A DNA stretch of 46,566 nucleotides from Candidatus Sumerlaeota bacterium (GCA_017161655.1 JADFCV010000012.1:22118-68683); one strand, 5' to 3'. Shown: positions 1-46,566, numbered from the stretch's first letter. Translations and numbers: made by a program. Notes: generated from the letters alone by a model not told the origin.

Positions 1-295
1 CTGGGACAAAGCCCGTGCGGTGTGCGCACGCAACGCGAATAATGTCGAAACGCGAGGCCGCTCCCTTAACAATTCGAGTCAGCTCTCGTTCGGCAAGGGT
101 CTCGTGCCACTCGTAGTGCAAACCTTTGATCGGTGTGCCATTTTCCAACGGTCGTACGATCCCGTGAAAGCTCACGAGAGCGCCGTGAGGCTCTGCACTG
201 GCGAAGCGGATGAGTTCATCCAGGCTCAGGGGGATGTCGGGTGGAACCAGCCGGCAAAAGGCTTGGGGCGGCGACGTCTTCTTTGGCTGCGACAT
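1..295 (-). CDS. moaE: Molybdopterin synthase catalytic subunit MoaE (3' end runs off the window)
   Basis: Not in the ORF track. Manual translation from ATG 295 gives MSQPKK...HGALVSFHGIVRP...GLHYEWHETLAERELTRIV...DIIRVACAHRTGFVP, matching MoaE motifs (GAxVxFxGxVR, LxYE, HRxG). Directly downstream of moaD. Confidence 0.9.
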   Translation of the reverse strand, partial: MSQPKKTSPPQAFCRLVPPDIPLSLDELIRFASAEPHGALVSFHGIVRPLENGTPIKGLHYEWHETLAERELTRIVKGAASRFDIIRVACAHRTGFVP

Positions 296-300
296 GTTGT

Positions 301-552
301 TTAGCCTCCACTAAAGGGTGGCATGACGTCAACAATGTCGCCATCGTTCACCGAACATTTCGGGTCAGCAAATTCACCGTTTTTCGCATAACGCACGGAG
401 GAAAGATGCTCGCGAAGGTCGGGATGGCGAGCAAGGAGTTCTGCGACGACGGTCCCGATCGTGGGAGTACTCTCGGCATTGAGTGAAACCATGATCCGCT
501 CTGTGCCTACAATTTCACGGAGGCGTTGGTAGAATCGCACAGAGACCTTCAC
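301..552 (-). CDS. moaD: Molybdopterin synthase sulfur carrier subunit MoaD/ThiS family
   Basis: GTG start at 552 overlaps the upstream TGA (GTGA). MKVSVRFY...LREIVG...GDIVDVMPPFSGG with a C-terminal GG. The longer ORF start at 678 is unlikely. Confidence 0.92.
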   Translation of the reverse strand: MKVSVRFYQRLREIVGTERIMVSLNAESTPTIGTVVAELLARHPDLREHLSSVRYAKNGEFADPKCSVNDGDIVDVMPPFSGG

Positions 553-1400
553 TGCGCGGACACCTCGCCGACAGGTATGGGGCTGGGCTGCGCCGCTGGT
601 GAATCTAAGCCCAGTTGGCGACGGAATGTGATGATCGCGGAGCGCAGCTCTTCGATATCGATGAAAGCCCCTTTGCACGGGCCGAGTGGGCGTTTGTTGG
701 CGATTCCGATGACGGGCAATTGATAACCGACATCACGAATCCCGGTGACGAGATCGCGCTCGCAGGCAATGCCGATAATCGCGGCGGGTTTGAGTTGAAC
801 AATCTTTTGCCGCGCTAGCGCCCCGTTGGGCGCAACGTAAAAGTCACAGTCGTATGCGCTCACCGTGGCGCGAATTTCGTCAATGTTCGAACGCTCGATG
901 CAGCGAGGTGCAAGGCACAGAATGCGGCCATTAGACTCGATGCGACGGCGGTGCGAGGACAAGGCGTTATGAATTTCTACGAGGGAGTAGCCCACGCGAT
1001 CTTTGGAAACTCCGAAAAGCTTGGCAAACCGCTCGAGCCAAACAAAACGGACAAAGAGTTGATGGGTGATCTTCTCGGCCAAAGCCAGGGGATGTCCTGT
1101 GACGACAGCCAGGGCGAGGCAGATGAGAGCGATGAGGGCGAGGGCAAACGCCAGACCTAGCAACACAGCGCAGGCAGGAACGATTCCCGGATGGAGAGAA
1201 TCTAAGCGCGGAGCGACAGCCCAAAGGGCACCAGCGACAAACAAAAAGAAGACGAAAATCTCACCTGCGGCAAGCAGAAGTACGAGGCGTTTCGGTTCGC
1301 GAATGAATCCCTCATGGGCATCGATGTCGCCGTCCCAGCCATACCATTCGTGACCAAGCTTGCGATCGGTGAGATTCTGTTCAAATTTTGGCTGTGTCAT
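549..1400 (-). CDS. DUF116-family membrane protein (Cys-containing)
   Basis: Two N-terminal TM segments, then LAPRC...C...APNGALAR...PAAIIGIACERDL..G...PVIGIAN.RP.GPC, the pattern typical of DUF116 proteins. Confidence 0.75.
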   Translation of the reverse strand: MTQPKFEQNLTDRKLGHEWYGWDGDIDAHEGFIREPKRLVLLLAAGEIFVFFLFVAGALWAVAPRLDSLHPGIVPACAVLLGLAFALALIALICLALAVVTGHPLALAEKITHQLFVRFVWLERFAKLFGVSKDRVGYSLVEIHNALSSHRRRIESNGRILCLAPRCIERSNIDEIRATVSAYDCDFYVAPNGALARQKIVQLKPAAIIGIACERDLVTGIRDVGYQLPVIGIANKRPLGPCKGAFIDIEELRSAIITFRRQLGLDSPAAQPSPIPVGEVSAQ

Positions 1401-1546
1401 GCTGTGAGACTCCGTGCGTTGAAACAGTACTAGATCAAAGCTATTTTAGTCCGGTTGCCCCGTTCTTGTTCACAGGTTGTGCGTGCAGCGCGTATATTTC
1501 CATGTTTCATCGAAGAAACACAAGGGAGTGCGCTGTCAAGTTATCC

Positions 1547-1594
1547 AAAAACAACGACCGGCATGACCCGGTGCGCGAGGTCATGCCGGCGTTG
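1547..1594 (-). terminator. Rho-independent terminator of the 1613..2422 gene
   Basis: 11-bp stem CCGGCATGACC/GGTCATGCCGG extended by CAACG/CGTTG, followed on the minus strand by a T-run (AAAAA at 1547-1551). Confidence 0.75.
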
Positions 1595-1612
1595 GGAGGG
1601 GTAAGGGGCCGC

Positions 1613-2422
1613 CTACTTCAGTTTTTCGGCGAGCTCTGTGGGGGAAACTTTTTGCATGAACTGCATCAACGGCGCGCCTTTTGGATCGTAAATGTTGATG
1701 ACGCCAGCTCGATAGACTCCTAGCTGGTAAGCGAGTTTATTCTGTTCCATGAAATTGACGCGCACCGGTACGTAGTTTTGTTTCAGGATCGCTTCGACTT
1801 CTGGGGCTTCTAGCACTTGCTCGAAATAGTCGCTCATTTTGCTGCCGCGCATAAAGAAAAAGATGAGGATGCGTTTGTTCTGTTCTGCGGCACGCTTTTG
1901 CGCTGCCGGGATGCTCGTAAGCCACTCGAGCGTGGAGGTACTCTTTTTTGCGCCAGCCTGAGTGAGGGCTGGTGGCATGGGGGTGGGGGCGGGCACGTTT
2001 TTCCCCAGACGCAGCACATTGTTCTTGCTGCCAAGTCCGTTATCAACGCGATCCATATTGAGAGGGTCAAGCACCCACTCCGATCCCTCTTCCACAAATT
2101 TGTACTCGTGCACGCCTTCCGGGAGATTCACTGTGATAAAGAAAAGATTGCCATAACGTTGCATCTGATCTTTATTCGTCGCCCAGTCGTTGAAAGTGCC
2201 AGCCAAAAAAACCTGGGAAGCGGCAGACTGATATTTGAACGTGACGTCGTAAGTCCCATCAGGGCGCGGCCGAATGTCTACGGAAGGAGGGGGCGTGTAG
2301 GCGGGTGCCGCAGACTGAGCCAGGGGACTTCCTGCACCGACGAGGAAAGCCATAAGCGCGGCGGTGAAAAGCCATCTCCTTAGGTAGTAGGAGAACTGCG
2401 ACATTGTATATACCCTTTTCAT
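1613..2422 (-). CDS. Secreted protein: CBM48/AMPK-beta-like glycogen-binding domain plus cysteine-less thioredoxin-like C-terminal domain
   Basis: Signal peptide; VTF...VFLAGTFNDW...LPEGVHEYKFV..G.EW..DP.N (CBM48/early-set pattern); Pro-rich linker; C-domain W...AQKRAAEQNKRILIFFF...SKMS. Confidence 0.8.
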   Translation of the reverse strand: MKRVYTMSQFSYYLRRWLFTAALMAFLVGAGSPLAQSAAPAYTPPPSVDIRPRPDGTYDVTFKYQSAASQVFLAGTFNDWATNKDQMQRYGNLFFITVNLPEGVHEYKFVEEGSEWVLDPLNMDRVDNGLGSKNNVLRLGKNVPAPTPMPPALTQAGAKKSTSTLEWLTSIPAAQKRAAEQNKRILIFFFMRGSKMSDYFEQVLEAPEVEAILKQNYVPVRVNFMEQNKLAYQLGVYRAGVINIYDPKGAPLMQFMQKVSPTELAEKLK

Positions 2423-2614
2423 TAGAACGATCCAAAAATTCGAAAAAATCCGCGCATTCTGTCAAGAGACTTTTTTGAAAAAAATAGAATTCAATTTCAC
2501 TCACAGACGGGGCAAGGGATGAGTGGGTAAACTATTTGCCAGCAATGATTTCAGAGGTAGCCCACGCGGCTCCGGACATGAGCTTAGGAATCCCCTTTTT
2601 GAAGACGTCTAACG

Positions 2615-2650
2615 AAAAAGCAGAGGGAACGCCAGTGCTTTCCCTCTGCT
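2615..2650 (-). terminator. Rho-independent terminator of the 2673..3704 gene
   Basis: Stem AGCAGAGGGAA/TTCCCTCTGCT with a T5 tail on the minus strand. Confidence 0.75.
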
Positions 2651-2672
2651 CTCATTGACATTGGTTTTTTTG

Positions 2673-3704
2673 CTACTGGGCTTTTAGTTTAGCCGCGAGC
2701 TCGCTTGGCGTGAGGCGTTCGGTGATCTGGAACAGAGCATTTCCCTGGGCATCATAGACGTTGATCACGCCTGCTTTAAACACGCCGAGGCTGTATGCAA
2801 TTTTGGTGTTCTCCAGGAAATTCAGGCGTGCGAGAACATAGTTGTTTTTCAGAATCTCCACGACTTCAGGGCTCGCGAGATTCTTCTCGAGGTCTTGTGA
2901 GCGTGCGCTCGTTGGGGCGAAGAAGAACAGCAAGATCCGCTTGTTTGTTCCGGCTGCTTCTCTTTGCGCATCCTGAATATTCTCGAACCATTTTAGCTGT
3001 CCGACCACAGTTGGCGCAGTCTGTGGGGGCGGAGCACTCCCACCCCTCGAAGGAGTGACCGTGGCAAGGGCCGCTTGCCCGGGATCTTCGAGGGGTTTTG
3101 ATGAGAATCGCACAGCATCGGCATAAACCTGGCCGTAGTTTTTCGGAGAAACAGGTTTCACACTGGCGTCCACGCGGAGCTCGACGTACTGCTCGTTGCC
3201 GGCGTCGAAATCATAATCCCCAATCAAGACCCACGTGTTGGCGTTGCTAATACCGGTTTCTGTACTGCCCCACCCGTCTTGAGTCAATTCTTTGGTGTCA
3301 GAGCCTTTCGCATGTTTGACAATGTATTTTACCGGTGTTGCATTCGCGGCGCGCGGCCATGTGGCGTAAACATAGTAATGGCCTGGTGAACGAAAGCGTG
3401 GATAAAATCTCGCAGCAGCCGGCTCAGGGGTCCCCTTTGGATCTGGATTGTCGGGGGTGCCCATAGAAAACAGGTATTTTCGAGAACCACACTTGTTGCC
3501 GTCCGTGCATCCTGGCGCCCGACTCTTCGCTGTTGTAGCGGGCGTTTTGCTGTCCATCCATTTGCCTTCGATCTCTTCGTAATGATCGAAATTTTGTCCT
3601 TCTTTCTGTGTTTCGATGATGATATCTTGTGCTTGAAGAGTCGTGACCCCGAGACAGACTACTGCTGCCGCGAGACATCGCGCACCGTTTTTCATGGAAA
3701 ACAC
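2673..3704 (-). CDS. Secreted protein: Golvesin/xanthan-lyase-CBD-like beta-sandwich plus cysteine-less thioredoxin-like C-terminal domain
   Basis: Signal peptide (..LQA-QD); GHYYVYATW...NATPVKYIVKH..G...NTWVLIGDYDF.AG...V.ADAVRF matches the Golvesin-like CBD pattern; C-domain is paralogous to that of 1613..2422. Confidence 0.75.
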   Translation of the reverse strand: MFSMKNGARCLAAAVVCLGVTTLQAQDIIIETQKEGQNFDHYEEIEGKWMDSKTPATTAKSRAPGCTDGNKCGSRKYLFSMGTPDNPDPKGTPEPAAARFYPRFRSPGHYYVYATWPRAANATPVKYIVKHAKGSDTKELTQDGWGSTETGISNANTWVLIGDYDFDAGNEQYVELRVDASVKPVSPKNYGQVYADAVRFSSKPLEDPGQAALATVTPSRGGSAPPPQTAPTVVGQLKWFENIQDAQREAAGTNKRILLFFFAPTSARSQDLEKNLASPEVVEILKNNYVLARLNFLENTKIAYSLGVFKAGVINVYDAQGNALFQITERLTPSELAAKLKAQ

Positions 3705-3875
3705 CTCACACCCATCCTTTGTATCACATCACGAATAACTTGTCACAGAATTGCCTTGATCTAGCGTCTGCGCAGATGGGGTTTGTTGGGCAAGAGAAAT
3801 TTTTTCTTGTCATTTATTTTGCGCGCATTCGCTTGACATCAGTTTCATGCTGTTCGTGGAGTGCCGAACTGACTT

Positions 3876-4862
3876 ATGAAAATCATTGAAACAAAGAAAC
3901 TATCCAAAGTCTACACGCATGACTTTATTGATGTCGAGCATGGTCGGATTAAGTTTAACTTTTTCCGGCGCACCGTGGCGCTCGACGGTCTCGACCTGGA
4001 AGTTGGTGAAGGCGAGATCTTTGGCCTGCTGGGCCCGAATGGGGCGGGCAAATCCACGACCATAAAGATCCTCATGGGAATCATTTTTCCCACGAGTGGC
4101 ACAGCGCGGATCATGGAGCGTCCGCTAGGCGACAAGGAGGTCAAGGCCAAGATTGGTTTTCTCCCCGAGAATCCAGCGTTCTACGATTATCTCAAGGGGG
4201 AGGAATTCCTCGACTACTATGGCCAGCTCTACGGGATGCCGCGGTCGGTGCGCCGTAAACGCATTGACGAGCTCTTCGAGCTGGTTGGTTTGCCAGACCA
4301 TGCTCCGAATCTGCCGCTGAAAGGTTATTCGAAGGGCATGATCCAGCGCATTGGCTTAGCGCAGGCTCTGCTCAATGATCCCAAGCTCGTGGTGCTGGAT
4401 GAGCCGCAGTCGGGGCTCGATCCGCTGGGGCGCAAAGAAATTCGCGACATCATTTTGCGGCTCAAAGATCAGGGTAAAACAGTGTTCTTCAGTTCGCACA
4501 TTCTCTCGGATGCGGAGCTCATCTGCGACCGAGTGGCCATCGTCAATCGCGGTCGGCTGGTGGCGATGGGCGAGCTGAGTCATTTGCTGAGTCCGAAAAT
4601 CAAAGAGTACGAGTTGGTGGCAAGCGGCCTTTCGCGCGAGAGCCTCGACGTGCTCGAAAAACATGCGCGAAAGTTCATCGAACGAGAGCGGGATGTGCTG
4701 ATGATTCTGGAAAAGGAAGAGCTTGTGAAGGAGGCGTTGCGACGCATCGTGGCAGAAAACGCCAGCCTTGTGTCGCTGACCCCGCGTAGGGAAACGCTCG
4801 AAGAATACTTCATTCGCGAGGTGGCGCGCACAAATGCCCCGCGCGAGGAGGTACGTGCATAA
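3876..4862 (+). CDS. ABC transporter ATP-binding protein (ABC-2 type, PilH-like)
   Basis: Walker [10 protein letters not shown], signature YSKGM, Walker B VVLDEP, H-loop SSH. Confidence 0.93.
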
Positions 4863-5845
4863 TGATGAAGGTCCTAGCTATCGCGCTCAATACGTTCAAG
4901 GAAGCGGTTCGAAACAAGGTTCTCTACTTCCTTTTGATTTTTGCGCTGCTCATCATGGGCTTTTCAGGCGTCATCAGCGATCTTTCGATTGCTGCTCCGG
5001 AAAAGCTCATCAAAGACCTTGGCCTCGCCGCGATCGATTTCTTTGGTTTTCTCATCGCTGTGTTTGTCGGCGTTTACTTGGTCTACACCGAGCTGGACAA
5101 GAAAACGATTTACACGATCGTTTCCAAGCCAATCGACCGTTATCAATTTATCCTCGGAAAGTTTTTTGGCCTACTCATCACCATCTACGTGAACATGCTC
5201 ATCATGAGCATTTTCTTCTTCGCTGTGCTTTACTTCCGCGATGCCACGGATTTTGACAAAGTGATGAAGGCCATCTACCGCGAGGTGGCGCCAGGGCAGT
5301 TCGAGCCGATCGGCAATCCGCAGGTGCAATACTACCTCTATCACCTCAAGCAGTTTATCATTGCCGTAGGTAAGGGCATTGCCACGGTTTTCGGCTACTC
5401 GGAACCCATCACTCATCATCTGATGCGCGTGATCGGCATGAGTGCACTCGGCCTCGCGATCATCACGAGCTTTGCGATTCTTTACTCCACTTTCTCAACG
5501 CCGACGCTGAGCGCTGTTTTTACGTTCCTCACCTGGATTATCGGGAGTCTTTGCGAGGACATTTTGCGCTACGCCGAGCGCCTGGCACAGAAGGCCGGTG
5601 GTGTGCAGAACCTCGTGGGGCCGGACCTGCTGAAGTACTGGTTTGCTCAGGTGGCCATGCACATCGTGCCGAATCTGGCACTCTTCGACAAGCGCACGGA
5701 AGCCGTCTATGGGCCATGGGAAGTGGCCACCCCCAACATCCATAATGTGCCCATTGATTGGGTGTCAGTGGTCTATGGCCTCGTTTACGTGGCAGGGGTG
5801 CTTTGTTTGGCTTCGATGATTTTCAATCGGCGGAATTTCAAGTAA
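4862..5845 (+). CDS. ABC-2 type permease (PilI-like)
   Basis: AIALNTFKEAVRNK N-terminus, KDLGLA, ELDKKTIYTIVSKPIDR.QFILGKF.G, C-terminal F.RRNFK; multiple TM helices; TAATG coupling with the ATPase. Confidence 0.85.
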   Translation: MMKVLAIALNTFKEAVRNKVLYFLLIFALLIMGFSGVISDLSIAAPEKLIKDLGLAAIDFFGFLIAVFVGVYLVYTELDKKTIYTIVSKPIDRYQFILGKFFGLLITIYVNMLIMSIFFFAVLYFRDATDFDKVMKAIYREVAPGQFEPIGNPQVQYYLYHLKQFIIAVGKGIATVFGYSEPITHHLMRVIGMSALGLAIITSFAILYSTFSTPTLSAVFTFLTWIIGSLCEDILRYAERLAQKAGGVQNLVGPDLLKYWFAQVAMHIVPNLALFDKRTEAVYGPWEVATPNIHNVPIDWVSVVYGLVYVAGVLCLASMIFNRRNFK

Positions 5846-5849
5846 GCCT

Positions 5850-7154
5850 ATGCGACGCTCGATCCTTCAAAATATCGTACTGTTCTTTTGCTTCATCGCG
5901 TTTTTTGCGGCAGCGGTGACGATCCAGCACAAGAATCTGGAGAAGGTGAAGCTCAATCCGCCGTTCATCGAAACATGGATGCTCTCCGGGCGGAGCGGCG
6001 AACTCCTGAAGCTGCTGGCGTTACGATACGATTTGGTGGCGGCGGACTTCCTCTGGCTGCGGGCCATTCAGTCGTTTGGCGGGCGCGGGATGACAAACCG
6101 CGACTGGAAGCCCGTGTATAATATGTTCGATACGATCACTGAGCTGGATCCGTATTTCGAAACCGCTTACACCTTTGGGAATATGGTCATAGGCGACGAA
6201 GGAGGACGGCAGCGCGAGGGGCTTGGGCTTCTCAACAAAGGCATGTTCCGCCTTGTTCGTCAGTATCGCATTCCTTTTGAGGGAATGTACGTTGCCCATT
6301 GGCAGATGGGCGACACGAATCTTGCCCGCTGGTATGGACGTGTGGCGATGAAGCGGCAAGATGCGCCGAATTGGGTTCCTCGGGTGGTGGCGTACATTGA
6401 AGTCCAGGCAGGTTCTTACTACATTGGATTCGATCGGTTTGTGTCGAATCTTCTCCAAGGGCTGGACGCGAGCGATTTCGATATGCAGCGCATCGCTCTG
6501 AATAAGATCCAGGAAGCTATAGACAAGTGGAACAGGGCTTACCTTTCACGAGCCTATGACGAGTTTACGACGCGCACGGGCCGGCTTCCGCGACAAATCG
6601 AGGAGCTGGCAGATATGCCCGCCCTGAAGGAATACGAAGTGGCGCGGATGAGCAAATTCATCGCGGCAATGGAAAAACGCGCGCGTGCCATGAACAAGGA
6701 ATTTGCGATACATCCCGATCTTCGGAGGGGGTTGCCGTGGCCACCGCGCGAGGAGATCGAAGCCCCGCTTCCGGCGGACAGCGCTGCTAAGCCAGGCGTG
6801 AAATGGGAAGAGTTGCGCAACGAAATTTTCCGCGAGTCGCTCGTGAAGCAATCAGGGATTCCAGAAGATCCCTATGGTTCAAGGTACGTCATCAACCTCA
6901 GCTTTGCTGGTTACCCGTTTGCGAAAAAGGATGACATCATCACACACGAGACGGACCGCTTCGATTTCTTGAAGAACCTGCTTCAGGGTGTGCGCAATTC
7001 CATCGCTGAACGCAAGAAGATGCTTGGGCGTAATCCGGAATCATTGCGAGAGGTCTTTTACACCGATTTCCAAACGACCGAGCCCTATGGCGCCAGTTGG
7101 AAATACGATCCTGCGACAGGGGATTTCCGCTCCACCTCGCACCCGGAGTTGTGA
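5850..7154 (+). CDS. Membrane-anchored ABC accessory protein, PilG-like/TPR-like
   Basis: N-terminal TM; ADFLWLRAIQ.FG and ITELDPYF..AY.FG motifs resemble proteins encoded with pilHI-type ABC systems; co-operonic. Confidence 0.55.
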   Translation: MRRSILQNIVLFFCFIAFFAAAVTIQHKNLEKVKLNPPFIETWMLSGRSGELLKLLALRYDLVAADFLWLRAIQSFGGRGMTNRDWKPVYNMFDTITELDPYFETAYTFGNMVIGDEGGRQREGLGLLNKGMFRLVRQYRIPFEGMYVAHWQMGDTNLARWYGRVAMKRQDAPNWVPRVVAYIEVQAGSYYIGFDRFVSNLLQGLDASDFDMQRIALNKIQEAIDKWNRAYLSRAYDEFTTRTGRLPRQIEELADMPALKEYEVARMSKFIAAMEKRARAMNKEFAIHPDLRRGLPWPPREEIEAPLPADSAAKPGVKWEELRNEIFRESLVKQSGIPEDPYGSRYVINLSFAGYPFAKKDDIITHETDRFDFLKNLLQGVRNSIAERKKMLGRNPESLREVFYTDFQTTEPYGASWKYDPATGDFRSTSHPEL

Positions 7155-7299
7155 GCAGATTTCGCTCTCCTTTTTGCAAACGGGCAGAGAAGGAAGGACG
7201 ACTGCTGATGCTCACGCGTAGGCGCTGAGAATGATTGTCCCCGATAGAGCGTTTGGCTGACGTGCCAGCCTCACTTCGATGAGTGAGGGCAGGGAATGC

Positions 7300-7329
7300 T
7301 TGACGCCCTCTGCGCGGCTGAGCCATGAT
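7300..7329 (+). promoter_or_regulatory. Putative sigma70 promoter of sucB
   Basis: TTGACG (7300-7305), 18-nt spacer, CATGAT (7324-7329); ATG lies only 9 nt downstream. Confidence 0.45.
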
Positions 7330-7338
7330 TTCCGCACT

Positions 7339-8553
7339 ATGGCAACAGCAATCAAAGTTCCTTCGTTTGGGGAATCCATCACAGAGAGTACAGTGGCGCA
7401 ATGGCATAAGGCTGATGGCGAGTGGGTTGAAAAGGGGGACACGCTCGTCACGCTGGACACCGAGAAATCCTCAGCTGATCTCGAGGCCGAGGTCTCTGGT
7501 CGTTTGCGAATCTTGGTGAAGGAAGGAACAGACGTTCCGATTGGAAGCGTCATCGGGGAAATAGACGAAACAGCGCCTAAGGCGTCCAGCGCGGGATCCG
7601 AGTCCCAACCCGCCCAGACTTCCCACTTCGTGAAGGGTAACGAAGAGCAAGGTATCGGTGGTGAGACGGAGACTTCGACGGAGCCGCGTCCAGCCGAAGT
7701 TGCCGGGCCAGGCTTCTCGCTAGCGAAGGAGCGACCTACGGAACCTCCCGCGAGAGAATTCACAAAACCGGAGCCCCACACACCAAGAATCGAAATCGCA
7801 TCCGCCGCAGCAGAAACAAGCATGCAGGCGCCTGCCCTCCAGCCACAGGGTGATCGGAGCATAACGCGCAAACCCATGAGCAGACTCCGCAAGACCATTG
7901 CGAGGCGGCTCTTAGAGGCGCGCCAGCAAACGGCCATGCTTACGACGTTTGCGGAAGTGGATATGTCCGCTGTGCAAAAGCTTCGCGCGCGCTATCAGGA
8001 GGTATTCCTTGCGCGCCACGGCGTGAAACTCGGCCTCATGTCATTCTTTGTCAAAGCTGTGATCGAGGGGCTGCGTGCGTTTCCGGAGCTCAATGCGAGC
8101 ATCGAAGGCGATGACATTGTCTATCATCATTATTATGATATTTCGATAGCAGTGAGCACTGAGCGCGGACTGGTTGTGCCGGTGTTGCGCGATGCGGACA
8201 AGAAAAGCTTTGCGGAAATTGAAAAAGAGATTGCTGAGCTCGCGGCACGCGCCCGCGAGAATAAACTGACGCTGGCGGAGCTTGAAGGAGGGACGTTCAC
8301 GATTACGAATGGTGGGGTCTTTGGCTCATTACTCTCCACGCCCTTATTGAATCCGCCGCAAGTTGGCATTCTGGGCATGCATGCAATCGTGGACCGCCCA
8401 GTGGCGGTGGAAGGGCGCATCGAGATTCGCCCCATGATGTACCTGGCGCTGAGCTACGATCATCGTCTCATTGATGGGCGCGAGGCAGTGCAATTTCTTG
8501 GCCGCGTGAAAGAGTGCGTGGCCACACCAGAGCGGTTGGTGTTAGGGGTGTAG
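7339..8553 (+). CDS. sucB: Dihydrolipoyllysine-residue succinyltransferase (2-oxoglutarate dehydrogenase E2)
   Basis: Lipoyl domain ([12 protein letters not shown]...DTEKS), catalytic domain [12 protein letters not shown]...TAMLTTF...[19 protein letters not shown]...[15 protein letters not shown]. Start placed at ATG 7339. Confidence 0.93.
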
Positions 8554-8647
8554 GTGTGGATGCCCTTACCCGGCTCAGCCTCAGACATGCGGTGATTGCG
8601 TTTGGGTACTGTCCAGAAAAAGGGCTCAGCTTTGGAGCGGAGGGGCG

Positions 8648-10792
8648 ATGACCTCCTTTTACGACCTTGTGCTCATTCTGGTCACCGTTTCCGTTGGAGG
8701 GCTGTTTGCACAGCGCTTTCGAATCCCTCTTCTCACGATCTATCTGGCAGCAGGAATTGTCCTGGGCCCAACAGGGCTTGGGTACCTGGTACCGCATGAA
8801 GTCTTTACTTCGCTCGGCTCGCTGGGGGTGAGCCTGTTCCTTTTTTCCATCGCGTTGAAACTCGATTTGCGAACGTTTCGATTCTTAGGTGTTCGTGCGC
8901 TCATCGCAGGACTAGGGCAGTTATTGCTGACCGGCGTTGCGGGGTGGGGCATCGGGATACTTTTCGGGCTTCGTGGCGCAGGGCTGTGGCTCGCCGTATG
9001 CGTTGTCGTTCTCTCGAGCACAGTGATTGTGCTTAAAATGCTAGCCGCGAAAAAAGAACTGGAATCCCTGCATGGTCAGCTCGCCGTTGCGATCCTTATT
9101 CTTCAGGACCTTGCAGTTGTGCTGGTGATGGTCTGGATCACTGCATTGGGGGGAGGAACGCTGAACAGTAGCATCGGACATAAACTGGCGCAACTCGCTC
9201 TCGGAGTTTTTGTGCTAGTCGGTGGCTATATGCTGGGGACCCTGGTAGTCCTGCGGCTGTTGCATCACACGGTGCGCAACGTCGAGCTTCAGTTGGTCGC
9301 AGTTTTGGCGCTTGCTGCTGGCTACGCCGCCGTAGCGTCAGCGTTGGGATTCAGCAAAGAACTCGGAGCTTTTATTGCCGGGCTTTCCGTGGCTGCTAGT
9401 CCCTACAAAGACAGTGTGAGTAGCCGCCTGGTCCCTTTGCGGGATTTTCTCCTGCTTTTCTTTTTTCTCGATCTCGGATCTCGGATCTCTTTGTCGGCAG
9501 TAAGCGACACAGCTCCCATAGCTGGGGCATTGAGCGTATTTGCGTTAGTAGGGAAACCTTTGATTGTGTTTGGGCTGCTTGTTGCGCTTCGATACTCGCT
9601 GCGCACCTCGTTTCTCACAGCGATCGCCCTGGGGCAAATCAGTGAATTCTCATTTCTACTTGCGGCCATTGCGGCGCAAGCTGGGCTCGCAGATGAACGA
9701 TTGCTGTCGGTTGTCGCAACGGTGGGGATGGTGACTTTTTTTGTATCGCCGCTGCTTTTGGAGAAGGGTGAGGCACTTTATGCCATTTGTGCCCCCTGGC
9801 TGGGGCGTGTTTTTGGCAAATCCGAAGTTGAGCAATTCTTATCACTTCCCCCTCGCACCGAGAGCTATGACGTGGTGTGCTTCGGGCTGGGCCGCTACGG
9901 AACCAGTCTTGTGCAGCGCTTACGCGATCGTGGGCGCCGTGTGCTAGGTGTGGATTTTGATCCAGCGGCTCTCAGGCGTGCACAAGCGGCTGGCATTTCG
10001 GTTCAGTATGGCGACGCAGATGACGAAGAGCTTTTTGAGCATCTGCCGCTGGACACGGCAAAATGGGTGGTGTGCACCGTGCAAAGTCTCGAGGTAGGGC
10101 TGGCTGTTTTGCGCGGGCTGCGCCGGCGAGAATGGACTGGTCATGTCGCGCTGGCGGCGGAGGATGAGGAGCAGGCGGCAGAGCTGGAGCGTGCAGGGGC
10201 ACACGTCGTTCTCCGCCCCTACGAGGATGGCGCTGAACTTGCAGCAGAAGCGATCACGGACGCTGCTGATTTGCGGTTGAGTCTGGCAGACTGGCCTGTC
10301 GCTTTTCGTGAGATCCGTGTGCGCGGCAATTCGCCTCACATTGCCAAGACGATCGCCGAACTCTCTCTCCGAACTGAGACAGGCGCGACCATTGTGGCTG
10401 TGAGTCGAGGCGGACGAGTGATCTTTGATCCTCCGCCCGATTTACAACTTTATCCCAACGATCGGTTGCTTCTTATGGGTCGCAGTGCAGAACTTGAGCG
10501 CGCGGAAGCGTTTTTTGATCTATGCCACGCTCCCGTGGGTGAGGACAGTCATTTCGAGATCGGACGGTTGGTGGTTGAGCCCCAAGCGGAAGCCGTGGGG
10601 CGGACCCTTGCCGAAAGCGAATTCCGTCGCCGCTACGGCGTGACGGTGGTAGGAATTGAGCGTGCTCATCAGCAAGTTGTGCTTCCTTCCCCTGGAGAAA
10701 AGATTCTTCCCGGCGATATTCTGGTGGTCATCGGCCTCAACGAAATGGTGAAACGTTTGGCTCAGATACCAGGTTTTCGGCGCGTAGAATGA
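8648..10792 (+). CDS. CPA2 cation:proton antiporter (Kef-like) with TrkA-N and two TrkA-C domains
   Basis: About 12-13 TM helices with LSSTVIV, ILILQD and LGQISEFSF motifs; GLGRYG Rossmann motif; two RCK-C repeats (TIAELSLRTETGATIVAVSR; TLAESEFRRRYGVTVVGIER). Confidence 0.9.
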   Translation: MTSFYDLVLILVTVSVGGLFAQRFRIPLLTIYLAAGIVLGPTGLGYLVPHEVFTSLGSLGVSLFLFSIALKLDLRTFRFLGVRALIAGLGQLLLTGVAGWGIGILFGLRGAGLWLAVCVVVLSSTVIVLKMLAAKKELESLHGQLAVAILILQDLAVVLVMVWITALGGGTLNSSIGHKLAQLALGVFVLVGGYMLGTLVVLRLLHHTVRNVELQLVAVLALAAGYAAVASALGFSKELGAFIAGLSVAASPYKDSVSSRLVPLRDFLLLFFFLDLGSRISLSAVSDTAPIAGALSVFALVGKPLIVFGLLVALRYSLRTSFLTAIALGQISEFSFLLAAIAAQAGLADERLLSVVATVGMVTFFVSPLLLEKGEALYAICAPWLGRVFGKSEVEQFLSLPPRTESYDVVCFGLGRYGTSLVQRLRDRGRRVLGVDFDPAALRRAQAAGISVQYGDADDEELFEHLPLDTAKWVVCTVQSLEVGLAVLRGLRRREWTGHVALAAEDEEQAAELERAGAHVVLRPYEDGAELAAEAITDAADLRLSLADWPVAFREIRVRGNSPHIAKTIAELSLRTETGATIVAVSRGGRVIFDPPPDLQLYPNDRLLLMGRSAELERAEAFFDLCHAPVGEDSHFEIGRLVVEPQAEAVGRTLAESEFRRRYGVTVVGIERAHQQVVLPSPGEKILPGDILVVIGLNEMVKRLAQIPGFRRVE

Positions 10793-10895
10793 ATGCCGGT
10801 ATGATTCTCTTCGTCCTCCCTTCGGTCGTAGAGCGGTTGCCTTGCAAAAAGCCTGGCCCAGTAAACGTGTGGTTAAGGCGAGAGGATGCTGGTCG

Positions 10896-11621
10896 TTAGC
10901 GATTGCGAGAAGGCAGACCCGGCTCCTGGGTGTCGGCAAGCTTTTGCGCGTGTTCGGTGACCCATCGCTCGAGAAGACTTGCGGACAGTTCTTCTAGACT
11001 TTGAACGACGACGTCAGCGAATGGCTCAAGCTTATCAGAGGGGAACGTGTTTGCTACGCCGATGGCCAAGCCACGCGCCGCGCGTGCAGCTTTGAGCCCA
11101 TTGATGGAATCTTCGATAATGGCACAGCGGTGCGAAGGAAGGCCTAGGCGCTCAGCTGCACAAAGAAAGATCTCAGGATCTGGTTTGCCGCGGTGAAAGT
11201 CTTCCCCGCTCACGATCATGGGGAAAAGCTCTTCAATCCCGACGCTGCGCAAGTTGAAAAGAATTTTCTCACGCGAGCCTGAGCTGGCGAGTGCATAGGG
11301 GATTGCGTGCTTCTGGAGATCCTCAATAAGCTCGCGAACGCCCGGGAATGGCCGCAGCGCTTCGCGCTGGGCGAGATCAAAGTAAAGCTGTTTCTTGCGA
11401 GCAGAAAAGCGTTCGAGATCGAGCTCCGCGCCATAGGTTTTTCGCATAGCCCGGATGATATCAGCATCCGTGAGGCCGCAATACTGCCAGTCGTCTTCTT
11501 CGCGTAGATTCACGCCTTGTTCGCGAATGGCCTCGCGATACGCAATGAGACTGATGTGCTCGCTATCCACGAGCACGCCATCGTTGTCGAAAATCACACC
11601 GATTTTCACAGGATCCGCCAT
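10896..11621 (-). CDS. HAD-superfamily phosphatase (beta-phosphoglucomutase/CbbY-like)
   Basis: Motif I IFDNDGVLVDSE, motif II ASSG, KPDPEIF, IEDSINGLKAA. Start set at ATG 11621, overlapping the end of rseP. Confidence 0.9.
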   Translation of the reverse strand: MADPVKIGVIFDNDGVLVDSEHISLIAYREAIREQGVNLREEDDWQYCGLTDADIIRAMRKTYGAELDLERFSARKKQLYFDLAQREALRPFPGVRELIEDLQKHAIPYALASSGSREKILFNLRSVGIEELFPMIVSGEDFHRGKPDPEIFLCAAERLGLPSHRCAIIEDSINGLKAARAARGLAIGVANTFPSDKLEPFADVVVQSLEELSASLLERWVTEHAQKLADTQEPGLPSRNR

Positions 11622-13219
11622 GAATTCATGATGATGTCGTTGAATGTGACTGCCACCGCAAGCGCGATGAGCAAGATGATAAACATCTGGTAGATGCGGG
11701 CCAGAAGCCACGCGGGAAGGGGGCGTCGGATGATGGCCTCGATGGTGGCAAAGAGGATGTGGCCGCCGTCAAACACGGGCAGCGGCAAAAGATTTGTGAC
11801 CGCGAGGATGATATTGAACATGGCGAAGAAATCAAAGAACCACTTCCACCCACGCTTTGCAGCATCATAGCCAAAGCGTGAGATCGCGACCGGTCCACCG
11901 ACGTTCTCCCGCACGGTTTGAAAGTTCGAACGCAAGATGTCGCCGACTGTGTAGACGTAGCCGGTGATAATGATCCATGTACGCGTCACCGCATGAACGA
12001 GAGCTTTGTGCGGTGGCAGTTGGAAATGCTTCGTAAGCGGCTGACTGAACACGATGCCAATCTGTCCGCGAGTGGGTTTTTCCGGATCTGGTCGCACCAT
12101 GACTTTGACGGTCACACGCTGCGTGGTTCCGTCTTTCGCTTGGCGTTCGACCGTGACGTCGATCTCTTTGTTCAAGGATTTGCGAATGTATTCCGTGGCC
12201 TGAAGGCGTGTGGATACGGGGATGCCATCGAGGGCCACGATGGTGTCGCCAGGTTGAAGGCCGGCTTTTTCGGCAGGGAGGTTGGGCAATACCATCCCAA
12301 TGAAAGGGGCCGAGCGAGGCTCGCAGGCCAGGGCGGGCCAATGGTAGCCGGCGGCCGCGATGGGGTGCACATCGAGTTCGCGCAGCTCTTCCCCGCGGGC
12401 AATTTTCACGGGGATCGTGTCCCGCACGCCGAGGGCTCGTTCGGCCACGTTAGCGGCTTCGGAAACCGTGCGAACACGACGTCCGTCCACGGCCACAAGG
12501 CGATCTTCATCAGGTGAAAAATTCGGGATGAGCCATGCGGTCACCAGCAACGATTGTGTGGTGCTTCCGCGTTCGACCACGAGCGGTACGGCTTTGGCTT
12601 TGTAAGAGCCTGCGTAGCGTGAGAACTCGCTCAAAAACTCGACATAGCTTTCGACAGGTTTCTCGCTTACTTGCAAAACGCGGTCGTTGTCGCGTAGCTC
12701 GACTTTTGCCGAAACTGCCGGATCTATCTTCTCAATAACGGGGGGGATTGGCGCGGGCGCCTTGTAACCGATAACAGCCATCAAAAAGAAGACAATCACG
12801 GCCGTGAGAAGGTTGTTGATACACCCTGCGCTGAAAATGAGGAGTTTCTGCCAGTACGGCTTTGTGCGAAGTGCACGCACCTCTTCGAGCACGGAGTCGC
12901 TCAGCGACGAAGTCGCTTTCTTGTGTTCTTCGCCTTCTTTTTCGCCCAGCATTGCTTCTACTTCCGGCGTCAGAACACCGCGAAGCTTTACGTACCCTCC
13001 GAAGGGGATGGCGCTCAGACAGTACTCCGTGTCGCCCCAGCGGCGCCGCCAGAGCTTACGGCCAAAGCCAATGCTGAAGGTTTCGACTCCGACCCCAAAA
13101 AGCTTAGCAAAGAAGAAGTGGCCGAACTCGTGGACAAAGATCGCCACCGAAAAAAGGAAGATGATTCCAAAAATCCCGCGTAAGAATTCCATCGCCGATG
13201 AAATAGCCACAACACGCAC
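11606..13219 (-). CDS. rseP: RIP metalloprotease RseP with PDZ domains
   Basis: HEFGH zinc motif, FSIGFG, IPFGGYVK, PDZ segments, NLLPLPVFDGGH. Start may be ATG 13192. Confidence 0.93.
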   Translation of the reverse strand: MRVVAISSAMEFLRGIFGIIFLFSVAIFVHEFGHFFFAKLFGVGVETFSIGFGRKLWRRRWGDTEYCLSAIPFGGYVKLRGVLTPEVEAMLGEKEGEEHKKATSSLSDSVLEEVRALRTKPYWQKLLIFSAGCINNLLTAVIVFFLMAVIGYKAPAPIPPVIEKIDPAVSAKVELRDNDRVLQVSEKPVESYVEFLSEFSRYAGSYKAKAVPLVVERGSTTQSLLVTAWLIPNFSPDEDRLVAVDGRRVRTVSEAANVAERALGVRDTIPVKIARGEELRELDVHPIAAAGYHWPALACEPRSAPFIGMVLPNLPAEKAGLQPGDTIVALDGIPVSTRLQATEYIRKSLNKEIDVTVERQAKDGTTQRVTVKVMVRPDPEKPTRGQIGIVFSQPLTKHFQLPPHKALVHAVTRTWIIITGYVYTVGDILRSNFQTVRENVGGPVAISRFGYDAAKRGWKWFFDFFAMFNIILAVTNLLPLPVFDGGHILFATIEAIIRRPLPAWLLARIYQMFIILLIALAVAVTFNDIIMNSWRIL

Positions 13220-13284
13220 GCCTTGTTCGCATGAAAATCTTGTGGCTCGTCAAGGAGCGCTTTTTGGGGCAAGTTCTTTAGCCG

Positions 13285-13323
13285 AAAAAGAACACGCGCT
13301 CCACCTCTTGAGGGCAGAGCGCG
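13285..13323 (-). terminator. Probable terminator of ilvC
   Basis: Stem CGCGCTC/GAGCGCG followed by TGTTCTTTTT on the minus strand. Confidence 0.5.
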
Positions 13324-13365
13324 AAGATTTGATCCCGCTATTGCGATGCGAAAAAGGCGACGGTG

Positions 13366-14424
13366 CTACTTGCGTTTTGAAGCCTTTTTGGCCGCAGCCT
13401 TTGCTGCCACAGCTTTTGCTTCGCCTTTCTGGCCCAGCCAGCTCATCATCGAGCGTAGCTGTTCGCCAACCTTTTCGATCGGGTGCTCAAGTCCTTGTTT
13501 TTTCAGCGCGCGATAGACAGGGCGGCCCGCCTGATTCTCGAGGATCCATTCGCGCGCAAATTCGCCACGCTGAATCTCACCCAGAATCTTTCGCATCTCG
13601 GCAACGACGTTCTCGTTGATAATCCGTGGGCCACGCGTGAGGTCGCCGTACTCCGCCGTGTCGCTGATCGAATAGCGCATGTTCGAGATGCCTTTTTCGT
13701 AGATGAGATCCACAATGAGTTTCACTTCGTGGCAGCACTCGAAGTACGCTATTTCAGGTTGGTACCCCGCCTGGACAAGGGTCTCGAAGCCTTTCATAAT
13801 GAGCTGTGTCAGTCCACCACACAGCACAACTTGCTCGCCGAAGAGGTCGGTCTCGGTTTCTTCCTTGAAGGTGGTTTCGAGCACACCGGCGCGGGTGGCA
13901 CCAATCGCGCGCGCATGGGCGAGCGCAAGCTGCTTCGCTTTTCCACTTGCATCTTGATGAATGGCGATGAGGGCCGGCACGCCACCACCTTCGACGAATA
14001 CGCGCCGCACGAGATGACCGGGGCCTTTGGGCGCCACCATATACACGTCCACGTCGGGCGGGGGAACGATGGTCCCAAAGTGGATGTTGAAGCCATGCGA
14101 CCACACAAGCGCTTTACCGGGTTTGAGTCCCTGTTTGATCTCGGCTTGATAGACCGTGGGCTGTAATTCGTCCGGCAGCAAGATTTGAATGACGTCGGCT
14201 TTGGCCGCGGCGTCGGCCGCGCTCATCGGCTTAAAGCCGTGTGACTTGGCCAGCTCATAGTTCGGTGTGCCGGCGAGTTCGGCCACGAGCACTTCGACGC
14301 CGCTGTCGCGCATGTTCTGAGCCTGGGCATGGCCCTGGCTACCATAGCCGATAATCGCAACTTTCTTTCCGCGCAAGGGCTCCAGGCTGGCGTCCTTGTC
14401 GTAGTACATCTGCACCATTTTCAA
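13366..14424 (-). CDS. ilvC: Ketol-acid reductoisomerase (class I)
   Basis: [57 protein letters not shown]. Confidence 0.97.
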
Positions 14425-14568
14425 TTCTGTCCTTTCCTAAAAATCGTTATTGAATCAACGTGAGAGCTCGTTAATCGCCGTGTCAAAGAATTTTGCGTCA
14501 CCGGGTCCCCCGAGAATGTTGAGTCGTCACTGGATTTGGAGTCGGTGAGTAAAGTGGCCGCGAAGGGA

Positions 14569-15999
14569 TCAGTCGCGCACCTGCTGCGCTATCCATTGCT
14601 CCTGCACCTTTTTTAGCGAAGTCCCATAGACTTTCTCGAATCCCTTCTCGAAGGTCTCATCACTATTGCTGGCAAGATACACTAGCCATTGGCGAAGCTT
14701 ATCCGCTCCATAGCGTTGTCTAAGGTAGGCCAGGAAGTATTTCGACAGGAGATAAGCCTGCTCAGCTTCGGCCTTCGAGCGGAAGTCGCGGAACGAGTCG
14801 CGCAGCGTTTCAAACGAGAGGTCGCCGTTGGCAAGCACGGCACGCATGCGTTTCTGTTCACGCTCATTCTGCGAAAACTGCGGCTCCATAAGCTGAGCGA
14901 GTCCTTCGTGGAACCAGGCTGGCAGAGATTGGCGGATGTTCATTGCCAGCAGGGCATGCGTGTACTCGTGGTAAAGAAGGTCGCGCACCTGGGCGGGCGT
15001 GTTCTGCATGTCCTCTGCTTTGAGGCGCATTTTCCCATCGTAGATGCCTGTCGCCCATCCCGGCAGAGCAGAAATGCGGTAAAAATCCTCCGCGCGGTAG
15101 ATCTTCACGTTCACGCTTCGCGTGGGGTGAAGACCAAGAGTCTCGGCGAGTGCGTCGTGTGCATCGTCGAGCATAGCCAGCACGTCCTGGATGCTCACGC
15201 CCTCGGAGTAAGGGACGAATTGCACCCGGAATCGTTTTCTTCGGTCAGTGATTTCACGCAAGAAGGGCTCAACTTTTGATTCCTTTTCAATCATGGAGAG
15301 GCGCGAATCGAGGTAATCGGCGTGCTCTTTGTCGATGCCCCGGGCAGCGGAGTAAAATTGCTTGGCCGTGTCGTAATCGTTCACATCGTAAGCGATGTCG
15401 CCGAGGTAGATCATGGCCACAGCATTTTTGGGGTTCAACGCGAGAGCCTGGCGAAAAGTGTCAGCAGCACTCTCCAAATTGTTGGCTTTGAGCAACTCGG
15501 CTCCCCACACTGTGAGAAGTCCTGCGTAATTCATCCGCACGCTCTGGCTGATGCTTTCGTCCTGGAGCTTGTCTATCCATTTGGCGGCTTGCTCAAAAAA
15601 CTGCTGAGCTTTGAGGAACTCGCGTGATTTCGAGTGTGCGACACCGAGGTTATTAAGTGTGGCCACGAGATTCCGTACCACAATTGCATTGTCCGGTTCG
15701 ATCGCCAGTGCACGCTCGTAAAACGCAATGGCTTCTTGCTCTTTGCCGTTTTGCTCGAGATCTAAGGCTTTTGAATTATAGGCGACAGCGAGATTGCGGC
15801 GAATGACCGGATCCTCAGGTTTGGCCTCGCGTGCCTGACTGAGGTACTCAATGGCACGGTCGTATTGCTTTTGTTCCAGGGCTTCGATGGCCTTGTTATT
15901 CTTCTGGATGGGTTCATACATCCGCATCGCCAGTGGCATTGAAGCCACAATGGCGGCGAGCAGGACGACGTAGAGGCCACGCAGCAACCACTTGCTCAT
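14569..15999 (-). CDS. Membrane-anchored TPR protein with C-terminal peptidase MA-like (HEXXH) domain
   Basis: N-terminal TM; several TPR repeats; LYHEYTHALL...PAWFHEGLAQ gluzincin motif. Confidence 0.85.
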   Translation of the reverse strand: MSKWLLRGLYVVLLAAIVASMPLAMRMYEPIQKNNKAIEALEQKQYDRAIEYLSQAREAKPEDPVIRRNLAVAYNSKALDLEQNGKEQEAIAFYERALAIEPDNAIVVRNLVATLNNLGVAHSKSREFLKAQQFFEQAAKWIDKLQDESISQSVRMNYAGLLTVWGAELLKANNLESAADTFRQALALNPKNAVAMIYLGDIAYDVNDYDTAKQFYSAARGIDKEHADYLDSRLSMIEKESKVEPFLREITDRRKRFRVQFVPYSEGVSIQDVLAMLDDAHDALAETLGLHPTRSVNVKIYRAEDFYRISALPGWATGIYDGKMRLKAEDMQNTPAQVRDLLYHEYTHALLAMNIRQSLPAWFHEGLAQLMEPQFSQNEREQKRMRAVLANGDLSFETLRDSFRDFRSKAEAEQAYLLSKYFLAYLRQRYGADKLRQWLVYLASNSDETFEKGFEKVYGTSLKKVQEQWIAQQVRD

Positions 16000-16313
16000 G
16001 TCCGTTAAAACACAAGAGCACGCGCGTTTATTTCATCTCCAAATCGCTGATGGTGTGGTCGGATCTGTCCCTTGAAGAGCGCTCGTCTGAGCGTGTTGCC
16101 AGAGGAGGATGTGCAGGAATTCGACCTGGTTTCGTCGTCAGCAAATCCCGCGAGTACCGCTCCCGCCTTTGCTAAGGCGCTTTCAAAGAGGCCTCGAATG
16201 CGGGAACCACAATCTCACCGCCGCACCGCTTACACGGCCACGCAGGGGCACGATCACGAATGAGAGACAGGGGAGGGTTTGATATGCCCCCCACCTTGCC
16301 ACAGCGGATGTCT

Positions 16314-17126
16314 TTACTTTTCTTTTTCGGTTGGTGATGTCTCAGCTGTCTGGCGGCTGAGTGTGGGCGAGGTCTCCTCGCTTTCTTCCTCCAGCGCCTT
16401 CATTTCCTTCTCGATGGTGATGACCCGAATCCCATTCTGCTCCGCGAAAGTTGCGGTGGTCTGGTGGCGCGCGGGGACCTCGATGATATCAACGGTGTTT
16501 ACCACTGTGGGATCGAGTGGCTCGAGTGGGCGCCGTGTGGGCTTTCGCGAAATCTGCCGGACCACATCAAGCCCACCGATCACTTTGCCGAAGATCGTGA
16601 AGCGGCCAGAAAAATCCGGCAGAGGCACAAGCGTGATGAACCACCGACTGCCATTGGATTTGTCGCGCCCGCTATTGGCCATGGCGAGCATCCCCGCCGA
16701 ATCAAATTTTAAATCTGGCGAAATCTCCAAATCGAGTGTGTAGCCGGGACCACCATAGCCTTTGTTCGTGGGATCACCGCCGTCAATCTCCACATCTTTC
16801 ACGATGCGATAAATAATGGTATTATTGTAGATGGGTTTTGTCTGCGTCACCTGGGTGATGGGGTGGGTCCACTCCTTTTTCCCCGTAGCAAGGGCGACAA
16901 AGTTCTCAACGGTCTTGGGGGCTTTGTCGGGGAAAAGTTTGACAATGAAATCGCCGTCGGTCGTATGAAAAACGGCATAAGTCCCTTCGCTCAGTGTGAG
17001 CGGTTGAGTAACGGTTTCGTCTTCCAGGTTTCCCCACAAAAAGCTCAGCGGGGCTGTTGTTTCTGCGGCCTGCAAACTCGCCGCTAAGAGCATCGAAGCC
17101 AGCATTGCGGCAAATCGGTGCATCAT
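16314..17126 (-). CDS. Secreted cyclophilin-type peptidyl-prolyl isomerase (divergent active site)
   Basis: Signal peptide; LFPDKAPKTVENFVALA, GGDPT..G.GGPGY, GMLAMANSG...NGS..FIT, FGKVIGGLDVV. Confidence 0.88.
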   Translation of the reverse strand: MMHRFAAMLASMLLAASLQAAETTAPLSFLWGNLEDETVTQPLTLSEGTYAVFHTTDGDFIVKLFPDKAPKTVENFVALATGKKEWTHPITQVTQTKPIYNNTIIYRIVKDVEIDGGDPTNKGYGGPGYTLDLEISPDLKFDSAGMLAMANSGRDKSNGSRWFITLVPLPDFSGRFTIFGKVIGGLDVVRQISRKPTRRPLEPLDPTVVNTVDIIEVPARHQTTATFAEQNGIRVITIEKEMKALEEESEETSPTLSRQTAETSPTEKEK

Positions 17127-18121
17127 GCGTCATGCCTCCGGTTTTACGGTATCTACATGTAAGCACCACCGAAACCAAAAACCAAACGCAAGAGCTTTTC
17201 GCAAACGAACCAGGTTTGTTTCTTTGGCTAGATCGCAATCTTTCGTGCGAGAACAGAGGGAAGGCGTGGAAACCTCGTTCCTCTGGCGCTTTGAAAACGC
17301 GAGAGAGCGTCGGCATCCAGCGAAGCAGCTTCTGGCAGCGCAGGGGAGGGCGCTTGACGGCTCCGGTTGCAAAAGCCGGGAGTTCCGCAGAGGCGAACAA
17401 CGCGGACCAGTGGTCAGCAAACGTTGAGAATCCCATGTTCACGAGCGTAAGCGCCTTTGCGCACGGCCTTGCCTTTCCCTGTACGGGGAAAGCTGTAAAC
17501 CGCGGAAAAGGAGCTTCGGCAACGGTGCGGCGTGACATTCGTGCGGTGGCTTCGCAAAGGATTTTGAAAGATAGCCGTCAAAATCGTCAAAACCTTCCGC
17601 GCGAAATCGGGGACCCCGGAAAAAAAACAAAAAAAATTGAAACGAGATGGAACAAAAGTGGACCGCATTTGTTCTAAAATAACAAGCAGTCGGTTCGGCG
17701 CAACGAAGGGGAAACAGCACGACCGGAAAGCCGAACGATCGCTGGGAACCGGGGCAAAACACCTTGGCCCGAGACACCACGATCTGACCAGCCAAGCCTT
17801 TCAGCACGCCGATCCTCCCCGGTTCCCAACTCTCTATCATCCTATTCCCCCAGCGCGGTTCATGATAACGACGAAATCCTGGGGGTCGGGGGGGCGCTGG
17901 CCGGAAACATGAACCACGGGAGGGCACCTGTTGAGGACGCACTTTTCACATTCTCGCGTAACGAGGTGGTCGAGCGCCGCGGTGGGCGATGGGGGCGATG
18001 GGGGGGTGAGCGCGTTCTCAGCAAGCCGTGGTGCCATAATTTTGACCAAAGCAAAGTCACAGGCACTGATGCCTCAACAAAGAAACGGTGAGAGGAAACG
18101 ATTTGCGAAGGAGGACGCAGC

Positions 18122-18589
18122 GTGCCGACGAGATTATTCCGGTTTGAGCAGCAACAGGTCGTTCCGGCTGGTCTGGAGACGGTGTGGGAGTTTTTTTCAA
18201 ACCCGGCGAACCTGAAAACAATCACACCTCCCGATATGGGGTTCGACATTCTTACCCCTTTGCCGCCGGAGATGGAGGCGGGGCTGATCATTGCCTACCG
18301 GGTGCGCCCACTCCTGGGGATTCCGGTGCAATGGGTGACCGAGATAACCCACGTGGCGCCCATGCGATTCTTCGTAGATGAGCAGCGCTTCGGCCCGTAT
18401 CGGTTCTGGCATCACCGCCACACGTTCGAGCCGACCGAGCAAGGGGTTCTGATGACGGATCTTGTTCACTATGCGCTCCCCGCGCCCATTGGTGCAACGC
18501 TTATCAATGAGCTGGTCGTTCGGCCGCGGCTGGAGCAGATCTTTCACTATCGCCGGCGCAAGATCGAAGAGCTGTTCGGACGTCCATAA
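18122..18589 (+). CDS. SRPBCC-family protein (COG4276-like)
   Basis: VWEFFSNPANLKTITPP, W.TEIT, FVDEQRFGPYRFWHHRH.F, MTDLVHY; SD-like GGAGG upstream of the GTG. Confidence 0.9.
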   Translation: MPTRLFRFEQQQVVPAGLETVWEFFSNPANLKTITPPDMGFDILTPLPPEMEAGLIIAYRVRPLLGIPVQWVTEITHVAPMRFFVDEQRFGPYRFWHHRHTFEPTEQGVLMTDLVHYALPAPIGATLINELVVRPRLEQIFHYRRRKIEELFGRP

Positions 18590-18805
18590 GCGAGGCGTGC
18601 GACGCAAAAAAGCTCGGCGAACCAGGAAAGCGTCCTTTTGGAAAGCTCTAGGGGCAAGCGAAGCCCCGGTACGCGTGAGAACCCTGCCATTCGCACGGCA
18701 AAACTCCTTTCGCCCGTGAGGGGGGTGCGGCGGGGGCGAGCGTGTGTTGGTGGGTGTTTTTTTCTCTTGAAATCGCCCGTCCTTTGGATGTCGTATGACT
18801 GCAAA

Positions 18806-18826
18806 TTGACAGAAGCTTTTCTGTCA
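18806..18826 (+). promoter_or_regulatory. Palindromic operator candidate overlapping a TTGACA -35 element
   Basis: TGACAGAA-GCTT-TTCTGTCA (18807-18826), perfect 8-bp arms, about 35 nt upstream of ATG 18861. Confidence 0.5.
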
Positions 18827-18860
18827 TCTGAGACACTCTGGAAAAAAGGGAGTAGCGCTC

Positions 18861-20424
18861 ATGAAAGGGGACGTTACCGCAAAGGGTGCGCGTGTGGTGT
18901 GTTTTGTTTTGACGTGTTTGGCGTCGAGCTTTGGTCCGTGGGTGGGCTTTGGGGCTGAGGTGAAAGCTCAGTCGAGGCCGCGGGATGGCGGAAGCCTGCC
19001 CGCGATTGTGCGTGGGCCCGAGGCTGACCCGAGTAATGTCTGGTGGGATAACCAGTTTGGGGCCGCTGGGGCCGGGGTCAATAGCACGGTTTCGGCACTG
19101 GCTTTCGATGCCACGGGGAACCTTTACGCAGGAGGTAGGTTCACCACGGCGGGTGGAGTGTCGGCGAAGTACATAGCGAAGTGGGATGGGACAAGCTGGG
19201 CAGCGCTGGGAACCGGAATGAATGACGATGTCGAAGCCTTGACCTGTGACTCGGCGGGGAACCTTTACGCAGGAGGTTTCTTCACCACAGCGGGGGGAGT
19301 GTCGGTAAATCGTATAGCGAAGTGGGATGGGACAAGCTGGGCGGATCTGAGTGGCGGAGTGAATCAATTAGTCTTCGCTTTGACCTTTGACTCCGCGACG
19401 AACCTTTACGCAGGAGGTTTGTTCTACACGGCCGGGGGGGGGAGTGCCGGCGGATTACATAGCGAAGTGGGATGGGACAAGCTGGTCGGCTCTGGGAAGC
19501 GGAATGAACAACTTGGTCGTTGCCTTGACGTCTGACGCGGGAAACCTTTACGCAGGAGGTGGGTTCACCACGGCCGGGGAAGTGTCGGCGGATTACATAG
19601 CGAAGTGGGATGGGACAAGCTGGTCGGCTCTGGGAAGCGGAATGAACGACTGGGTATCTGCCTTGACCTGCGACTCGGCGGGGAACCTTTACGCAGGAGG
19701 GTGGTTCACCACGGCGGGGGGAGTGCCGGCGGATTACATAGCGAAGTGGAATGGGACAAGCTGGGCGGCGCTCGGAAGTGGAGTGGATGATTCTGTGTGG
19801 GCGTTGTCGGTGCGTGACAATGCTCTTTTTGTGGGAGGTTACTTCACGCAAGCCGGGGGCAAGGATTCCCGGTACATTGCCTTGTGGCAGCCTCGGGTGG
19901 ACGTGAGCCGTGCGATGGTTTCGGCGACTCCGGGGCCGCTGACGATCGGCAACGCGCGTTATGGTTTCTACAAGCCTTCGCTTGAGCTGACCACGGGGAC
20001 GACGGTGAGCTACGCCGGTGGTTTGCCCACGACCGTGACTCTGGAGCGAGCGCCGGCGATCACGGTGGGGGGTCAACGTGTCAATGGGGCGTTCGTTGTG
20101 ACGCCCACGGATCTGAGCTTTGGCGGGACAGGGGCAGAGCTGTGGGTGGAGTTCAGTGAGGATGATGTGGCCGCCTATGGAGTCCCTGCCCAGGACTTTC
20201 GGGTTGCAGCTCTGACTTATCCCTCCACGTACCCGTCGGACAAGGAGGCCGTGTCGGTCTCTTACTTAGGCAATCAAAGCGAGCCGACGTTTGTGCGCAT
20301 GGAGAACGGCCGCAAGATTTATGGGATTCGTGTGGAAGGTGTAAGAGAGATTTTGCCGGCTGCGTACGGAGCTGTCCCGTTTTCGTCTCCATCAAGGGTG
20401 TCTACTTGGGATCTGTATGATTGA
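18861..20424 (+). pseudogene. Secreted beta-propeller repeat protein (NLYAGGxFTTAGGVxAxYIAKWDGTSWSALG repeats), frameshifted at a G9 tract
   Basis: ORFs 18861..19535 and 19387..20424 encode consecutive copies of the same 47-aa repeat. The frame switches at the G9 tract 19434-19442. Could be phase variation or a sequencing error. Confidence 0.8.
19066..19870 (+). repeat. Intragenic tandem repeat, 141-nt unit, about 5.5 copies
   Basis: AACCTTTACGCAGGAGG recurs at 19119, 19260, 19401, 19543 and 19684 (spacings 141, 141, 142, 141). Confidence 0.92.
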
Positions 20425-20533
20425 AGTTGAGACGTTATCTGCCGCAGATCATGGGGACGACCGGTTCCCCCGACTGGTCTTCCCAGCGTAGGGGGAGGGT
20501 GGGGAGCACGGCGTCTTTATGGCGGCGGAGTGG

Positions 20534-22537
20534 TTAGTCGCTGGGGCGTCGCGCGAAGATGAAGGTCTGGTGCCAGGTTTTTGAGTAAAGCGGGTCCTGG
20601 GGCAGGAAGCTATTGACGCGCACGCAGGGCGGGCAGGAGTGCACAAAGCGCTCTCCGCCCAGCGAGAGGCCGGTGTGGACGACGCGTCCGGTTTTGTCTA
20701 TGAAGAAGAGAATGTCCCCAGGCATAAGAGCGGCCCGGTGCCAACGTGTTGCGACCAATCGCCCCACAAGAACCATTTGACGGGCATCGCGCGGTAGGCG
20801 CAGTCCTGCAGCTTCGTAGCTCACCCCGACAAGCCCCGAGCAATCAAGTCCGTTCGCGGAGCGTCCGCCGAAGACGTAGGGTGTGCCGTAGAGACCTAGT
20901 GCTGTGTCCACAGCGACCTGCCCTGCGCGAAGATCGGGGGACAGCGTGAGTAGTTGACGGGGAATCGAAAGGGATTCGAACTGCACACGGTTCCCTACGA
21001 GGTGGGGCATGGCGACAAGCACAGCGGCCCTGGCTGCGGGACGGGACCCGTGTGCTGCTTTTTCCTCTAATAGCTTCAGTCTTGTGCCGGGTGAGAGGGC
21101 GTAGAGCCTGTTGCTCCATGGAGCATTCAACGTTGCCTGGCGCGAGGTGAGTAAGTCCGTGAATTGCTCTTCGGTGATGGGGGCGATTGCGTCGGCGCGC
21201 ACCCACCCGACATAGCCGTCGGATCCCTGGACGAGGAAAAATGAGCCGTCGGGGGTGCGATCAAGAAGCCAGACGGGTTCCCCTGGGAGAAGTTGAGTCT
21301 GGACGTTGTTGCCTTCCTCTGGGGCACCCCAGGTGAGGGCTGCGGTCTGAAGTGTGACAGCAAAGAGTTGCCCGCCCAGGCGTTCCTGGCTGGGAAGGAT
21401 CTCGACCTCGGTGGACAAAGGATTGCAGCCCGCTGTGCGCAAGATGCCGGCAGCTGTTTCAGCAAGCTCAGGTGCGTTGGCGCGGGCGATGAAACGCCAT
21501 CCGCTGGCTGTGCGTTCCACGCGCGCATCGAGATAGAAGAAGGTCGAGTCCGTGAGCTGGCGTTGATAGGCCGCGAGGAGGTAGGAGGCTTCTGTTTGAT
21601 CACGTGGGGGCTGAGGGAAGGGCCACAAGCGCTGAGCGAGTTTGGCTGCCTCGGTGGTGACGCCGTCCGGCGGTGCAAATTTCTCCTCGGTGGTGTCTAC
21701 GGGTGGTGCGCCGAGTGCTCGTTGTCGCCGGGTGCGCATGGCGTCGCCAAGCTGGGACGACGGCCAGGTGAGATAAAAGGTTTCGTAAATGGCCTGGGCG
21801 AAGCGGTGAGTGTAGGCAGGCGCTGGCCGCCAGTCTTTGCCGGGGGGAGGAGGGGGGGCAATGATTTCAAGGGCGAGCGCGCCTGTTTGCTCAGTTATAG
21901 CGAGGTGGCCAGGCTCGATCTCAAAACGGCCTAATCCCAACCGGAGAAAAGAGTCGGCAAGGGCTTGTGCAAGAGATGCGGCTACGGGGTCGCTCGTTTC
22001 GGCATCAGCCGAGGGGACGATGATCCTTGGCTTGGTGCGATTGTGCTCGCTTTCGTGTGAAATGCGCAGAACGCAATGGGGCCTGGCTCGCGCGATCACC
22101 TGCAGGCGTGTCAGCTCATCCGCAAGACTCGCCGTTGCGGGGCGATCATCCTCACGGGTGAGATAGTATTTTCCGCCGCCATCGGTAATGTGATGACGCA
22201 AAAGAGCTGCAATGGCGAAGTTTGTGGCGTAGGCCAGACGCCGTGCTGCAATCTTTTCTTCCCCCTTCTCGGCGAGGGCGTGCGCCTCGCTGCCCTGTGG
22301 ATCTGCCACGAGAACAAGTCCACGCAGAGCTGTGCCAGAGGTTTCAAAGGGCGCGGTAAATTCCGGGGTAGGCGTTTGAAGCTCTGTAGCGGCACTTCCA
22401 GGGGACGCCGGCATGAACGCCCAGACAGCAGAAATGCAAAGAGCGCAATATTTTGTTAACCTTTTTTCTCTGGCAAACGAACCCTTAGCAATTTGGCCAC
22501 TTGTTCGCACAATCGCACCCATTCCTGTGCCTCCCAA
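20534..22537 (-). CDS. Secreted NlpC/P60 (YkfC-like) peptidase with SH3b-like domain and degenerate N-terminal amidase_3-like domain
   Basis: C-terminal GTPYVFGGRS..GLDCSGLV...LPRDA.Q...PGDILFF...HTGL; TQLLPGEPV...DGYVGWV SH3b-like segment. True start uncertain, probably near 22460. Confidence 0.85.
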   Translation of the reverse strand: MGGTGMGAIVRTSGQIAKGSFAREKRLTKYCALCISAVWAFMPASPGSAATELQTPTPEFTAPFETSGTALRGLVLVADPQGSEAHALAEKGEEKIAARRLAYATNFAIAALLRHHITDGGGKYYLTREDDRPATASLADELTRLQVIARARPHCVLRISHESEHNRTKPRIIVPSADAETSDPVAASLAQALADSFLRLGLGRFEIEPGHLAITEQTGALALEIIAPPPPPGKDWRPAPAYTHRFAQAIYETFYLTWPSSQLGDAMRTRRQRALGAPPVDTTEEKFAPPDGVTTEAAKLAQRLWPFPQPPRDQTEASYLLAAYQRQLTDSTFFYLDARVERTASGWRFIARANAPELAETAAGILRTAGCNPLSTEVEILPSQERLGGQLFAVTLQTAALTWGAPEEGNNVQTQLLPGEPVWLLDRTPDGSFFLVQGSDGYVGWVRADAIAPITEEQFTDLLTSRQATLNAPWSNRLYALSPGTRLKLLEEKAAHGSRPAARAAVLVAMPHLVGNRVQFESLSIPRQLLTLSPDLRAGQVAVDTALGLYGTPYVFGGRSANGLDCSGLVGVSYEAAGLRLPRDARQMVLVGRLVATRWHRAALMPGDILFFIDKTGRVVHTGLSLGGERFVHSCPPCVRVNSFLPQDPLYSKTWHQTFIFARRPSD

Positions 22538-24903
22538 AGATTCTTGTCGCTATCGGCTCTGGCTTTGATGATCGGATAATTTGCACACACGACGTGATAG
22601 AACGTCGTCTGAGCCTTCCAAATGTTTGTGCGGAGCGGCAACGCAAAAGCCACTTCCGCCACAGCGAGAAGTTTTTCGAGGTTTGCGATGTCGTTGGGAT
22701 TTGCTTCGAGGCGCGCAGTAGCTCGCTGAAGAGCGCAGCGGACCGCGTGGTCGAGGCGTTCCGTATCAAGTTCGAACTCCCAGCGTCGCGCTTCCTGAAA
22801 ACTGGCACGCAGATCATCGGGCGATGCGTTCTCGTTTTCGAACGCCTCGACGAGCTTGTGCGTCAGTACAAATTGCGTCATGGTTTTGAGAACGGTGGGC
22901 AAAGGCACGTTGAGGGCTGAGAGGAAACGCATCAGCGCCGCGTTCTCGTTGTAGAGCGAGCACATTGTGGCGATGGCCTGGGAAATGGGGGCGTTGAGCA
23001 AGTGGTACACGAGCCGACGCAGGTCGTCGCGGAAGAGCGCGCGAAGCGTGAGTGGCTCGTTGGGGAAAATGTCTGTAAACGTTCCTAATCCCACGGTGAG
23101 CTGGCGGTCGCAGTCGCCCTGCTGCATCTTCGCCATGAATTCGGAGAAAAGTTTTGCATCCGAGGGCGCCACATAGGCCTGAATTTCGTCCTCGCTAAGT
23201 TTTTGAGCGCCAAAAACAAAGGTGGCCTCTTCGGTGGTTGCAACCGAGCGGACCCGCATCTCGCCGACAAGAAACTCGCGTTCTCCCAAGGAGCGTTTGC
23301 ATCGGTTCGTGGCGCTGACCTCATACGCATAGAAGCGGCCACTGGGTCTGGCGTCCTCAAGAAGCATGAGCAGGGCGTAGTTCCCTGCGACGCGATCAAG
23401 CTCGACGATGTTCGGAGCAACAAACAGCTCGTAAATGTGAGCGCCGTTGACGAACTGGGGGAGGTTACTCTTTGCGCCCTCAAGGGTCTTCAGGAAGGTC
23501 GGTTCGTAATCCACGCCCGCCACCTTTTTGGCGAGCTGCATGACCCGCGCAGCAAAGAGAAGAATTTGCTGTGTTTCAATGCCAGAGATATCGTCGAAAA
23601 ACCAGCCGCAACTGGTGAACATGAGCAAGCAGTGGCGCTGCATTTCAAGCAGCTGGAAGAGACGGACGCGCTCATCCGCGGAGAGGGAGTGGCTCTGGTG
23701 GCGAGCGAGAAATCTCGAGATGGTGTCCGCTGAGCGATCAAGGACCACCTGAATGTACTCGTCGCGTGCCAGCCATGGGTCAGTGACGTAAGCGGATGCT
23801 TCGCGCTCGTACAGACGTGCGGCTTCGTCACGCAGCCAGTTCATTGCAGCGCGCAGCGGTGCTCGCCACGCCTGGTTCCACTCGGGGTGCGCGCCGGAGT
23901 TGCAGCCGCAGTCGTAGCTCCAGCGTCCCACACCGTGCGCACAACTCCACGAGGAGGCCTCGAAGATTTCGACCTCGTAGCGAGGGGGAAAACGCTCAAG
24001 AAATTCTGCGTAATTCGTTAACCTTACTCGTGAGTGTCCCTGGAGATCAGCGATGGCGCGGCTCAATGCCATCTCGCCAAAGCGATGGTGATGGCCATAG
24101 CTTTCACCGTCCGTGGCAATGTGAACAAGTTGGGCGCCGTCGCGGTCTGGCGCGAAGCCACTCAAGAGGCGCGTGGCAAAAGCATGGCCGTCGTTGAGCA
24201 GCCCCTCAAAGGCCACGGCGTGGCTTATGGGACCATCGTAAAAGAAGAGCGAAATGGATTCGCCACCGGGCAAGCGGCAGAGGTAAGGGCGTGAGGGATC
24301 AATTCGACCGCCACGAACGTCGCTCCAGGAGGCGCGCCCGATTGGACGCACGCGCGAAGCCTGAAAGGGTGAGAGGATGGTGAAACGGATTCCGTGGGTG
24401 GCGAGAATGGCAAGTGTTTCGAGGTCCACAGCGGTTTCGGCCAGCCACATGCCCTCCGGCTTTCGACGAAAGCGCGATTCGAAGTCCGCAATGGCCCACC
24501 GAACTTGCGTGATCTTGTCCCGTCGGTTTGCCAACGGCATAATGATGTGGTTATAGACCTGGGCTATGGCTGAACCGTGACCGGAGAAGTGCTTTTTGCT
24601 GCGGTCGTCAGCTTCGAGAATGGCCTTATAGGTTTTCGGGTCGTGAGTTTCGAGCCAGGACAGAAGAGTTGGACCAAAGTTGAAGCTGATCCATTCATAA
24701 TTATTGATGAGGCGGTCGAGGTACCCTTGCGAATCAAGTATGCGCGCGCCGGTGTTCGGGGCGTAGCACTCGTCCGTGATGCGCTGGTTCCAGTCGTGAT
24801 AAGGCTGGGCACTATCCTGTTGCTCGACGGTCTCAAGCCACGGATTCTCGCGCGGAGGTTGGTAGAAGTGGCCGTGGATGCAGACGAAACGCCAGTGAGT
24901 CAC
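22456..24903 (-). CDS. Glycoside hydrolase family 57 with DUF3536 domain
   Basis: IHGHFYQPPRENPW, SFNFGPTLLSW, YNHIIMPLA, GMWLAET, ATDGESYGHH, SWSCAHGVGRW, MFTSCGWFFDDISGIE. Confidence 0.92.
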   Translation of the reverse strand: MTHWRFVCIHGHFYQPPRENPWLETVEQQDSAQPYHDWNQRITDECYAPNTGARILDSQGYLDRLINNYEWISFNFGPTLLSWLETHDPKTYKAILEADDRSKKHFSGHGSAIAQVYNHIIMPLANRRDKITQVRWAIADFESRFRRKPEGMWLAETAVDLETLAILATHGIRFTILSPFQASRVRPIGRASWSDVRGGRIDPSRPYLCRLPGGESISLFFYDGPISHAVAFEGLLNDGHAFATRLLSGFAPDRDGAQLVHIATDGESYGHHHRFGEMALSRAIADLQGHSRVRLTNYAEFLERFPPRYEVEIFEASSWSCAHGVGRWSYDCGCNSGAHPEWNQAWRAPLRAAMNWLRDEAARLYEREASAYVTDPWLARDEYIQVVLDRSADTISRFLARHQSHSLSADERVRLFQLLEMQRHCLLMFTSCGWFFDDISGIETQQILLFAARVMQLAKKVAGVDYEPTFLKTLEGAKSNLPQFVNGAHIYELFVAPNIVELDRVAGNYALLMLLEDARPSGRFYAYEVSATNRCKRSLGEREFLVGEMRVRSVATTEEATFVFGAQKLSEDEIQAYVAPSDAKLFSEFMAKMQQGDCDRQLTVGLGTFTDIFPNEPLTLRALFRDDLRRLVYHLLNAPISQAIATMCSLYNENAALMRFLSALNVPLPTVLKTMTQFVLTHKLVEAFENENASPDDLRASFQEARRWEFELDTERLDHAVRCALQRATARLEANPNDIANLEKLLAVAEVAFALPLRTNIWKAQTTFYHVVCANYPIIKARADSDKNLWEAQEWVRLCEQVAKLLRVRLPEKKG

Positions 24904-25079
24904 AGCTGTGGCCTTTCTAGCTTACGAGCGTGGTGAAATTGCCGAGATAACAGGCGCACTTTCGCACGGCACAGCCAGGGAGCCGGACCTGGCGGGGACG
25001 CGGAGGTGCGTGAGCCCACCCCAACATGCACGACGGATTGCAACCTCGTTTGGATCAACTCCAGACCCATAGCGCGCGA

Positions 25080-25505
25080 TCAGATGCTTTCTTTCTGCGA
25101 TGGCGTTTCACTGTCGCTTGGCGCAGTCCACGCATCGGTGATCACCTGGAGAAGATTTCGCTCCTCGGTGCTCATGTGCCGGTCAGATGTGGCGATGAAC
25201 TCGAGAATCTGGCGAACCCCTTCGAGGCGCTCAGCGTCCAGGCTCTTCTTGAGGCTTGCGACGGAATAAGCCACAACGTCGGCGACGCTCGTTTCTGCCA
25301 CCGCGCTTTTTGCGTTTTCGAGCAATGACTGAATATCTTGGGGGGAAAGTCCAAGGCCAAAGCCAATGCGCGTGAGCATTTCCGCCTCGCGGTCAGAGAC
25401 TTTTCCATCGGAACACACGAGGCACAGGGCCAGGCAGAAAACGTGATAAACCTGGTCAGGGGTTAGATGCAGAATCTTGAGTAATTTTCGAGTTGTATTA
25501 TCCAC
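25080..25505 (-). CDS. TerB-family (tellurite resistance/DjlA N-terminal-like) protein
   Basis: Two (A/S)DG..S..E-like motifs (CSDGKVSDREAEML; ATSDRHMSTEERNLL); GAGGAGG SD upstream. Confidence 0.78.
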   Translation of the reverse strand: MDNTTRKLLKILHLTPDQVYHVFCLALCLVCSDGKVSDREAEMLTRIGFGLGLSPQDIQSLLENAKSAVAETSVADVVAYSVASLKKSLDAERLEGVRQILEFIATSDRHMSTEERNLLQVITDAWTAPSDSETPSQKESI

Positions 25506-26148
25506 GGGAGCCCTCCTCAGGCCCAGAAAACTAAAGACATCCGAACTTCATTTGCTGGAAGAAGACTGTTTCAGAAAAACATCGGCATGCAAGCATTTCT
25601 CACCGCCAAACTGCGGCGGCGGAAATCGATGTTCGCGAGACACGATCGTGGGCACGAGAAACGGATACCCCCGGGAGGCCCCCGACCAGTGCACGGCGCC
25701 GCTTGTGAGTCAACCAAAACCGGGGAGACCGCTAAAAGCCGGGATGAGAATGAGAAGTTGGTATTTTTCACCAATAACGGGTGGAGGAGCGCTTTTCTTC
25801 GCGACCGCGCTAAGTATCAGTTGGAGGGGCGCTGTATCCGTGCGCATGAACCATCATCATGCTGTTAGCAACGTCTGGCTTAAATTTGAGAAACAGTGAA
25901 TGAGTGCCATCCGAATCCTCAACGGCAAAAAACTGTTGAGAAGCAAAATCTCGGCGCAAGCCTATCGATTCTTGGCCACGGCAGTTCCTTTGGTTTCCTG
26001 TACGTGACGACTCTGTGAATTGGTTGAGAATTCCAGACGCGCGAAAAGGGCTAGCGTGAGAACGAGGGGTGAGCGAGTCACGATAGCGGACAGTCGGAAC
26101 ATCGCGACGGCTAGAAACCGTGTGCCAGGAACGAAAATTTGAGAAATT

Positions 26149-27402
26149 GTGTTGCGCTGGAGTGTTGCCAGAAGGCTAGTAAGTAGCCAAGGCTATAGTA
26201 GAATGAACATTCTCTCGACAGCCATGAGGTGGTTAGCGGCTGCGGGGAGGAGATGTCCCTTTTTTCCCCGATTTTCGCCGCGCTTGCGCGGGTGCCAATC
26301 GCTACGGGGCACGAGCAGGGTCGAAACGTTGATCGGGGTGCTGGTGCTGCTTGGGCTGGGTGGTATCGCTGCGGCGATCCTTATCAAGCAGAGCCGCTAT
26401 GATCGAACAGTCATCAACCCTGGCCTCGCGGCAGTGGAGATGGCGGACAGCACCTCTGGGGTCGCAGCAGCGTCCGGTGTGCAGGAGGCGGCTCCGCCTG
26501 CGGTCGAGATAGAGGGCTCAAGTGAGGTGGAAACTCGGCCCGCTGCTGCCCAAAAAGCTTCGGTGAGAGAGGGATCCGACGCTTTGCAAATTCTGGAGCA
26601 AGTGAAGCTGCCAGAAAGGGTGAAAGCCGTCGGACAGACGGAAGCTTTTGATGCGACGACCCTGTCTGATAAAATTGATGGGCGGGCGGAATTCTATTTG
26701 GACCTAGGCTTTGAGCAGCTTGTCACGCGGCGATTCCAGCTCGTTGGTGAGCCGCCGTGCTCATTTGAGGCTTTTCTTTATCGGATGAGTTCCCCACTGG
26801 CGGCTTTTGCCGCGTGGAGCGGTCAGCGCCGCCCGGATGCAAAAATTGATAAGGAACATCCCTTGTCGTATTCGACAGCCAACGCGTTTTACTTTACGCG
26901 GGGGGACTACTATGTTGAACTTGTCAGCTCTTCTGCTGCGTTTGGGGACAAGCGCGAGACGCGTGAATTTGCCGAGATGTTGTCGGCGAAGCTGGTCGGG
27001 AACGCTTCGGAGCCAGACGTTCTTGCCCTTTTGCCCGAAGAGGGACGTATCGCCGGCAGCGAACGTCTTATTCTTAAGGACGCATTTGGTTTTGCCAAGC
27101 TCGACAAGGTCATCCTTGCTGATTTCGTCGTTGACGGCACAACCGTGACACTCTTTATTTCTCCCCGTGCCACCGAGGCGGAGGCCCAGGAGCTTGCGCG
27201 TGCCTACCATGCTTTCCTGGTTGACGAGATGGGGGCAGAGGATGGCAGCAAGCAGGTCGAACAGCAGCCTGGCATGTACGTGGCGAGGTCGCTGGGGGAG
27301 GTTGAAGTTCTGACGGTTTGCAAGAAGGTGCTGGTAGGTGTCCATGCCGCGAAGCAGCTTGAGATCGCGAAGGGGCTGGTGAGCCGCATCTGTGGCAACT
27401 GA
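26149..27402 (+). CDS. DUF6599-family membrane-anchored protein
   Basis: TM anchor; TLSDKIDGRAEFYLDLGFEQL, LYRMSSPLAAFAAWS, FTRGDYYVE; context with DUF362 and a 4Fe-4S protein. True start uncertain (ATG 26203 or later). Confidence 0.7.
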   Translation: MLRWSVARRLVSSQGYSRMNILSTAMRWLAAAGRRCPFFPRFSPRLRGCQSLRGTSRVETLIGVLVLLGLGGIAAAILIKQSRYDRTVINPGLAAVEMADSTSGVAAASGVQEAAPPAVEIEGSSEVETRPAAAQKASVREGSDALQILEQVKLPERVKAVGQTEAFDATTLSDKIDGRAEFYLDLGFEQLVTRRFQLVGEPPCSFEAFLYRMSSPLAAFAAWSGQRRPDAKIDKEHPLSYSTANAFYFTRGDYYVELVSSSAAFGDKRETREFAEMLSAKLVGNASEPDVLALLPEEGRIAGSERLILKDAFGFAKLDKVILADFVVDGTTVTLFISPRATEAEAQELARAYHAFLVDEMGAEDGSKQVEQQPGMYVARSLGEVEVLTVCKKVLVGVHAAKQLEIAKGLVSRICGN

Positions 27403-27462
27403 GTTTGCATAAATTATTTGATTGGCAGTCGCTTGATTTAGATCGGGAGGTTCTGCTCAACT

Positions 27463-29539
27463 ATGGAAAGACGAGTCATTTGGCGAAGAATTGCTGAATT
27501 CGCTGGCAAGCTGAGCGGGCCAACGACCATGGCGATCGCTCTCGGCGTCATTATCATTGGTGTAGGTTTTTGCGCTCGTTACGTAGCTACGTCGTGGGGA
27601 CTTCCTTATCCTTACGAATGGGATGAACCGACATTAGTCAATCCAGGCATCCGCGTGCTCCGCGACGGGGTGTATCGTCCCACCCGTTTTGCCTATGGAC
27701 CTCTTAACGGTTACATGCATGCTGGCTGGGGCGTATTGTCTTTTCTCAAAGCCGTGCAGGCAGAGGAGATTTCGTCAGTTTGGGATCTGAAGACGGAGTG
27801 GGACCATGGCTGGTACTGGGCCATTTCCTCTCCGCTGTTTCATCGGCAGGCCCGAGTCCTCAGCGTTCTTATGTGGGCTGTTACCGCACTTGCTGTGTGG
27901 GGGGCATGCTGGCAGCTCGGGGTTCGAGGTGGAGCGGTCGCGGCCTTGGGGCTCGTGGCTTTTTCACGGGTGAATTTTAGAGAGACAGCCATCGTTAGTG
28001 CAGGCGCTATTGCAGCGATGTTCTCAGCCGTGGCCTACTTGGCTGCGCTAAGCGTCCTTAAGCGCAAGACTGGACACGTATCGCCCCTGTGGTGGACAGC
28101 AATTGCAGCTGGTGCCGCAACCGCATCAAAACTCATCTTTTTCCCAATGATGACCTTACCAATTTTATGTTACGTTGGAAGGGGCATAAAAAAGTCGGCG
28201 AGACTTTCGCTGACTCATGTCGCGTTGTGGGGTGTGGCACCATGGGTGGTTTTCGCGGTGCTCATGCTCCCAGCGTTTTTTGATCCGCCTCATTTTTTAA
28301 CCTCTATTGTTCTCTTGCTTCGGCAATACGGGGTTCAGACTAGAGCACTCCAACACTTTAAAGATGCCGGTCTCTGTGCGTTAGCGGCTTCGGATGTGGT
28401 TAGAGTTACGGATAGGTTAGTTGTGTGGCAGATCGGGTATTTCTATTTGCCTTATGTTGCCCTCAGTGCGGTAGGACTCGTCGCGCTTCTTAGGAAGCAC
28501 CGCCTTGCGGCTATAGTGCTATTAACCCCCGCTCTTCTTAATGTATGGCACGTCGCAGGCCATACTGATTACTTTGCTGCGCGGAATTTACTCATCTGCC
28601 AGTTAGTTTGGGCGGTGCTAGCGGGTTACGGAATGCAAGCCGTCGTAGAAAGGCTAAAACGACGATCGCGATACGCGGGTGTTCTGGGGGCGGGGGGGCT
28701 CTTCTTATGCTGTGTTGCGCCAGCTTGGATCATCTGGAACGTAGCTATAGAGCGAGCAACCATGCTCGACTCTCGTGTTCTGGCTCAGGAGAAAGTTGAT
28801 GAACTTCGGGAAAATGGGCGCAAAGTGGCAGTCGCCTCGGAGCTACATTGGTTTGTCCCGGCGAACCTACCCGCAGGGGCCCCGCCAATCCCACAGGTGA
28901 GCTTGGCGCGTCTTCTGCGACATCCGGAAGAAGCAAAAGACTTTGATTTTGTTGTCCTTCCTCTGGCACTTATTCAATTTTTCCGAATCTAAGTATAGTA
29001 ATGCTTTGAGTGAGTGGTCAAATGCAATCACAAATTTCGAACCTATCGTGACTTTTGGGGATAACGCAACATATCTCGACCTCTTCACCCGGGATCCCAA
29101 AATTGGGATTGTCCCCACGGAAGCGTTTGGGGCACCGTTACGCCGCGACGCACCGAGAGTCTACGGGGTTGAGTTGCTCTCTGCAAGAACAAGCCAAGCA
29201 GCGTACCTAACCGAGGCTGGAATCGCGGCGAAGAACTATTTTTTAGGGTCCACGAATGTGCGCCTGACCAAGCCGGCAAAAACGCTTGTTGTAAAGGCGC
29301 AGGATTTGAATCCTTTTGAAAAGGAAGAATTTCCTACAGTTTCGGTGAAGGTGGGTACAACGACGGAAACAAAGAGCACCTCGTGGATTGCGGATGAAAC
29401 CTTTGTCCTAGAGCGCGGTGGCCTGGTTGAGTATACCCGTCGGGTGAACATTCCGCCTGGCGATTACAGCATTCAGGTGAAGGCGAATAATCCAAATCGT
29501 CGGTTCATGACGGAAATTGCGTACATCGAGTTTCGCTGA
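27463..29539 (+). pseudogene. GT-C superfamily (ArnT/PMT-like) membrane glycosyltransferase, copy 1, frameshifted at about 28980
   Basis: WGLPY...WDEP first-loop motif and about 11 TM helices. ORF 27463..28992 continues in another frame (28943..29539) that aligns with copy 2. Confidence 0.75.
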
Positions 29540-29624
29540 AGGAGCGAGTGATCTTTGCCACTGAAGCTGTGACGTTTTCTCGTGACAGGCGCCTGCGTGA
29601 GCGCTTGACAAAAAGCAGTGAGCA

Positions 29625-29837
29625 GTGACAGCAGGGGGCAAGTCCAAATCAGAGGTGCTCAAGTACAAGCAAGCTAATTGCTGCAACCAGACCGAACAGC
29701 AGCCTGGCATGTATGTGGCGAGGTCGCTGGGCGAGGGTGAAGTTCTGACGGTTTGCAAGAAGGCGCTGGTAGGTGTCCATGCCGCTAAGCAGCTTGAGAT
29801 CGCCAAGAGGCTGGTGAGCCGCATCTGTGGCAACTGA
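29625..29837 (+). pseudogene. Junction remnant: decayed DUF362 5' end fused to the duplicated 3' end of the DUF6599 gene
   Basis: Translation ends EQQPGMYVARSLGEGEVLTVCKKALVGVHAAKQLEIAKRLVSRICGN, nearly identical to the C-terminus of 26149..27402. Confidence 0.85.
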
Positions 29838-29897
29838 GTTTATACAGATTGGGTGACTGTCGGGCAGCTGGTTATGACCGCGGGAGCGAGCCTAACT

Positions 29898-31992
29898 ATG
29901 GATAGACGTGTCATTTGGCGAAAAATAGCTCAATTCATCGGCAAGCTGAGCGGGCCAACGACCATGGCGATCGCTCTCGGCATCATTATCATTGGGGTAG
30001 GTTTTTGCGCTCGTTACGTAGCTACCTCGTGGGGACTTCCTTACGCGTACTTGTGGGACGAGCCGGAAATTGTGAATCCAGCCATTCGCGTCCTCCGCGA
30101 CGGGGTGTATCGTCCTACCCGGTTTGCCTATGGGCCTCTGAACGCTTACTTGCACGCCGGTTGGGGCGCATTGTCTGTTCTCAAAGCTGTGGAGGCAGGT
30201 GAGATTTTGTCAGTTTGGGACCTGAAGACGGACTGGGACACAGGGTGGCCCTGGACAATTTCGTCACCGCTTTTCCATCGGCAAGCCCGGATTTTTTCTG
30301 TTCTGATGTGGGCTGTTACTGCACTCGCCGTGTGGGGGGCATGCCGGCAGCTCGGTGTTCGAGTAGGAGTGCTTGCCGCATTGGGACTTGTGGCCTTTTC
30401 GAAAATGAATTTCGAGCAAACATCTGTCGTTACTGTCGGCGCGGTCGCGGCGATGTTCTCAGCCTTTAGTTACTTGGCTGCTCTAAGCGTGCTTGGTTGT
30501 GAGTCTGGACACGTACGGCCCCTCTGGTGGACAGCAATTGCAGCTGGTGCCGCAACCGCATCAAAACTCGTCTTTTTCCCCATGATGACCCTGCCACTTG
30601 TGTGTTACGTGGGAACAGTCGTAAAAAAGTCGGCAAGACTTTCGCTAGCTCATCTCGCGTTATGGGCTGTGGCACCATTGGTTGTTTTCGCAGTGCTCAT
30701 GCTCCCCGCGTTTTTCGACCCGCCTCGATTTCTGCATTCTCTGACCGTGGAACTTAGGTTTTACGGGGATCTAACTGCGCAACAAACTGTGCTCCAACAC
30801 CTCAAAAATGCCTTTCTTTGTGCGTTAGCAGCATCAGATCTGGTGGCAGTTGGGGTCCGAGAGGGGAGCTTTTTTGTGCGGAAGATCGAGTATGTTTATT
30901 TGCCCTATGTTGCCCTCGGTGCGCTTGGACTCATCGTGCTTTTCAGGCGGCATCGACTTGCAGCTGCGGCGCTCTTGATCCCTGCTCTTACGAACATGTG
31001 GCAGATCTCCGCCTATACTCAGGAGTTTTTTCCGCGGAATTTGCTTATCTCCCAATTGGCGCTAGCAGTGCTTGCAGCGTGTGGCACGCAGGCGGTTGTG
31101 GAGTGGCTGAAACGACGCTCACGATTCGCGGATATTCTGGCAGTAGGGGTTCTCTTGCTGTGCTTTGTTCCTCCTGGTGGGAAGATTTGGGAAATAGCAA
31201 TTGAGCGAGCAACCATGCTCGATTCTCGACTTTTGGCTCAGGAGAAAGTTGATGAACTTCGGGCGCATGGGCGCAAAGTGGCAGTCGCCTCTGAGCTGCA
31301 TTGGTTTGTCCCGGTGAAGCTATCTGCAGGGGGCCAGGTAATTCCACAGGTGAGCTTACCACGTCTCCTGCGACATCCGGAAGAAGCCAAAGAATTTGAT
31401 TTTGTTGTCATTCCTCTAGCGCTTGCTCTTCAAGACCGCCAATTTCACTCTTATAGTGATCCTCTGAATGCCTGGTCAACAGCGGTCAAATCGCTGAAAC
31501 CTACTCTGGTCTTTGGAGACAATGCGACCTATTATGACGCCTGCGCAACTAATCCCAAACTTGGAATTGTCCCCAGGGAAGCGTTTGGGGCACCGTTGCG
31601 CCGCGAGGCACCGAAAGTGTATGCAGCTGCTCTCAGCAAAAACAAGCAATGCGGCTTTCCTGACCCGGTCAGGAGTCGCGGTGAAAAACTATTTCTTAGG
31701 ATCCACAACCCTGCGCCTGACCAAGCCTGCAACAACGCTTGTTTTGAAGGCGCGGGATTTGAATCCTTTCGGACAGGAAGAGATTCCCACAGTTTCGGTG
31801 AAGGTGCTAGCGACAACGGAAACACAAAGCACCGTGCGGATTGCGGATGAAACCTTTGTCCTAGAGCGCAGCAGCTTAGCTGAATATACCCGACGGGTGA
31901 ATATTCCCCCTGGCGAGTACACTCTTCAGGTGAAGGCGAATAATCCGAACCGCCGGTTCATGACGGAAATTGCGTACATCGAGTTTCGCTGA
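29898..31992 (+). pseudogene. GT-C superfamily membrane glycosyltransferase, copy 2, frameshifted at about 31623
   Basis: Paralog of copy 1 (MDRRVIWRKIA..., WGLPYAYLWDEP). The frame changes after APKVY; the C-terminus continues in ORF 31513..31992 (QLLSAKTS...IAYIEFR). Confidence 0.75.
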
Positions 31993-32090
31993 AGGAGCGA
32001 GCGATCTTTGCCACTGAAGCTGTGACGTTTTCTCGTGACAAGGGCCGGCGTGAGCGCTTCATCGGAACAAAGACAGCGAGCAGTGACACC

Positions 32091-33116
32091 ATGGGTGTGA
32101 AGCCAGAGACGGACTTGCAGGAAAAAAAGAAGACCGATCTCAGCCGGCGGCGGTTCTTGTTACGCGTCGCGGAGACAGCTGCGCTGGCGCTGGGGGCGGG
32201 ATTTGCGTATTATTGGGCCTATGATCCGAAGGGTCCTCAGTCGTTGAGCCGGCGAGCGGCTGAATTAGAAAAGCTTGGCACGTGGAGTTTCCCCGATATG
32301 CCAGCCGCCATGGCTGTTGTTCGCGGAGAAAAGCGCCAGCAGGCGGTGGAGGCCGCACTGGAGGCGCTGGGGGGCGTTGGAAAGTTTATTAAGCGTGGCG
32401 ATCGCGTCCTGCTCAAGGTCAATGCGGCTTTTGCCACGCCGCCGGAGCTTGGCGCGACAACTCATCCCGAGTTAGTGGAAGCTCTTGTCAGTCTATGCCT
32501 GCGAGCTGGAGCGGCAGAAGTCTTTGTGGCCGACAACCCCATCAATAATGCCGAAAGCTGCATGCGCATTTCTGGCATTGGGGCGGCCGCGGAGCGTGCG
32601 GGTGCACGTGTGCTTTTGCCCCGCGCCGACGCTTTCCGCCCCTTCACCTTGCCCGATGCCCAGCTCATCCGCCGATGGCCCGTCTTCTTTGATCCCCTTG
32701 AAAGGGCGACAAAGGTGATTGGCGTTGCGCCTGTGAAACACCACAACCGAAGCGGCGCGTCGATGACGATGAAAAACTGGTATGGTTTACTCGGGGGGCG
32801 ACGAAATGTTTTTCATCAGGACATCAACACCATTGTGACCGAGCTCGCGCGCATGATTCGTCCGACCTTGGTGGTGCTCGATGGGACCTTTGTGATGATG
32901 CGCAATGGCCCCACAGGGGGATCGCTTTCGGACCTCGAGAAGCGCGATACACTCATCGTCAGCACAGACCAGCTTGCCGCGGACTCTTTCGGTGCCTCTT
33001 TACTCGGTAAGAGCGTCGATGACCTGCCCTATCTGCACATGGCCGAGCAGGCAGGGGTGGGGACGACGAATTATCGTGCGCTAGAGTTCCATGAGCTTGG
33101 GAGTCAGTCATCATGA
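32091..33116 (+). CDS. DUF362 domain protein with twin-arginine-like leader
   Basis: SRRRFL plus hydrophobic stretch; ALGG..KFIKRGDRVLLKVN, TTHPELV, VKHH, TMKNWYG, NGPTGG, STD.LAAD. Confidence 0.88.
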   Translation: MGVKPETDLQEKKKTDLSRRRFLLRVAETAALALGAGFAYYWAYDPKGPQSLSRRAAELEKLGTWSFPDMPAAMAVVRGEKRQQAVEAALEALGGVGKFIKRGDRVLLKVNAAFATPPELGATTHPELVEALVSLCLRAGAAEVFVADNPINNAESCMRISGIGAAAERAGARVLLPRADAFRPFTLPDAQLIRRWPVFFDPLERATKVIGVAPVKHHNRSGASMTMKNWYGLLGGRRNVFHQDINTIVTELARMIRPTLVVLDGTFVMMRNGPTGGSLSDLEKRDTLIVSTDQLAADSFGASLLGKSVDDLPYLHMAEQAGVGTTNYRALEFHELGSQSS

Positions 33117-34873
33117 GGATCGTCATTGTTCGCCGGATTTCCCAGGTCTTTTTCCTGGTTTTGCTCCTGTGGTTCTGCCTTGTTATGACGGTGGGCGAAG
33201 AGTGGTGGCAGCTTCGCGGCTGGCCGGTTGGGCTCTTGCTAGATCTCGATCCCCTGGTGGCGGTAGCGACCCTTTTGTCCACGAAGACATTGTATGCCGG
33301 ATTGGCGTGGTCGCTTGTTACGATTATCGTCACGCTGTTGTTTGGGCGCATTTTTTGTGGGTGGGTTTGCCCTTTTGGCACACTTCATCAGTTTTTTGGT
33401 TGGCTTGGCCAATTAGGTCGGGGCCATCGCGCAAGGGTTGAAGCAAACCGCTATCGCCGCGCGCAGGTGGTGAAGTACTTTATTCTTCTGGCCTTTCTAG
33501 GGATGGCTGCATGGCCGTTTAAGGGAGCGAGTGCGCTCCAGATTGGCCTTCTTGATCCCATCCCATTCGTCCACCGATCGGTAAATCTTGCGCTTTTGCC
33601 CAGCGTGGAGTTTCTCACGGGACGTTCGCTGGCGAGTGCGCAGCGTCATTACTCGGGCGCATGGCTTATCGGTCTGCTCTTCATCGGAACCCTGCTCGCA
33701 AATTTTTACATTCCCCGCTTCTACTGTCGCATTCTTTGTCCGCTCGGAGCGCTTCTGGGGCTCATCTCGCGTTTCTCTCTCTGGCGCATTGCCATGACAG
33801 CCCCCCGATGCACGTCGTGTTCTCTGTGTGAAACCGCATGTGAGGGGGCTTGCGACCCGGCGGATAAGATTCGCATCAGCGAGTGCTTGATGTGTTTCAA
33901 TTGCCTCGACGATGTGTGCAAAAAGAAGTTTCTGGCCTACCGTGTTCGTGAATCCGACGCCGGTGAAATTAAGCTTCCGCCCGATCTGGGACGGAGGGGA
34001 GTTCTTGCTTCGCTAGCGACGAGTGTCCTGGCTGTTCCTTTGCTCAGGCTTGAGGGCACCCTTGGCACCAATCGCAAGCCCAACCTCGTGCGTCCACCAG
34101 GCAGTCTTGCAGAGGAAGAATTTCTCGAACGTTGCATCAAGTGTGGCCAGTGCATGCGTGTGTGCCCCACGAATGTGCTCATGCCGGCGGGACTGGATGC
34201 CGGAGTGGAAGCTCTGTGGACTCCGGTGCTTAACTTTCGCATTGGAACGAGCGGTTGTCAGGTGAACTGCGTGGCGTGTGGCCACGTGTGCCCCACCGCC
34301 GCGATTCGGCCTCTTTCCATTGAGGAGAAACGTGGTGTAGGACGGTTTGCTGAGCGGGGGCCCATCCGCATAGGAACGGCTTTTGTTGATCACGGACGGT
34401 GCTTGCCCTGGGCGATGGACACACCTTGCATCGTCTGCGAGGAAAATTGCCCCACCGCACCTAAGGCGATCTACGTGCGGGAAGAGTATCGCCCGGTCCG
34501 CGGTGGAAACCTCGTTGTTCGCTCGATTGATGGCAAGAACCTCATTGTGAGCGGCGCGCGCTTGGCGCCTCGTGCGTATGCGACGGGCGATTATTTTGTG
34601 CAGCCTGCAGGTGGGGGCACGCGCTTGCGGATCATGGCAAACACGGTTGATGCGCTGACGGTCGATCGCCCTGTTCCCGCGGAGGCACTCTCCGAAGGAA
34701 CGCGCGTCACAATCGTTGTGCGGCTTCAGAAGCCGTATGTTGATCCGGACCTTTGCATAGGCTGTGGCATCTGCGAACACGAATGTCCAGTGAGCGGCCT
34801 TCGGGCGATCAGGGTCACGGCGGAAAACGAGTCGCGCAACTCCTCAAGTGCCTTGCGCTTATCGCAAATGTGA
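33113..34873 (+). CDS. Membrane polyferredoxin (NapH/MauN-like TM part fused to NapG/MauM-like 4Fe-4S domain)
   Basis: GRIFCGWVCPFG, RFYCRILCPLG, CTSCSLCETAC, CLMCFNC, RPPG..EEEFLERCIKCGQCMRVCP, CVACGHVCP, CIVCEENCP, CIGCGICEHECP; ATGA overlap with the DUF362 gene. Confidence 0.92.
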   Translation: MRIVIVRRISQVFFLVLLLWFCLVMTVGEEWWQLRGWPVGLLLDLDPLVAVATLLSTKTLYAGLAWSLVTIIVTLLFGRIFCGWVCPFGTLHQFFGWLGQLGRGHRARVEANRYRRAQVVKYFILLAFLGMAAWPFKGASALQIGLLDPIPFVHRSVNLALLPSVEFLTGRSLASAQRHYSGAWLIGLLFIGTLLANFYIPRFYCRILCPLGALLGLISRFSLWRIAMTAPRCTSCSLCETACEGACDPADKIRISECLMCFNCLDDVCKKKFLAYRVRESDAGEIKLPPDLGRRGVLASLATSVLAVPLLRLEGTLGTNRKPNLVRPPGSLAEEEFLERCIKCGQCMRVCPTNVLMPAGLDAGVEALWTPVLNFRIGTSGCQVNCVACGHVCPTAAIRPLSIEEKRGVGRFAERGPIRIGTAFVDHGRCLPWAMDTPCIVCEENCPTAPKAIYVREEYRPVRGGNLVVRSIDGKNLIVSGARLAPRAYATGDYFVQPAGGGTRLRIMANTVDALTVDRPVPAEALSEGTRVTIVVRLQKPYVDPDLCIGCGICEHECPVSGLRAIRVTAENESRNSSSALRLSQM

Positions 34874-35298
34874 GGTAGTTGCTGAGTTGCTTGAGAAAGA
34901 TCGAAGGGGGCAAAAAACTCGCAGAGATCACTCTGCCCCTCTGAGGTAAAGCTGCTTTAACTAATACAATCTAAAATATTAACGGCTGGGTGGCTAAAAT
35001 AGCAAGGTCAAAAGGTGCTTAATTATTAATTTGTTATTTTCCATTTCTTTTCAACTCGACCATTTTTGCACCTCTTGCGCCGCTCGTATTGAGCGATAAC
35101 GCACTTTTGCGTTTTTTAATTCTTTTAAGTGGTCTAGCATCACGAGCCCTCACGTTGCATCGAGTCCAGTCGGCTAGCTTCCGAGCGCAATCCGGTCGGG
35201 GGGTTACCGATTGACTTGGATTGTGCCGTTCTTTTCCCTTGTGCTTTGTCGGCGAGCTATCTTAAACAAACGTGATCATTGATAGGAGGATGAGAGCA

Positions 35299-36516
35299 AT
35301 GGCGGGACGTGTCGATCGGAGGCAGTTTCTTGCATCGCTTGCAGCGGTGACGGTCGCGGGCAGCAGTGTGATTGCGGCGGGTGAGCAAACTTCGACCCCT
35401 CAGGCTGCAGCTGCGCTGAAAGATATAAGAGTTCCTCGACGTCGCTATGGCCGTACGGGCGTGGATGTCTCTATTCTCTCTCTTGGCGGGATGTTCGATA
35501 TCCCTAACAATCAGTTGATGCTCAAGAAAGCTCTGGATTGGGGGGTCACCTACTGGGATACGGCCGACTGTTATGGAAATGGTCAGAGCGAGACGGGCAT
35601 TGGGATGTTCTTCGAGAAGATGCCCGAAGCGCGCAAGCAGGTTTTCCTCGTCACAAAGAGTGATCGTCGCGATCCCGCTGGCATGACGGAGCTTCTTCAT
35701 CGCTCGCTTGAGCGCATGAAGACTGATTGGATTGATCTCTACTTTCTGCACGGGGTGAGCTCGACTTCGGAAATTACGGATGAGGTCAAGGCGTGGGCCG
35801 AGAACGCAAAGGCTGAAAAGAAGATCCGGTTCTTTGGCTTCAGCACCCACAAGAACATGGAAGAGCTTCTTGAGTACGCCGCCAAGCTTGGCTGGATCGA
35901 CGGAATCATGCTGAAGTATGACTACCGCCTTATGCAAACCGATCGCATGCGCAAAGCCATCGACGCCTGTGCAAAAGCTGGCATTGGAATCACTGCGATG
36001 AAAACACAGGGGGGCGGCCCCGTGCGAACCGACACGGAAGAAGAGCTCAAACTTGCAGGGCATTTCCTGGCGAAGGGTTACACGCCTGGTCAGGCAAAGT
36101 TGAAAGCAGTTTGGCAGGACGAGCGCGTCGCAGCGATTTGCTCGCAGATGCCGAACCTTGTTATCCTCAAGGAAAACGTTCTGGCAGCAGTTGATAATAA
36201 TAAGTTAACAGCAGAGGATTGGAAAACATTGGAGCGTCATGCGGTGGCCACGGCGAGTTCGTATTGCCGAGGCTGTGGGCATTTGTGCGAATCGGCGCAA
36301 GGATGCGAAGGGCTGCCCATCGCAGATGTGATGCGCTACATGATGTACAAAACGAGTTACGGCGATTTGGCCCTGGCCAGCGGAAAGTTTCGAGAGCTGC
36401 CATCGGACATTCGACGGCGGCTTGCACACGGCGCGTTTGAAAATGCAGAAAAGGTCTGTCCGCAAGGACTGCCAATTAGCGAGATTGTTCAGCAGGCTTT
36501 GAAGTCACTGGCGTAA
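35299..36516 (+). CDS. Aldo/keto reductase with Tat-like leader and C-terminal Fe-S motif
   Basis: DRRQFL leader; RRYGRTG..VSILSLGG, YWDTADCY, LVTK, SLERMKTDWIDLYFLHG, GFSTH; C-terminal CRGCGHLC...CP. SD AGGAGG 9 nt before ATG 35299. Confidence 0.9.
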   Translation: MAGRVDRRQFLASLAAVTVAGSSVIAAGEQTSTPQAAAALKDIRVPRRRYGRTGVDVSILSLGGMFDIPNNQLMLKKALDWGVTYWDTADCYGNGQSETGIGMFFEKMPEARKQVFLVTKSDRRDPAGMTELLHRSLERMKTDWIDLYFLHGVSSTSEITDEVKAWAENAKAEKKIRFFGFSTHKNMEELLEYAAKLGWIDGIMLKYDYRLMQTDRMRKAIDACAKAGIGITAMKTQGGGPVRTDTEEELKLAGHFLAKGYTPGQAKLKAVWQDERVAAICSQMPNLVILKENVLAAVDNNKLTAEDWKTLERHAVATASSYCRGCGHLCESAQGCEGLPIADVMRYMMYKTSYGDLALASGKFRELPSDIRRRLAHGAFENAEKVCPQGLPISEIVQQALKSLA

Positions 36517-37239
36517 AATAGTACTCTCGCGCAGTTGAGTGTTCCGCGTGAAAAGCGCTAGGCTCCGCGCCCGCGTTGGCAATGATTTTGTTTTTTGTGC
36601 CAGCCGTCTCCTAAAAATTCACAATTGTGAAGGAAGTTGTGAATTTGCGTATCGCACTTTTTGTAGACGTGCTACCGTGGAGGTGCGTCACGGACATAGG
36701 GTAATTGCGGGGGCGATCGAAGTTCGGGGCGGAGGATTTCACAAGCCCTCCTGGTGTTTCCCATTCATCCCGAGCGCGATGAGTCCCGTTTGCACTTTGT
36801 GTCCGATGACGCAGATGTTGAAGAAAGGGGAATGCATGGGAGAAATGAGGAAGCTCGCGATCTCTGTTTTGCTGTGCTGGCTCGGGGAAGGTATGCACAC
36901 GGTAAGGTCGCTGAGCACGTAGCGCTCATCAACCATAGTGGGGACTCCCGACAATACCCAGGGTTGGTGTGTCGGCCGGGAGAAGGGGAATGCCCACCTG
37001 CCATCCATAAAGGAAAGGAGGTGACAGATCTCAAAAATCACCCAACACAATCTGGCAACGCCGCTTTGCAGCCTGGTTTGTTCCTCTGCACTGATGCTGA
37101 GGATAACTGAGCGGAAGTCCTCCTTCTTCGAGGAAGGGGAGCTGGTCAATGTGAAATGGACTGTTGGCTACGTCCCAACAGGCCGAATTAGGGGAGTTTG
37201 GGCTTTGGAGAGGTGCTCCATGAAGGAGGTCCGCTGAAC

Positions 37240-37309
37240 GCTGGGCCGGACCTGGTCCCGTTGTGGAGGAGGAGAGTAAAGGGGGACGCGGGACAGGTCC
37301 GGGCCCAGC
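37240..37309. repeat. Imperfect 21-bp inverted repeat (long GC-rich hairpin)
   Basis: GCTGGGCCGGACCTGGTCCCG (37240-37260) pairs with CGGGACAGGTCCGGGCCCAGC (37289-37309) around a purine-rich loop. Confidence 0.7.
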
Positions 37310-37373
37310 ACATGTTGCAAGCGATTGTGTCGCGTCAAATCCACCATAATACTTTTGAGGAGGGCATCAATCT

Positions 37374-38084
37374 ATGAGTAAAAACAAAACTCATCGCGAA
37401 TCTCAGAAGCCATTTCGTACCGTCTACCTGGACTTCACAACCGACGAGAGTGTGATTCCAACGATACCTCAGTTGGTTTTGAGAAAAACACATAAGCCCG
37501 TCTATGTTGTGACAAATCGGGCCGATGGAGGAATTGGAAGGTATCTGGAATTGCCCCCTAGCAATATTGCAAAAAGCAAAAAAGAGAAGGCAAAAGCTAG
37601 GCATAGCATCTTTGAGGAAGAGATGCCGCATCCATTCGAGTTCTTCCTTCGAATGCATGAAATCGAGGAGAGCGACGATGATCTACAAAGCCTCACTCGG
37701 TTTATGAAAAAGCTGAAGTCTCTGACCGGTCCTCAGTTTTCGGAGGTAGAGACCCTGTTTATTTTTCTTTGCTTTGGCGATGACTTCGCCTGTGAGCCGA
37801 AAGCGTTTCAGGTCATCCTGGAGGCTGTTATTAGAGCGCTTCGAGAATGGATGCCCCGATGTGCGTGGCTTTTTTTGAGCCATCAGGGCCAATTCTTGCG
37901 AGAAGTCGCAAATCAGATTGTGTGCAAAACAAACACACTTTATCAGCTTAGCGGTTTTCCTGCTGGTGGGGCATTATTGACGCTGAGTGAACGGGTTCTG
38001 CGGTCAGCGGCGAGAAACTGCTTTGGTTCCGCAAGACGTTTCCCATTCCGCCTCGTGGAGTTGGATGACGACGATGATGAGTAG
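37374..38084 (+). CDS. Hypothetical protein
   Basis: 236-aa ORF with a GAGGAGG SD upstream and a terminator-like hairpin downstream; no recognised motif. Confidence 0.65.
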   Translation: MSKNKTHRESQKPFRTVYLDFTTDESVIPTIPQLVLRKTHKPVYVVTNRADGGIGRYLELPPSNIAKSKKEKAKARHSIFEEEMPHPFEFFLRMHEIEESDDDLQSLTRFMKKLKSLTGPQFSEVETLFIFLCFGDDFACEPKAFQVILEAVIRALREWMPRCAWLFLSHQGQFLREVANQIVCKTNTLYQLSGFPAGGALLTLSERVLRSAARNCFGSARRFPFRLVELDDDDDE

Positions 38085-38118
38085 CAGTTGCTGAGGCGCC
38101 CCGAGTCATGAGGGCAGA

Positions 38119-38159
38119 GTGCGCTCCTCGCAGGGGGCGGGGAGCGCACCGCACTTTTT
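38119..38159 (+). terminator. Probable terminator between the hypothetical gene and the convergent tRNA
   Basis: Stem GTGCGCTCC/GGAGCGCAC followed by CGCACTTTTT. Confidence 0.5.
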
Positions 38160-38233
38160 GAATTGCTTGTATAAGAGAGAGGCAAAGCACGCTGTTTCTC
38201 AACGTCGTCGCGTCAAGAGGCGGAAAAGGAGAG

Positions 38234-38307
38234 TGGGCCCACTAGGATTCGAACCTAGGACCAACCGGTTATGAGCCGGCCGCTCTGACCAGCTGAGCTA
38301 TGGGCCC
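38234..38307 (-). tRNA. tRNA with CAU anticodon, most likely tRNA-Ile2 (lysidine type); CCA not encoded
   Basis: GGGCCCATAGCTCAGCTGGTCAGAGCGGCCGGCTCATAACCGGTTGGTCCTAGGTTCGAATCCTAGTGGGCCCA folds into a cloverleaf. It has a paired G1:C72 and no GGG/CCC anticodon stem (so not fMet), and resembles Ile2 tRNAs. Confidence 0.93.
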
Positions 38308-38557
38308 ACACGACGCATCTATTTCTACCACCTCCGCGCAAAGTGATTCCCAACCCAGGCTCACAACATGTCGTCCACTGCCCTTTCTCCCCAACCTCGC
38401 TTCCCATGGAATTGGAACTTTTTATCCCGGGCAATGTCGAAATCCTGCGGAGTTGGGATTGGGGCAAAAGCTGCTTGGTGCAACCGATTTTTTTCTGAGG
38501 AAGTTCGAGTTTTTCTCCGCGTGTGCGGTGAATTGAAATTGACCGATATCGACTATT

Positions 38558-40405
38558 GTGATGAAAAACGTGCGATCGAGAAGTGCAATACATTGGGGAA
38601 GTGGTCCGGCGATGATGCAGTGGCAGATCTTGGCGACCGTAGTTGGCGCGATGGTGCTATTTGGGGCGCCTCTCAATGGATGGGCTCTTCCGGGGTGGTT
38701 GACAAGCTATAAGGCCGGATTGGCGCAAGCGCAACGGGAGGGCCGCCCTTTGATTATAGATTTCGGCAGCGCAACTTGTCCCGCATGTCGCATGCTTGAG
38801 AGTCGCACCCTTCGGGATGAGCGCGTTCAGGGCGAGCTTGATAACTTTGTCCGGGTCTACATTGATGGGAATGAGCAGGTAAGTCTGCGCGAGAGTTTTG
38901 GAGTTCAATACTACCCGACCGTTGTTTATCTCTCGCCGGAGGGGAAGGTCATCAAACGTCATGTGGGGTACGTGGGCCCTGATGAGATGTTACAGGTGCT
39001 GCGTACGGTTGCAAACAACGTACAAAAAACCCCGAAGGACCGCGCGATTGCTGGTTCCTCCGTCCAAAAGATCGTGCCTGAAGCGCCGGCACATGCACAG
39101 CCGGGAAAAGGGCCAAACAAGGGCATCGGCAATCTTTACGAAAGTGTTGCAGCATCTGGAGCAAAGCAGGATGCGATCCAAAAGGGACGCGAAGTGGCTG
39201 TAGTGCCGGCAGTTCGCGCAGAGCAGAATACGCGGATCGATCTGGTGGGACGCGAAGCCAATGGTGCGAGGTGGGCTGGCGGAGGGGGAGAAGAGAAGGT
39301 GGTGGCGCAAGCGCTGCCTATGCCAAAGAATATCGAGACGCCTGCACCGCTCGTGAACATTAAGCCGGAGACTACGCCAGAAGCGCCGAAAGCAACTGCA
39401 ACACCCGTGTCCACGGCACCACCGGCCCAGGGAGCAAAGTCGGCGCTGCCGGAGTCGATTAAAAAGTTACAATCGCAATCGCCTCGTGCGCCCAAGACTG
39501 AGAGCACGAGGGAAGAGCCGACCCCCGTGCCGTCGGCTTCGGCAGAAGGAAAGGTCGCTGCAAAAGCCCCGTCTGAGAAGACGCAAACAGGCACTGCTTC
39601 AACGAAAGCTTCGCCGAAACATGCGCCGGCCCAGGCAATCAAAGAAGAGTCAGCGGCCGAAGAGAAAAAAGCCCCCACCGAGAGCGCAAAAGCAGCATCA
39701 AAATCTCGCGGGAGCGGGGAAGTCACCGCCAAGGATATTGAGGAATGGTTTGCTGATGCGGAGAGCAAGCTGGTGGCTGGCTACAAAAAAGAAGCGCGGG
39801 CAATGTACGCCAAGATCGTCGAACGTGACCCCTCAAATAAGTTTGGAAAGAGCGATCTTGCGTTTATTAAGATGGTGGCGCTCATGGTGGACCGCGAGGA
39901 CGATCAGCTGCGCCGCGCGGCCCACGCGAAAATCAAGGAGTTCCTGAAGCGTTTTCCTGAGTCAGCCAACAAAGACTATTACACGGTTGTCCGAGCAATT
40001 CTCGCAGCAGATCTTGGCGACTATGCCGAAGCCCATGCCTTACTGGACCGCTTTCCTGAGGAGTTTCCAAATTCGCGGTACCAGGATTTAGCACGGGCAG
40101 TGTGGGAAGAGCTGCCCAAGGATGCAAAGAGCTTACAGAAGCGCCCCCAAGTTGATCGCACGGCGAGCAATCGCAAGCCGACGTCAACCGTCACGAGCTC
40201 AAAGAAAACGTCGAGTGAATCGAGTTCAAAATCGGCTACCACGAAGAGCAAGTCGGCTGGGACGGCCTCCACTTCGAAAAGCAGTTCCACTGCCCGCAAA
40301 ACAGGTGGTTCCGACAGCTCTTCAAAACGGGATGTTAGCAAGAGCAAATCTTCGTCCGCGTCCAAAACGAAATCGAGCGGCTCGACCTCGGCCAGCAAGC
40401 AGTAG
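38558..40405 (+). CDS. Exported thioredoxin-family protein (CPAC) with long Ala/Pro/Lys linker, TPR-like domain and Ser/Lys/Thr-rich tail
   Basis: Signal peptide; W...AQREGRPLIIDF.SATCPAC...FGVQYYPT; TPR/BamD-like helices (FLKRFPES, FPEEFPNSRY); low-complexity C-terminus. Confidence 0.8.
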   Translation: MMKNVRSRSAIHWGSGPAMMQWQILATVVGAMVLFGAPLNGWALPGWLTSYKAGLAQAQREGRPLIIDFGSATCPACRMLESRTLRDERVQGELDNFVRVYIDGNEQVSLRESFGVQYYPTVVYLSPEGKVIKRHVGYVGPDEMLQVLRTVANNVQKTPKDRAIAGSSVQKIVPEAPAHAQPGKGPNKGIGNLYESVAASGAKQDAIQKGREVAVVPAVRAEQNTRIDLVGREANGARWAGGGGEEKVVAQALPMPKNIETPAPLVNIKPETTPEAPKATATPVSTAPPAQGAKSALPESIKKLQSQSPRAPKTESTREEPTPVPSASAEGKVAAKAPSEKTQTGTASTKASPKHAPAQAIKEESAAEEKKAPTESAKAASKSRGSGEVTAKDIEEWFADAESKLVAGYKKEARAMYAKIVERDPSNKFGKSDLAFIKMVALMVDREDDQLRRAAHAKIKEFLKRFPESANKDYYTVVRAILAADLGDYAEAHALLDRFPEEFPNSRYQDLARAVWEELPKDAKSLQKRPQVDRTASNRKPTSTVTSSKKTSSESSSKSATTKSKSAGTASTSKSSSTARKTGGSDSSSKRDVSKSKSSSASKTKSSGSTSASKQ

Positions 40406-40556
40406 TGCCGCCGAATGTTTCCAGATGCGGCCACGAGATCTTCACAGCATTCCTTTCTTCACTGCTACACGTGGCTGATGGGCGGGCGGGGAGCAACGCA
40501 CTGTCGCAATCGGAGAATTACCGCTCAATGTCTCAGAGCGGGAGCGCGAGCACAGA

Positions 40557-42647
40557 ATGAGTTTTGAACTTGTCACCTCATTCGAACCTAAAGGCGATCA
40601 GCCTCAGGCGATTGATTCGCTTTGTGCGAACCTTGAACGTGGCATTCGTCATCAGGTGCTGCTCGGGGTGACAGGAAGCGGCAAGACGTTCACGATGGCG
40701 AACGTCATTGCTCGCATGAATCGCCCCACGCTTGTGCTAGCCCACAACAAGACACTCGCCGCTCAGCTTTACCGCGAGTTCAAAGAGCTTTTCCCCCATA
40801 ACGCGGTGGAGTATTTTGTTAGCTATTACGATTATTATCAGCCCGAAGCCTACATTCCCCAGACCGACACGTATATCGAGAAAGATGCGGCGATCAATGA
40901 GGAGCTCGACAAGATGCGCCTTGCCGCCACGAAGCATTTGCTCGAGCGCCGCGACGTGATCATTGTGGCAAGCGTCTCGTGCATTTATGGCATCGGTTCG
41001 CCAACAGATTTCCATATGATGGTGGTGTACGTTGAGGAGGGACAGCGCATCTCGCGCGCTGATCTGCTGCGCCACCTCGCTGACATTCAATACGAGCGCA
41101 ATGATTTCGATTTTCGCCGAGGGACGTTTCGAGTCCGCGGCGATGTTATTGATGTCTTCCCCGCCTACGAAGAGAGCCTGGCTCTACGTGTGGAACTCTT
41201 TGGCAATGAGATCGAGGCTATCTATGAAATTGACGCGCTCACAGGCCACCGCCAGCGCCGGTTGAAGCGTGCTCTAATTTATCCCACGTCGCACTACGTG
41301 ACATCGCGAGAGAATCTCGAGCGTGCCATCGCTTCGATTCGCGAGGAGCTGGAGTTACGGCTCGATGAGTTGCGGCGGCAGAACAAAATTGTGGAGGCGC
41401 AACGGCTCGAGCAGCGTACTCTCTACGATTTGGAAATGCTTGAGACCGTCGGCTACTGCCAGGGAATCGAAAACTATTCACGTCATCTCACCGGGCGCAA
41501 ACCAGGCGAACCGCCATACACGTTACTCGATTACTTCCCCAGGGACTTCCTTGTGTTTATCGATGAGAGCCACGTCACTTTACCGCAGCTTCGCGGGATG
41601 TACGAGGGGGACCGTTCTCGCAAGCAGGTGCTCGTGGATTATGGTTTCCGGCTTCCAAGTGCCCTGGACAATCGGCCCCTGAAAATCCACGAGTTTGAAG
41701 AGCGCGTGAATCAGGTCATTTATGTGAGCGCGACTCCAGCGGAAACCGAGCTACAAAAGTCGGGCGGCATCGTGGTCGAGCAGCTTGTGAGGCCGACAGG
41801 TCTCATAGATCCGCGTATCGAAATTCGTCCGGCGCAAGGGCAGGTCGAAGATGCGATTCACGAGATCCGCGCCCGTATCGGACGGGGCGAGCGGGTTTTG
41901 ATTACTGTGCTCACCAAGCGGATGGCCGAGGATCTCACGGATTATCTTTGTGAGCTTGGAATAGCGGCGAAGTACATGCACTCGGATATTGATGCCATTG
42001 AGCGTACGGAGATCATTCGGGATCTGCGCCTCGGTAAGTTTGATGTGCTTGTGGGGATCAACCTCTTAAGAGAGGGGCTTGATCTGCCGGAAGTTTCGCT
42101 CGTGCTCATTTTCGACGCGGATAAAGAGGGATTCTTGCGGGGGCGTACGGCGCTCATCCAAACCTGCGGGCGCGCGGCACGAAACGTCAACGGGACGGTG
42201 ATCATGTACGCCGACGTGATGACAAAGGCTATACGCGAGACGGTTGAGGAAACAGAACGACGACGCGCCAAGCAGATCGAGTACAACCGCCAGCACGGCA
42301 TCACCCCCCAGACGATCAAAAAAGAAATCAAAACGATCCTCGAGACAGTTTACGAGGCCGACTATCCCGAGCTGCCTTTAGTAGCGGAATCGGAGGGGGA
42401 GTATTTGAGCGCTGCGGAGGTTGCGAAGGTTATCGAGCGTCTCCGGCAAGACATGCGCGAGGCTGCATCACGCCTGGAGTTTGAAAAGGCTGCCGAGCTG
42501 CGCGATCGCATTTTGTACCTAGAAGAGCAAATGCGTCAGGGCGGCGACGTTGTGGCCGTCCCCAAGACCATTCCCCGCAAGAACTTTCAGCCGCAACGTG
42601 CCGACCTCGATCGGCGCAAATCAGGCGCCCGGCGATCTCGCGGTTAA
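40557..42647 (+). CDS. uvrB: Excinuclease ABC subunit B
   Basis: [50 protein letters not shown]-terminal UVR motif [11 protein letters not shown]. Confidence 0.98.
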
Positions 42648-43051
42648 ACAGCCCCTGTGTGGTCTTTGCCGAAACAGGGAAGTTGTTGCGACACCTTGAG
42701 AAGAATCTTCAATTCGGGGCGGCTCCGTTTGGGTGAGTCGTGTCTCCGTGCGATTGCCACACCCCTAAATCCGTACGCGCAAACGATGTTTTCAGGATAG
42801 CTGAAGCGGCTTTTCCTTCATCCGGAGGAGATGGCCTAAGTCCAATGCGTAGCCTATTCCCGCAACCAATAAGGAAGCTTTCGGAAGTCTCGGTAAGGAG
42901 ATGACAACACTAGAGAACGAAATGTTTTTGCTCTCGACTTTTGAGAAAAAGGTCGCCCGCCACATCATCACGCAAAGAAATGTCGTGTCACACTGCCAGA
43001 ACGGCAGTGTGGAACGAGAAACGACCGCCAAGAAAAAACGCGTGCTAATGC

Positions 43052-43273
43052 CTAGTCAATAAGCTCAGCCAATTTGGAAACAAGCTCTTCTTTTTCTTTT
43101 GCAGCCGCCTCGAGCTGGGCCACTTTGGCTTCGAGCTCCGCAATTTTCCCCTTTAGCTCCTCGATCGTCATCTCTTTTTCGTGTATCTGCTTTTGCTGCT
43201 CAACGATGACTTCGTTCTGCTCGGCGATCTTGGCCTGAACGCGTTTGATGATTTCTTCTGTGGAGAGGCTCAT
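43052..43273 (-). CDS. Small coiled-coil protein
   Basis: 73 aa from ATG 43273 with an AAGGGAG SD; heptad-rich (IEELKGKIAELEAKVAQLEAAAKEKEELVSKL). Confidence 0.75.
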   Translation of the reverse strand: MSLSTEEIIKRVQAKIAEQNEVIVEQQKQIHEKEMTIEELKGKIAELEAKVAQLEAAAKEKEELVSKLAELID

Positions 43274-43402
43274 AGTGCTCCCTTTTTCGATCAAGTTTCA
43301 CTTTCTCTTGTTGAACGAGTTCCGCAGGAAATCAAGCGTATTTGATGCGCGGTGGAGTAGTATGCATTTGGAGCATTGTCATAGGAGACCGAGCACTAAA
43401 GG

Positions 43403-45757
43403 TTGCGAGCAACGATGATCTTTGACGAAGAAGTTCTTGAATTTGGGCGCATTCGTGAACTGGTCGCCAGCCATTGCGTGAGCGATTTAGGGCGGCGACG
43501 TGTGGCAGAGGTTCAGCCGCGTACGGATCGAGAGGAAATCGAGCGCGAGATGGAGCTCGTGCGCGAGATGATGAATCTGATCGCCCGACGACGCGAGCCG
43601 CCCATTCATGGTCTCCGCGATGTTGCCGGTCACATCGCCCGCGTTGCTCGCGAGCGCGCGATTCTCGAACCTGTCGAGCTACTCGACATCAAAGAATTCT
43701 TAGAAACGGCTCGCTATTTGCAGCAATTTTTTGAGTCCGAAGCTGTGGAAGCCCCGCGCCTGGCTGAGCTGGGCCGCTCGCTCGAATCGTTGCCTTCCCT
43801 GCGCCGCTCTATTGAAGAGAAAATCGCGCCGGATGGCACGGTGCGCGACAGTGCAAGTGAAGCGCTGCGCATCGTTCGCCGTGAGATTTTTGCCTGCGAG
43901 CAACGCATTCAGGCGGTTCTCCAACGGATGATCCGCGAGCTTACAGAAAGCGGGGATTTGCAGGACAGCTTCTTCACGTTGCGCAATAGTCGCTACGTGC
44001 TGCCGGTGAAAACGACGAACCGCAATCGCGTGCCTGGTCTCATTCATGATTCATCAAATACGGGTGAAACGGTCTTCATCGAGCCTTATGCGATTCTTGA
44101 GGACTCGAATCGACTGAGCGAATTGCGGGTGAAGGAGCGGGAGGAGATTTATCGCATTCTGCTGCGCGTTGCGGGGCACATGCGTGACGAGCTGCCCGTG
44201 TTGCAGACCGACCTCGTGATTCTCACAGAGCTCGACTACATCTATGGGAAGGCTCGTTTCGGATTACAGTATGGCTGTGCTTTCCCCAAGCTTCTGGCTC
44301 CGGGCCGTCCAGTCCGCCTAAGGCAGGCCCATCATCCGTTGTTGCGGGCGGCTTCACCTGACCAATCCAGGCCATTGACGCTCGAGCTCGAACCCCAGAA
44401 CAAGGTGCTCGTTATCACGGGTCCGAACGCGGGAGGCAAAACGACCGCCCTGAAAACGATTGGGCTGACTGTTCTCATGACCCAGTGCGCAATCCCTGCA
44501 CCCATGGCGCCAGATAGTGCCATTCCTGTTTTCAGCGATGTGCTGGCGGATATCGGGGACGAGCAAAGCGTCCTTGAGGGGATGAGCACGTTCAGCGCGC
44601 ATATGCAACGCATTGCACGCATTTTGCGCCAGGCGGGGCGAGCGTCGCTGGTCCTTCTTGACGAGTTAGGAACAGCCACAGATCCGGCCGAGGGCGGTGC
44701 TCTTGCCGTTGCGATTCTAGAACGGCTTGCCGAGAACGCCGGGCTTACGGTCGTGTCCACACATCTTGCGGTGCTCAAGAATTGGGCCGAGGAACACCCC
44801 GGTGGGCGCAATGCATCATTTCGCCTCTCGCATGTGGATCATCGTCCGACGTTCCAGCTCATACTCGATCTTCCCGGCATCAGTGAGGCTTTTGTCATCG
44901 CGGAGCAGGTAGGGCTTCCTGCTGCTATTATTGAACGAGCAAGAGCCTTACGTCCGCAGGTCGAGCATGACGCCGCAGCTCTTCTCCTGTCGCTGCAGGC
45001 AAAGGAAGAGGAGCTGCAGCAACGGTTGGCTGAACTCGAGCGTCAGCGCGAAGAGCTTGAAATTGAGCGGACATTGCTCGCCGATGAGAAAAAGGTCCTG
45101 GAGGATCTGCGCCGCAAGCTGAGAAAGGAAATGCTGGCAGAAAAGGAGGCCGCATTGCGTGAGGCGAAGTCGCGGGTTGAGGAGCTCATCGCAAAGCAGC
45201 CGTCGAAGCAAGAACTCAACCGCGCACGCAAGGAACTGGAAACTCAGATTCGGCAAACCCAGGAGGAAGAAGCTGATTTGATGGAGCGACCAAGCGTGGA
45301 TATACGAGACCTGAAACAGGGAGCGCTTGTGCGGTTGCGAACGTTGCACGTCGAGGGCCGCATCGTGCGTGTGGATGAAAAGCGGCGCAGTGTGACCGTT
45401 GACGTGAGCGGCAAGCACTCCACCGTGCCACTCACTGAAATCGAAAGTGTGCTGAGCGAAGAGGTGGGGCCCAGGCAACAAAGTGCAACCATTGTCAAAG
45501 CAACCACTGCTTTTGGCGGCACGGTTGATTTGCACGGCAAGACCTGGGAGGAAGCTCGACCAATTCTCGAGAAGTTTCTTGACCAGGCAATTGTGCAGGG
45601 AGCGCGAACGATTCGCATTGTGCACGGTCACGGTAGCGGAGCCTTGCGCGAGGCCGTCAGAGAATTTCTTAAGAACGAACCGTATGTGGCAAATTTCTAT
45701 TTCGCGCCACCTGCGCAAGGCGGCACGGCAGCAACGATCGCAGAGCTGAAGGAATAG
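43403..45757 (+). CDS. mutS2: Endonuclease MutS2
   Basis: LEF..I, HDSSNTGETVFIEP, ITGPNAGGKT, DIGDEQS....STFSAH, LLDELG.ATDP.EG, C-terminal Smr domain (VDLHGK...IVHGHGSGALR). Confidence 0.96.
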   Translation: MRATMIFDEEVLEFGRIRELVASHCVSDLGRRRVAEVQPRTDREEIEREMELVREMMNLIARRREPPIHGLRDVAGHIARVARERAILEPVELLDIKEFLETARYLQQFFESEAVEAPRLAELGRSLESLPSLRRSIEEKIAPDGTVRDSASEALRIVRREIFACEQRIQAVLQRMIRELTESGDLQDSFFTLRNSRYVLPVKTTNRNRVPGLIHDSSNTGETVFIEPYAILEDSNRLSELRVKEREEIYRILLRVAGHMRDELPVLQTDLVILTELDYIYGKARFGLQYGCAFPKLLAPGRPVRLRQAHHPLLRAASPDQSRPLTLELEPQNKVLVITGPNAGGKTTALKTIGLTVLMTQCAIPAPMAPDSAIPVFSDVLADIGDEQSVLEGMSTFSAHMQRIARILRQAGRASLVLLDELGTATDPAEGGALAVAILERLAENAGLTVVSTHLAVLKNWAEEHPGGRNASFRLSHVDHRPTFQLILDLPGISEAFVIAEQVGLPAAIIERARALRPQVEHDAAALLLSLQAKEEELQQRLAELERQREELEIERTLLADEKKVLEDLRRKLRKEMLAEKEAALREAKSRVEELIAKQPSKQELNRARKELETQIRQTQEEEADLMERPSVDIRDLKQGALVRLRTLHVEGRIVRVDEKRRSVTVDVSGKHSTVPLTEIESVLSEEVGPRQQSATIVKATTAFGGTVDLHGKTWEEARPILEKFLDQAIVQGARTIRIVHGHGSGALREAVREFLKNEPYVANFYFAPPAQGGTAATIAELKE

Positions 45758-45844
45758 TCAGAAATTCCCCTGAAAATCTTATGTTTTTCCTAGCGACAGT
45801 GGTGCTTGCTTTGGCGTGGCGACCTATGCTAACTGAGAATCAAC

Positions 45845-46566
45845 ATGAGCAGCCACACGGGAAAAGACTATTCGCAGCAAGACGAAGAACGGCGGGACCG
45901 TGAATCACTGTGCCACGTCGAGGACTTTCAAGGGTTGGCAGAGTTGGCTGCTCATGCGTGTGGAACTTTGTGGGCTGGTATCGTTGCGGACCCAAACAGT
46001 GACTCGCCGTTGTGGGTCGCTTATGGCGCGGGGGCACCGGTTCTGGGACGTTCAGAAGCCTTGTGGCGGCTGGGATGCCAGGCAAAAGATATTCTGTGTT
46101 TCTCGCGAAATGGTGAGCGGGGGGAGATGCCAATTCCCAAGGCACTAACGGGTTCCGATCTGGGGCTGCTCGTCATTGTGCCGATCCTGGGTGAGGGTGA
46201 TCACTGCCTTGCGTTCCTGTGGCTTGCCGATCGGCGCTCACGGCAGGTTAATGCCTCGGAACTGCGTGTGCTGCATCTGATCACGGAGGAAATAAAGCTG
46301 CGACTAGAATTGCGAGAGCGCCTCCGTGAAAAACTGAATGCTATTCAGATGTTGCGCAAGCTCCATGAAGAACTGCGTCAAGTGAATCGCGAACTTATTA
46401 TGGCTCGCGACCGCGCGCTCGAGGGGGAGCGGGCCAAAGCGGTCTTTCTCACAAATCTGGGGCACGAGCTGCGAACGCCTCTCAATGCGATTTTAGGTTT
46501 CACGGAAATGTTGCTGGAGGAATCGCGTGAGATGGGACGCGATTCTTTCACGGTGCCGCTGGAACA
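45845..46566 (+). CDS. Sensor histidine kinase with GAF-like N-domain (3' end runs off the window)
   Basis: Not in the ORF track. Open frame from ATG 45845 to the end; GAF-like segment (LAELAAHACGT...IVPI...LWLADRRSR), coiled coil, H-box AKAVFLTNLGHELRTPLNAILGF. Confidence 0.9.
   Translation, partial: MSSHTGKDYSQQDEERRDRESLCHVEDFQGLAELAAHACGTLWAGIVADPNSDSPLWVAYGAGAPVLGRSEALWRLGCQAKDILCFSRNGERGEMPIPKALTGSDLGLLVIVPILGEGDHCLAFLWLADRRSRQVNASELRVLHLITEEIKLRLELRERLREKLNAIQMLRKLHEELRQVNRELIMARDRALEGERAKAVFLTNLGHELRTPLNAILGFTEMLLEESREMGRDSFTVPLE

Follow-up and report, generated by a model that had tools for sequence, protein, structure and literature searches.

A mobile, single-copy thioredoxin-fold module, predicted to be redox-dead in two adjacent genes, on putative exported proteins of Sumerlaeota

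Results

Two adjacent genes join different heads to homologous C-terminal modules

The DNA analyzed, hereafter the window, is the whole of a 46,566-nucleotide stretch from Candidatus Sumerlaeota bacterium (GCA_017161655.1 JADFCV010000012.1:22118-68683; one strand, 5' to 3'). In agreement with the initial annotation of this DNA, positions 1,613 to 3,704, counted from the first letter of the window, hold two adjacent open reading frames, both on the minus strand, with the following features:

2673..3704, minus strand: gene A (protein P0002, 343 aa), with signal-like start, Golvesin_C head, linker, and C-terminal thioredoxin module, predicted to be redox-dead
3630..3695, minus strand: gene A putative signal peptide, read from the sequence as a basic start, a hydrophobic core, and LQA before QDIII
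3099..3629, minus strand: gene A Golvesin_C jelly-roll head (Pfam E 9e-13; PDB 6f2p E 8e-4)
2997..3098, minus strand: gene A linker, Pro/Thr/Ala/Gly-rich
2676..2996, minus strand: gene A thioredoxin module, with SARS (CxxC site) at 2898-2909 and FKAG (cis-Pro loop) at 2769-2780
2615..2650, minus strand: gene A 3' hairpin and U-run, intrinsic-terminator-like (z -7.2)
1613..2422, minus strand: gene B (protein P0001, 269 aa), with signal-like start, CBM48 head, linker, and C-terminal thioredoxin module, predicted to be redox-dead
2318..2404, minus strand: gene B putative signal peptide, read from the sequence
2003..2290, minus strand: gene B CBM48 (AMPK-beta type) head (Pfam AMPK1_CBM/CBM48 E 2e-14)
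1931..2002, minus strand: gene B linker, Pro/Thr/Ser-rich
1616..1930, minus strand: gene B thioredoxin module, with SKMS at 1832-1843 and YRAG at 1703-1714
1557..1590, minus strand: gene B 3' hairpin and U-run, intrinsic-terminator-like (z -4.8)

The hairpin and U-run that follow each gene bear out the annotated separate termination, and the linkers, with 26-32% Pro+Thr, are Pro/Thr-rich as described. Public gene calls start P0001 at Met7 (263 aa) and P0002 at Met4 (340 aa). A secreted GH13 enzyme encoded in the same genome has three CBM48 repeats that are paralogous to the CBM48 domain of gene B. This domain aligns to 1z0n (E 1e-11) and has the Trp, Lys, Trp, Leu, and Asn that are the sugar-binding residues of CBM48. 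The head of P0002 matches Golvesin_C (PF25275) at 48.8 bits, against a cut-off of 31.6, and matches weakly the C-terminal domain of a Paenibacillus xanthan lyase (6f2p, E 8e-4), a region that may be CBM84. According to the accessible text of PMC11002231, CBM84 binds xanthan; the accessible text of PMC10049358 also treats CBM84. As the initial annotation states, neither P0001 nor P0002 has a catalytic Pfam domain, and neither reaches the cut-off of any NCBIfam family; the public label 'thioredoxin family protein' on such proteins is misleading.

The C-terminal domains of the two proteins are 52% identical over ~105 aa (46% over 130 aa including the linker, E 9e-35), and no second significant alignment was found between P0001 and P0002 outside C-domain and linker, so that the annotated combination of different N-domains and homologous C-domains stands. 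A recent origin of the pair by duplication, or conversion of one gene by the other, was considered and rejected: nucleotide identity is only 58%, and the same codon is used at 25 of 54 shared residues, which indicates an old split of the two modules.

The modules have a thioredoxin fold and have lost the active site

Both C-domains match Thioredoxin_7 (PF13899, gathering threshold 27 bits), P0001 above it at 30.8 bits and P0002 just below it at 26.1 bits. The structure predicted from a 25-sequence alignment (pLDDT 96.6) is a mixed-beta-sheet thioredoxin fold with an N-terminal Trp-helix extension, and its TM scores against DsbD-gamma and 2lst are 0.79-0.86. A single-sequence fold of P0002 (pLDDT 39) was discarded, and the ESM Atlas returned generic thioredoxin clusters only. 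SKMS and SARS align on the CPYC of PDB 2lst, and AG aligns on its TP, which upholds for this pair the annotated SxxS at the CxxC site and Gly at the cis-Pro site; the thioredoxin at 38558, by comparison, retains CPAC and YPT. The serines are encoded by AGC and TCA rather than TGA, which disposes of selenocysteine at the motif, and neither module contains Cys anywhere. The buried Asp that precedes the CxxC motif has a role in dithiol oxidoreductases; at this site both window modules have Phe, and family-wide Tyr or Phe is present in 161 of 195 CxxC-less domains vs. Asp in 14 of 23 CxxC domains. We conclude from these substitutions that both window modules are, as predicted from sequence, redox-dead: neither cysteine remains, and cis-proline and buried aspartate have been replaced.

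The modules belong to a phylum-scale family

An iterated profile detects 15 thioredoxin-like domains in this genome: 8 modules, 6 CxxC domains, and 1 other CxxC-less domain, at the start of a 796-aa frame. The six modules outside the window pair are carried by a second Golvesin-head protein with a very long linker, an OB-fold protein, two propeller proteins, a Kelch-propeller protein, and a head-less, lipoprotein-like protein. Relatives of the heads occur without module in the same genome (the three CBM48 repeats of the GH13 enzyme, a CBM48-esterase, and a triple OB-fold protein), which indicates that the module is not needed for head folding. Golvesin_C has 20 matches genome-wide, and several Golvesin proteins, like a module-free Kelch protein, end in a DWxLY-type tail.

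Across the phylum, profile A1 at E 1e-8 gave matches in 72 of 75 genomes, 396 in all including ordinary CxxC proteins; the 140 sequences fetched from among the 150 A1 matches listed are a sample biased to modules, since A1 was built from modules. As a check on this bias, nearly all matches at E 1e-5 were taken in ten genomes. The CxxC-less fraction was 23/25, 15/16, 14/14, and 10/10 in the module-rich genomes G044, G061, G054, and G017 (the ten in G017 include two thioredoxin-TPR proteins that have decayed) and, with 17 of 19 matches recovered, 14/17 in G008; it was, in the module-poor genomes, 1 of 2 recovered (of 3) in G018 and 1/2, 0/4, 0/1, and 1/4 in the others. Over all matches taken together, CxxC is missing from 195 of 218 distinct domains; subtraction of 6 thioredoxin-TPR-type domains (4 grouping with CxxC domains in the tree described below, 2 by likeness) leaves 189. 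At least 189 modules were thus recovered in at least 49 genomes, representing 13 of 18 Sumerlaeota families. Modules are abundant in families f1, f6, f9, f11, f12, f14, and f15, and the examined matches from f5, f8, f10, and f13 contained none. At the locus of the window pair, G006 carries a tandem array of three module genes. In G005 (92% complete, same family as the window), a head-less copy is the sole module in a set of 4 matches, and the frames recovered from G048, G034, and G069 contain no modules. None of the three outcomes that the initial annotation named as refuting it was seen: copies number far above two, CxxC is absent from most homologues, and the module is not a named curated family. 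The annotated reuse of a mobile terminal module holds. We conclude that the window pair represents not a local duplication but a phylum-scale module family.

Among 1.84 billion representatives, the best 150 matches comprise 57 single-domain matches at 98 bits or more, none with CxxC and most with heads common to the Sumerlaeota set, and, at no more than 81 bits per domain, multi-thioredoxin proteins, some of them also CxxC-less. All named database matches carrying the module are from Sumerlaeota, and a sample of 61 genomes of another phylum gave 8 matches at E 1e-12, 8/8 with WCxxC. The module is likely restricted to Sumerlaeota. No curated family names it, and the open literature searched on Sumerlaeota, non-catalytic thioredoxin folds, CBM84, and Golvesin contained no description of it; the accessible text of PMC8092238 has 'thioredoxin' once, for trxR, and lacks 'dockerin'. 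The family looks undescribed, as the initial annotation had supposed.

The module occurs singly, mostly at the C-terminus, on diverse heads

In 185 complete CxxC-less proteins the module is C-terminal in 141, N-terminal in 32, internal in 5, and solo in 7, so that the C-terminal position first described is the prevailing arrangement rather than the only one; it occurs at opposite ends even of the same head type (CBM48, 5 vs. 16; OB, 9 vs. 2). No protein has two modules (0/185), none has a DWxLY-type tail (0/185), and 160 of 185 have a signal-like start as assessed by a hydrophobicity rule rather than a trained predictor. The linkers are richer in P/T/S/A than the heads (median 0.56 vs. 0.30, n=141). 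Four of the seven head-less copies are lipoprotein-like, all in the family Sumerlaeaceae (f1).

The partner domains form a Golvesin/LamG-like cluster of 60 (merged via multi-domain proteins), Kelch and other propeller clusters of 33 and 26, CBM48 (21) and OB (11) clusters, and many small ones, and Pfam also identifies CBM11, CBM4_9 (weak), F5/8, LamG, TPR, and EF-hand on module proteins; the label 'CBM11like' in the module tree is a guess for a cluster in which Pfam names no domain. The claim that the heads are carbohydrate-binding needs narrowing, since alongside CBM-type heads there are Kelch and other propellers, OB folds, TPR, and a cytochrome c. Pfam scans of 85 module-bearing proteins revealed no glycoside hydrolase. 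The catalytic-type exceptions are a cytochrome c and, in G008, a protein kinase, in the order kinase, hydrophobic stretch, Golvesin_C, module, with similar C-termini in G007; epimerase-like matches on Kelch heads are weak and below cut-off. The kinase fusions and the absent DWxLY tail point to a probably periplasmic location for at least some of the proteins, rather than the surface location of the initial annotation.

The groove has a conserved signature, and the module appears to have moved between heads

Across 189 modules, the first Cys site is Ala in 63, Ser in 37, Val in 37, and Asn in 17; the second is Cys in 91, Ser in 47, and Ala in 16; and the cis-Pro site is Pro in 147 and Gly in 40, every Gly being in Sumerlaeaceae. 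Cysteine-free modules number 66 of 189. The SxxS and cis-Pro-to-Gly substitutions, annotated from the window pair, are a Sumerlaeaceae subtype and not a family trait. A Cys on the next strand is present in 37 modules, 28 of which, not independent by kinship, keep the second active-site Cys, a combination that fits a structural disulfide. The family presents a graded series, from CxxC/Pro through xxxC/Pro to SxxS/Gly, along which a catalytic site turns into what is probably a site for binding.

Before the cis-Pro site, [FY][RK] is present in 122 of 192 cases and a basic residue in 157 of 192, vs. 0 of 20 CxxC domains in each case; the median net charge of the module is +1. The cis-Pro likely contributes to the site at which the fold binds polypeptide (PMC2757866), and its replacement abolishes turnover of DsbA (accessible text of PMC13269488). 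Together, signature and cis-Pro role suggest that the groove has been remodeled consistently and is not decaying. In 8 same-genus pairs pN is 0.06-0.12 vs. pS of 0.68-0.88, and we conclude that the module is under purifying selection. In comparisons across genera, conservation is often lower in the module than in the head it is fused to (54 vs. 72%; 63 vs. 85%), mean column identity is 31%, and the subtypes RVP, RAG, and GAG coexist in one genome.

In a quick tree (94 domains, 108 columns, unrooted, many forks open), a branch with SH-aLRT 98 has 66 modules on one side and, on the other, all 24 CxxC domains together with 4 decayed domains of Trx-TPR proteins; the absence of a root and the open forks mean that the tree allows, and does not prove, a single module origin. 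Most modules cluster by head type, not by genome. In a careful tree of 44 rows, built after exclusion of three others (two Gly-type with long branches, one non-orthologous), 37 Gly-type modules and 7 Pro-type, Golvesin-fused modules split at 97/86, the Golvesin and CBM48 modules of one genome pair at 96/91, and a single clade of CBM48-head modules is rejected (AU p 0.004, for a group named after an earlier tree was seen). In the head tree, CBM48 heads of f1 fall with the CBM48s of f1 enzymes, and those of f9, f11, and f14 lie elsewhere, a split supported at only 85/84. The careful tree and the head tree are both compatible with fusion of the module to new heads on repeated occasions; the clustering of most modules by head type speaks against it.

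No candidate partner tracks the module

No candidate co-occurring specifically with the module was found among those examined. The genome has no match to Dockerin_1 (PF00404), a search by internal repeats brought out no convincing scaffoldin-like protein, and no neighbor gene of the module is conserved beyond f1. One family of two-cohesin proteins exists, encoded beside pilT-like genes in some families. Co-occurrence does not single it out as a scaffold, since it is present in 74 of 75 genomes, module-poor and module-lacking ones included. Of 91 cases, 4 have its gene no more than 6 kb from a module gene, vs. an expectation of 1.0 (p 0.02; with a 3.5-kb limit, p 0.12; both distances chosen post hoc), and it was not operonic with the module in the loci read; complex prediction with the tandem cohesin-like domains and two module copies scored 0.02, in a job unlike the tool's calibration, a value that counts neither for nor against the pairing. 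The cohesin-like protein is a weak lead.

Two other candidates were rejected. The 434-aa protein of a divergent ABC operon is present in 70 of 75 genomes, including module-less ones, and is adjacent to the module only in f1. The DWxLY tail, considered as ligand, exceeds its reversed control in f1, f2, f17, f18, and G018, and not in f6, f11, and most of f9; in f6, f11, and f9 modules are frequent despite control-level tail counts (by a strict pattern that variants may escape), and G005 has 23 tails vs. 7 in the control yet a head-less module only. The genome encodes three secretins.

Discussion

The best reading of these data is that the module is a kind of mobile attachment module, as judged from sequence comparison. 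Tentatively, and at somewhat less than an even chance, we propose that it docks exported proteins onto one shared cell-envelope partner, which is more likely a protein than a polymer. The proteins would leave by Sec export via the signal peptide; the old substrate groove (cis-Pro loop and helix-1 start) would bind the partner without chemistry; and the linker would let each head reach its own ligand, which for gene B, whose CBM48 is of a type that binds glycogen, starch, or cyclodextrin, may be alpha-glucan. The outcome would be a repertoire of exchangeable heads, for binding or for sensing, gathered at a single place in the envelope, probably in the periplasm. The Sumerlaeaceae subtype, without the last Cys and the Pro, would have arisen in a Golvesin-head gene and passed to CBM48, OB-fold, and other heads, a spread to which both window genes would belong.

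The dockerin-like docking on a common scaffold first suggested for these genes fits the genomic behavior of the module, and it is to that behavior that the analogy is limited, since a scaffold was searched for and none was found. Against docking stand the missing partner, the clustering of modules by head, the patchy loss exemplified by G005, and CxxC-less Thioredoxin_7 repeats, which are common in unrelated multi-thioredoxin proteins. Because the RVP, RAG, and GAG subtypes coexist in one genome, the partner is possibly not shared, and both column identity and module conservation relative to heads are low for one fixed interface. A bolder version, in which up to about two dozen lectin-like, propeller, and OB-fold heads per genome, together with receptor kinases, plug by way of the groove into one scaffold of the envelope, is doubtful; if true, it would be a cellulosome-like system that uses another pair of folds and displays heads for binding or sensing instead of enzymes.

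An anchor to an envelope polymer, in the manner of SLH domains, would need no scaffold: the aromatic-basic pair would grip an anionic glycan, either peptidoglycan or a lineage polysaccharide. We consider this unlikely, although an aromatic residue plus Arg or Lys would suit an anionic sugar or phosphate, neither a scaffold gene nor a conserved neighbor was found, and moderate conservation, use at either terminus, location on the exteriors of membrane kinases, and head-less lipoproteins would all be accounted for. Wall-binding modules usually occur in tandem repeats, whereas this module is never repeated within a protein; its median net charge is only +1; and the thioredoxin groove normally binds polypeptide (accessible text of PMC2757866). 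Self-association, by which heads would form homo- or hetero-oligomers for avidity while head-less lipoproteins tether them and kinase fusions dimerize, is less probable again. The head-less copies (7/185, four lipoprotein-like in f1), the fusion behind a transmembrane kinase, and the pairing of Golvesin and CBM48 modules within one genome speak for it, as does the fold shared with AGR3 (Z 12.6) and other non-redox thioredoxin-fold relatives, which oligomerize; however, the head-less copy of G005 has no head-bearing counterpart among the 4 matches, lipoprotein-like solo copies were seen only in f1, and most modules track head rather than genome.

A role as export address (a type II secretion or pilus-route signal) or as folding aid (a solubility tag, like engineered thioredoxin fusions) we hold to be distinctly improbable. 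The single terminal copy, its mutual exclusion with the DWxLY tail, the presence of that tail instead on a paralogous Kelch head and several Golvesin proteins, and the three secretins are in its favor, but the module is present also on membrane-anchored kinases and on head-less proteins without cargo, enzymes with the same heads lack it, and a solubility role would not require a conserved groove pair. Retention of one-cysteine thiol chemistry might be read from the second Cys in 91 of 189 modules and the proline in 147 of 189, cxxC sites being catalytic in peroxiredoxins (accessible text of PMC2757866). It is very unlikely, given cysteine-free modules in the window and in 66 of 189 cases, a second position that swaps freely with Ser, Ala, and Val, a first that is mostly Ala, Val, or Ser, a next-strand Cys that fits a structural disulfide in 28 of 37 modules, and the effect of cis-Pro replacement on DsbA. 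Scarcely credible, finally, is the view that the domain is functionally inert and was dispersed passively through duplication and exon-like shuffling: patchy distribution and divergence faster than that of some heads would suit it, and strong purifying selection, the family-wide groove signature, and repeated independent fusion to CBM48 oppose it.

Whichever its partner, the module marks up to about two dozen unannotated predicted exported proteins per genome, in a widespread uncultured phylum, as one functional class. Its best profile matches are DsbD-gamma, DsbH, and 2lst, which share its fold, the additional N-terminal helix included (Z 15.5, 15.1, and 15.1; rmsd 1.6-1.9 over 105-107 residues); these keep CxxC and cis-Pro, whereas the window modules lack both and the buried Asp, and are fused singly to heads. 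SLH and other wall anchors are shared modules that fix unrelated domains to the envelope, and PASTA is an extracytoplasmic module on Ser/Thr kinases; the module resembles them in its proposed envelope-fixing role and in its kinase fusion, and differs from wall anchors in its single copy and thioredoxin fold, and no SLH, other wall-anchor, or PASTA Pfam match was found in the module proteins scanned. Thioredoxin folds without dithiol chemistry, like the module, include the UAS domain of UBXN7 (2dlx, Z 13.0) and AGR3 (3ph9, Z 12.6), as well as ERp27, cited as non-catalytic in PMC2757866, and SH3BGRL (listing of PMC12827327). Unlike the module, all four are eukaryotic and have fixed architectures. 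We know of none used as a mobile tag across dozens of exported proteins in bacteria.

Dockerins are small terminal modules, one per protein, behind a Pro/Thr linker and shuffled among exported proteins. The module is likewise a small, single, terminal module behind a Pro/Thr linker, shuffled among the exported proteins of one lineage; it differs from the dockerin-cohesin system in its thioredoxin fold, its non-catalytic cargo, and the lack of a multi-cohesin scaffold tied to it. In the thioredoxin fold class as a whole, 22% of members lack the standard cysteine motifs or are unassignable (accessible text of PMC2757866). Individual examples of redox-dead thioredoxin folds are common; we found no description of one that serves, across a whole lineage, as a mobile tag present once per protein.

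Tandem arrays, kinase-like membrane proteins and head-less copies of the module

Genes encoding the CxxC-less thioredoxin-fold module occur in the following settings:

Contigs C165, C399 and C454 of genome G044 and C56 of genome G054: tandem arrays of genes encoding a Kelch- or LamG-like head and the module
L200:57-5541 (G008 C29) and L201 (G007 C150): membrane proteins resembling Ser/Thr kinases, encoded in tandem
L004:5474-5947, -: head-less lipoprotein-like module, Sumerlaeaceae; relatives at L100, L147, L152 and L300

Each array comprises two to four near-paralogous head-plus-module genes, a sign that expansion is still under way. In the kinase-like proteins of both genomes, Golvesin_C and the module form the end of the outer part, a unit that looks to have been taken over whole from the type represented by the window's Golvesin_C-headed gene A. 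The head-less module is retained in genome G005, in which no head-bearing copy was found.

Two other proteins carry thioredoxin domains:

Window 38558-40405, +: exported CxxC thioredoxin
L227:1228-2511 (G054 C232), -: membrane-anchored multiheme cytochrome c-like protein

The exported thioredoxin, with a long low-complexity linker, a TPR region and a Ser/Thr/Lys-rich tail, has orthologues that retain CxxC. The cytochrome c-like protein has a C-terminal CxxC-less thioredoxin domain without the aromatic-basic pair ([FY][RK] at the cis-Pro loop).

C-terminal tails and large proteins

In a loose pattern search of G000, the genome containing the window, about 28 of 43 proteins combined a signal-like start with a short C-terminal tail like [AV]x[DE]WxL[YF](E). 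Examples of this and of a second tail type, together with a long secretin and a repetitive frame, are:

C2:1149-1976, -: first tail type
C9:175943-176617, +: first tail type
C11:37399-38553, +: first tail type
C14:387-1292, -: first tail type
C15:8234-11314, +: first tail type
C11:159327-161030, +, and C10:412802-415591, -: exported proteins, second tail type
C9:215655-220400, +: secretin of unusual length (1582 aa) that contains TPR repeats
C11:2-6481, -: highly repetitive 2160-aa frame extending past the contig end

Pattern counts indicate that the first type is commoner than in the control in several families; no module-bearing protein was seen with it. The second type (VPVEVSHFTLE, LPTVLSVFSIE) resembles a strand that precedes Bacteroidota sorting domains.

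Cohesin-like proteins and the divergent ABC genes

L240:1260-2816 (G000 C6:12259-13815), -: exported protein, two cohesin-like domains
G000 C9:399841-400800: its paralogue
Window 3876-7154, +: ABC ATPase, ABC-2 permease and unannotated 434-aa protein

The two-cohesin family, whose second cohesin-like domain has invariant Asn/Asp residues, is present in 74 of the 75 genomes, mostly as two paralogues; no dockerins were found in G000. By sequence reading, its genes adjoin pilT-like and pilus-ATPase-like genes in families f9 and f14. The ABC set, divergent from gene A and the CBM48-headed gene B, includes a 434-aa protein found in 70/75 genomes, and the set may be akin to pilus-associated PilH/PilI/PilG sets.
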